Source: Adineta vaga (lineage: Eukaryota; Animalia; Rotifera). Taken from it: a stretch of 64,000 nt of DNA. The stretch covers positions 12,896,001 through 12,960,000 of the forward strand of contig CP075494.1 in the NCBI GenBank assembly GCA_021613535.1, in the 5' to 3' direction. Both the position numbers and the translations under genes were made by a program. The notes under the pieces were generated by a model. The model saw only the letters and a list, made by a program, of their open reading frames with translations. It did not search any database and was not told the DNA's origin. Every line of letters starts with the position of its first letter. The stretch's first letter is position 1. Positions 1-64,000 of this stretch are shown here, one piece after another.

Positions 1-11
1 ATTTGGCTACG

Positions 12-94
12 AAAGGTTAAGACAAGTGAAAAACTGATTAGTTTATCTTATATTTAGGTATATTCGTCTTTGAAAAGGTTAAGACAAGTGAAAA
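12..94 (+). repeat. 21-bp direct repeat AAAGGTTAAGACAAGTGAAAA (12-32, 74-94)
   Basis: Two exact copies 62 nt apart. Confidence 0.7.
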
Positions 95-707
95 TGTATC
101 AACGTACTTTGTCCACGATTTAAAATATCCTGTAAGGAAACAAAAGTGAAAATGAAAGAGACATAAAACATTTAAATTCTATTCACAACTCGCAAAGAGA
201 TTTTCAATAATTATTGTTACGTACTATCTTGAGAGCCCTGAAAATTTACGCGTTTTTGTTTGCCTCACGTTTTGATTCTCACTTTCAATGACATTTAAAA
301 ACTATTTTTGTACAAAATAATATCTATATGTTTCCATCGATCGATAGATGTCGATACCACACGGATCAACTGCTTTCATGTCATCATATCTACATGATAA
401 ATTCGTTTTATTTTTATTGATAAATTTTTTCATTCATTCAAAATTGAATTATATTCAACAGAGAAATTTTTAATTTATTTAACCAAATTTTCATCCAATG
501 ATTACGTATTCTACACGATGGCCATATGACATTCAAATAAAAATGGATGAATGGTTTGGATTGCATTGGATCTTAGTTTCATTTCATATGCATTATATAT
601 CATTTGTTTTTTTTTAAACACATTTATTTACTAATATACACGATGTGTTCGTGGATATTTATCGTTTATGTTTAATTTAGATAAAATAAAATTTCCTCGT
701 CGAAACA

Positions 708-1031
708 ATGACGAAGGGTACACAATCGTTCGGTAAACGAAACTGCAAGACCCATACATTATGTCGCCGATGTGGTCGTTCATCATACCATTTACAACGA
801 CAACGTTGTGCTGCTTGCGGATTTCCATCAGCCAAAACTCGTAGATATAACTGGAGTGAAAAAGCTCGTCGACGAAAAACAACCGGTACTGGTCGTATGC
901 GCCATTTGAAAGTCATCTTTCGACGATTTCGAAATGGTTTTCGTGAAGGCACCGTAGCTAAATCACGTAAAGGACAACGTCAAAATGCTGGTGCAGCAAC
1001 ATCAACAGCTCCAGCTACAACAAGCAAATAA
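708..1031 (+). CDS. RPL37: 60S ribosomal protein L37 (eL37), intronless CDS, with Ala/Thr/Ser-rich C-terminal extension
   Basis: [36 protein letters not shown]...[19 protein letters not shown] is the canonical eL37 zinc-finger sequence. Confidence 0.98.
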
Positions 1032-1633
1032 AGAACGAAATACAGTTTGATTGTTTTGTTGTAAATCCTTGGGTAATATTCTACCACATAACATAACAAG
1101 AAATTTGAATAAAAACAAAACAAGATCGTTTGTTTAATTGTCTATTGTTTTTCTTCTTCTTCTCCTCCTCCTTTCTCCATCTTCGCGAACAAATAATTGT
1201 GCTTCAATGATTTAAAACCTTTAGTTTCTGAATAATTCCTGTAGATTAAAAAAGTCTATTGAATTTCTTCAAATGAGAAGCACATTTACTATAGATTCTC
1301 CCTGTTTATTAAAAGTTGAGTTATTTAAAAATTAGTACGAATTGTGTTTTTAAAAGAGTTTACAACGCAACGAGGATGAACATTTTATAGTCTCGTTCGT
1401 ATGATAAAGAACTGATTATTAAAATAAATTCATTGACGTTCTGAGTTGCGTGTAATTCGAATATCGATTGACTTCTCATTAATATAAGTTGACATCAGGA
1501 GAGAAATTCATCTCTCAGGCCATTATTTTCATTGTTTATTAGTAATCACTGAAGCCAATTCCTGAACCTAGATTCGATCATTTTCTTTTATCAATTTTAA
1601 CCATTGAATTATTTTCTTTAGAAATATTTTCAG

Positions 1634-2683
1634 ATGAATAACGTTATCAATTCGTTGAAAAGTACTGCATTAAGTATTGGTGAAACATTTACACCAGTAC
1701 TTACACAATCGAAATTTCGTGAAACCGGTGTTCTTACACCAACGGAATTTGTTGCTGCTGGCGATTTTCTTGTTCATCATTGTCCAACATGGAAATGGGC
1801 AACCGGTGATGAAAGTAAAGTGAAAAGTTATTTGCCAAAAGAAAAACAATTTTTAATAACGCGCAATGTTCCATGTTATAAACGATGTAAACATATGGAA
1901 CATAAAGATAATTTAGAAAAAATTGTCGATGAAGAGAATGGTGATGGTGGTTGGGTTGATACGCATCATTATGCTGATAGTACAGTAACAGAATCACGAG
2001 AACATGCAGGACAAATTGAAGCATCCGGTGGCAAACAAACGCAAGTTACAGTAGAAGATGATAACGAAGATGATGATGACGACGCTGCTGATATGGAAGA
2101 ATTTGAACGTAAAGGAATGATCAATAACGATCCATTAGAAGCACCAAGTAAGATTTTCTTGTTTTATTTATTAAACGGCCGATAATTTCTATTTTTATTT
2201 GTTATTTATAGCAACAACAAATTCTACGGCAAGTGCATCAACAACTGATGATAGTGTTGTACAAAATACATTACAAACGCGTACATATGAGTAAGATTTT
2301 TCTATCGAAATTTCTTTTCTACTATAACTATTTATAGTCTTAACATAACTTATGACAAATATTATCAAACGCCACGTCTTTGGTTAACCGGTTATGATGA
2401 ACATCATAAACCATTATCCGTTGAAAAAATGTACGAAGATATAAGTCAAGATCATGCAAAAAAGACAGTCACAATGGAACAACATCCGAATTTACCCGGC
2501 TCAGGACCAATGCCAAGCATTCATCCATGTCGTCATGCTGATGTCATGATGAAACTTATTCAAATGGTAGCAGAATCTGGCAAAGAACTTGAAGTACATA
2601 TGTATATTATGATATTTCTTAAATTTGTACAAGCAGTCATTCCAACAATTGAATATGATTATACACGTCAGTTTAATTTATAA
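1634..2683 (+). CDS. ATG3: Autophagy E2-like enzyme ATG3, 3 exons (~1634-2146, ~2211-2290, ~2338-2683)
   Basis: [27 protein letters not shown]; acidic flexible region; [13 protein letters not shown]; catalytic SIHPCRHA; C-terminal IPTIEYDYT; GT-AG introns join the frames. Confidence 0.97.
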
Positions 2684-3062
2684 AACAAGTCTACATATGA
2701 ACAGTGAAAAATAATCAATTATCTAGTTCATTGATTTCTATTTATTTATTTTTTTTCTTCTTCTTCTTCTTTCTCCTTATGTATCTTGGAGCCGTTTATT
2801 GATTTTCTTTTCTTTTGTCTCTCACTGTTCACTCTTCTATTTTTATTCAATAAACATCTGTGTATAGCCGCGATATAATTCTATACATTCTCTCAGAATT
2901 TGCCGTTAGAGAAAGTACAGAACACAAAAAAAAATCTCAATAGCCAAGACAGACGACCTACTGTCCGTTATCAAAGCGAAAGAAAAAGAAGCGAAGTTAC
3001 AATGACTGAATATATAATATTCATTCGAACGAGTTTATACTTTCGGTTATTGTATAACTGAT

Positions 3063-4636
3063 ATGTTACTTGTAGTGCTCTTCGTATATATTCAACTATC
3101 GGTACAAATTGAAACTGAATACAAACATTTAGGTAAAGAAAATAATATATTTAGTTTAATTTAATTGTATTTTGTTAATAATAGGCCGACCCTGTAAAGT
3201 AAACCATTGTGATAATGAACATGTATGTGTACGTCGAAAAGATATTGATCTGCAATATCGTTGTGTTCCGAAAGTTTACTTTAAACATCAGTAAGATATG
3301 AATTTGATATGCAAAGACACAAAGTGTTTCTTGATAATAGTCCTGAAAAAATAGCTGAATGGAATTTAAGTCCATCGATAATGGATGAAATACTAAATGC
3401 GACTAAATGTCAATCATGTTTAACTGAACCATTAAATTATGTTTGGTAAAGAAAAGTATTATTATCAATCTATATTGTATTCACTTTTTTTCTCGATACA
3501 CAGTGGAACTGATGGACGTGTTTATCGATCACCATGTTATGTGAACTATTTCAATTGTTTGTTAGATACTGATATTCAAATAGCATGCGATAAAGAATGT
3601 CCATGCAACGATATAAGTATGATATGAGTTTTTCTCGGAAGAATTTTGAAAGTAATCGTATTGTAGGTCTGGAAGAATCATTGAATGAAGAAGTGGTACA
3701 TGAAAAAGTTTTCTTTCTTCTTTAAATTAATTTTATATATAATCTAAATTTTAGGATTCAAATGTTAAAGAAAAACCTATTGGGTTCGTTGGAGATAGTT
3801 TTAGAATATTTCTCTTGAAAAAGTTGCTCTTTTTTTTTAGTGATCCTTTAGCTGATGACAGTCCAAATGACCCGAGAGGACGTATGAATAACATTTTTAT
3901 TGAACAATAGAACATAACTTTCTTTTATTCAGACTTTGATCAATGTCCTCGATCTGTCCAACGTGAATTACGCAATCGTTTCTTTGATTGGTTTCATCAA
4001 ATCGAAAAACTTGAACATAAGAGTCAATATTATGGTAGACATAATTGTTGTATTATTCTCTCTTTTTTTTTACAAAAGTTCTTCAGGCTCAATTGATAAT
4101 TGTCATCCAATGGTTTCCTACATGTTCTATCATTTTGATAGTACAAATGATTCCGAATTGAATGATGATGAATTGAATAGTATTGAACATTTAAATGATG
4201 AATTATGTACGGATATATTCTTTCAACGATGTGATCATGATGATAATCATCGAATATTTCCACATGAATGGTGTAATTGTTTTCAATATGCTCGTAAATC
4301 TAAAACGATAAAATAAATTTCTCATCTATGTTTTCATTTTTAGTTTTACCTTGTGAATTATACAATCAAGATTTAGATAAAGCTTATTGGAATCATTCAA
4401 TGGAAGGAATCTTTCGTCCACGATGCAATTCTAATGGATATTTTGCTGAAAGACAATGTAATACAGAAATATCACGACAATGTTGGTGTGTGGATAAACA
4501 TGGAATTGAAGTTGAAGGCACACGAAATGATGATGATCATATGCCACAATGCGGTATGTGTTAAAGCAAATGTTTCTTCAAATTAGAATTTTCTTATATT
4601 TTAGATGAACTTGAAGATTCAAGAACCAAGAAATAA
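3063..4636 (+). CDS. Testican/SPOCK-like secreted protein (signal peptide, follistatin-N/Kazal, SPARC EC calcium-binding, thyroglobulin type-1), multi-exon
   Basis: Spliced frames give MLLVVLFVYIQL signal; PCKVNHC..EHVCV; VC|GTDGRVY.SPC..CPC (Kazal); ELRNRFFDWF and CHPMVSYMFYHFD...EWCNCF (EC domain); QCWCVDKHG (thyroglobulin-1). Confidence 0.88.
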
Positions 4637-6199
4637 AATAGATTAGAACGTTTTTTTCTTTCAATTAGATTGTAATTTCAATAAAATGCGTAGTTATTAG
4701 TATTTAGTTAGTTGAAAAAAAAACAATTTTATAATGAATCGGAAATAAAGAACAGGTCATGTAAATGGATCTATTAATTAAGAATATCATTTTTCACTCA
4801 GGCAAAAATACATCTATCACATAAATCTTCTACGTTTCAAACTACTAGATATATTATCATAATTTTTTTCATCGCAAGTACACTCAATACAAATGAAACA
4901 ATGAAATAGGTGTTCATATATTCTGAATTTGTTAGTCTAACTGCAATATTAGAGTAAACTATTTAGGTTAGATTACATGTTAAAACAATATGGTTGTATT
5001 TACTGATATTATTCTTTCGAATTCAAGCATTAATTCATCAATTAAGGTTTTTACAATAAAAAGAATACATGCGGAAAAGATCCTATTCATCATTCGCTTT
5101 ATAATTCACAAATTTTAAAATAGAATCATCTATTACGTCAAACAAGCGAAAGTCATTAGTGAAAACTACGTTTACATTTCATGTCGATATTGTTATTCTG
5201 CTTTGTAAAACATCAATACGAATCAATCCCTATTGCTTTAAAAACCATCGTTGATCTATTTCTTTAGTTGTCCTGTTAAACTGTTGTTTCGATCATTTAT
5301 GTAAAAAATCTGACCTCATCTTGTTATCTATATTCTTGAAAACAGATAAGAATATCAATTCTACTTTATATAAACTAGATTTTTTTTTCTCTTCCAAACG
5401 AACGGAATTGACAACAAGTAACTCATTCAGAAACAATTTAATTTCTTACATACAACCTTTTTTTTCTTCCTCCTACTCATCAGTTATTTATTAATTGAGG
5501 TATCATAAATTCCTCGAGGGAATCAAACATTCAACAAATATTACCAATCATGATACATTTAGGTTTGTATTTACATGTATTTCCCTCGTTTTTGATATTC
5601 AATTAATCAAAAAATAGTTGATGAATAAACAAAAGCAAGTAAAAAAAGTTCATTTTTATATTAGACACCTACATGCATTCATATCTACAACTATTGACCA
5701 TATAAAATCATATGTAGAAATTCTCGGATACAAAAAAGGAAGTAAAATACACGTATTTTCAACTCGATCTTTTTCAATTCTTAGAGTAAGTTAGGGTAAA
5801 ATCACACGCGTGCGATATAGATCAAATAACAAAGAAATAATATTTAACGGACTTTTTTTTATTTATCGTAACTAAATACTTTGAAAGGGAAATATCATAA
5901 AAAATAGTCAGAAATATATAAACGAACGTTATTAGAAATGACAGCATTTAGTTAGAGAATTCTTTCGCTATTAAACTCGATTTTAACAAAATTCAACTTC
6001 TCGTTTCTAAAGTAAGTGTATTCAATATTGTCTCTTACCTGTTTTTGAATACATCTATCGTATAGGATTAATAAATGACAGATTCATCACTCTATCTCTT
6101 TTCTTTTGTCTAAAATAATATTGAATATATTTGATAGAGTGACGAAACTACTTCAAGGGAATATACGCAATGTAAGAGCGTAGGAGCATAATTTCAAAC

Positions 6200-6246
6200 T
6201 GACTCACGTAACGAAAAGAAAAAGATTTGCAAATATTTGTATAAAA
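6200..6246 (+). promoter_or_regulatory. Putative promoter of the neuropeptide gene: AP-1 site TGACTCA (6200-6206) and TATA box (6240-6246)
   Basis: Exact consensus motifs about 80-120 nt upstream of ATG 6322; function not tested. Confidence 0.4.
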
Positions 6247-6321
6247 AAAGGGAATAAATACATATCGCACAATCGTCTATTTTTTTTTCAAGTTCATTTT
6301 TATGTTTTTAGAATTAACAAC

Positions 6322-6709
6322 ATGAATCATTGTTATCTTTTACAACTTTTTCTCATATCTACACTTTTTATTTCACTATCGTTGACACGAACAATACCCT
6401 CGAAAAAATTGGAATCTGATGAATATGAAAGTAAGAATACTAATCTTTTCTTTTCTTTTTTTTTATATAAATTGGTATCTTTCTTTAGAACAATTAGATT
6501 CCGAATCTGAAATCTCTGATATAAACTATAGTTCTGATAGACAATCCGACGAAGAACCTGAAGTTTACCAGCGATCAATTTTAAGTACATCTCGTGCATC
6601 TGCAACTCGTCAACAAATCATTGATATTCTTCGACAAGCTTATAGTCAAGGCTGGAAACCTAATTTAAAACATTACATTCCCGGAACAAGATTTGGTCGA
6701 CATCGTTAA
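6322..6709 (+). CDS. RFamide neuropeptide precursor, 2 exons (6322-6430, 6489-6709)
   Basis: Hydrophobic signal peptide, acidic spacer, and C-terminal ...KHYIPGTRF-G-RHR* (RF, amidation Gly, basic tail); phase-1 GT-AG intron joins the two ORFs. Confidence 0.8.
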
Positions 6710-6851
6710 TCAGTCTGTTATTTTATTCCGTCGTTTGTTTGTTTTTTGTATATATAGCAATAATTTATTTATTCTATTGTGCAAAAAGAATAAGGAAAAA
6801 GAATATATTTATATATATATAGATGTATGTTTGGTTTCGTTTTTAATAGAG

Positions 6852-8333
6852 TTAATGATAAATACGTCGATTGATATCGACAACTTCGAATGACCATTGA
6901 AGTTCCGTTTTTGTTAAACTTTTAAAACATTGTAATTTATATGGATCAATAATAATACGATCTGATGATGTTGTATTAAGTAATTTTCCCGCGATCATAA
7001 CATAATCACCTAGAAAATAGATGTACAAATAATTGAATTTCTTATTCGGAAGCATTGAGTCGCAAAATAAAATCCCTTTACATCTGCAGATAATATTCCT
7101 ATGTGTATTTAATGACTCAGTAAATCGATGTGTCAACAGATGATACATAGACAACATTTAAAGGGAAAACGTATCATATATCAAAAGTTGTTTTATGCGA
7201 GTATACATTGTGTTAAGTCAGGCGCATAGGCTGACGAAACTTGATCTAAGAACTTGGAATTAAAACATATAGGTGTTTTACATGAAATAAAGTAAACTGA
7301 TCATAAATCATATGATCATGAGTTTATTTTGACATAGAACATATTAAGAAACCTACGCTTTGCAGATTTCTTTCTTGATATGAGTAATCACTTCATAATT
7401 TCATTTGAATAAAACTACATTATAATCAATTTCAAGATCCTATTCGTATCTAGTTTAATAAAGAATATCTTTCATCATGGTACTCAATAGTGATGCAATG
7501 TGCAACGTTTTATCTGTCAATATGACGAGTCATATTGTCAAGTAGTAGTCACAATCAAATGTAACTATTGCACCGTTACTCATCATGATAATGCAGTTCG
7601 TTACTAAAAACATTACTCATCAGATTGCAGTCATATGTTTTGATTATATTGTACTCAGAGACAAGTCATTTGATATTAAAAGACAATAATGTTGATATTT
7701 TGTACATTATACCTTCGACAGTTAACCATGGATCTTTCACACGCGCATTCATTTTCAGTTCAGCTTGACCTGTAGCATCTTCGATGATGATTATACCAGC
7801 ATTTTTATCAACCTAAAAATATAATAAATCAGAGATCATTTTCGATACGAGGAAAAAGATGATTCAATAAATTCATGTGGACTACACGTAGTTGACATAT
7901 ACATATAAGCTATACTTTTATTCAGGTCAAATGAGATAAGAGTCTGTACTAAGTCCATATATTAAACGGTATCTCCATATGGTATTTATTTGGACTTTAA
8001 AATATTTTTTTTTGCATTAATATCATTTAAAAAATCTGAACAAACATGATATTTATCAATTGTAAATCAGTTATTGAGTAAGTTTGTTCTTAAAGCGATT
8101 GATAACGAAAAACACGTCCGTATATGAATGTTGTCTTTTTCACATCATGAAGGATCGATTCATCTCGAACTTACTTTGATACAAAGTCCTTGTATCCAAA
8201 CAAATTGAAATTGATGAGTTATTCCATTTCGTACAATTGTCCATTGATTATCATCCTCAGAAATATTTTTCGCCCGACGTAAATCTCCGATGAATGATTT
8301 CCGCCAAACTGTATCAATAAATTGTCCAACCAT
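6852..8333 (-). CDS. RMI2: RecQ-mediated genome instability protein 2 (OB fold), 3 exons 8333-8175, 7812-7713, 7009-6852; 138 aa; largely missed by the ORF track
   Basis: Spliced protein MVGQFID...FVWIQGLCIK|VDKNAGIIIIEDATG...VEG|DYVMIAGKL...LQWSFEVVDI matches RMI2 motifs VWMQG, D.SG, GKYVMV.G and WELEV.D; splice phases close to 417 nt. Confidence 0.82.
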
Positions 8334-8456
8334 TCTTTTAAAGCGACAATCTATTTCTCAATCAAGAAAAACAAAAATGAATCAAAATCTGCAGACAAGA
8401 AAAGAAAAACGACTAAAAAAAAATCACAATCATGAAAGTAAAAAGAAAATTTTCTA

Positions 8457-9810
8457 TCACAATAAATCATAAAAATAGTCAAGACCTTGACCACCATCCC
8501 AAATCGCAATACCAACATTCAATTTCATTGCTAATTCTAATCGTTCATGGATGGATTTCAATGTTGGATAGAATATAATTGTTTGTGGTAATTGTTGTTG
8601 TTGTTGTTTAGTTGGACGTGATTGTACAACAGTGACATGTTCATGCACACGAGGATCGTAGATAATCACTGCTGTTGAAAAAGATTTTTTCAAAAAATCC
8701 ACATAATCACGACCAATAATTGGTTTCATTGCATATTGTTGTTGATCAGTTTTTCCTTTTGCATCGGCTCGATCATATCGATAACCATAAAAATTAAGAC
8801 CCAAAAAGACTTTGACTGTACCTTCGATTTCCGGTTTTGAAAATTTCTCCATCGTGTTTTCAACCCATTCTATAGATGAGTCAAATATAAAAACTATATA
8901 TATATATATCATCAATAGATTTCAATAACATACCTAATGGAGCGACTGGACCTGGTTCACGATTAGGAAAATCATATGTCATAATACTAAAACCATCTAA
9001 ATGTTCATATAACATTTCGAAATCATTTTTATCAAATAATTCATCATAAGGTGGAATAGCTAAAATAATTTCTTTCTTCGTATCGTTCACATTTATTTCA
9101 TGAACATGCTCAGCAATATGACTAATGATATGATTTATTGTTGCTTTCGATGCTCCACGAAATTGCATGAGTAATTCAAGAACATAACCATCAAATAAAT
9201 CATTATGTTCAGTAAGAAATTTAGCAAATGTTCCTGCTAATTGTTGTTTTTCATCTTCGGATTCAAATAAAGCATGAATATCATCCGCAGACCATTTTTC
9301 AAAAATAACACGTGGAACAATTCGTACTTTCGGATTATTTCCTTTTAATAGTTCAACCCATTTCTTATCGATATCATGTGTACCTTCGATAACGTATTTC
9401 TCTGCACTCGTACGTTTAATACTTAACCAAACAGGTGAAATATAATCGAATTTTTTCGTAAAGATTTTGGCAACATCATAACCATGAGAATTCCATGGAG
9501 TTACATAAACAAGTGTTGGATGAGTGAATTCTCGTGTTTCTGCACATGTTGAACAATAAGATTCATGATTTTCAAGAATCGATTGGGGATTTGTATTTTC
9601 TGTAACTAGATTACGTTGTAAAACATTGCTTTTTACTGGCGGAGATGCTTGAATTGTTGCAGGTGATGGCGATGCTTGCACAGTTGGTGACGGTGTTGAT
9701 ACAACTTTTTCTGGCGAACGAGTTGATGTTTTACGACTTCCAGGTCCTATTGTTGTTTCAATAGAACATAATAAACAACAAAATATGACGAAAGAGAGAT
9801 AACGTGTCAT
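8457..9810 (-). CDS. CHID1: Chitinase domain-containing protein 1 (GH18-like, SI-CLP), one intron 8870-8933
   Basis: Signal peptide; YVTPWNSHGYDVAKIF..KF.YISPVWL; G.HDID..W; SIMTYD; PGPVAPL.W; LGLNFYG; FYPTLKSI..RL.LA; GQGLDYFYDLL C-terminus. Confidence 0.95.
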
Positions 9811-10293
9811 CTAAAATACTTCCGATGCATTCATTTATTTTCATAGAATTGCAAAATTTATGGAAAAAAACAATAACTATGATTCAGTAGTATAACATCA
9901 GGAAATTAGAATTCAACCAGACTGTCTCGTATTCAAAAAAAAGTCAAATTAACTAGATTCTTATTTCTGTAGTTTCTGTGACGACAGGAAAAAAACAGCC
10001 AGTAGTAGTTTTACACATGGAAAAGAGAAATCATTTTCCTCTTCTCAAGCACATACTAATATTGACAAGAAAAAGAAGCTCGTAGAATGCTCTCTCTCTC
10101 TCACTCACTCACTTGATGGATATCGTATTATAAGTTACCAAAAGAAAAATACAATGAGTAAAATCTATTTTAATAAAAAAGAAAACGACGTACAGTTATC
10201 AAGAATGAACAGATCTATCAGTAAAATAAGAAAAAAATAAAAATAAAAGTTATCATCTTAGAAAAAAAAACGATTCACAAAATAAAATGTAAA

Positions 10294-13200
10294 TTATGCA
10301 TTTAATGACGTTGGTAAGGCTGGATTTTGAAGAAAATTCATACGTTGTTTTTGTGTTCGAGATTCTGTTACCTAATGAAAAGATCAACGCATAATTCAAA
10401 GCAAATGAAATCAATTTGTATCTCACGAGTTTTTGTAATTCAGTTAATTCCATTGCTAAAGTTTTGATCGCTTTATTTGCATCTTCCATTTGAAATCGTA
10501 TTAAACGATTATCTTGATCTTCTTTATTTTTTTCTTCTTGATTATCCAAACTACTTGTTCGCATACGTGGAAACCATTCGAGATTTCTTTGCTAAAATAA
10601 AATTGTCTTTTTTTCTCTCAAATATTAAATAACAAAAACAAAACAAACTTCAATCATTTCATGAACATAACTTTCTGGACCGGTATATTCTGTTGGATCT
10701 TTTACATGAATTAAAACCATAAAATAGACATAATTCCACATATTATGAACTTTATGAATGTGATCTTCAAATGTCACATGTTTGTTATCAAATGATTTAC
10801 GATCGAGTCCTAGAAAAGAAAAGGCTTCAAACTCTATTATCATTTAAATCAATTATCTTACCACAAATGAAACATGTGTTCCGAAGTACTTCATCGTTTC
10901 TTTGTTTTTCTGTACGTAAATCAGCAAAATTATCAATAATAACACCAAAAATCAAATTCAATGTAATAATAATAACGATAAAGAAGAACATCATATCATA
11001 AATAACTCGAAAGAAATACAAAGGTTCCTAACACAAAGAAAACACATGTTTCGATAATCTCGGATGGAATCGTTTTCTATTTACTTGACTCGATGGTTGT
11101 CGTAGAACATCACCAATACCACCACCATTTCGTAAACCTTTGTTCAATGTTGTAACAATACACATAAATAATGTATCACAAGCACGTTCAACTTCGTTCT
11201 CTCCTACATCTTCCGGTAATAAAATTGGTACTTGAGTCGCTTGACGAAGATGACCCGTTAATGTATCATTCGAACAATTATCTTTCGTACAATATCGATT
11301 TTCTAGATTTTGTGAAATTGTTGTCGCTAAAAGAAAATCAAATGATTAATGAATGTCTGTTCAAATGATAAAGATAGTAAAAATAACAAAGAAGACAATC
11401 ACGAACAACAACTAGTTTGGCATACATGTCAACGTTATTGTTTTAATCAAATGATTTGTTCGTCGATATCGTAGATAATGTTTTCGTGTTTGAATATTAG
11501 TTAGAAAATCATCACGAAAAAAGACAAAACCCACAAGAGAAAATAGATAAATAACTATTAAAGCTAACATCATAGTTAACATGATTGATTTGCCATTTCG
11601 TGTCACTGATTGTATTACATAAGATAATGTTGAATCTCGAAAAATCATATCGAATAACTGGAAAAATAAAGATTAGGATTAGAAATGTTTTGTTTTTCTT
11701 TTTTTGTTAAGAAATATTCAAAGATAAATAAATAGCAAGAGAAAGCTTATTCGAAATGAATAAATCATATGAGACTTACGAGAGAAAGTTTTATTATCTT
11801 TCAATGTGAAATTTATTGTTTGATCTTCGATTTCCAATGCTTTCGTTTTAACTTCCATAAGGAAATCATCTTGGATAAATAGATAACCGCAAATAGCAAA
11901 GAGATAGATGATAATAACAGCAAAAACAGCTGTTAAAATAACAGATTTAGCATTGCGAACAACACATTGAATCACATTCCACAACGTATCTTCACGATAG
12001 ACAACATCGAGTAACTAAGAAAACAATTATACAACACAAAACGAACAATAAGCATTTCACTTACCAGTAAACTATAGAAAAATTCATGTACACATAAGCC
12101 AAATACACAAAGAGCGAGATAACCCACATGATAAACTAATTGAAAATTTGTTAGATTTTCATAGCGTGATCTGGAAAATGTGCCATTATTTCCCATGAAA
12201 CTAACTAAAAATACTCCTTTATTCAAAACCTACAAACAAAAAGTAGAACATCTTTGATAAGGAGAATTCAATTGATTAGGAATGTTTTTTATACTTGTAT
12301 TGCGCCCATGAACCATAAAGTTGGTCCAAGGCCAATCGAATAAATAGATCTAATAATGGCTGCAACAAAACACATGCGCATCGTTGTTACATTAGTTTTT
12401 ATTAGAATAGCTATTATTGTAAATAGGAATACACTCCAAATAGCTGCTGAAGCACGTGAATCAAGATCTGATGAAAAGAAGAAAAGCAAACCCATAGAAA
12501 ACTTCAATGTTTCAGATTCAATAATACTACCTTTTAAACCTTTGTTAAATGGATAAAAAACAGCGACAAGAATATTGATTAATACTGCAAAATTGAATGA
12601 GATATCACTCCAGAGTGACATTTGAGATGAAAACCAATATAATGTTGGTTGATGACGTAATTTTCTTTGCCATCTCATTTCTTCAAAGATTTCGGGAAAT
12701 TTACCAAAGAAATCTTTGACTTTCGAACCTTGTTGATCTTGTTCACATGTTAGAAAAACTTTCTGTTTCTTTTCATTAGTTAAAAATTCACATAATTGTG
12801 GAACAGGAAAGACAACTAGTTAAAGAGACATTTAAATCAAAACAGAGTAAATCAAAAAAAACAAAACATACTTGGTTCAATAGATCGATCATGTCGAATA
12901 ATTTCAATTTCAGCGGTATGTTTATGATAATAGGATAATGCTTCATCATTTAATGTTCGATGTTTCATAAGAACTTCTAATTCACGATGATGACGTGATA
13001 ACTAAAAATACATTAACATCAAATTGAAATAATTCTTTACAATCGCTTACTTGATACGCAAGAATATACATATTATGGCCAACAGTTTGTGCAACATTAT
13101 CCAGATTATCGTTCTTTTCTTCTTCTTCATGTTTTTCTTCGGAATTTTCGATTTCTTTATGTTCAATTTCTTTTTGTTTACCACGAGCATAAATTTGACA

Positions 13201-16200
13201 TGCAACATCAATCTAGAAAAGAAGACAATAATGAAACATTTGAATATTCTACAAATATTTGATTATCTTTACTAATTGTGAAACAGGATTAATATTTCGA
13301 AGAATACGTTCGGCATTCGTACTATCATCTCGACTTTCCATCACAGCTAAAAGTAATTTCGATGCATTATCCTGAAGAGAAAAAAATGAAGTTATCAATT
13401 TCAATGACTCAGCACATATCAAGCAAAATTACTTTTAATTCTAATACAAGATCATAATTCTTTTGATTTAATGGTGTTATATCATTTAATACAATAGCAA
13501 TAATGATATCGATTCCATTCGATTCATGATTAACAATTGCATCTTGATTGTCTCGACATGGTCCTTGACAATATTCAGTTAATGTATTCAAAGCTTGATT
13601 AATTAATTCAACATTATCTTCATTAATATAATTTCCCAATAGACCAAGTAGACCAGTTTGTGAACCACAGATAGCATCAAGAAATTTTAATGTCTCACAA
13701 ACGAGATTATAATTTGTTTTATTATTATCTTGTAATCGAAGATAATTCTAATAAAACGAAAAACAAAAATGAATTAATAGAGAAGAAGTATAACATGAGA
13801 TGAATACTTGGAATTCAGGATTATGATTTTCACAGAGTAATTGTAAAAATCGTAAGATTGGTTGCATTATACGTAATTCAAAAGCTAGTTTATGACGACG
13901 ATGTTGTAAACTAAATAAAAAAGAGTACAGTATGAATTTCTATGTAGTCTTCGCTGTTATCGAACGAAATAACTTTCGTTGAAGATCTTAGTATCGTTGC
14001 TCTGTACTATTGAATATATCTTACTGAGTATCGAAAGCATCCATTGATCCTGGTGTTGAATTTTTTGGTCGTTCGAATTGTAATGGAATGTCATCAGCAG
14101 TCAATGCAGTCTGCATTGCTTGTGATGAATCCATTTCCGCCATATCTACAAACGAAAAGAAATCGAAACAAATCATTTCCAAAATAGATCTTCTCATTAT
14201 ATGTACTTGTAACATCATCCGTTGGAGGTTCAAGTGAAACTTGTGATGGTACATCAATGGTAAAATTTTCATCGGCAGGTGGAATCAATGATGGTTGTGG
14301 ACCACTTGTTCCACTATTGAACATCAATGATGCATGACCAGATATTGGTGTAAAAATTAAATCATCAAAATCATCAATATCTTCATTGATTTCATTATTG
14401 GCCGACGACATACTTTTCAATGTTTTCTGTGCCACATACATTTTATCATAAAAGACTTGAAAGAATCTTTCCGATGCTGTTTCACATCCATGTAAACGAC
14501 GAAGTATACTTGTCTAAAAGAATCCTATGAAAAGAATATTGAAAAGCAAAACTTCTTACTTGAACTTCGGTATTACCACCTTCGAGTAATGCAATAGCTA
14601 AATGAATACTTTCTTCAAGAATATTCATTGATGATTGACTAATAAATAATTCCACGACAAGATCACTTGCACCTTGTTTATTTAATTCATTTTGTGTTAA
14701 TCGTAATCTTCCAAGAGCATCTTCTTCTAAATAAATACAAACAAAAGAAAGTTTTCTTTTCATGTCGATTATTTAAGATATTTCGCACAAAATCCATTTT
14801 TGCCGAAAAGTGGTAAAGATCTTTTAGTTTTGCATAGTTTTTATGGAATCATTCGATTATGGAAAGAAAATCGAGCAATAACGAGACTATGCCCATAGAC
14901 AGATTCGAACTCTTTCGAATTTATCCCACACAATTCAACTAAATTTTCATACCTTTCAAAGGTTGATGAAGTGATTTTAAATATTGTTTATCATCCGAAA
15001 AATATCGTCGAAGTAATTTCAATCGTAAACTTTGTCCCTAAAATATCGAAATAGAAGATTTGAGAATTTCCAAATCGAATTATTCATTACCATTGTATCA
15101 AATTCATGATTACTTTTTACCATCGATTTTAATGCATGCATGATTCGTAAACAGAGATTTTCATCAGTTTGTACAAGTAAATATTTTGCATGTTGTATAA
15201 ATCTAATTATTAAACATAAATGTCAATTTTAATTCGAATGAAATACTTCGTATTTACTTATAAATTAATGTTCCATAGAGAAGTTTTACTCGACATTCAT
15301 GACTTTCTGGAAATAATGCATAAGGGGCACGAATAACATCGACAAGTACACTCATTTCAGCTTGAATCAATGGATTAAGTCGAATACTAACTTCAGAAAG
15401 ATATTCCTATAGATAGAATGACAAATTAATCCAAAGATTTATGAATGAATGGTATTTATTATACCACAAAACGATCAATGACACGTTTATGTTCTAAATC
15501 GTCGGAATCATCGTAAACATCACCGAGATAATCGCTACTATGCCGTCGGTCAGATGTACTACGACTGGTACGTCGAGAACGGTTTATTGTTTCACTTATT
15601 GAACTATGACTTGAACGAAGAAAATGAAGAAGTCCTCGACGATCCGCTGAAATGAAAATAAAAACAAAAATCCGTATTAACAATTGATTAATAATCAATC
15701 TGAAATCTTTACCAATCAAGGCAATTATATGAATACATCGTTCAATACGTTCACGTTGAATTGTCGTTAACCATGGTACACTTAACAATCGTGTTAAATG
15801 ACTATGTAATGATACAATTGTTGTATTTCGATGCTAAACAAATAAACAAAAGTAGGATAAAGAATAAAAATCTTTCATTTGCTTTTATTCCCAACAAGAA
15901 ACACATAGATAGAAATAAATCACACATGCAAAGGAGAAGTACACGAGGATAATTCATTATATCACACACATTCCAATTACTTACATGAGTTGTACTGTTA
16001 TCTATAATCTGGAATAAGAGATCATATGAAATTTAAAACATGCATAAATATGTGATGGTTCTTTTTTTTCTGTTAGTGAAATTTCTAATCATTCAGCAAG
16101 AATAGTTTTTTTTCTCTCTCTAGATTTTGAATAAAGTACCTCCCAAGAAGCAATTATTGATGGTGCGATCTCAGTTGATCGACTATCATCAAGCATATAC

Positions 16201-19200
16201 TGATCCTATGAGTAGATGTTATTAATTAATTAGGATATTGTCAATTATGAAAAGAAATCAATTGAGTTTGATAGGAATATTATTGAGAATTATGGCTTAC
16301 TTGTGGAGCAGAGGATTGTTCGAAGAAGGGTGAATTGAAAAATTGATTGATTAAATCGAGTACAGTATCTAAGATGTATCTTTCTAAATATCGTTGTTCA
16401 GCGGGTTTTGTTATTAACTAAAAACACACAATGAAGATACAAGACCAAATAGATCATCTAAAATTGCTCTCACAATCAATAAATTTCTTACCTTTTCAAT
16501 ATCTGGACAAATTGATTTTTCAATTAATGTATAAATATGTTGACTGTTATAAATTTCTTTCATTTCAACTTCCGTATCAATATAGCAATGAGTCAAAAAG
16601 GTAATATATGCATTTTTAACCTGAAAACAAAAGCAAAACAAGTAAGTCCTTAGGAAAAGTTAATGAGCGAAATACAAACTTCAGAAACACAATCTGGATG
16701 TGTGACAATGAGAACAAGATCATCCAGACCAATTAATGAATGACATTTGATTTCAGTTGAAGCATTTTTTCCTTCAGTACACATGGCTAATAGATGAACG
16801 AGTTGTATATGATAATTCAATAATGAATTTGGATCTGTTCGTTCCGTGTCAGATTGCATACGTTCGACAAGATCAGTAAGATTTCCTTTTTCATAACACA
16901 TCAAAACTTCATCGGAAGTAACAAGCTAAAAGTAAATCAAATCAATTGTATTTATTGTGATGAATGCGAAATCGATTATTACCTCTGACATGACAATATC
17001 TTGACAATTTTTTATATATTGACCTTCAGCTTTCACAATAGTTTGAAGAAATTTGATATATATCACTTTTCGGCCATGTAATTCAACCAAATGAACGAAA
17101 TGTTGAACATGTTTTTCAGTTATTGTTTTACATAATTGAATATTATTGAGAAAGATATAACAACATGTTTCGACTTCTTGTTCCTACAATTAACGATTAA
17201 AACTTCACTCATCCGAAGAACGGAAGAATTTGAACAGTGCAATTTACCTCAGATAATTGTTGATAATCATTGAAATATAATTCATATAATTTCGCTTGAT
17301 TTGTTGGATTTTCATAACAAAAATATTGTAAAAGATTATGAGCTAATTTCATTATACTATTCATTCGTGTATCTTCTGCCTACAAACAAATCATTTCTAA
17401 AGTTTACCTTCAAATCATTTTTGTGTCTTACTTTATCGTAGGGAATTTTCAATAAATCTAATACAACTACATGTACGTCCATATTTCTTAATAAACGTTG
17501 TTCATTTTCTCGAGCATGTAATGTTCCATCATTATTTTCTACAACACATAATTTGATCATTCGACGAAGAATCTAAATCAATATCTTCGATCAATACATC
17601 ATCAATAGACGTTCATTTTCAATTGCTTCAAAAAGAAATCATAATCGATCTACACGCGCAAACTAATCAATTCTATTGATATAAAAATAAATTCCATGAA
17701 TTCATCTTTATAACAAGAGATTCCAATTATCTGGCAAATCATGCATGTCAAAAGACAAAAAATACGTAAGAAAAAGAATCGAGCATTCTAAGAGAATTGT
17801 AGCACATTAGATAAAGAAGCACTTAAACCCACAGTGATAAAACAATAGAGAAAAAGAAGTGCAGTACAAAAGAAACATGAGAGTTGAAACTTTCTAGATA
17901 TCAAAATCCCATTACCGTGTCAATGAATTTATGTATACACTGTGAAAGATGACATAGAGAGAGAAAAACAAAGAATTAGGTTAATAATATTCTGTTTACA
18001 TGTGAGTTTTAGACATGCAAAAAGTTTATTAATTGATATGATATTGTTGAAAATTTTTCAGGGAAATAAGAAGAAAGAGGAAGAGAAGCGATTAGATGAG
18101 CGCTACTGACCTGGAACATCGATGTATAGCGATATGCTGATTCTTCATTGATAATCGGACCGCCAGTATCGAATTCTGTATCAGTAAGACCAGATGAAGT
18201 AACCAGTTTCTTCAATCAAATAAATAAACGATCAAATATCAAAGATTATCCGTTGATTTCATTTCTATGAACAGGTCTGTTTTAGGATTAAACTCACGAT
18301 TAGCTTCTCTACATTCAACGAATTTGCCCCCCATCAGTATCGTCATAGAAAATTTCCGAGGTTTCAAATTGATCGAACGGATCAATATTTCGTTCGACAA
18401 TCAAATAGTTATTCAAAACACTTATCTTTTCAATCCAATCATACCTTGATTTCTAATTCATCGTCTTTTCGATCGTCCTGACCCTCAAGTCCATTTCCTG
18501 ATAACATTCCATCTTTTCCTTTTTTATAAACCCATAATTCTGATTTTTCAACAAATAATCTCAATTGATCTAAATCTTGTTTAATTTGTTTATAATTTTG
18601 AATATCGGTTTCACTAACAAGCAATTGAACTTGATTTAAATGTTGTAATGTTTCTTTTCGTTGATTAAAATGTCGAAAAAGTAAAGATAAAGCACGAGAT
18701 ACTAACGGTTGATAATCATGCATAACTAAATTTAATAAAACTCGAAGAAATGTTTTTCCTTTCGTGTCATCTAAGTCAAGATTTGGTTCATTAGAATCGA
18801 ATATACATTCAATATCAGTAGTTTGTAATAGACTTGGAATTGAATCTAAAGAAAATTCGATTAGAAAACAAAGATACATTGAATAAAAACGATTCTACCA
18901 GGATTATCAAATTTTTGTTTAAACATTGAAATTAATCGAGATATACGAAAATCAAGACGAATATCGAGAATAAATTCCAAAATAGCAATTACATTCATTT
19001 TAGTTTCATATGCTAAATCATCGAGTACATCGAATTGTTGTTCTGCACTAACATCTGGAGCTGAATATAAATTTGAGGCAATTACAGGTTCATATTTTAT
19101 TGATTTCGATGTCGATACAACAATTGGAGAAACTAAATAATGATCATTGATAAATTATGTAAGATCGAGAATTTAACAAACCTGGTTCAGATTGTCGTTT

Positions 19201-22200
19201 GGAATTATTTGTAGCTAATACTTTACTTGTATCAAGAATGCCGAGTAGTGTTTGAGTTAGTTTAAGTAAATCTTCGAAACTATAGAATCCAAAGAAGATT
19301 AAACGACGAGCTAAATTAACAACCTAGAAAATAAAAAATAAGATAAAGAAGATTTATCTTTGAAAAAGAGAGTCATACTTCATGAGTGAGTTTATTTTGT
19401 TCACCATCTGCGAATGAATTCGGTTGTTGAACAACAGTTTTTAGATAATCTTCTACAAATTTCATAGTTGATTCAAATTTAATACGATTTTCTTGTTTTT
19501 CAGATGGTTCAAGTGATCCACTGATAGTTTGATCATATCTAGAAAAGAGAATTGCTTTAGTTTCAAGAAAATCATATGTTTTGCTTTTATAAATTGTATA
19601 TTTACTCATTGAGTGAAATCGATGGTTTAACTTGATTCCATAATCGAGCATATTTAATACGTGTAACTTCTTCTTGTGGATCCCGATTAACATGAATATG
19701 AATCATTAGACGACAAAATGCTGCACGTAGATCCGACGGAAGATTTTCACTTTTTATACATCTAAATTAATGAAAAAAGACAAACACTTCAATATACATC
19801 TTAATCGAAATAGAAATTTACGTTAGAATAAGATCAATGGGTAATTCAGTAGATAGATTATCAATAGCGAGATATTGTCGATCGAAACACATATGAGAGA
19901 ATAGATTAAGTTGATATCTATAGAATACAATCCAAAAATAAGAAAAGTTTGAACGAAATTCAATGATTACCTATAATATTCTAAAATATTCTTAAATTCT
20001 TCACGTTTTTTATGTCCAGGTTGATCTCGAATAATTCCAGCCATATATTCAATTGATTCAGATTTTTCATCCCATGTTAATACAACTTCATGGAACATAT
20101 TCTGATGTGAGAAACCAGTTGGCGGACTAATATTATCATCCAAAATTGTATCTTCAATACATGCTTTTAATTCAAGTCTATATTACAAATCAAAATATTC
20201 ATATATGAATGAAAATGAAATCAAATAACAAACTTCGTTCGAATTAGAATATCCGAATTTTTCTCTAAGACCGATTTACAGATCATTTCTTGTGTTCGAG
20301 CAATAGCTTGATTACTTGATACACATAGATCGGATAAATATTCGAGAAATCTTTAACAGAAAAAAAAACATTTATAATATTGAATAATAAAAACGAAAAA
20401 GAAAGAAATCTTACTTGCAATCTCGTTTTTCTCTTAATAATGTTACGAATGTGTCAATTTCTTTTTCTGTGATATGTTTTTCTAATAATTTCTTATTGTT
20501 ATGTAATAATGCAGTGATCGTATCTTCAGCGAGAATATCATAACCAATTTGAGATTGCATAAAAGAGAATTCTTTGGCAATTGTTTCCTGGACAGAGAGG
20601 AGAAAAAGAGAAAACGTTCAATCCATAAGATCACTAAGAAATTTCCTACTTGATTTTTTCGATATTCTTGTTGACAATGTTTAAGTATTCGATAACAAAG
20701 ACGACAAATTGTTTTCATTTGATATGTTGTAGTTGAATAACGTATATCAGCATCTTGTTGTTGTTGTTGAGATGAAACATAATGATCATTACTCGTTGAT
20801 ATAGGTGAATTATTTGAATAAAGATCAGAACCTTTCGAAGAATTAGTATTGAATCGTTCGAGTTCTAAACGTGGTTTTAGTACTCGAAGAACACGAAATA
20901 ACTGAAGTAAACAGACGGATGAAATTCAAATAGAGGAAAAGAAAGAAAATTTACTTGTTTAAGAATATTTTGTTCACGAATTAGTTTTTGTCTTTCACGA
21001 TTCGGTTTTAAGACTTGTACATCAAATGGATCACTACCATTATTTTCTTGACAAGCAAGAAAATAGACAATATCAGTTAATAGTAATATCACTTGTCTAA
21101 AAGAAGATAAAAACCAATCATTTGTATACAAACTATTTGAAATATAAAACTTACTTTCTTTCATTAGCGTGTACATTCATAATTCCAATTTTTTCCCATT
21201 TAGATACTGTTATATCAAAATGCTGTGCAGCATCATTAGCAAAATCCAAATCTCGAACTTCATCCGGCGAAACATGTACTATTTGAAAAGCTTCTTTATC
21301 TTCTTTTAATAAGGCACAACCAATTTTAAATCGTACATTATCATCATCAGGATCTAATTTAATGCTTGTTGAATGAACCCATGTATTCGTACTTATATGT
21401 TGTAAACGTACATATGAACCCCAAGGAACTGGATCTTCATTCCGTGTTATTGTTGTTGGATCGAATTCGAATAGAGATGATATATCATAACCATGTGGAA
21501 TAGGGACAAGTGCAAAGACAGGTGTACTTGATGTGCCACGTAGTTTTTGTCGTGTAGCATCAAATGTTTGATCGAGATCAACTTCAGCAGCAAGATATTG
21601 TCCTGTCGCGAGATGTTTAAAACGAAATAATGAACTCCAATGACCAACACCACCACGACATGGATCCTGTTGAACAACTTCGATTTCCCACAAAGCATTC
21701 GATGAAGTAGCTGATGTTGCTGATGCACGTCCAGTCGCACGTAGAAAAACGACACTTTTCTTTCGATAATTATCACAGGTTAAAAATTTCTCCTGTTCAG
21801 CATGAAATAAACGAACAATATCTCCCTAAAAAACGATCATTAAAGTCATTTGCAAATAAATCAATTTTGTTTTCGTACACTTTTCAAAACTTCATTTGTT
21901 GCTTCATAACATGACACGAATAAAACAATTTTCCAACTCGTTTGAATATGTGAATTCACCTATGAGATGAAAATAGAAAATCAAGTTAAACAATTGATAA
22001 GATTACAAATTCTCATACGTTATATCATGCAGGGTAAAAGATAGAAATTCATGTTATTCTGTCTAGGTTATAAACTGATTATTTACTTTCTAAATAGATC
22101 TTTAACCGATGTATTTAGAAATAAACAAGACCAAACAAAAGCATTTTATTGTTATGCATACGATGAAGAAAACAAAAACAATATATGTATGTATTTTCAG

Positions 22201-23303
22201 GATAGGAAAGCTATGGATATACATCAAACATACGAGATTAAATGAATAACAATTGATCTAAACAATAGACAAATCAATCGATTACGTACACATGCATAAG
22301 GGTATTCACTGCAAACGAAAGAAAAAAAAGCAGATATTTTCATTCTTTTTTTCTATATTGGTAAACACGGTCAAATGAATACCGTATGAAGATGAAGATT
22401 AATTAAACTGCAACACTAGAAGAGAATGATTCTAGCATCTTTTTTTTCTTCTCTTCGAATGATGATTATTTTCTTTTTCAGTATAAAAATAAATTCTCTA
22501 CATACTTCTTTTGATCCCGGATGATCTGGTAATTCTAATTCACTAACATGTAAGGGTTGTCCACCACTGTATGGCATTAACACAACTTTATCGCCAACTA
22601 CAACCTAAATACAATCTCTGTTTTGTCGCTTTTTTATAATAAGTATTTAACCAGATAACATACACGTTCGCCTTTCGCTCTTAGTTTGTAATACGGTTCG
22701 ATTTGAAACCATGAACCTTCTGTTCCACTTACATCCAATGATACACGCATCGCATTTTTTTCCAAAAAGGCCGGCAATCGTTTATTAACAGTGATATATT
22801 TATTACTTTTAATATGAAGTAATTGAACGATTGTGTCCCCATATTTTATAATTGTACCCGTTTGTTTTCGACTTTCTTCTTCATTTTGACGTTTTTCTGT
22901 ATCGGCAGCAATTTGTAATTTTTTTAAATCTCGAGCTGTATTCGGACTTTTTAATGCATTCCAATATTGAGTTTGCGCACTATATCGATGACTTGGACAT
23001 ATACGAAATAGACAATCTTTTATAAAAAAAAAAAAAATAAAATGAAATCTTTCTTTAATTTCGCGAATTTCTCACCTCGATATTTCTTTGGCGGTTTTTG
23101 AAGGTCACCAGCATCAGGCTGGACAACACAACGATCATCAACAAGACTAAATATATTGAATATGTATATAACATACAGTAATGTACAAAAAAAGCAAATA
23201 TTTCATACCCAAGTGTACTTATAAATCCACATACGGTTCCTTCAGCATATAGAGCAATTGTATCTCCAATTTTTAGGAAACTTGATGTTAAATTTGATTC
23301 CAT
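10294..23303 (-). CDS. ITPR: Inositol 1,4,5-trisphosphate receptor, multi-exon, with alternative exons
   Basis: N-terminal SSFL.IGD.I.LYAEG...GFISTLG; IP3-binding motifs [27 protein letters not shown]; EYCQGPC..NQ; filter GGGIGD; [16 protein letters not shown]; CFICG; HNMW.Y; TGPESYV. Confidence 0.97.
11426..11657 (-). other. ITPR: ITPR mutually exclusive exon B (232 nt, phase 0 in / phase 1 out)
   Basis: ttccag|[51 protein letters not shown]...LT|gtatgc; homologous to exon A. Confidence 0.82.
11780..12014 (-). other. ITPR: ITPR mutually exclusive exon A (235 nt, phase 0 in / phase 1 out)
   Basis: tcttag|[51 protein letters not shown]...FS|gtaag. Confidence 0.88.
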
Positions 23304-23658
23304 GATTCTATGTAAATTGACGTCTATTTGTTTATCTATGATAGAAGAAAGAAATCAAATAATTTTCTTTTTATCATAAACACAAAAGATCGTTCTGTTC
23401 TATTTCCTTTTGGCATCGTTATTGATAACAAGAAAAATGATTGATTAACAACTCGTATCATAGTAATAACAATAAAAAGAAAGTTTTTTTTTATCTCAAC
23501 AGAATAGCGATTAATTTATGTGATATATATTTGACGTGTCTATTCAACATTCAAGTATATCATCATAATAAAAACAAAATCGATTATAATCGAATGACAT
23601 TAGTTAGCCTTCTCACGTTTATTTTCTATTCGTTAATAGAACAAATAATAACATCAAA

Positions 23659-23662
<4 letters not shown>

Positions 23663-23698
<36 letters not shown>
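23663..23698. repeat. (CT)n microsatellite upstream of the ITPR CDS
   Basis: About 17 consecutive CT/TC units. Confidence 0.9.
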
Positions 23699-23700
<2 letters not shown>

Positions 23701-24870
23701 GCATATATATTCGATAGTCTATCGATTAATGCTAAACGTAATTACTATCTCGAGATCACACGCTGATGATATCAAGATGAATTTCTTTAAGTAAGAAGAA
23801 CAAAATAGGATGGTTTTACTAAAATTCCAGAAGGCTCATTTGTTATCTTTGTACAAGCTGAAGAGGTTTCTGATATGTAATATGCTACATATGTTTATAA
23901 TCAAGTAGTATTTAGACATATACTCGCATAAGAAGAAATGACCTGCTGAGTAGAGATGATGTCTATTCATTTGGTATAGAAAGAAGAAAAAGAAAACATC
24001 ATCGAAAGGCAATGATCTTTTGTTTTTGATCGATAACATCACAGATGTTTTTCTTCTGATTGACTATACCTTCAATAATCGTATCATATATGAATTAATT
24101 GATAGTTGTCATTGGAATATATGTAATGGAAATCAATGGAATGAAAAAATAAATGATGAAAATCTGAAATTATATATATATATATATATATATGTATAGT
24201 ATTGATTAATGAAATATTATTCAGCATTGTGTAATTGAAGCAAAAAAGAGAGAAAGAGAGCAAAGCATTGAATTTGTAATTTAAAACTGTCGTCAACAAG
24301 AGTTTTGTTTTTATTTCCTTCTTCTAATCATTGTGTCGATTGACAGATGGAAAGTTTCTTTTTTCTTCTTTTCAAGTGTCTATAGGGAAAAGTTGTCACC
24401 TGACTTTTCCCTTTTTTTTTGTTGAAAATAACAAATTTATACCAATCTGTTATATTTTGTTTGTGCCATTTACATTTTTTTTTCTGCCAGATTTGTTTGC
24501 CTCCAGACATCATGCACTTAACAATCGGTTGTACGTCTTTTTTTCGGTAGGATAAATAAACTTGGCTTCGATGATGTTCTACTACATATAAATGGTACAT
24601 TTCAAGTTGTTAATGTATTGAAATATATATTCATTCAGCACTTTTTTTTTGTTATGCATACAGATTCATGAAAATATAATCAAAAGAATTTCTTTCTCAC
24701 GTATATATATATAAACATATCTGAATATATTGAAGCATTAGTATTATATGCAAAATTATATATATATACATACATACAGGTATACAAATAAAGTAACACA
24801 AATAAGAGAGAAAAAAAATAAACAAATACAAGAAAAAAATATCTGACGTAAAGATTACGAATTTTTCTTT

Positions 24871-26355
24871 TCAATAGATAAATAAACGATTTGAGCGTGT
24901 ATATTTCTTGAAAAACTGACGACCATCATCAGTCGGTGCCGAAAAAGCCAGATCAGCACGTTTAATAACAATACCAAAGAAAAAATTTGTACTAAGAAAA
25001 ACAAAAGACTATCAATCAATTGAATTTTTAGTAGTAATTTGAAGATTAATATAACTCAATATAGATTTTAAAAAAAACGAATTTCAGAAAGCTTGATTAG
25101 AAAGATCGATGCAAACAAGCAAGAAGGACTATATTTACCGAACACAATCGAGTAATTTGGTTGCAATACGGGCTCGACGATGATCTGGATGTACCCATAT
25201 ACGAGCAATTCCACAAAGCATTTTATCGATTTCAGTTTGAGTATCAATATTTGATTCATTCGTTAAATCAAGAACATGAACCTTAAATAAATAAGATACA
25301 AAAAATATGAAAAGAAATAATGATTTACTCGATGCACTATATGAGCAAGACAATAACCAAGAACAATATCAGTACAATCTTCGATATAAAAATAAGCCTA
25401 AAGAGACAGGAAATGAAGTTTGTTTTTTTCTTCAAAAGTATATTTCTATTACTTTTGTTTCACTCCATAAACAATTAAACGGTGTAGTAATTCCTAATTC
25501 ATTATCAACTAATTCTCTAACATGTTCAGCTTTTTTCTGTTCAGTTGACGGTGATGTAGAGCCAATCATATAAATACTTCCATCAAGAAATTGTTGTAAC
25601 ACATGTTGATGTTTGAGATTCTTTACAAAGAACGTCATTGTTTTTATTTAAAGTACCATTAGAAACGCACTTACTCGTAATCGTATTGCTGAAGTTGTAT
25701 AATTATGATATTTTGCATGAGCAGCTTTATCTTCAACTGAATGAGGAAAATATGCCATACCACAACGTTTGCAAATGATTGCATCGAGCATTTTTTGTCC
25801 AGCATCCTATTGAATGAGTGTTAGAACGAGAAGAATATTAGTTATGATAGTACATACAATCAGTGTTTGTTTAAGTTTTGGTTCATCATCATTGTAAATT
25901 TTTCGTGGTTGCTACAAAAGGAACAAAAAGAAAATGATCAATAATTTCAATGAGATATTTACATTTCGAAGTCGTTGTTTATACGCTTTGGTTTCTTCAT
26001 CATCTTCTTCTTCATCTTCTTGTATAAGTGTTTTTTTTGTTAATTTGGTTCTTCTTTGTTGTCGTTTTTTCATCTTTTCCGGTGTTCCTGATATCGTCAT
26101 TGTTGTTTCATTATGCCATGGTGGAGTAACATTTTCTTCATCACTTCCACTGTCACCAGTAAGATCTGTCGTACTTAAATCTACTGAAAGAAAGTTCAAT
26201 ATTCTTCTCTTGTTTGATTACAACACTTACTTACTTGATTTCGTATTGGGTTCTACAACTGTAGTTAACTCATGTCCATTATTAGCGTTTGTGAAATATT
26301 TTCGTAATTGAGTTTGATGTAAAAGTTTTGATGTTGAAGGTGATGAAGCATCCAT
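24871..26355 (-). CDS. ESCO: Cohesin acetyltransferase ESCO/Eco1 family, multi-exon
   Basis: N-terminal PIP-like QTQLRKYF; QTLI|DAGQK; zinc finger CKRCGMAY....ED...H.KYH; VRELVDNELG; CGIARIWV....RR.RIATKLLDCVR; AFSAPTDDG. Confidence 0.92.
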
Positions 26356-26538
26356 GTTAATAGATGTTTAAATCTAGAAAAAAAGCCATAGTAGTGGATT
26401 TTGTTTCTTTCGATAAGGTCAAGACGAAGAAGTCATCGGTGAGGGGAACTATAATATCAATAACTATATATTTTAATGTTTACGGAAACACACAAAACAT
26501 TTATAAAAAGAAAGATTATGTTCTTGTTTGTTGAAGGA

Positions 26539-30230
<3,692 letters not shown>

Positions 30231-30892
30231 TGTTGTTTCTATAAAAAAAGAGATGAGACGAAATAAATGAAGAGAGAGATTCAGAATAACAAACAAACAT
30301 CGATACTGAATAGAGGTCACTAGCATCGTTTACAATTCATTATGGACAAAAAGAATATGATTTAATTCAATTTTGAAAACTAACCAAAAATTTGCATTAA
30401 AAATTTTATTTAATTATCCAGCATATTGAAATTCTATTGGTCAATGGAGAAATACCAATGAAACATTTTCTTGGATTCACGTTCCGTTTTGGCAGATTTT
30501 AAAAAATAAGTTTTTGCCATCTTTTGATTTTTAAATTAATTAAATATTTATTAGTAAAAACAACAAAATGAACATTAATTTTGAAGTGTTAACTAAATTA
30601 GTTTTTCTATATTTTAAGTAAATAGAATTGTGGGAGATATGACTTTTTATTTAGATTGTATTGCCAACCATTCAGGATTTTTCAATTTAAGATTTGTATG
30701 AAAACGATTCTATATTGAGTGATAATGCATGTTTGAGAATACAAAAGAAGTTTACTTATATCATAAAAATAAATCTTCGGCAAAGTACAATTTTCTATGA
30801 CGAATGCTTTATAGTTAAATAGAGCTTATCAATGAAAAGAACGACATATATAATAGCATCAATAAAATTTGTTTTTTCATTTTTATTTACCT

Positions 30893-30924
<32 letters not shown>

Positions 30925-31123
30925 GTTTGTTTTATATGAAGAGAATCTTAGATTCACTATTCATCATCATCATTTTTCAACACAGATAAGAATGAGTGAA
31001 GATGCATGCACCTGTTTCTTGTCTCGTTGTTTTATTTATCTTTTATTATAGATGTCCGGTGTGAAATAAAACTATTTGAAGTTATATTTTGTTTTCATCA
31101 AACATTCCAATCGTATATTATCA

Positions 31124-34100
31124 ATGGATGCATCAATATTAATTCTTCCACCACCTCCACCTCCACCTCCACCACCACCACCACCATTCTTTGCCGAAAC
31201 AACAACTTCACAAGTAATACCTCCACCACCACCTCCGCCACTGCCACCTTCAGGCCCTCCTGCTCCTCCACTTCCACAGTCAGCTACCAGTTCTACAACA
31301 ATAACAACAACAACAGTAGCAACCACTGTAGGCAATCCTCCCAGTCAGGATCGCATTTGGTTACATCCATGGACAGTAAATGAAATGCGTGATAATGCTT
31401 CACAATGGTCATTAGCTGGTGACGCTGGCGTAAGCAATAATATCATCGATCCGTATAGTTTATCAATATAGAATATTTTCTAGTTATTACTATATCTCGA
31501 ACAATTTTCTGATAAATTAATTCAACGAGCTGATGCTATTCACCAACATTTAAATCAAACAGTGAACGCTGTTAAAGTATATTTAATAGAATTCTGATAA
31601 TATCTATCAACTGATATCTTTTGCTGGTTCTAGAGTACCCATACACGTGTACAAAATTGTCTTAATGAATTTACTTCATTAGCAAATACACAATTTATTG
31701 AAAATGTAAAAAAAAGAAAGATTAATATTTCGATTTTTATTCTACATAAATTATATATCTATTTCTTCTAGCGTGTCTATGATGAAGATGAAACAGCAAG
31801 CACAACAGATGTGAAAAAAGATGAACAATCCACCGTAAGTTCATAGTGTACAAACATGAATTATAGTGAAATAAATCCCTCAGGCTGATCTAATTATTTA
31901 ACAAAAAAAATAAATAGTCATAATCACAAGAGATATTCTTATGTGTTTTAAGGATAAAACAAATATTAGTAATGCTGAAGCACAAGAAAAAGTTCTACAA
32001 CGTTATGTTGAAGCCGTTCAATATGGTCTAGCTATTCTTGAAACACATTTCGAACGTGTTGATCCGAAGTTAGATAGTCTTCAAAATGCAGGAGCATCAT
32101 ATGTTGATGATGATGATGACGAAGATGGTGGAATTTCTATCGAACCTATTCTTGAACCCAAAGATCCTTATATATATCGACCGTTACCATATCTTATTGG
32201 AACAACAGAATTTATGCAAGATGACTACGTTGGTTTAGGTGATTTATTGAATCCACCCGACGATGATGGTGATGTTATTAATCAAAGACAAATGGGACCT
32301 GATCCAGTAAATATAAGTTCATATTTCGTTTAAAACTGAATATTATATTTTTACTATTTTTAGGCATCATCAAGTTGTGATGATGATGACGACGATGATG
32401 ATGATGACGACAATGACTTTGTAAATATATTCTTTGTTTTACATCGTATTCTATCCTTGTCTTTCTATGCGTTTTACAGCTAGTGAAAGGATCAACTGTA
32501 CCAATTGTTGCAGCTGGTGATAGTCGACCAGGTTTCAATACTAATCTTCTAGTTATATCTTTCTATGCTAGTTTTTTAGATCATGTAAATCTATTACAAC
32601 AACCAACGACATCATCTGTTTTAACTGATGATAGTAGCGATGAAGACAATCTATTTGGAGAGAATACTGGTCCATCATTTAATTTCGCTTCTCAGGTAAA
32701 ATCGGTAGTATAGTTGATAACATATAAAAAATATTATTTTCTATAATTTTCCTAGAAAGTGGCTGATGATTCTGATAAAAAAACAAATATCCCGTCGAAA
32801 CCAAGTGATTTCAATTTTGAGAAAGGTCAGTAGGGAAAACAAACATTATTATTCCTAGTTGTAATTATTATATATTTCGATAGGATCAGATGATGAAGGA
32901 GATGACATATTTGGCTCAATAATTAAAAAGCCTCTACCTGTACCTGAAGACAAGAATAAAAATAATCATAATGATCTATCATCATCATCGAACGAATCTG
33001 ATGAATCTGATGAACAAAGTGCACCACCACCACCACCTAGTGGTCCACACAAGCATTTGTCTGCATTAGAAGAAGCCGTTCTACGACGACGAATAGCAAT
33101 GGGCGATCCTGATGTACCATCTGAACTCAAAGAAGAACTTTTGAAAAAATCATCAAATAAACCGACGTATATAATTTCTATATTTGATAGGTTTATCTTT
33201 TCAAACCTTTTTTTCATGTTTAGTTCTACAGCTGAGCCTAAACCATCGGCAAAACTTACGTCAGAAACACCATCATTAAGTACAATGTATGTAATTTTAT
33301 TAAAAGAAAATCAAATTGAAGATAGAAACTATTCAATATGAATTTAGTTCTCATTTGGCGTCGCAACCATTAACAACACCAGAATCATCAACTCAGAAGG
33401 TGCATAGAAATCTGAATTAAAATTTAAAAAGCGTTCGCATTTATTTCATATAAATCTTTTTCATTTCAGACTTCAAAATCATCAATATTTGATAAACCTA
33501 CTCGAGTTGATGATGATGATGATGATGATGAATACGATATTTTCAAAAATGCACCAAAACCAAACTTATCTTCAACAATTACAACTTCTTCAACAACTAA
33601 AGTTGAGACAAAACTAGTGATACCTAAACCACAACAAAAGAAAGACTTGTTTGACGACGTTTCGGATGAAGAAGACTTATTTGTACCGAAAATAAACGAT
33701 AAGCCATCATCAGTACAGATGAAACAAAATGATTCAAATACAAAACAACAGTCAATAACGCCATCTAAACCAAAACCACCTATCGCAGATGTGGAAAGTG
33801 ATGAGGATGATATTTTTAATACAAAGAAAACACCTCTAAAACCACCTACAATAACACCAATTGCGAAAACTGAAGTTAAAAACCATAAATCATCTAGTTC
33901 TGATGATGATGATGATTTCGCCATTACTTCAATGAAACCTAAAACACAAACAAGTGATAAAGATCCTCGATCGTCATCGAAACCTCTAACACAACAACCA
34001 TCTGCTATTTCTGCTTCCACAATTGTTCCATCGGTGAAAAAAGCTGAACTTCTTGTTGGAGATAGTGAGGATGAAATTTTCCTATCAAAAAAACCTCCAC

Positions 34101-36519
34101 TGAAGCCAGCAACAACAACAACAAACACGATTCAAAATATAGTGTCACCATCGAAATCTAGTGATGATGATGACTTATTTGCTACACCGAAACAAAAAAG
34201 TAATATTTCAACAACAGAAACTCCAAAAGTTACACCATCAAATATCAAACCTGATCAACAAGAGAAATCATCTAGTGTATCGAAGGCACCAACAGTAGTA
34301 ACACAAAAACCTATATCTACTAAATCCTTTACTGAAGATGATGATGACGAGAAATTATTCGGAATAAAATCCACCAAACCTAAAGAGCCTGCGACCAGTT
34401 CACAAAAAGTCGTACCTGAAACTATTGGTGAAAGTAAAGAATTATTCTCTTCAAAACCACTTCAAATTGATCTACCGCCACCTGTTCAATTACCACCTTT
34501 ACCTTCAATTCCATCTGCTAAAAGTGATGTTTATGAAGATCCTTTATTAGGAAATCAAAAAAGCGTTGAAATTACAACAAAACCATCATCTGTTCCCGTC
34601 GTTTCACGACCAGAAAAATCTCCTCTCGATAGTGACGATGAAGATTTCGTTCCGAAACGACAATTAAATCCAGCAGCACTGAAGGACGGTGACAAACTTA
34701 ATGTTAAAGCTCTTTCAGTAAGATCGAAACGTTGAAAAAAAATATCTTGTTTATAATTTCGTTTTCTACAGGCTTCTTTAGGTATTAATCTGACTGCTCA
34801 TAAGCCAGGTGGTGCACGTCCAAAACCATCTCGACCTACTGAAGAACCATTAGATAAGTCTGTAGATGATGATCCGCCTCCAGCATCTGTTGTGAAGAAA
34901 ACACCAAAATTTGATAGTGACAGCGATGATGATAATGATTTGTTTAGCGGTCCAAAAAAAGTCACACCAATTGTTGAGAAAAAAGAAAAAACAAATGAAG
35001 AAACTGAAACAAGAGGCGTCAGCGTCAAAGACCTTTCAGTAAGACAAAGTGTTAGAAGAAATATCTTTTCTCTATTTTGATTTTCTATAGGCTACTTTAA
35101 ACAATACTCTAACTGCTCAAAAACCAGTGCGTTCTACTGAAGCACCATTGGATAAGTCTATCGATGATAAGAAACCTACACCATCCGTTGTGAAGAAAAC
35201 ACCGAAATTTGATAGTGATAGCGATGACGATAATGATTTGTTTAGCGGTCCGAAAAAAATCACACCAATTGTTGAGAAAAAAGAAAAAACAAATGAAGAA
35301 ACTGAAACAAGAAGCGTTAGTGTCAAAGATCTATCCGTAAGAAAATAATCAAATCGTTTTCTAAAACAAAAAATATCTATTCATCAATATTATAGTCTCG
35401 AATGAAAATTCCAATCATGCCTGGATCTGGCATTCGACCTAAACCAATTCGTAATGAAGAAAATATATCCAGTGATATAACAGCAACCACTTCAAACGAA
35501 ACATCGAAAGAAGAAGTAGCAGTTGATAAGACTATGTTGGACATTCTGAAAGTAATTATCTATGATTTTTCTTGTATGAAAATATTATCTCTCTTCTAAG
35601 GATCGAACAAGAGTTAGTGTCAAGACACGAACACCACCAACAAGAAAGCCACGTTCAGGTGCAGCAACAGCCGCAACAAACTCTACCAATGAAGCAGATG
35701 ATCTTTTCGGATTATCTAATTCGACGAGTACTGCTGTATCATCGACTCTTCTTCCTCCATTACCTCCAGCAGCTCCTGTTGTTGTTACTACTGCTGCTGC
35801 TATTCCTGTTGCTGTTCCGGTAATTCTTCCACCAACAAATGAAACAGGTTTGCCAGATAAAACTGCTCCTATCGCTGCTATATCAGATAAACAATCTAAT
35901 TTGAAAGAAAAGAAAAAAATTTCGCTTTTTGATTCTGATGATTCTGATATTGATGAATTGCTCTTCGGCTCGAGCAAAAGTATGCTCATCGGTATTAACT
36001 TTTTCTTCAACTCATTATTTCTTTTATCTAGAAAATAAATTACCTGCCGTACCTAAACCAACCACAGTAAGTTTATTTCTTGTCTCAATAATAAAAGGAT
36101 GTGATTACTATGTTTAGTCTCTTTTAGTCATCAACAACACCTAAAACAACTACAAAAGCTACAGTTGTAGGGCTAGATGATGATGACAGTGATTTTCTTT
36201 CCAAACGTCCTGTGAAAAAGACTACCAAAGCATTTGATAACGATGATATTTTTGGTGATGTTCAAAATAAATCCCAACCAGTGAATAAAGCGAAAAAAGA
36301 TTGGTCAATAATGAATAAAACCGACACAGGTATCAATTTTCTTTCTCATTATTTCAATTGCCTTCATCTCATCTTTCAAATTTAGATGATATTTTCAATG
36401 ATGCATCAAAAAAGTCTTCCAATACGACAAAATCAAAATCCACCAATGTTAAAAGCAAATCAAGTAAAGATATCGATGATATTTTTGATGATCCATTGAA
36501 TGTTTCATCGAAACGCTAA
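31124..36519 (+). CDS. WASHC2: WASH complex subunit 2 (FAM21), multi-exon; start codon uncertain
   Basis: PWTV.EMR.....WSLAGDAG|LL.YL..FS; F..LANTQFIEN|RVYDE; DPY..RPLPYLIGT..F; many acidic L-F (LFa) motifs; CPI-like segment LK|DRTRV...RTPPTR; C-terminal IFDDPLN. Confidence 0.92.
34772..35336 (+). repeat. Tandem exon duplication within WASHC2 (34772-35038 and 35091-35336)
   Basis: Both phase-0 exons encode ...VVKKTPKFDSDSDDDNDLFSGPKK.TPIVEKKEKTNEETETR.VSVKDLS; preceding introns are also similar. Confidence 0.92.
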
Positions 36520-36974
36520 AATAATTCAATCGTAACTAGAAAAAAAACAGAAATAAAACTTTATTGTGCATTTCGATTTTTCCTTTTCTTCTTTTGTGCA
36601 ATATATAAATAAATGCCGTTTATTTTTTACTCTTCGTAATCAAATATAAAAAATCAAATATATATTTATTATATACATTTTTCTTCGTTATCTATTCGAT
36701 GTATCAGTAATGCGTTCGAAACGAATGATTTATTTATAAATTGTTTTTTATGCAAGTACAGTATTTAACTATACTTTACGTCACTCAGTATTGACGTATT
36801 TTCTTATCATAGAAATAGTTTGTCCTTGAAAAAGATTGATATTAATGAGTAGAATCGTTTATTTTGGGTAACTAAGTTCATCAAGATAGGCTTGATTGAA
36901 TTTTTCGAAACCACATATAAACACCAGCGTTTTCGAATTTGTTTTCATTCATTGATTACATTTTCAAAATCACA

Positions 36975-37523
36975 ATGGGAAATCAACAATATCAAACATA
37001 TCGTACTGAAAGTCGTTATTCACAATGGGATGCACCACGTTTGCAAAAATTCAGTGGTTTTGATGGCAATCGATTACCACAAATTCACCAGGCATTTATT
37101 AAAGCTGCAGGCAGTGATGGTCTAGTTAGTCGAAGTGAATTCGGTCGACTTTATCGTGAATACAATCTTGGACCTAATGATGAAGGTAGTATTGATCGAG
37201 CCTTTCGTACATTTGATCGAGATGGTTCAGGAAAATTGTCTTTTGATGAATTACTCTCTGCATCTATCATGTTAAACAAAAATACCAATGCTCGTGAACG
37301 TGTTTCATACCTAATTGATTCAAATAATCCTTCTGGAATAAATAAAACAATCATTACACCTGACTATGGACGACATATTATTCAAAATATGAATCAATTC
37401 TATGGTACAAATGCTGATTTTGATCAAATATGGTCGAAAGTCAATTCAAATAATGGACAAGTTCAACGAGAAGAATTCATATCATATGTCACTCAATCAC
37501 CAACATTTGTACAATATTTTTAA
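36975..37523 (+). CDS. N-myristoylated EF-hand calcium sensor (NCS/calcineurin-B-like), intronless
   Basis: Starts MGNQQ; canonical EF loop DRDGSGKLSFDE in context RAFRTFD; degenerate EF hands (SDGLVSRSEF, NSNNGQVQREEF). Confidence 0.8.
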   Translation: MGNQQYQTYRTESRYSQWDAPRLQKFSGFDGNRLPQIHQAFIKAAGSDGLVSRSEFGRLYREYNLGPNDEGSIDRAFRTFDRDGSGKLSFDELLSASIMLNKNTNARERVSYLIDSNNPSGINKTIITPDYGRHIIQNMNQFYGTNADFDQIWSKVNSNNGQVQREEFISYVTQSPTFVQYF

Positions 37524-37726
37524 AAGAAAAAGCTGTACTGTTTAGTTTACTGTATTGTATTAATCTAGCAATTAGATTGTTTCGATAATAAATCGGATTT
37601 ATAGGAGTGTATTTTTATCATCAATTCACAAATAAAATACAGAAATAGTCGTTTATAATTCAGTTTATAGAAAATGTATAAGTATATAGTCTATTTATAA
37701 CTAATTGGAAAAATGAAGTTTGATTA

Positions 37727-38293
37727 TAACGAGTGGGTCATATTGAATTGCGCCTAATGCTCTTTCTGCTTTCGATGATTTATTATTCTGACGAGAAGTT
37801 TATTTATGTATGAAAATATGGAGAATTTAAAGTTCTATAAAATTGTATGTGTTTTAGATATTTACCAGCTATCGTTCTAATACAACAGATGAAAAGTAAA
37901 GACCTTCAAAATCTAGTATTGCGATCACGTCACAATGGAAAAAGTGGTAATGAAATTTTCAAAGATCTACATAGATTAGTGTCTCGAAAAACGTATTCGG
38001 TTCGATTAAGTTACTATTGATGCTACCGGGGGTATTAGTCTGAAGTATTCAAAAGACGGTCCAAGAGGTATTAAATCAAAATTTCTGTTCAAAAAAGTGA
38101 AACAACGCTTATCAAAATGGAAAGATATATCATGTTGTATTAGAACGATAGCTGGTAAATATCTAAAACACATACAATTTTATAGAACTTTAAATTCTCC
38201 ATATTTCCATACATAAACAAACTTCTCGTCAGAATAATAAATCATTGAAAGCAGCAAGAGCATCAGGTGCAATTCAATATGACCCATCCATTA
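37727..38293 (+). mobile_element. Internally deleted IS630-Tc1-mariner element with ~160-bp terminal inverted repeats
   Basis: 37727-37887 is the near-perfect reverse complement of ~38133-38293 (about 9 mismatches); TA at both ends; inside is a frameshifted transposase-like N-terminus MKSKDLQNLVL...GNEIFKDL...TGGISLK...GPR..K.K...KVKQRL with no DDD/E domain. Confidence 0.88.
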
Positions 38294-39904
38294 TTTAAAC
38301 AAAAATTAGACGGTAGATTATTGTAAATAGGTTCACGTGTTTATTGTGACCGAAGATGTTTAAGAGTGTAGAATATTTTTTTATCCCAAACATCAAGTTC
38401 TAGTTGTATTACAGCACTAAACGTTAGATTTCATATTAGATGGAAAAAAGCTTAAAGCTATTCGAGAAATTGTAAGATTTGGACTGTTATTTACTTTTCC
38501 ATTTTCACTATAAATATCAAAAAGACAGCAATCGTCTCACTTTAACTTATTCTACATCTGCTTGTTTAGACATATCAAAAGGTAATCTGAGAACGAGGAA
38601 ATTACGTGTTTTTACCCAATGAATCATTTGTTAAATTTTGACAGACGTTTCAAATAGTTGACCTTATTTTTTAGATATTTATGTATTAATTATGTAGGAT
38701 TGACGTAAATGAGATGCATCGTATCATAAGGAAACGCCGATGGATTATGACCTAGTTTTCTTATTTTACATTAATTAGTAACATGGACTTTCATGTTTCA
38801 ATTGGCTTCTATTCCTATATATTTTGTAATTCCTTTAGAAAAATTTAGATTTTAATTAACTGATATCTTTCATGTCTCGATTGATGTTCTTGTTGAAAGA
38901 ATGAATATGGTGAATACAAGTATTTTCGATTACGAATAATAATAACGCTCGTCGAGAGAGACTCGCTTAACTCTTGAGTGATCTAGACCTGACCATTATA
39001 TTTCTCGAAGTTTTCTTAAATATAACTTAAATTGTTCGTCTCACGGTTAGTCGAATGAATGGAGATCAAATAATTTTTTTACCCAAATAAAAAGTCTTCA
39101 GTAATTTCAAAAAACTAATTTGTATCCTACTACCTATACATTTATACAAAAATTATTTTGAATAAAAAAACAAAATAACATATTGCAAGAGAATGACAGT
39201 TATGGACAAAAGACGATTTTCGAAACCCGTTAAAGGGAGTACAATCTTTCCTTATCGTTTTTAATAAGAAAAATATTCCCAAGCGGATGACGGTTGCCGG
39301 TTTTCTGAAAATCATTGACAGTGTTGTGATGCTATTAAAACTACAAGCAATAGCAATAGTACTAGTATGCCATAAACATTTTTTTTTATCTTAGTTTCGA
39401 TACAAGATATCGATTTTACCTTCCTGGATTCTGACAAACTGACTCTATCGCATTTAATAAGGTTTCATATTACCTTCTTTTCAGTCGAGGGAATTATTAT
39501 GACTACTTGAATATATCTTATAGACACGTTTTCGATTATCATAATGAGAAGCTTCCCTTATCGGTAGTTTATATTAGTCATATTGTCTTTATTGAAGTCA
39601 TTTTGATTTTAAAGACAAATAAACTGAACAGAAGAAAAGCTATGCAATTATCATTCATTCACTCTAGAAGTATATTAATTAATCTCTAGTCCGACACTGA
39701 CACAATTTTCCAGGCCATTTTTACTTTTTATCACACCGCCAAATTACTGAGTGCGATAGTATGCAATTTTAATTATGATTTCAAAGCATATTTTAACAAG
39801 AAAATATCACGTATAATATATGATTATAAAAGATAATAAACTAAAATTTTATTCATTCTGCATTCCAAACAAATATAGGATAACCTGCAGTCAATTAAAA
39901 AATT

Positions 39905-40948
39905 ATGGAAATATCCGATGAGTTGTATTATGTGAATATTCTTGCTAATATCCTTACCAATTTGTACAAATTTGTACAGCCGATATGTTTCATTCTTGGC
40001 AATATCGGAAATCTACTCACTGCATTCGTCTTTTGGAGAAAAACTTGGCGAAAGAATGTATGCGTACTCTATTTCAAGGTTTATCTTATTTCAAATACAT
40101 GTTACATCAACAGTTCTCTATTAGGATCGACTTTTATATATGGTTATAATATTCACTTGCAAAATACGAATATCGTCCTATGTAAAGCTTTCTATTATTC
40201 AGCTTTTCTCTTTGCAATTCATCCACCAACTATTCTAATTCTTGCATCCATCGATCGTCTGCTCATCTCGTCGCAAAACGTTGACACTCGATTGTATAGT
40301 TCCAAACGTCTCGCATATTTTTCTATCGGTTTAAGTACTTTCTTCTGGATTGTCTTCAATGTTCACATTTTAATCATGGTTCATATACAAGAACTATATC
40401 CTTCAGTTTTCGTCTGCTATTATGATTTGTCGAGTTCATATCAAAACTTCGTGTACTATTATTTAGCTATTGTGAACATTTGTTTTTGTTTCATCATGAT
40501 CGTTTTATGTTTGTTGTCATTCAAGAATATTCGACATATCCAGGTGGTTCCACGTCAACAACGAAATCAAAGACGAACAATGACAAAGAAAGATTTTCAA
40601 TTACTTCGCTGTTTGTTTGCACATGGTATAGTTTATATCATATTTCGTATTGGAATTAATCTTTATTATGGCTATGATGCAATAACAAGAGGTCAACAAC
40701 GTTCTGAACTACGTCGAATAATAGAAGTTTTAATCAACGATTTCCTCACTTTCCTGTTTAATGCATCATACTGTCTAAGTTTTTTCATCTATATTAGTAT
40801 TTCGAAAACGTTTCGTCACGAACTGAAACGAATATTGTGGAAAGTATGTGGAAAAGATGTGATGCCAATACGAGAGGAAGAAAATCGGCAGGAGAATCCT
40901 GATAACCAAGCTGGTGTTGTTACGATTCATATATCTGCTTCAAAATGA
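39905..40948 (+). CDS. Orphan rhodopsin-like (class A) 7TM receptor, copy 1, intronless
   Basis: Seven hydrophobic segments; TM1 GNIGN; ECL1-TM3 Cys (LCK); LASIDR; TM7 SFFIY followed by S..FR.EL helix 8. Confidence 0.88.
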   Translation: MEISDELYYVNILANILTNLYKFVQPICFILGNIGNLLTAFVFWRKTWRKNVCVLYFKVYLISNTCYINSSLLGSTFIYGYNIHLQNTNIVLCKAFYYSAFLFAIHPPTILILASIDRLLISSQNVDTRLYSSKRLAYFSIGLSTFFWIVFNVHILIMVHIQELYPSVFVCYYDLSSSYQNFVYYYLAIVNICFCFIMIVLCLLSFKNIRHIQVVPRQQRNQRRTMTKKDFQLLRCLFAHGIVYIIFRIGINLYYGYDAITRGQQRSELRRIIEVLINDFLTFLFNASYCLSFFIYISISKTFRHELKRILWKVCGKDVMPIREEENRQENPDNQAGVVTIHISASK

Positions 40949-41403
40949 ATATTTAATAAAAGAAAATAAATCTATCAGCTCTACTTGAAAAGCTGTACAA
41001 TTATTGTTGAATTAAATAACTGGTAAAGCACCTGTATGATTTGCAGTACTGGAGAAAATTGGATAGGTAGATGAGATCTTGTGTGAGAAGATGGACTGTC
41101 ATAAATAATAGATTATCCGAGAGAAGAAATAAATAGCTGTAATATTATATCAATCTTCATATCTTTCCTTCATGTGAGAGAGAACAATGGGTCTACGAAA
41201 CAGAAAAAAACATGATTTAGAATGCTGAAAACCAGTCTCATTCTTGTAAAGAAAAAAGTCAATTTATTTTTTATCTATCTCTCATATGGCTTACTCTCAT
41301 AAGATTATTTTCTTTTTTCGTTCGTCACTAAATCAGTACCTATCATATCAATAGAACGAGAGAATCAAAATGGAGGTGTTTATTTCGTCATTCTTTTCTC
41401 TCT

Positions 41404-41967
41404 ATGATATCCATCAGTGTAGTCGCATCCGAAGAGGATGTGCTTACCATAAAAGCTTTACAACACGATAATCTTCGACGGAATATATCTATTGAAAAGC
41501 AAAACGCGGATGGTTTCGTTACAAATGAATATGATGTTAAATTTCTACGAAAAATAAATCAAATATCACCAAGTATCATTGCAAAAGATTCAACATCGAA
41601 ATTAGTTAGTTATTCATTGACAGTATTACCTGAAAATGCATCTGAAGTACCAGAACTTGATAAACTTATTTCGTTGATCAATAAAACGGAATACAAAGGT
41701 AAATCTCTACAAAATTATAAGTACTATATTATGGGTCAAATATGTATTGCCGAAGGTTTTCGAGGTCAACAAATTTTTGATCGAATGTATGACAAACATC
41801 GTGAATTATATGGGAACTCCTATGAATTACTTATTACAGATATTGCAGACAAGAATGTTCGTTCATTTCGTGCTCATGCTCGAATAGGATTTGAACTACT
41901 ACATAGATATATGGATGACATTACGAATGAAATGTGGAATATTGTAGTGTGGGATTGGCACAAATGA
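41404..41967 (+). CDS. GNAT-family acetyltransferase of bacterial type, intronless (HGT candidate)
   Basis: Motif A GQICIAEGFRGQ; motif B N.RSFRAH.RIGF; GFVT and VVWDW motifs recall Bacteroidota GNATs. Confidence 0.85.
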   Translation: MISISVVASEEDVLTIKALQHDNLRRNISIEKQNADGFVTNEYDVKFLRKINQISPSIIAKDSTSKLVSYSLTVLPENASEVPELDKLISLINKTEYKGKSLQNYKYYIMGQICIAEGFRGQQIFDRMYDKHRELYGNSYELLITDIADKNVRSFRAHARIGFELLHRYMDDITNEMWNIVVWDWHK

Positions 41968-43014
41968 CATTCTTTCTTGATTATAGAACTCAAAAATAAA
42001 TGAACTGGTTCTTTTCATTACATTTTCTTCTGAAATATGTGATGTTTTGTAATAAAAGTACCTCCCTATAATGAACACCGTTAGGGTTTTTTGAAAGTGT
42101 TTATTATCAGAAGTTGCACTGTAATTTTTGGTCTATAAATCATGTTTGAGGAAAAAATATGATTCGATTTTGGTTCTTTTGATAATTAAGCAATACTAGA
42201 CACTTTTCTTTTCTAGCTAAAAAACAGATTCGATTAAAGGTTTTTCAAAGACACCAATTAAAGTAATCCTCTTCGACATCTTATCATATATAAACCTCGA
42301 ATTTTTAAACTATTTATAGATTTGTTCGACCCGGAAGCGCTCATAATAGAGTAAAAGAATAATCCGTTTTCCAAAAACGCATTAAGCGAATCACTTAGTT
42401 TTACAGTTGCTGATTAAAGCGAACTTTTCACATATTAAATTATAAAAATTTTGTTGAGGCAGATATGAATGAAGAAAACGAATGTAAATTAACTAGAAAA
42501 AAGAATAGAGAATGGCAGCCATGCGAGAAATACTTCGTGGACCTGCATTCTAATTCGTTCTATACGAAACAATGTTAATGATTGCTTTTTTCATGTATTT
42601 TCTTGTTATTTTGATCTTAGTTGATGGAGGCTCATTGTTGCCTTCTATACTGTCTATGATTAATTACATAACATGATGCCGAATTTTATTACTGATCTTA
42701 AAAATATGAAAGTGCTCTGGATCAAATGGTTCTTATTTATTCACAACCACCTTACTCTTATTAATTCAACATAAAATACGATTATCCAATGCTCCTGACT
42801 TCCTAGAGAAATCATAAAAATATTACCTTCTTTTCTATGCCGCTGAGCAAACTGAACATGATATTTATATCTTTTTAATTAATGTTTCATATAATATTCT
42901 GAAATAAAAGTTTATGCGTACGATAGAGATACAAAAGAAAACGACACATCATCATTTATTTAACACAAATTCTGAAAAGCAACCGACTATCTCATTGAGA
43001 TTTATAAAAACATT

Positions 43015-44058
43015 ATGGATATGTCCGATCAATTATACTATGTGAATATTCTTGCTAATATCCTTACCAATTTGTACAAATTTGTACAGCCGATATGTTT
43101 CATTCTTGGCAATATCGGAAATCTACTCACTGCATTCGTCTTTTGGAGAAAAACTTGGCGAAAGAATGTATGCGTACTCTATTTCAAGGTTTATCTTATT
43201 TCAAATACATGTTACATCAACAGTTCTCTATTAGGATCGACTTTTATATATGGTTATAATATTCACTTGCAAAATACGAATATCGTCCTATGTAAAGCTT
43301 TCTATTATTCAGCTTTTCTCTTTGCAATTCATCCACCAACTATTCTAATTCTTGCATCCATCGATCGTCTGCTCATCTCGTCGCAAAACGTTGACACTCG
43401 ATTGTATAGTTCCAAACGTCTCGCATATTTTTCTATCGGTTTAAGTACTTTCTTCTGGATTGTCTTCAATGTTCACATTTTAATCATGGTTCATATACAA
43501 GAACTATATCCTTCAGTTTTCGTCTGCTATTATGATTTGTCGAGTTCATATCAAAACTTCGTGTACTATTATTTAGCTATTGTGAACATTTGTTTTTGTT
43601 TCATCATGATCGTTTTATGTTTGTTGTCATTCAAGAATATTCGACATATCCAGGTGGTTCCACGTCAACAACGAAATCAAAGACGAACAATGACAAAGAA
43701 AGATTTTCAATTACTTCGCTGTTTGTTTGCACATGGTATAGTTTATATCATATTTCGTATTGGAATTAATCTTTATTATGGCTATGATGCAATAACAAGA
43801 GGTCAACAACGTTCTGAACTACGTCGAATAATAGAAGTTTTAATCAACGATTTCCTCACTTTCCTGTTTAATGCATCATACTGTCTAAGTTTTTTCATCT
43901 ATATTAGTATTTCGAAAACGTTTCGTCATGAACTGAAACGAATATTGTGGAAAGTATGTGGAAAAGATGTGATGCCAATGCGAGAAGAAGAAAATCGACA
44001 AGACAATCTTGCTGTAAATGCAGGTAGCGTTGTAAATTATATTGTACCATCATCTTAA
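43015..44058 (+). CDS. Orphan rhodopsin-like 7TM receptor, copy 2, intronless
   Basis: Same 347-aa length as copy 1; identical core, different N- and C-termini. Confidence 0.88.
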   Translation: MDMSDQLYYVNILANILTNLYKFVQPICFILGNIGNLLTAFVFWRKTWRKNVCVLYFKVYLISNTCYINSSLLGSTFIYGYNIHLQNTNIVLCKAFYYSAFLFAIHPPTILILASIDRLLISSQNVDTRLYSSKRLAYFSIGLSTFFWIVFNVHILIMVHIQELYPSVFVCYYDLSSSYQNFVYYYLAIVNICFCFIMIVLCLLSFKNIRHIQVVPRQQRNQRRTMTKKDFQLLRCLFAHGIVYIIFRIGINLYYGYDAITRGQQRSELRRIIEVLINDFLTFLFNASYCLSFFIYISISKTFRHELKRILWKVCGKDVMPMREEENRQDNLAVNAGSVVNYIVPSS

Positions 44059-44696
44059 ATTTAGAATAAATATAGTTTCTTTTTATTAAATCAGATTTAC
44101 TCTGAAATCTTATCGCGGGTGGTACTTTATTACTTTTGTCAAAGGTCGAATATAATATATACTTTCATTAGGAGAACAATAAATAGATAAACTATATTCT
44201 CTACTATCTAGTAAGTGGTTGATTAAAAGACATTCTTATATGAAGTTTACAAAGAACACATTGAATATTTAATCTATATTCAATAATAAATATACAGTTG
44301 ATTTTTATATTTTTATAGCGATACATTTAGTTTTTACAAGGAAATCATAGGAAACTGAAAATTCTTTGCTCAACTTTGAATTGTTGTGTTAATTTTTCGG
44401 CATTGATTACTTTTTTTATTTTGTAAACATGACGTCATTTAAACTTTTTTTTATCAAACTGATGTAGACGTCATTAAAACACGAGACAAAGTGAGTAATC
44501 TCTTTGAAAAAGTATAAATAAAACCTAAATAAGAATAATTTAAGCAACACGTCAGCACGTCTATATGTGTTCTCAGACATGATAAAATTTTAATTTAATA
44601 TTAATGTTTGAATGAATTTCTGAATTTTATTAGTAGATGAAAGTTAGAAAGTTGTGTTTTAGTCAAATAGTGTCATTGTCATTTATGTTTAGTTAT

Positions 44697-47600
44697 CTAA
44701 TATCCAGATTTTGGTATGATAGATACTGTATAATCTCGTACTTCACCATAACCACCACTATAGCATGGTTTACGATTTCTTTCATCTTGTACAAGAACAA
44801 TACGCAAGCGATGTTGTTCGCTTGATTGACTTCTTTCATTAAGTTTTGGAACAGCAATACTTAAATCATATTGAGTTGTTGATTGTCCATTTTCATACCA
44901 ATTCTTTGGAAGTATTCGTTCTTTATTTTCATCAAATGTACCATCGTTATTTAAATCAATCCATATACCTAAATATTGTGGATGACTGCAATATGTTGCA
45001 CTATTTGCTGAATGTTGATCATATGAATTTCTATCATCACTCCATTGTTGTGTACAATGTAACTGAATACGTAGTGAATAAACAGCATTATCAATTAATG
45101 TTGCCGTTAGACTACTGCGATCATGGTAGTTATTTACCGAGTTACATTGTTTCAAATCATCTCGAATCTCTGTACCTTGTTCTCCATATAAATGTACGAA
45201 ACCAATCGTATTATGACCATTCGAACAAATGAGATTACCAGGTTGACAATATGTAGTTTTGTAGCCTAAAAAGGATAAAATGCACATTAATACTTAAGTT
45301 TGAAATGAAGCGCATTCGAAGACAAACATACCTATTAAAGTATCACTTCTTGGAGCAGGATACTGATATTGCAATTCTAAATAAAACAGGTAATATTATA
45401 CTTTATTTCATGACTTGTGTTTATTACAGGAGAGCATGGAGAAAACTACATTTTCATTGAGTACTAAAAAACATAATATTACCTCGATGTCCTATTTTTG
45501 AAATGATCGTTATTGTATATTCTCGTGTTTCACGATAATCTGTTCGGCCACATTTTCTTGTGTATTCATCGCTCGGTGTTACAACAACACGCAAACGATG
45601 TGAACCACTTTTGATAATATTTCCATCGACAGCTGGTATACTTATATCTAAATCATAGATACCCAATGGCATTGAACTAAGTAGTGGCCATCGATGTGGA
45701 ATACGACTTTCTGATTCGTCAAATCGATCATCATTATTAAAATCAATTAGAACATTAACATCATGTGCAACATTGCAATCAGTATCTGGAAAACCTCCTT
45801 TCCAATGTGGAAAACAATCTAATTGAATACGTATACGATATATAGTATTTTCATATACAGAAACAGCTAAATGATGTCGATTTTGATTTTCACGTAATAC
45901 AGCATTCGTTGCAATATTGTCTCGAATATGAGTTCCTTGTTCACCAGCCATAAGTACAAGAGCTATTTTACTATTCTTTTGAGAACATACAGCATCACTT
46001 AATACCAAATGAGGAATGTTCGTATCGACTGCTACTCAAAGAAAAATTGTATGCGTTATAATAATTTTTCATTTTTTTTTACATACCTGGTAGTCGTGAA
46101 TTGGGAACAATTGATACCATGTACTCTCGTGTTTCTTTATAATCATTATTACCACATTTTCTTCGATATTGTTCATTTGTTGATACAACAAGTTGTAGAC
46201 GATGTGGTCCACGTCTAGTTTTCTGTGTATCAAGAATGGGAATGTATAATTGAAGATCATAAACACCTTGTGGTGTATAACTTGTCAATGGCCAATGATA
46301 AGGAGCAGCATTCTCTGAACTATCAAATACACCATCATCGTTCAGATCAATCCAAGCATTCACATCGTAGACAAGACTGCAACTGTAACCATTTGAATTA
46401 CTGATCCATAATCGACTACAATCTAACTGGATACGTAACAAATAGACAGTATCTTCGAACAAGACAATATTATCATGTCGTCGAAATCGATTATCACTGG
46501 TTAGTGAAGTTCTTGTCACTGAATCATCTCGAATTTGAGTTCGATGTTCACCAGCCATTACAACAAGAACAATCTTACCAAGATCAGCCGAACAAACAAT
46601 GTCAGTCAGTGGTATATAAGGAGTTTTCTCATCAGGTGTGGCTAGAATACATTCAGAAAAGTTATATAGTTACATGATATAGAGATATACATATACGTAC
46701 GTAGATATCCTCCTCTTGAAATAACATTAACAGTATATTCTCGTGTTTCATTATAATCATTACGACCACAAGTTCTTCGATATGAATCAGTGTGTGTAAC
46801 AACAATACGCATTCGATGTTGTCCAGTTCTTAGACGTCTTTCATCGACTAAAGGTACAGCAATTTGTAAATCGTAGATTCCTTGTGCCATATAACTTGTT
46901 ACTGGCCAACGATAAGGTGCTCCAATTTCTGTTTGATCAAATCGTCCATCGTCGTTCACATCAAACCATAGATTTACATCTTGAGCAAGATTACAACCAT
47001 TTTCAAATAGTTCAGTATTCAATTGCCATGCACAATCCAATTGAATACGTATAAGATAGACAGTGTTTTCATAGAGTGTCACTGCTAAGTGATGTCGATT
47101 ATAATAATCATGTAATAACGTATTCGTTGGTAGATCATCTCGAATCTCTGTTCCTCGTTCTCCGGCCATTAAAACAAGTGAAATTTGAGCAGTATTCTGA
47201 GAACAAATTGGATCTTGATAAATAACATTTGCAGGTGGTGCATGAATGACACCTAAAGGGATGAATAGATTGGCTCAAATGTATGTTCACTTTCTATAAG
47301 AAATCAGTTTAAAAACGAGATTTACCTGTATATGTTGCTTTTGGAACAAGATTTACCGTATACTCTCGCTTGCTTTGAAAGTTACCTGCACCACAAGTAC
47401 TAAGATATGCGTCAGTTGGAATCACACCAATACTCATACGATGAGTTCCACTTCTTATTGTTCTACCATCGATCGTAGGTATACGTATATCCACATTATA
47501 TGAATTGCCAGATATATAATTAGTTGGTCTTGTTCTAGGAGAAACTAAATTCTCCGTATCATAAGAATTATCATCATCGAAATCAATCCACACATTGATA

Positions 47601-48929
47601 TTTTGAGAAAGATCACAATTATTTTCCGAAGGATATCTGTTTCGTGCTTGACCACAATCAAATTCAAGATGCAATCGATACGTTGTACCTTCATATAATG
47701 TAACTGCTGGATATTGTCGATCTTGATAATCTGATGCATATCCACCTGTTCGTAGATCATCTTGAATATTTGATCCATGTTCACCAGTCATTTGAACAAG
47801 AAGAATTTTGCCAAGACTTTGAGTACACATCGAATTCTTCAAAAGAAGATGTGATTTATCAAGTTCTATTTAATTCACATACAAATTAAACAGAATACTA
47901 TTTATTGCCATTGGAAGTTCTTAAAAACTTACCATATCCTCCAAAGTTTGTTGCTATTGGAGCTGGTGTTGAATATTGTTTTACTTTTCTTGCTCGTTTC
48001 AATGCTACTGTTTCTTGTTCTTAAGATATTTGAATCGAATTAGTATGAAATGTTGCTTTCATTCTTACCTTTTTTCTCTATAAGACCACATATTTTCATA
48101 CGAATATCAATCGAACGGTTATCATTGAGCTGAATGTTAACAGGAATAGCTGCTAGTTGCTTGAACATATTCTGTAATTCTTCTACCGATTGAACTTTGC
48201 AATTTTGTGATGTGCATTGATCAGAATAGAAGACAACAAAATTCATTTGAAGAACATTTCCAGATAATGGATTTTCACATGTCATACTTTAATAAATTTG
48301 AATTAGAAATGAAAGAATAAGATAAGAAGATATTTACTGATGATCTCGTTTTGATATTATATGATTTCGAAAAAAAGCATCGGTAATACGAATCTTTCGA
48401 CCATTGAGTTTTGTATTCAACTATAACAAAAAAAATAAGATATGAAAAACAAATCAGTTAAAAAGTGAATATCTTACTTGATTGGTTATATCATCTAAGT
48501 TATTTATTTTCACGAGCAGATTTTCATTTTCCGATAGATACGTTGTACTGAACATAGCTTTCAAAACAACTTTTTGCATGTCTAAAACTGCATCGAATGA
48601 TAGTAAGAAGAAGAAAGTCAGAAACTCACCATCTTCCTTTAAAGCTGCTGTAACTGATTTCTGATGATTTGGTATTGTCTTCCAAATAGTTACAGCACCC
48701 AAGAGTGAAAAAAATGCAATCATGACAAAACCAATACCCAAACGAAGCATATTACAACTTCGTGGATTCCTATTCCAATTGATAGAATATTCATTACGAA
48801 AAATCAATTCTCTTTTTAATGTTAAAAGAATACTTACGATTGTTTTGATGTTTGTTTTCTATTCAAAGTAGTGCACGTCGTATAACCATCATTACTGAGC
48901 ACCATCATTTCGGATTCTGTCATATCCAT
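44697..48929 (-). CDS. Type II membrane protein (~1,200 aa) with five GEVED-like beta-sandwich repeats, ~11 exons
   Basis: Single N-proximal TM (LGIGFVMIAFFSLLGAVTIW). Each repeat has WID.N.DG.FD..E, Y.L.I.VP, G.HR.R.V and ETREYTV/GEVRDYTV. Repeat exons: 47865-47326, 47252-46701, 46641-46087, 46031-45483, 45265-44697; all junctions phase 1. Confidence 0.85.
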
Positions 48930-50459
48930 TAGAATAAAAACAGATTAAATCGAACTTTTCTTATGAAAATTCTAAGTACTAAATTGATCAAAGTGAGAAA
49001 ATCTGAAAAAATAACGAAAATTTCTCGAAAGGGTTGTGTATTATCTACATTTTGGTAATACCAGTATGAAATTTATATATATATCTTCATCACTTACAGA
49101 TATTTGACTTAGTCACTGGTCGATATCGATTTCGGCGGACTTTTGTAATCAAGCAGCAAATATGAGTAGTAAAGAGACAGCGTATTTTTATAGTATTTAC
49201 TATTCAAACAAGGGGTAAATATGCCGTTAAAAATCTTAGAACAAAAAAGGAGACCTTGACAAATAACATTCGAATGTAACTGTATATGTTATCGTAGAAT
49301 AATATGTTTTTGACATGAAAGTAAATTGAAGTGGGGGAAAACTCATTTATATTTATTCAAATTCTTTTATATGATTAATCATATGTCTGAAAGTATGGGA
49401 GTAACGAAAATTACCCTTATATCATTTTACAACAGGAGGAAAAAACATCTTGTTGTTTTATCAGAAGACTTTATGGTTTAAAAATACGGTCTATTCTTAC
49501 TAAATGATGGGATTTGTTCATTATTAGAGACATTAAAACTGTGTAAATAGATTAAGCACTCTCCTAACTTCACTTCGATATGAAGAAAACATGTTTTGCA
49601 ATATAGATCGATTTGCCTTGTAACAGGTTTCCTATGACGAAATGGTTCTACTCTCACTTATTTTGTATTCTATTGTTGATTTACTCAAATACAGTACAAA
49701 AGTATCTTTCTTTCCGAAAGAGTGATTTCGTGGTCATTACCATTGAAGAATGTTCTTCTCTTGTAACCACAAAAAAATACGTCGAAATTTTAAAAATATT
49801 TAATTCTGATGATCATAGAGCATCTCACATCACCGATCAAATTTTATGCAATTCGATATTTTTCGTAAATATCGACGACAAACAGACATACAAATTTAAA
49901 CTACTAATTGTGTAATTTAAGCTATCCAGGTTAACTATTTAATACGAACGTAAAGTATGATTATGATATATTGATAAATTATATCAATGATTCGAAATAT
50001 TCGAGACGTCTGCCTCTGTACAAAGATATACGACGGTGAAAAATGAAACGGAAACCTTGAAAAAATACAACTTTATGCGTCTCAATACATATTTGAATTT
50101 TTCTTTTATAAAGAATATTTAATCAGTAAAATTATCTTAAAAAAACAGAGCTTTCTCACTTTTTCCTATTTAAACGATGTTAATTTATCTCTCAGATTGT
50201 CGAAGAACAATTCGTACTTTTCATATTGATTGTACTAAATAACCAAATGTAGTAAAGAAAACCGCATTATTTGTCGATGCATTATCTCTTACCTGTACTC
50301 ATAACCGCAAAATTTCATAGACGATATTTTTTAACAAAAAGGTTAAATTAAAATTTTTGTCTAGACATTTCATACAAATTCTAAATACTGATAACTTTGT
50401 TCATTGTTCATGTAAATTCCAATGAAACCCTAAAGAATAGTTCTCTTCTAAGATATGAT

Positions 50460-50780
50460 ATTTCCTTACCACTACCTCCACAATTTGGTATAAAATTGAA
50501 AATGTTCGTCATCTTTATGTTGCCATTTCTTTACAGTTGATGACTACAATATATATGCCTGCGAATGCAGTTCGAGACCATCATTTGCATAAATACAGTA
50601 AAACCTTGAAAAATACAACCAAAAAATGGTATAAATGGTACCGAAACCATAACAATACCATTTCAAGTTAACGGTGCTCCAGGTTGCCATTTCGTATAAG
50701 CATACATTGGAAACTTTTTGTGGTTATTTTGACTCATATTAAATATTTTCTTCATTGTTTGTTCATTAAAAAGCATTATG
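50460..50780 (-). pseudogene. Possible degraded coding fragment of unknown family
   Basis: Protein-like segments (AYTKWQPGAPLT*NG / GTIYTIFW...DGLELHSQAY / KKWQHKDDEHFQFYTKLW) broken by stops and a frameshift. Confidence 0.25.
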
Positions 50781-52436
50781 ACATACTAATGAAGTAAAGT
50801 GTATCGAAAAACAAAAACTATCTTCGAAATATTAAGATTTCAATTCTGTAGTGATTCTATAAAACATAATTTAACTAGTAGAGCAAAATTCTCCTTACCC
50901 ATATGTCTATTACGTTGGTTTTGAAAACCTATTACCAAAAGAGGGTAGCAATGTCAATATTAAGAAATCCTATTCTAACCTCGATGAACATGTTATATGA
51001 GATGAAAAGGAACGAAACAAAGAATTATACATGACTTTTGCCAGTCAACAATCAATCATTTTCTTTCTTTTTTGTTTCATTTGACCTTGTAATCGTATAA
51101 TACATTTTCAACATTTATTTTTAGTACTTGTGTCTTTTAACAAAAAATGAAGTGAAATAGAAAACAGAATCAATATGTATGATCTACGTGTTCGAAACGT
51201 TCGTGACCTTGATAGAATAAGAAATGAGATTGATGAAAAGAAAGAGGCAATCTATACAACTGTCTGTTGAAAAGTACACGAAATATCTGATTCATATGCA
51301 TTTGTATTGATTCTATTTGAATTATTGGAAAAATCAAAATATATTTATAATACACGACACAATTCGACGATTTTATGTCATTTATTATTATCGGAAATAA
51401 AAACTAGACTAGATTATTCTTAAATCAATGTTTTTTTACTATTTTGTAATACATATTGACATAGACAGAGTGTTTATCTACACCTCTCTCTCTCTCTTTG
51501 TAAAGTCTGCTGAAAAGAGTAATCATAACAAAAAAACATTAGTATTATAAAACTATGAATGATGGTACAAGTAGGAATATGTTCTTCTCCGTGCGCTTAA
51601 TCTCTTGCATGTATTAGGGTATATTTCCATTACGAATCAAATAGAGATACAAATGTTAATATACTTTAGTTTTAATTAAACCTTCATTGATGATTATATT
51701 TCAACGTTTTGCAATACTATCTAAAATAATGTGAATGTCATTGTTATATTGTTGAGAAAAGATGATCTTCTCTTCCAAAAAATAAAAGTAATATTAATGA
51801 CGTAATAAACTTATTTGAATTAGCAATATAATTGTCTTCATAGTTCGTCATATCATCTGGAGTATCGTTTGATACAAATATAGTTGTGATTGGCAAACAC
51901 TTAGAAGATTTAATCACTGTCTAATCAATTCGGTTGATGAATACACGAATGAATTAACAAGAGGAGTATATGTCCAATATTTTATTATGAAGATCCAGTT
52001 TATGAAGTTAGTTGAAAAAAAGAAAGAAGTTGATACAAACAACAATAGTGATAATAGAAAATGAGAAAAAAGCAAAAAACACCGTCGAGCAATTAGCAAT
52101 GAGAAAAGAAAATTTGTTAATTAAAGAAAAAAATAAATTCAAACTGGATTTTTCATACAAAGATGGTCAATAATAAACGAGAAATATTGAAATATACACA
52201 CATGATTTAAGAAAAGAGAAAAAGATCAGCGTAGCTAGTAGAAAACATTGAAACACATAGCAAAACTATAATGCAGAAAAAGAGAACGAAAATTTGCTAA
52301 GTTTAAACTTGAAAGTGAGAAAATATCTTGTTTTTTTTAAGAAACAATGATTAAATGATATCAAAGAATAAAATGATTCTTGGTTTTTTTATAGGAACTA
52401 TTGTAAAATAATATTTCACATCAGTTTAGCAAATGT

Positions 52437-55400
52437 CTAGATATGTCGTTTCTTTTTCTTTCTACGAGATTCATCATCACTACGAATTGTCACTGGTGCA
52501 TAAGCATGATGTGGACCAACTTGACCTGGAACATCCACTTGACATTGCAAGTAAAGTTGTTCAGTTTCAGAATTTCCATTTGGTTCTAATATAACAGTAT
52601 CACCGTCTTGCTATGAAAATTAAGAAAAAAAAACAAAAAAAATAAGTAAGATATGATCACAAAATCAAATTATCAATACATACACGAGCATAATCTGGAA
52701 GACTTGTATCATGTCCATATCGACTCCATACTATTTTATATTGTTGTGCATTTTTAACATGACAGGTGATACGTGCTGTTTCACCTCGACCAAGAGTTAC
52801 TTCTGTTGGTTCTACACTAACTTCAACAGCTTCCATACGTTGTTGAGATCCTCTTCCCTGTTCGTCATTGTGATGATTCTGCTCGTGGCCTTCATTTGTG
52901 TTGGTACCTCCAATTTGAAGGTCATAACTGCTGTCTTGTGCTTGCATTGATGGTACACGTGGAAAAGTTACTTCACATCTAAAAGAGCGGAAGAAAAAAA
53001 CATTCAACAGAATTGCTGGACGCATGAATATTACCTGTAACGTCCAGCATCATTCACTTGAGCGTTACGAATAATGATTGAACCATCCGGATGTACTTCT
53101 ACATCTATAAAACCATAAAAGAATTAATACATGTAAAAAATGAACAATCATATTATATTACTATTTTCTAATGGTCGACCATCTTTTGTATATGCATATT
53201 CATATGGACGTTCGATATTTCCATGAACAGCACATTGTAAATAAATATCTTGTCCTAGATGGTGATTTTGTTCGTCACGTGGTTGAAAGCGAATTTCAAT
53301 ATTATCACGACCATTGCCTTGATTTCCATTTCCTATAATATTCATTCAAATTTTATTCAAAATATGTGTAAGTATATTAACTAGATTAGTAGACAAGAAA
53401 TATTTTCTCACAAACAAATGAATGTAAATTAGTTTCTTTAAATTATTATGTTATGTCGTTCATTTGATTTTTCATAAAACATTGATAAACGAATATGTTT
53501 TATACAAACGATTTTAAAAGAATACCCTTTGGCCAAAGCACAAGAAGCATTATAATCGAAAAACAAGCAAAAGCATTCAAAAAACAAGTAGGCAACTGAT
53601 GTTTCGCTCACCATGATTATTTTGTTGATTAGCTAAAACAACATGCATATACAAATATATACATATATGTACGTTCAAAAGAATGTAAGTCTTTCTAATC
53701 AATAAAGAATCACTAGCTCAGAAAGAATTCATTAAGAAAATTCAAAATTCTATTTTTACTACAAATATCTACTTTGATTGGTTTTATATTCTTTTTTTGT
53801 GTTAAAGATAAATATTCTTACATGATTCTCGCCATTGAATATAGACTGCAGATGATACACGTCCTTGATTATTACTGACTTCAAGATGGTATTGTCCAGC
53901 AACATCACTTGAACGACCTTCAATATGTAACATACCATTACTACGTGACGTTGCACCATCAGGTAAAGTTGATGAACCATCTTTTGACCAAGTTACTGTT
54001 GCTCCTCTTCCTCCCTGAATTTAATAAATGAAATTTAGAGAAAGAAGAAATAAGATTTTCGATTTTTGTTTTTATCTTACAGTAATAGTTGGTGTTACAT
54101 CGATAGTTTCACCATGACCGATACTATATTGATCTTGTGGAAAACGAATGATTGGTGGACCTTGGACGCGTACACGACGTCTTGGTTCAACTTTAATTTG
54201 TATTTCTTGTGCGTCTTCACTATGTGTATTACGTGCACTGACTCGATAGGTACCAGTGGCATCAAGAGTAGCTTTATTAAGAATTAAACGATTTGGTTCA
54301 ATAGTAAAGTAAGATGGCATTGGTTGATATCCATCAGGAGTTACTCTATTCCAGACAACATTCACTGCCTCATGAGACTAAATGGTTTGAAAATAGAAGA
54401 GAATATCAATATTTATAGTTCTTTATATGATCAATTTCAACGTACAGAAAGAACATATTGAACAGTTAAACGTTGACCTTCTTTTAATTGTATAAAGTCT
54501 GGTTTAATTGTCAGTTTCAATGCAGCTCCTATAGACAACAAAGCAAAAGATATTATGTATATGTAATTTTCATTCGAAAGCTATCAACAAACCTGCATGA
54601 TAATCCAAATGAATAACAATCGTTTCAATACTACCATCGGAATGAGTGATTGTGCTAACATAATTTCCAGCTTGATCAGCAGATGGATTTCGAAAGACAA
54701 GATCGCTGTCGATTTGAATGACAGTCGCTGGTAAGGCACTACCATCGGGACGGCGCCATATAACTGTTCGTGGTTGAGCATTCTAAGAAAAATCAACAAT
54801 AAAACTATAGTGTGAGCAAGAATTGAAATAGATTGATTACGAACAAGAATCTCAAGACGAACACGTTGTTCTGGTTGACCACCGCTTAAAGTAATAGGAA
54901 ATGGTTTCGAATCTCGTGCATCGTACGATTTTTTATTGATCAGGTATGAAGCACGAACACTACTTCCAGGTGTAGGAACTAAAAAATTAATTTATTCATA
55001 TTAATTTTCATAAATAAAAAGTATTCTCACCTGGTGCAGATCCATCTTTCGGTACACATTGGTTACTTCGTTCGTTGAGCATATATCCTGATCTACATCG
55101 TTCACAATGATCACCTTCACTGTTACCTTGACAATTCTTTAATCAACAAAAATAAATAAAAGATTTAATTCGAACTTCAATTCAACTATTTAGAAAACAC
55201 ATACGAAACATTTGCCTGTATCTTGATCACATAGACTGGATCGTTCATTACATAATGTTCGACACGATAAACAATGACCCAAGTAGAAACCAACAAATGC
55301 GTGTACACGGCCATAACCTTCGGCACATTTTTCACATGATGTTCCCGTATAATTCGCTGGACAACGACATGATTCTACGGTAGGTGCATTTTCACTGCGA

Positions 55401-58400
55401 CCATCACGAGTTGCAGTATTGAATACTACAGCATGAAGACTAGAATCAAAAAGATAATTACTCTAATAACCATTAAAATCTTTCTTACACAGCATTTCGA
55501 CGACCACCAATTGGATTTATTTTGATCAGTAATAGTTTCAAATCTGCTAATGCCATAAGAATAATTTCACGAGTAACAGACGCACCATCTTTACGTGTAA
55601 ATGTTCTCTAGAATGACGAAAATCAATATTCAATATCATATTTTTTTATCATTGTTCGAAAAAAAAATGTGTATACCTCATTACATGCAACTGAATAAAT
55701 ATCTCTTTTATTAGCTTTGAATCGTTCTGTTGAAGGAATTTTATGAACCAGATCAATATTGTTACCACGTAACCAAATGAAGTCATCATCACTTGGTGCT
55801 TCTTGATCATTGCCATCATTGGTAAAATGAACATCTATATTACCATCGTATAATGTTACGAAATTACCAAGAATTTCAGATGGTGCTTTCCAATATAGAA
55901 CTTCACGAGTAGATCGACCTAATGAATTTTGATCAAGAGCTAATTCACGTCCGCCATCAAGTTTTTGAATTCTATCACCAGCTTGATATGAATTTGTTTC
56001 GAAATCAATTGGTACAGCATTCCAATTAGAGATTGGAAGAGCAATCTATTGGGAAACAACGAAAGATTTATAAAAGATAGAGCATTCAATTTAGAAAGAA
56101 TATCTACAGCTTGTCGTAACCAATCTGTTGATGTACAATGTGCTGATACACCCGAACAGAAACATGATAAACAGCCATTCGGTGTCACTGGATTGAGATA
56201 GAAATGGCTACGTTTACATTGATTACATCGATCACCTTCAACATTGTATTTACATATACAACGACCACCACGTTCTACTTGTGTACCGGATGCATCACAA
56301 ACTGTTGAGAAAAGATCGTACTATTATTATTTTTTTTGAAAAAATATTAATATACAAACATTGTCCAGAAGCTGTGGCGATCAATTGACAATCACATGCT
56401 GTACCACTCAGAGCATTTCCTTGATATCCTGGAGCACACAATTCGCAATGAAAACCAACAGTATTATGTTTACAATCCTTGGAAGAAACATTATTTTCGT
56501 CGATAGAAATGTTCTTAGATAGATTTTACATACTAGACATCGTCCATTTTCGTCGCAACGATCTGAATGGCCATTACAAAAACATACATATACTTGTGGC
56601 CGTGGAGCTGGAGCCGTTGGTGGTGGTGGTGGTGGTCGTGTAGTTGTTGTTGGTGGCGGTGGTGGTGGAGGTGGAGGTGGTGGTGCACCACATGTTATTG
56701 CCGATGATTGTCCTCTCGCTAATATTATTGAAAACAAAACAAAGCATGACACATATGATATTTTCTTGAAGAATAGAAACTACAAACCGACGATAACACT
56801 GACAATAGCATCCGGAACAGCAAAGGTAAAACCTTGGTTATTAAGTGCTTCGCATGAGTATGCGCCACCATCATTTACATTAACATTACGAACTGTTAAT
56901 ATACCAGTAATGACAAATGGATCGTTTGGATCTGCTGTTTGGATCATAGTACATCGATTATGTTCCGAACAATCAATACAAATATGTCCCCAATTGAGAC
57001 GCCAATTAATATAAGGTGCTGGTGTACCACGAACAGTACATTGAATAGTTAAAGTATTACCAAGATTGACTTCAATTTGACGTTGTGGTGGAGTAAGAAT
57101 TGTTGGTTTAGCTGTAAATAGTTCATATTATTTAGATCAAAAACTAATATCATGAATAACATTCACTTACCACAACCGATTTCATCCGATCGATCAGGAC
57201 AATCATTATAACTATCACATTGAAATGATCTTGGAATACATACGGGACTACCATTTGTACCATTCACACCAGCACATTGATATTCATTTTGTTTACAATA
57301 ACGTTGACGGGGTAGTATTTCTATAGCAGAAAGAAAAATTGAGAAGATTTTTTCTTCATCTTCTTCTTCTTCTTCTTCGACATACCGCAATAATGTTGTG
57401 CTTCATCACTTCCATCATCGCAATCCCTAAAAATCAATCATATTGATTTGAAAAATATCTTATTTTCAAACCAATTTTGTTCCTACCGATCACCATCACA
57501 CGCCCAAAATTTCTGAACACATTTTCTCCCTCTAGTCCGATCAACACAACGAATTTCATTCGGTTGACATGTATCAGCATCTAATAAATTTCCAACAAAG
57601 TCATTTTATATTCATTATTTTCTATATGGAAACATTTCAACTTACGATTACACGATTCATCACTATTATCACCACAATCATTTTTACCATCACATACATA
57701 CGAACGTGGAATACAATTTCCATTTCGACAAGTTGCTTCATCATATTTACAACCAGCACCGATTGCTGGAGAAGTATAAAAAGAAATAACTAAATTTTCA
57801 AGATAATTAGTTTCGAGTTTATTCCTAGTCGATAATTTACCTGGTGTTGACGCTGATCCTGTACAAGAGGAAAAAAAAGTAAAACGATCATTTCAAATCT
57901 TTTCATTCTATATACTTATACCTATGAATGTTAAATCGCTAGTAGCATCTGCGTAACCACTATCGGGAATAGCACAACGATAATTGCCTAGATGCGATTG
58001 TGAAATAGGATTAATATGAAGAGTTCGTCCACGTGAATAGAATGGTTGCTCATCACGAAGAAGCTACAAAACAATAAAATTTATTTATTAAATAATAGAA
58101 AAACAAAAACATACTCGATGATTAAAATACCATTGAATACGATTTTCATCTTCTTGTGCTGCACCTTCACATTGTAATTGAACAGTATCACCTTCAGCCA
58201 TATTTGGTACAATGATACGTAAATGTCTAACATTAACTCGACCTAGAAATAAAATTCGATTTTAGAAGCAATAATTTTATCATTCTATGTCACTAACGAT
58301 CAGGAGCAATCGATCCAGGATAAGTTGTACGTGAGCTTTGACCACCATTACCATCATTATCTTGCATAGTGAGAGTAGCTGAAGCTGAATTTCCAATACT

Positions 58401-60005
58401 ATCTTGTGCCATACATGAATATGTACCAATTTTTGTTGCATCATCCAATGTAATACGTGATCTTAATGTTACTTGTGATGCTGAAACTTCTCGGTCATTC
58501 TCCGACTCTGAATCTAATTGAGCATGACGCTAAAAATAATATTTAAAAATTTCATTTCTTGTATATCACAATGGGACGTTCCTTACTCGTTCAGGTTCCT
58601 CTTGCACCCAAAAAATGCTTGTACTTAAATCGCCTCCATAAACAATACAAGTTAAGTCAACTGTTTGACCACGTTGAACGTGTAAAACATCTGGTCTAAC
58701 AACAACACGAAGTTCACTTTGACGAGTTGGTTCACTTTCATCTCGTACTGAAATCGAAATAGTTTGTTTCAATAAAAGCTTTATTGTTTTTTCTTAACTA
58801 TAAATTCAAAACTCTAGAGAAGTTATTTCGACTTGCCTTGAGTATCATCAGTTTGTGATGGATTTTCTAAAAAGCATAGAAGAAAGCAATTAAAGCAATA
58901 CCCAAAGATTGATAATAATATTGCATATTTATGAACGATATGTGTTCATGAAAGAAGGAAGAGATTAGTTAATAATGGATAAAATCACAAAATGAAGATG
59001 TGACTTGAAATTGTCCATTAATCTCATTTTTTTCCAAACGAATGGAAATTTCGAATCTATCTTCTTGTTTTCGTTCGTGTATTATTTCACATTATTCAAT
59101 GATACTTATGACTATTACAGATTGATACGTTTCATTGATTGTTGAAGAAATAGATTTGCTCATCACAAGACATATAGTGATGATCACGTTTTTTTGCGGT
59201 TATATGTGTATTTATTAGTAGAGAATAAGCAAGAAGGATACGAATGGATCTCTTTTGATCTTACCATCATCATCCGCATCTGTCTCCGCTAAAATAGAAA
59301 TAAAGATAATGATTAATCAAAATAATCATCTAATAAGAGAGAAAAGAAAGCATAAGATAAAGCATAGAAAACAAGTGAAAATGAATCGTGCAAATTGATC
59401 TCTTCTCTTGTGTGTTTTTAGCACACCTGACGGTTGAATTTTGCTATAAAATGTTGAAATTTGTGGAATAGGAGCTTCAGCAGCTATATCTATTGTTGTG
59501 AAAAATGTAGTGAAATCAATTGTTTTATCATCGATTTCCATTGAAATTGTAGTCGTTGCTAAAGATAAATCGATGGCTTGTATCTTGATCATTGTCAGTG
59601 AATACACTTACTACAATGATTTTCATCTGAACCATCTGTACATTCAATATTTCCATCACAATAAGGAGCACATATACTATTATCATCTTTGCAAGGTTCT
59701 GTTCCTCTTGGACAAGCATCGTCTATTAGCAGGAGAAAGCAAGTAGCAAAGAGAAGAGCATGTAATGGTGAAAGATGAAAAGTATTATAGTTAAAACGTA
59801 AGTAATACAAGTGGTTTCATTGACATTGACGTACTTTCATCAGATTGTCGTTTAAATCTCAACCTTGAATTGAGTTTAACAGACGCACTCTAATAACAAG
59901 AGTTTAACAATTAGATCGGTAAGAGAATTCTATTACTTGTGATATCGATAGATCAACTAAGAAAAACAAACACAGGAAGATTCCTGTGAGTAATTTTATG
60001 TTCAT
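52437..60005 (-). CDS. Short perlecan-like (HSPG2/unc-52/trol) basement-membrane protein, multi-exon
   Basis: Signal [23 protein letters not shown]; RFKR; LDLa repeats (CDG..EC.DGSDE; CD..NDC.DRSDE.GC); Ig with perlecan-type [17 protein letters not shown]; laminin EGF (CFCNGHS..C; [12 protein letters not shown]); one laminin IV-B (YWKAP...LGN.V..YDG); about five further Ig; stop after RRKRKRHI. Confidence 0.85.
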
Positions 60006-63000
60006 TCTCGGTCAATCAAAAGCAATACTTTCGAATGAATGAATGAATGAATGAAGAAAAAATAATAATAAAAATAATATCTGAAATAAGAGAATATTTA
60101 TTGTTTAATGTTGTTATTTGAAAAGAAAGAAAGAAACCTTTGAAAAGCTAGACCGTCTAATAATCCATTTCATTTCATTTTTAAAAAAAGATCATCTGAT
60201 CTACTTTCGCAGTACGTTTTTTGACAGAAACCATAGTTTAATCTTCACACATACATTCATGCATACATACATATTTAACATGAATTATATTGTAAACGAT
60301 CGAAACTGAATGTATAGTAAAGAGAACTCAAGGTATTCTATTGATTTAATTCTTTCTTTTTCGTTTTTCGTTTTTAAAACCGTTCTCATTTGTACAGTTA
60401 ACTCATGGATGATATGTGTAAATGAGAGAAAGAGAAAAACATGATGAAAACGTTCAAATAGAAACACAATTTTTTGTTGATATAAGAACTTGTTTGTGTT
60501 TCGATTAATTAAATAAACTATTGGCTAAATTAAGTGAGAAAAATATTGAGAATATCATATGAATAAATGATGATTGAAAACTTACATTTGTTGGAGGAAT
60601 TTCGTATAATCATCTCGTTTACTTGTTATACATATGATTATTGAAAACGTTTCATGTCTGCCGGGGAATCGCATGATGGAAATTAATCGAGTTGTTTGTT
60701 GCTCTAGAAGTTGAATTGAAAAAAGAAAAGAAGACTTTTAATAACATTTTCATTCATATAAAAAAACCTCATTCATATGACCTTCAATTCTTCTTTCGGT
60801 TTCTTTCGTTTGGAGAGGGAAATCAAGGTGATGGAATGGCTGGCATAATAAGTAAATATGAAAATTTTTCTTCTTCTTCTTCGTCTTCTATGTATTCTCA
60901 TTTTACTTGGACATTTGACTAATATTTAAAAACTGATAGAAAAAAAAAGAAGTCGATAATTTATTATGACTACAACTCATATTTACAACTGTAAGTCGAT
61001 CCGTTGATTGACAACGACTAAATTGATTCGACTCTTTCTCTCTGTATTTTCGAATTCTACGGCGAAATGGATTCATTTTCATTTTGCTTGTGGCTAATGA
61101 AATTCAATAGAGTCAGTTTTGTTTTGCTATTTATATTTTTCAGCTAGATTATTTCAATTCGTCTATTTCTGTTTTCGACTTCAAACAGAGAATGTGCTCA
61201 AGTTTTTTTGGTTTTCAGCTGTAATGGAATAGAATTATTTTATGGCTTTTTTTCTCAAGAGATTGCATGTTTTGAAGTTTTTGGTGAAAATAAAATACCG
61301 AACTCACCGAGGAAAAATCATATTGAGAAGTTTGATAACAAGAAAATATATTAATTTAACAGGTAATGAATATAACAGTAAACTTATATGGAATTGTGTA
61401 TAATCTTGTTTTTTTTTCTTTAAACTAACGATAAAAAAACCCATAGTTACATCTTTTTTTGACGGGAATAGAAAGGAAAATAATTCCTCTTGAGTTTTGA
61501 TTGATATTTCTATATTTATAATTTCTGCATGTAGATTTAATAGTTTTTTAGTGTGTGACCTTAAATTCTTTTGCTTCAGTAAGCACTCTCTCTATTTTAC
61601 GAATCGATAAAGTATTAACGATATTCTTCATCGCTACATAAATATGCTGAAATGTTCGAAAAGGACAAAATAAGACGGTATTTCGAAAATCGTGTATTGC
61701 TTCGAAATAAGCACAAAAATCTAGACCGCTTTTGTCTTTCAGCATGATCATGTGGCTCAAGTTCACATGAAGTACTAATCTAACAAAAGAAGGGTGAAGA
61801 AATCTACCGTGCATATAGGTAAATTTTAACTAGGCGTGAGTAACTATATTAGCATAGAATCACAATGAGGTACGATGAGTAATCAAGTGGTTATAAACCA
61901 CGACGATCGACAAGCTATACTTCGTGTCAAAGCAGATAAGTCCAATATAAACTGACTATTTGCCTATTCCCGTTGAAATCTATATGTCGAATATGAGTCT
62001 AATTATTCAATAAAAGTCCTTTGAATCTGTTAATTATGAGTCGAAATGATTGAAAGCAAATCGATCGTTTTTCTTTTGCCTTCATCTCTTTACAAGATCA
62101 ACAAGTAAGTATTTATTACAATAGGTAAATCTTTTTTTCTTCTATTCTTTTGGAATTTGATCCTATTCTAAAAATAACAATTATTCCTTCAAATATTAAA
62201 TCAAATAACTACTGAAATTTATGTTAATATTTCCATAGAAAATCGTCTCGTCTATTCTTTTCGAATGGGAAAAAAATACGATGAATAACTACGGTACACA
62301 ATCGACAATATTTTTTATGTACATTGTGAATACGATCGTCTACTTTCAACGATAAATACGTCATATTAATTACAATATAAATACACAATCTTGAGAAAGT
62401 ATGTATATTAATGCGTATAAAACTTTCCCATGTCAACGAACAAATTCCACGTAATGTGATCTCATTGGTAAAATACGAACTGCAAACATAAGATTAAATC
62501 TAATTTACTGGGAATGTAATTTGAGATAATTAGGTTAAAAATGAAATACAACATATCATTGTACAATTATCATCGATTAATGATAGATTTCAAAAGAAAT
62601 AAAACTTGCAACTTGCTTTTCTTTTCATAGTAAACGAAACTACGAAAGTATAATTATTCTTTTCCTCGATCAATATAGAAATATTTTGTTTTTAGTAAAT
62701 ATTGTACATTCTTTTATTGATCATATTTACGTAAAAAAGGTGGTAAATAAAACCACATTTGTTCTTATGTATTCACAACCACAAAACCTCATTATCAATG
62801 ACAAAATTTGTACAAACTATTAACTACATTCGAATAGATTGTAAATGAAGACATTATATCAGAAGATGCTTCTATCCAAAATCAATGGGTGATCAAAAAA
62901 GAAGTCGACTAAAAGAACGAAGTAAAATACTGGACAGGGTAACCTTAACTCTCACTCTTGAACATCATATTGATATTGTAAAAAAAATTTTTCAAGCTCT

Positions 63001-64000
63001 TCCCTCGTATGAGATATTTTCTTCATAAAAATCGTATAAAATAATACAAGAAACGTTTTCTTACCAATACATATTGACAGTTGCAGATGAATTGAATGTG
63101 AATTCACAATGCGTCTGTTGTCATTCTTCTATATTTGAGAACAACAAAGTGTACCGTCGTTAATGAAGTATACGTCGTCTATTTGCACAAATACGATCAA
63201 ACCTTGAAGAATATAGCAGGACAGAGCAAAAAAAACAGTATAGAAGCTACAAGAAATATGTTTTGCATCTTTGATGCTTACGGCAACTCACCTTCTTCCC
63301 GCAAAGTTTTCAAATATTTTCGCTTCTATTTTTCTCTTCTTTTATGGATGAAATCCATTTTACAACTGATGAATCAGCTGTCTAAGCGAAAAAAATTTGA
63401 AGAAATATAACTTTTTTTGTGATAAAGATTGAGTTTTAGTGTTCGTGCGAGCAATCAAAGAAACAACACTATTTGTGAGAAATGACTCATAAACTTGATA
63501 GATTGAAGAAACATTGGGTGAGATGTATATGTATGTTGTAAACGCTATTGTATATCCGATATCAACAATACGAGCATGACTTAGAGGATACTGATATTCC
63601 AGTATCGTATAAATTCAATGAAAATATGTGATGAATATGTTCATAAATATATCCACATCTTTTTAATATCGAGAGATAAATCAATGATATGAAACTTTCC
63701 ATCTTCTTCCATTGTATTTATGTTAATCGTAGGTGAGGTTTTTGGTTGATCACCCAAAGACGAGAAAGGTTCAAGTTAATTGAAATCTGTTAGAAATATC
63801 ATCGGTCTGTCTATGTTAAAATCAACAGAGTATGAATTCAGTTTGTTGATACTTGATATTAGTGATCTATTTAAAATAATACTGAACATGTCAGTAAAAA
63901 TCAAGCAAAAATATCTAAATGCTATTTTTATATTGGATAAGAACACTTGTCTGAAGTACTGGAAATCAAAAGATTCAACAATTTTTTTGTTTATTTATAA

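Follow-up and report, generated by a model that had tools for sequence, protein, structure and literature searches.

The IP3 receptor gene and its adjacent homologous exons

The DNA analysed here, a stretch of 64,000 nucleotides from the bdelloid rotifer Adineta vaga (hereafter the window, with positions counted from its first letter), lies on contig 5 of an assembly of 100.8 Mb in 6 contigs and carries on its minus strand a gene for an IP3 receptor (IP3R or ITPR). Receptors of this family are the universal channels through which Ca2+ is released from the ER. Exon-by-exon searches of the gene returned the Pfam domains MIR (E 9e-30, window 21154-21693) and RIH_assoc (E 8e-13, window 13412-13639), and the gene also encodes a C-terminal six-helix channel domain with the selectivity-filter motif GGGIGD. 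Two adjacent exons of the channel domain, which we call A and B, each pass the Pfam gathering score for Ion_trans when searched alone, and both match the same profile positions (105-157). In the PDB both exons match the S4-S5 linker and S5 of IP3Rs (residues ~2371-2426 of ITPR2 and their equivalents in ITPR1 and ITPR3). The best E-values to IP3Rs are 1.5e-16 for exon A and 2e-17 for exon B, while those to ryanodine receptors (RyRs) are far weaker at 0.25 and 7e-6, respectively, and the gene is accordingly nearer to IP3R than to RyR. The initial annotation of this DNA, which was made from the sequence alone, had named the gene as an IP3 receptor and had assigned both exons to the S4-S5 linker, S5 and the start of a luminal loop; the domain matches agree with the first assignment and the structural alignment with the second.

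Read along the minus strand, the region around the two exons is organized as follows:

Exon U (upstream, constitutive), 12065..12227, minus strand: end of the S4 region, ...HEFFYSLL; ends in phase 0
Intron U-A, 12015..12064, minus strand: 50 nt, GTAAGT...cttAG; RNA joint 12014->12065
Exon A, 11780..12014, minus strand: 235 nt (3n+1), preceded by ...cttAG and followed by GTAAGT; RNA joints 12014->12065 and 11326->11780
Intron A-B, 11658..11779, minus strand: 122 nt, GTAAGT...tccAG; removed in a minor RNA species
Exon B, 11426..11657, minus strand: 232 nt (3n+1), preceded by ...tccAG and followed by GTATGC
Intron B-D, 11327..11425, minus strand: 99 nt, GTATGC...tttAG; unspliced in B-containing RNA contigs
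Exon D, 11084..11326, minus strand: entered in phase 1; remaining luminal loop, pore helix and GGGIGD selectivity filter; joints 11026->11084 and 11326->11780
S6 exon (pore-lining helix), 10861..11026, minus strand: placed by RNA joints; Pfam Ion_trans positions 203-240

Exon A encodes the S4-S5 linker, S5 and an acidic to neutral luminal tail with N-glycosylation sequons. Exon B encodes a second version of the linker and of S5, followed by a basic luminal tail with a Y-R-R motif. The borders of exon U are given by the RNA joints 12227->12293 and 12014->12065, which were found in three RNA runs, and spliced RNA contigs confirm the U|A and A|D borders. The joint 11780->11657 confirms the acceptor of exon B, whereas its donor is placed by conservation only.

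Both exons are entered in phase 0 and left in phase 1, and each alone keeps the frame into the GGGIGD exon. Frames were checked by script translation of the joined exons: U+A+D and U+B+D are open across the joins, while U+A+B+D (both exons) and U+D (neither exon) run into early stop codons, and the stop caused by double inclusion falls inside exon B. The coordinates, AG/GT borders, phases and translations of the two exons in the initial annotation all match those found here, as does its statement that either exon reaches the GGGIGD exon in frame and that both or neither shift it. In a BLASTP run among all ORF pieces of the gene, exons A and B share 42% identity over 72 amino acids and 52% over a core of 52 amino acids (E 1e-19), in line with the original estimate of about half and well above what chance would give. 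The same self-comparison found no further pair of homologous exons in the gene at E<1e-3; a weak similarity of 8 residues lies near 14900-15250 and does not resemble such a pair.

Conservation of the exon pair and its coding frame

Contig 2 bears a second copy of the gene (the ohnolog), in which both exons recur in unchanged order. Its exons A' (214 nt) and B' (244 nt) differ in length from their counterparts by 21 and 12 nt, yet both are still 3n+1 and have AG/GT borders. Between the two copies the introns are essentially unalignable, while both exons align well. Environmental bdelloid-like loci, which are genomic contigs of environmental assemblies recruited with exon B, extend this comparison, and the order U-A-B-D was found in every bdelloid-like locus spanning the region. 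Fifteen loci were measured in full, namely the window, the ohnolog and 13 environmental bdelloid-like loci, and exons A and B are open with AG/GT borders in 15/15. Across these loci exon A occurs in 8 different lengths (199-238 nt) and exon B in 9 (208-244 nt), every one of which is 3n+1. The constitutive exon U is conserved at 89-96% across bdelloid loci. At one locus (L019:170-862) the U-A intron measures ~690 nt, compared with ~50-90 nt elsewhere, and may contain an insertion upstream of exon A.

None of the 15 loci differs in the first 54 residues of exon A. Over this 54-codon core, dN/dS is 0-0.04 for exon A, with pairwise dS from 0.35 to above 2 (saturation), and 0.04-0.31 for exon B, with dS from 0.39 to >2. 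Exon B evolves several-fold faster than exon A, with unusual substitutions in its core at locus L015. The dN/dS of exon B, which the initial annotation had singled out as a check, points to purifying selection. Each exon retains a different subset of canonical residues: the canonical linker start (VYRE-TL-NVI) survives in exon A, SVTRNG-SI and the canonical S5 end survive in exon B, and among the residues kept in B are IP3R/RyR residues lost in A.

The uniform 3n+1 lengths together with the low dN/dS strongly support translation of exons A and B each in its own frame 0, as judged from the pattern of substitutions. For exon B such translation requires direct entry from a phase-0 exon such as U, and selection on its codons suggests that exon B is used productively. 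A conserved, coding and frame-exclusive pair of exons is strongly supported by these data, and they speak against the idea that exon B is a decaying relic of the tandem duplication, a pseudo-exon that is sometimes mis-spliced. Exon B is indeed rare in RNA, evolves faster than exon A and has a non-consensus donor, as a relic might. However, its frame is open, its borders are AG/GT and its length is 3n+1 in 15 loci whose synonymous sites are saturated and whose flanking introns cannot be aligned; it has been kept in both ohnologs, and the selection data contradict decay, which makes a relic extremely improbable. An exon B that was absent or disrupted in relatives would have counted against the initial annotation, and it was intact in every locus measured. 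Its proposal of an old duplication with both copies still open is likewise upheld by the presence of the pair in the ohnolog and the 13 environmental loci, at dS values reaching saturation.

Within the flanks covered, a single exon of this kind lies between the U-like and D-like exons in 46 non-bdelloid loci, comprising 45 more distant invertebrate loci from metagenomes and the Logan contig L018. Since both ohnologs carry the pair and the outgroup loci have a single exon, the duplication seems to be confined to bdelloids and to predate the split of the two ohnologs. The exon pair is real, apparently specific to bdelloids, and has a mutually exclusive architecture.

Some further differences between the loci were noted. 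In most locus pairs exon A has a lower dS than exon B (e.g. 0.45 vs 0.80 between the ohnologs; L002 and L010-L017 were compared), which suggests either extra constraint on the RNA sequence of exon A or gene conversion between the copies. Same-species runs contain 4 variant positions in intron B-D (11336, 11370, 11381 and 11420) and 0 in the 232-nt exon B; exon A has 2 variants in these runs (11823 and 11874), both at synonymous third positions. The downstream neighbour of the IP3R gene (window 8457-9810, minus strand) encodes a protein with a GH18 (chitinase-like) domain, and this gene is syntenic with the IP3R gene in those environmental bdelloid contigs whose flank extends there (L011-L014, L016 and L017).

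Transcripts and control of splicing

RNA evidence was drawn from Logan contigs of three runs belonging to three studies (X3, X11 and X5), all of which contain spliced contigs; a further run, X9, behaves as DNA. Exon A is the default exon. The U|A joint and the A|D joint (11780->11326, which skips 453 nt) are present in 3/3 RNA runs, and in X5 a single contig of 1721 nt represents the A isoform over seven exons, with no depth on exon B. Of the four junctions by which the initial annotation proposed to recognize the two isoforms, 12065->12014 and 11780->11326 were therefore seen in all three runs; the remaining two, 12065->11657 (U|B) and 11426->11326 (B|D), were not found among the contigs of these runs, an absence that is weak evidence since contigs drop rare variants. 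A rare productive B mRNA may still exist for the same reason. Searches of protein and metagenome collections with exon B, the upstream ORF 12292-12678 and the alignment of B exons yielded no spliced B products, and the matches obtained were genomic read-through ORFs or models ending in the intron after exon U.

Exon B is present in RNA at 6-20% of the depth of neighbouring exons. In X3, a contig of 391 nt with a depth of 6.4 opens with the last 30 nt of exon A and joins the first base of exon B at GT..AG; from there it is contiguous (11297-11657) through all of exon B and the unspliced 99-nt intron B-D and ends in exon D. The A|D junction contig of the same run has a depth of 29.2 and the neighbouring exons reach 30-40. 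In X11, a contig of 249 nt (11355-11603) with a depth of 4.65, compared with ~75, covers part of exon B and of the unspliced intron B-D. Coverage of the other introns of the gene is zero in X3 and X11, and that of intron A-B is zero in X3, so the B signal is specific to RNA and does not stem from DNA contamination. The B-containing RNA found so far is an unproductive A+B form with a retained intron: one joint does enter exon B by splicing, but its donor lies at the end of exon A instead of exon U. Contig breaks at the acceptor of exon A in X3 and X11 were considered as a sign of alternative splicing and dismissed, because over its first 29 nt exon A matches the ohnolog exactly, and this identity by itself creates a branch in a k=31 graph.

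Such transcripts could mean that exon B is a regulatory "poison" cassette, which is included after exon A, shifts the frame and leads to mRNA decay or nuclear retention, thereby tuning the level of IP3R without ever being translated in its own frame. The sole RNA joint into exon B does come from the donor of exon A, its depth in X3 being roughly one fifth of that of A|D, and it is followed by a retained intron and by a stop inside exon B. Against this stands the evolution of the exon itself. Frame-independent nucleotide conservation, the mark of a poison cassette, was not found; the synonymous sites of exon B are at or near saturation while its amino acids are kept in frame 0, with the dN/dS values given above. 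All 9 lengths of exon B are 3n+1 although 3n+2 would poison equally, frame 0 is open in every one of the 15 loci, and canonical IP3R/RyR residues that exon A has lost are retained. A pure poison role for exon B is unlikely on these grounds; the A+B by-product is real, and a poison role could coexist with a coding one.

The lack of a U|B junction among the contigs would also fit translation of exon B from a separate transcript, for example one that starts from a promoter inside the A-B intron and yields a short protein of S5, pore and S6. An in-frame ATG does stand at codon 4 (LLDM...) of many B exons. This ATG is absent from the ohnolog and from several other loci (LLDI... or LLDV...), and the A-B intron lacks RNA coverage in X3. 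The conserved strong acceptor right before codon 1 and the phase-0 entry matching exon U favour splicing from U instead, leaving a separate transcript very unlikely.

Exclusivity of the pair is enforced by the reading frame and not by intron size. Incompatibility of U12 and U2 splice sites was rejected as a mechanism because the four splice sites all follow the GT-AG rule and their donors are of the U2 type. Steric hindrance was rejected as well, since the A-B intron measures 84-158 nt across the loci, compared with 49-65 nt for a typical intron of the gene, and is seen spliced in RNA. The acceptor of exon B is strong, with a long pyrimidine tract before ccAG. Its donor is non-consensus and reads GTATGTCA in most loci, whereas exon A has the consensus donor GTAAGT. 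The first ~20 nt of intron B-D (window 11405-11425) are conserved across bdelloid loci with the consensus GTATGTCAATTTGTCGTTGT, while the rest of the intron is not. A GTATGTCAATTTGTCGTTGT-like element is present in the window and in L002, L010, L014, L016 and L019-L028, and it is expanded to GTT repeats in L011 and L015. From its conservation, the segment 11405-11425 is a candidate splicing control element for the weak donor of exon B. GTTGT and TGT are abundant in intron U-A. Pairing of a docking and a selector RNA was also considered, as the element after the B donor is complementary over 7 nt to the beginning of exon D and the match seems compensatory in the window, but it is mismatched in L002 and L014, and we do not claim such pairing.

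Luminal tails, proposed isoforms and related exon pairs

The luminal tails of the two exons differ by class. Over the 15 loci the A tails have a net charge of -3 to 0 (mean -1.2) and the B tails of +4 to +6 (mean +4.9), so that the contrast between a mixed or acidic A and a basic B, first described for this one gene, extends to the whole set. An N-X-S/T sequon within the exon occurs in the A tails of 14/15 loci and in the B tails of 5/15. The B tails share a conserved Y-R-R-type motif; for the A tails no motif was noted. Luminal loop 3 begins within exons A and B. In mammalian IP3R1 this loop is the docking site of the ER-lumen regulators GRP78, ERp44 and RCN1 (PMC5533947). Exchange of the exons could therefore change gating energetics and luminal regulation, as well as charge and glycosylation.

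The explanation that we consider probable is that a pore-domain exon was duplicated in tandem and kept as two coding, frame-exclusive alternatives, with A as the default and B as a minor or conditional form. The exon for the S4-S5 linker, S5 and the early luminal loop would have been duplicated in the bdelloid lineage before the genome duplication that produced the ohnologs, and both copies would have been retained since then as protein-coding alternatives. With lengths of 3n+1, a functional channel could hold only one of them, as both or neither would lead to a frameshift and a stop, and the frameshifted transcripts are presumably removed by nonsense-mediated decay. Exon A, with its GTAAGT donor, invariant core and glycosylatable acidic tail, would be the default in bulk animals. 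The strong acceptor of exon B may compete with exon D for the donor of exon A, while its own weak donor would go mostly unused in the RNA sampled. In particular cells, stages or states exon B could then be chosen by repression of exon A and activation of the B donor, the latter probably through a cell- or state-specific factor acting on the conserved intronic element, and the product would be a channel that differs in its luminal face and in the belt surrounding the S6 gate. The anatomy, conservation and selection, the A isoform, the A|B splice and the intron retention are shown directly; a productive U-B-D mRNA, its regulation and any functional difference of its product are inferred.

One gene likely makes two channel types, to go by the selection on both exons. 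This central proposal of the initial annotation stands in part: both exons are under purifying selection, but the three sets of RNA contigs show productive splicing for the A isoform only. We are more tentative, and lean slightly against it, about the fuller reading in which a swap of B for A produces a second IP3R channel type in specific cells or states, with an altered gating threshold, altered ER-lumen regulation and possible A/B heterotetramers; the heterotetramers and the altered gating are speculative. If this reading is true, the swap puts another helix S5 and another S4-S5 "belt", the part that keeps the S6 gate shut, into the channel and exchanges an acidic, N-glycosylated luminal segment for a basic and mostly unglycosylated one. 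The B channel would then serve specific cells or states, e.g. eggs, neurons, or desiccation and recovery, and would represent the first pore-domain isoform switch in the IP3R/RyR superfamily. Productive use of exon B would make gating and luminal regulation tunable by splicing. A conserved natural exchange of the S4-S5 linker together with S5 and the proximal luminal loop would offer a matched pair of evolution-tested pore-domain variants for structure-function work.

To our knowledge, all known splice variation of IP3Rs lies in cytosolic domains, and separate genes are regarded as the sole source of functional diversity in the pore region. The vertebrate ITPR1 splice sites SI, SII and SIII are optional cassettes in cytosolic ligand-binding or regulatory domains; they resemble the case described here as alternative splicing of an IP3R, which is tissue-regulated in ITPR1, but they involve no pore-domain swap. 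Transmembrane segments are encoded by mutually exclusive exons in CaV1.2 (exons 8/8a, 21/22 and 31/32) and in NaV channels (exon 5N/5A). There, too, duplicated exons swap a membrane helix or an adjoining loop and change gating or pharmacology, although these channels belong to another family and both of their isoforms are abundant and characterized. For voltage-gated Ca2+ and Na+ channels the exchange of membrane segments through alternative exons is well established, and the IP3R pair adds a case. The locus is also a clear case of frame-enforced exclusivity, with the A+B by-product visible in RNA; aberrant double inclusion of exons 21+22 occurs in CaV1.2 (PMC5059693).

Full-text literature searches found mutually exclusive exons reported neither for an IP3 receptor nor for rotifers, in agreement with the original remark that no description of such a pair was known. 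The closest case in the superfamily is that of insect ryanodine receptors, in which a mutually exclusive exon pair lies in the second SPRY domain (SPRY2) and both forms are found in cDNA (PMC6026295). The authors of that survey, who cite Foskett 2007 for mammalian IP3R splicing, state that such exons were not mapped in IP3Rs (PMC6026295). The insect pair and the rotifer pair belong to the same RyR/IP3R superfamily, and both consist of widely conserved, tandem homologous exons of the mutually exclusive kind. They differ in that the insect pair occupies a cytosolic site and has both forms documented, whereas the rotifer pair is situated in the pore domain.

Follow-up and report, generated by a model that had tools for sequence, protein, structure and literature searches.

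How a domain of secreted bacterial proteins came to stand five times in a predicted membrane protein of a bdelloid rotifer is the question raised by a gene of Adineta vaga, located in a window of 64,000 nucleotides that represents the whole stretch of DNA analyzed here. The foreign genes described in bdelloids are mostly whole enzymes that gained introns later, and modules native to animals, EGF and Ig among them, multiply via exon duplication. At this locus, it seems that an animal anchor received just one extracellular domain from bacteria, which then multiplied like native exon modules. Public databases already annotate relatives in Adineta and Rotaria as "GEVED domain-containing", our literature search found no published work on GEVED or SEA proteins in rotifers, and no GEVED entry was found in the supplements of the A. 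vaga expression papers examined. The component parts are already known; what is new is that the stalk of the protein is modeled as SEA-like and that the unit to which it belongs is common to ten non-GEVED loci.

Gene structure

The gene runs on the minus strand from 48929 to 44697 and comprises 12 exons with GT-AG introns and 1,179 codons without an internal stop, and the spliced model matches the public A. vaga entry UJR23071.1 (I4U23_026095) at every one of its 1,179 amino acids. The locus lies on a 16.9-Mb contig among animal neighbors, with 11 introns and a host-like GC content of 0.35; contamination was ruled out by the chromosome-scale contig, the introns and the orthologues.

Exon 1 (48838..48929; this and all following exons on the minus strand) carries the start codon, identical to that of UJR23071.1 and matched by the initial methionine of the orthologues, and the predicted cytosolic tail (amino acids 1-31). 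Exon 2 (48630..48769) contains the single transmembrane (TM) helix (amino acids 41-60, 48741-48682) and ends in phase 1. The stalk extends over three exons with phases 1-0-2-1: exon 3 (48478..48587, from phase 1 to phase 0) would encode strand 1 and helix 1 of a SEA-like domain, as judged from a structural model of a homologue and its SEA matches; exon 4 (48338..48420, from phase 0 to phase 2) strand 2 plus the loop between strands 2 and 3, where the dibasic motif ISKRD (48357-48343) lies; and exon 5 (48069..48286, from phase 2 to phase 1) strand 3, helix 2 and the last strands, with four conserved cysteines. Exon 6 (47933..48019, phase 1-1) encodes a basic linker with Pro/Thr residues and the motif LKRARK (48002-47985).

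The initial annotation had joined these N-terminal exons to the repeats, which was borne out by the identical public model and by the uninterrupted ORFs, from the TM helix to the repeats, of orthologues on intron-free, transcript-like contigs (3.6-3.8 kb), both of which contain all five repeats. It had also placed each repeat in its own exon with phase-1 junctions. There is indeed one exon per repeat, and those of R1-R4 are phase 1-1; R5, however, occupies the terminal exon, so that only R1-R4 are symmetric, and a 45-nt linker exon had been overlooked (exon 11, 45332..45376, phase 1-1), which encodes 15 amino acids between R4 and R5 and is also found in UJR23071.1.

The GEVED repeats

The repeats measure 180-189 amino acids, with a mutual identity of 26-50%. 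Their assignment to GEVED holds, since all five exceed the gathering score of the Pfam profile (PF20009, 24.4): R1 (exon 7, 47326..47865) scores 30.2 bits, R2 (exon 8, 46701..47252) 40.0, R3 (exon 9, 46087..46641) 33.9, R4 (exon 10, 45483..46031, with three in-frame acceptors 3 nt apart) 34.1 and R5 (exon 12, 44697..45265, including the stop codon) 59.9 bits. No other Pfam domain was detected in the exons of the gene or in full-length relatives. The C-terminal motif drifts as first described, being GEVRDY in R5, SKREY in R1 and ETREY in R2-R4. About four conserved cysteines per repeat had been reported, which is correct for R1-R4 (four each) but not for R5, which has six. The literal G-E-V-E-D is absent, and position 4 of the motif is Arg in 95% of the rotifer repeats, compared to Glu, Gln or His in bacterial GEVED; several of the closest bacterial matches also depart from G-E-V-E-D, with His at this position. 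The acidic loop WID.N.DG.F is kept, with D103 invariant and N105 and D107 nearly so across the rotifer and bacterial rows.

Bacterial GEVED domains, which occur in secreted proteins of Bacteroidota (T9SS cargo) and in the streptococcal CshA (PMC10952558), share with the rotifer repeats this loop, an R[ML]R strand, the C-terminal G/E..DY strand and the beta-sandwich fold, and the homology spans nearly the whole repeat. Compared to them, the rotifer repeats have an added cysteine pair and insertions, while the rotifer gene as a whole has introns, a tandem array and an N-terminal membrane anchor and does not have the fn3, PKD, peptidase or NR2 partners or the T9SS tail. A CshA-type NR2 domain upstream and a C-terminal sorting tail were both absent from the exons and the full-length relatives in the Pfam searches.

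The AlphaFold2 (AF2) model of R5 is a beta-sandwich (pTM 0.72), and TM scores between the repeat model and bacterial GEVED clusters are 0.58-0.62. Sequence searches of the PDB with R5 and with the rotifer repeat profile gave no match. The best solved-structure match of R5 is Endo HS-alpha domain IV (PDB 9x1i; Z 11.6, 154 aligned residues, 18% identity), which is also matched by a GEVED-type profile (E 0.005) and which, unlike the rotifer array, occurs once, as an accessory domain with a degenerate motif, in a bacterial enzyme of family GH85. Recognition of N-glycans has been proposed for this domain from docking, and the sugar-binding residues of the closest known CBM are not conserved in it (PMC12961652). 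The repeat fold also resembles the Wzt CBD, and it is a common Ig-like sandwich.

Orthologues in Adineta, Rotaria and Didymodactylos retain the order of the repeats, each of which is more similar to its orthologues (60-74% identity) than to its neighbors (26-50%). The phase-1 splice sites are retained in six other loci, and dN/dS values of 0.13-0.47 per exon indicate purifying selection. R1-R4 are thus class 1-1 modules, bounded by phase-1 introns and conserved across species; the GEVED exons found in the A. vaga genome all lie within four TM-plus-stalk genes, with no use in several unrelated architectures. Besides the window gene, these are UJR17248.1 on C1 and UJR08389.1 and I4U23_012290 on C3, which, like the public GEVED entries of Adineta and Rotaria, share with it the TM helix, stalk, repeats and matching intron phases. 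The three paralogues have four repeats instead of five; the two on C3 do not have R5, and that on C1 has two additional cytosolic thioredoxin-type domains. A further GEVED match at 14.85 Mb on C1 was rejected as spurious, having stops and no flanking exons. An ohnologue origin of the paralogues was likewise discarded, as the second copy of the neighboring IP3R gene lies on C2, where no GEVED match occurs.

Phylogenetic origin of the repeats

In the tree, which is unrooted and whose bacterial sequences are a sample skewed towards one motif, the rotifer repeats form one clade (100/99) sorted by repeat position, and this clade joins one Bacteroidota subtype sharing the L.GE..T signature (94/93) and composed of proteins of the secreted type that carry fn3 or T9SS tails. 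A clade of the rotifers with all His-type bacteria was discarded, appearing in only 23% of the bootstraps. R5 is the most bacteria-like repeat and the nearest to the root of the rotifer clade. Identity of the repeats to bacterial proteins is 23-40%, and the nearest non-bdelloid matches listed are from Bacteroidota. Thirty of the 31 full-length matches listed were bdelloid or rotifer-like and the remaining one was a T9SS-type protein; among the matches listed, some of them without names, word searches and an exhaustive stalk search retrieved no named non-bdelloid eukaryote. In the Atlas, one GEVED cluster is eukaryotic (Rotifera) and the rest are bacterial.

These relationships support a single origin of GEVED in bdelloids with bacterial affinity, and point to a transfer that went very probably from bacteria to bdelloids. 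The bacterial affinity stated in the initial annotation is upheld by the placement with the Bacteroidota subtype and by the nearest listed non-bdelloid matches, and the position-grouped tree and the conserved phase-1 splice sites agree with its proposal that the repeats multiplied by duplication of phase-1 exons.

The anchor and the SEA-like stalk

Hydropathy identifies amino acids 41-60 as the sole uncharged helix (20 residues). Fourteen family members have 20-33 uncharged residues at this point with a net basic N-flank, and the helix of the window protein itself has equal net charge on both flanks. A type II membrane protein with an N-terminal signal anchor, N-in, is supported as a prediction, in agreement with the short tail and single helix noted from the start.

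The stalk, first described as a Cys-containing segment, does conserve its cysteines, and its description is revised to a predicted folded, SEA-like domain followed by a basic linker exon. Its fold was predicted from a database protein of A. steineri (P0107:12-152) and not from the window sequence; the AF2 model of this homologue is ferredoxin-like (pTM 0.76), and its top five structural matches in VIA are the SEA domains of MUC16, Gpr126 and TMPRSS6 (Z 6.0-7.4, rmsd 3.4-4.3), all Z-scores against SEA being below 8. The language-model similarity of Atlas features agrees with SEA. Foldseek with the stalk model returned nothing significant, the Pfam SEA profile (PF01390) matched none of 24 stalk sequences, sequence searches of Pfam and the PDB gave no match and 61 bacterial genomes yielded no genuine match to the stalk. 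An autoproteolysis site of the GSVVV type (as defined in PMC6954182) is absent before strand 3, where the family has G-N-[IV]-L and no autoproteolytic serine. From the modeled fold and the language-model similarity, the stalk is probably homologous to SEA domains.

The TM and SEA-like unit also occurs in ten non-GEVED loci of A. vaga, ahead of exons encoding CAP, LamG (LamG3), FG-GAP, Kelch or EGF, that is, binding or enzyme domains. The equivalent of exon 5 is found in the three GEVED paralogues and in these ten loci, and the cargo exons behind the unit in the non-GEVED loci begin in phase 1, with the joins deduced from splice signals only. The initial annotation had overlooked that the N-terminal part forms a SEA-like unit common to non-GEVED genes.

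In GPR126 and Notch2, the SEA loop between strands 2 and 3 is known to have a furin site. ISKRD and LKRARK are both present in the window protein and neither is a canonical R-X-K/R-R site; at the loop, the window protein has a dibasic KR, some relatives have a canonical furin site and Rotaria socialis has none. Shedding of the furin type, as first suggested, is not supported, given a window protein without a canonical site and the missing loop site in Rotaria socialis. A basic cluster is found at the position of the LKRARK linker in all relatives examined, and release of the ectodomain by cleavage in this linker can be proposed tentatively.

Discussion

The explanation we lean towards is a chimeric type II membrane protein in which a bdelloid display unit carries a row of GEVED domains derived from Bacteroidota. 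The N-terminal tail, signal-anchor helix, SEA-like domain and basic linker would form the display unit, with a phase-1 intron at its end. Before the split of Adineta, Rotaria and Didymodactylos, a secreted Bacteroidota protein may have contributed one GEVED domain, which landed behind this unit as a terminal exon of the R5 type; a copy of that exon would have gained a phase-1 donor and duplicated in tandem into R1-R4, whose order then became fixed, while the repeats gained a new cysteine pair and retained the DxNxDG loop. This order of events, with the R5-type entry preceding the duplication, appears fairly probable, and its intermediate stages seem still visible in the terminal R5 and the symmetric R1-R4. 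The result would be a rigid row of beta-sandwiches, probably stabilized by Ca2+ and disulfides and displayed at an epithelial or cuticular surface, which might bind glycans or glycoproteins multivalently in attaching to substrate, food or microbes, and which might be released through cleavage within the basic linker. A binding role of the row is plausible, if a little short of probable.

Inheritance by vertical descent, or by way of another eukaryote, with GEVED so far overlooked in other animals or in protists, could account for the long branch to the rotifer clade and for an identity to bacteria of just 23-40%, and the searches were length-limited, with names on only some of the matches listed. 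Nonetheless, all named eukaryotic matches listed are bdelloid, the Atlas has its single eukaryotic cluster among bacterial ones and the rotifer branch attaches to a specific Bacteroidota subtype, which makes such a route improbable. Even less likely is a cleaved signal peptide that would turn the product into a secreted matrix or glue protein: the helix of the window protein is only 20 residues long, is followed by small residues and has equal flank charges, yet it begins only at residue 41, its counterparts in relatives reach up to 33 uncharged residues behind a more basic N-flank, and in the C1 paralogue about 700 residues with thioredoxin-type domains precede it.

A passive row, of the same origin and topology but serving without a specific ligand as spacer, cuticle or mucus scaffold or self-assembling matrix, is a more serious alternative, albeit a rather unlikely one. 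Bacterial GEVED stands mostly beside catalytic or adhesive domains and has been described as a partner or stalk whose role is unclear (PMC10952558), its fold is a common one and the residues conserved among rotifer repeats belong mainly to the core, the cysteines and the DxNxDG loop. Against it, the tip has no catalytic or adhesive domain, so that a pure spacer would have nothing to display; the repeats keep a position-specific identity, which suggests distinct contacts; and the other cargoes of the anchor unit are binding or enzyme domains. We regard as most improbable of all a variable immune-type receptor diversified through skipping or shuffling of symmetric exons. R1-R4 could be skipped in frame, Rotaria lineages have additional R5-type copies and the stop and frameshift of the minus-strand paralogue on C3 are both limited to its third repeat exon, but neither transcript-like contig lacks any of the five repeats, the repeats keep their order and number from family to family, dN/dS is well under 1 and the genome has only four such genes. 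The isoforms of varying repeat number suggested initially find no support in the same contigs or in a repeat order that is old and fixed.

If the chimeric reading is correct, the TM and SEA-like unit offers a testable route for foreign domains to the animal cell surface. It is conceivable, if doubtful, that it acts as a bdelloid socket whose phase-1 end repeatedly captures native and foreign extracellular domains, making bacterial binding modules into sheddable receptors, with the captured domain here being a duplicating exon module and a multivalent sensor of glycans or microbes. GEVED is very common in bacteria and, to our knowledge, has no demonstrated ligand; the rotifer repeats are compact eukaryotic objects on which its function could be tested.

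In its overall plan, the window protein resembles the TTSPs (e.g., TMPRSS6) and the SEA-bearing mucins and adhesion GPCRs (MUC16, Gpr126), with a short tail, an N-terminal TM helix, a membrane-adjacent ferredoxin-like domain and a phase-1 modular ectodomain. It differs from them in having extra disulfides and no protease, CUB or LDLa domains or GSVVV motif, and where TTSPs carry a C-terminal trypsin domain, the window protein ends with R5.

Gene structure and splicing

The minus-strand gene between positions 48929 and 44697 of the window comprises 12 exons separated by GT-AG introns of 42-106 nt, its joined frame runs through 1,179 codons without an internal stop, and the model is letter-for-letter identical to the public Adineta vaga protein UJR23071.1 ("hypothetical protein I4U23_026095"). 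From N- to C-terminus, the protein consists of a 40-residue tail, one uncharged 20-residue helix (TM), a stalk and linker that together span about 185 residues, and five repeats (R1-R5), all of which pass the Pfam GEVED cut-off, in agreement with the initial annotation. The same annotation had given every repeat its own exon with phase-1 junctions; R1-R4 lie on phase 1-1 exons, R5 is encoded by the last exon, and between R4 and R5 the annotation had overlooked a phase 1-1 exon that encodes a 15-aa linker. A possible 5' UTR intron with a GTAAGT donor and a T-rich acceptor lies upstream of the start codon (49098-49003, minus strand).

The evidence that this locus is a real, spliced gene is strong, if indirect. 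Two environmental contigs, 3.6 and 3.8 kb long, each contain a single unbroken ORF of 1,156-1,159 codons with short flanks, in which TM, stalk and all five repeats follow the order of the window gene; both resemble spliced orthologue transcripts and support the proposed joining of the N-terminal exons to the repeats. In searches run exon by exon, genomic orthologues were seen to retain phase-1 splice sites (donors and acceptors) at corresponding positions, even where introns are kilobases long, and dN/dS per exon was 0.13-0.47 when the window gene was compared with three orthologous loci.

Origin and history of the GEVED repeats

The closest non-rotifer sequences among the matches listed are Bacteroidota GEVED domains (23-40% identity) from proteins carrying fn3 domains or T9SS tails, and the homology spans almost the entire repeat, beyond the 78 positions of the Pfam model. 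The rotifer repeats share an N-terminal L.GE..T signature with four Bacteroidota domains, and a split separating this group from 22 other bacterial domains was supported at 94/93 in an unrooted tree whose bacterial sample was gathered via one motif. At motif position 4, the rotifer repeats carry Arg, whereas Glu predominates among bacteria and His is present in some of the best bacterial matches. In a full-length search, 30 of the 31 matches listed were bdelloid or rotifer-like and the remaining one was a T9SS-type protein; among the GEVED clusters matched in the Atlas, one was eukaryotic (Rotifera) and the others bacterial. Horizontal gene transfer occurs frequently in bdelloids and is for the most part ancient (PMC11258130), and the bacterial origin suggested initially is still the best reading of these sequence comparisons, in which the repeat domain would have passed from a Bacteroidota-like donor to rotifers.

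Four genes combining TM, stalk and GEVED repeats were found in the A. vaga genome, the three paralogues of the window gene (contig C5) lying on contigs C1 and C3 (two). An ohnologue origin of these dispersed copies was rejected, as the second copy of a neighbour of the window gene, the IP3 receptor gene, lies on C2, where no GEVED match was found. Relatives are present in A. steineri, A. ricciae, several Rotaria species and Didymodactylos, so the gene predates these lineages. The rotifer repeats formed one clade in the tree with the bacterial rows (100/99), with R5-type repeats closest to the bacteria and R1-R4 types in a derived clade (100/100), a pattern compatible with a history in which a terminal GEVED exon would have been followed by a symmetric exon and then by tandem duplication. 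Repeats cluster by position and not by species; therefore, their order is old and fixed, which argues against ongoing exon shuffling. Additional R5-type copies were seen only in Rotaria; the near-identical R5-type repeats that R. sordida and R. sp. Silwood1 (L025, L026; P0001, P0176, P0179) carry in tandem are a recent, lineage-specific expansion.

Individual relatives depart from this layout. The C1 paralogue UJR17248.1 (L017, C1:12.685-12.692 Mb) carries two domains of the thioredoxin type and an extended Ser/Thr-rich stretch ahead of the TM helix. The paralogue at C3:5.198 Mb (L019:2330-3000) has, in this assembly, an in-frame TGA and a frameshift in its third repeat exon, and the repeat exons on either side are intact, their dN/dS falling well below 1. 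The P0132 cluster (ENA/JGI contigs) encodes a partial stalk and two repeats in a single 528-codon open frame, with few or no frame-breaking introns.

Fold and putative role of the repeats

The structure prediction returned a beta-sandwich for the repeat (AlphaFold, pTM 0.72), whose top match among solved structures was Endo HS-alpha domain IV, from a bacterial GH85 enzyme (9x1i; Z 11.6 over 154 residues); RhoGDI, the Wzt carbohydrate-binding domain and NPC2 ranked behind it. Since a GEVED-type profile also matches this domain at the sequence level (E 0.005), it is apparently a GEVED-like domain of known structure, and residues 728-909 of PDB 9x1i may be the first of the kind to be solved. Its authors called the domain novel and proposed N-glycan recognition on the basis of docking and fold similarity only (PMC12961652).

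The product is most likely a type II membrane protein with a signal anchor, which would display five disulfide-bonded sandwiches, probably stabilised by a Ca2+ loop, outside the cell. We tentatively favor multivalent binding of glycans or glycoproteins as its role, because the tip lacks an enzyme and each repeat is conserved in a position-specific manner. The paper defining GEVED left its role open and listed it among stalk domains (PMC10952558); a row of GEVED domains acting as a passive scaffold is the less probable and rather unlikely explanation. The protein would work like TTSP- or mucin-type modular surface proteins, yet it belongs to neither family, and it shares GEVED-family domains with CshA-type adhesins and T9SS cargo but is neither. 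No published study of rotifer GEVED or SEA proteins was found in the literature.

The SEA-like stalk and its other putative cargo domains

Modelled in the A. steineri homologue (pTM 0.76), the stalk runs strand-helix-strand-strand-helix-strands, its five top-ranked structural matches all being SEA domains (MUC16, Gpr126 and TMPRSS6; Z 6.0-7.4), an assignment with which language-model features agree. Because these Z-scores are moderate and the stalk gives no match to Pfam SEA, we call it SEA-like. No real match to the stalk was found in 61 bacterial genomes, and an exhaustive search with a profile of its last SEA-like exon (exon 5; 48286-48069, minus strand) retrieved 41 proteins among 1.84 billion, those named being all from Adineta.

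The GSVVV autoproteolysis motif was not found in the stalk. Both basic sites noted initially (ISKRD and LKRARK) are present, although neither is a canonical furin site. ISKRD, merely dibasic in the window gene, falls in the loop preceding strand 3, where other SEA domains are cut by furin or autoproteolysis (PMC6954182); a basic site in this loop was not found in R. socialis, and the linker behind the SEA-like domain is basic in all relatives examined. Ectodomain shedding is a plausible prediction.

The exon-5 module recurs at ten further A. vaga loci, most with a TM-coding exon upstream, and closes with a phase-1 donor in 10 of the 11 loci examined. Downstream exons starting in phase 1, joined to the module at non-GEVED loci on the basis of splice signals, encode a variety of cargo domains. 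In three genes (C3:19.05 Mb, L070; C5:0.87 Mb, L093; C1:17.18 Mb, L094), TM and SEA-like exons precede a CAP (PR-1-like) domain, with a Thr/Ser linker in between, and one of them has the stalk intron phases of the window gene (1-0-2-1). Laminin_G_3, FG-GAP repeats, Kelch repeats, EGF repeats or a short Cys-rich domain occur across L092, L095, L096 (C3:14.59 Mb), L097 (C5:6.25 Mb), L098 (C1:16.09 Mb), L099 (C3:7.02 Mb) and L100 (C5:16.23 Mb), two of which lack recognisable cargo. Conversely, the GEVED locus L031 appears to lack stalk exons, as would be expected if the stalk were a removable phase 1-1 unit.

Cargo exons are long and intron-free at several of the loci L092 and L095-L100, and L070 has five consecutive Arg in the strand 2-3 loop. 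On an environmental bdelloid-like contig (L089:5995-8911), which has a SEA-like exon and a Thr-rich exon, the place of the cargo is taken by an intron-free exon for a multicopper oxidase.

Neighbouring genes in the window

Two intron-free copies of a rhodopsin-family GPCR (39905-40948 and 43015-44058, plus strand), which share 99% identity along most of their sequence, lie on either side of an intron-free 187-aa ORF (41404-41967) that looks GNAT-like by eye and had no Pfam match. The remaining neighbours (1634-38000 and 52460-58000) resemble ordinary animal genes, namely Atg3-like, chitinase-like, IP3 receptor, aconitase and WASHC2-like genes, an EF-hand protein and an Ig-domain protein, the last two being those covered by a Pfam check.
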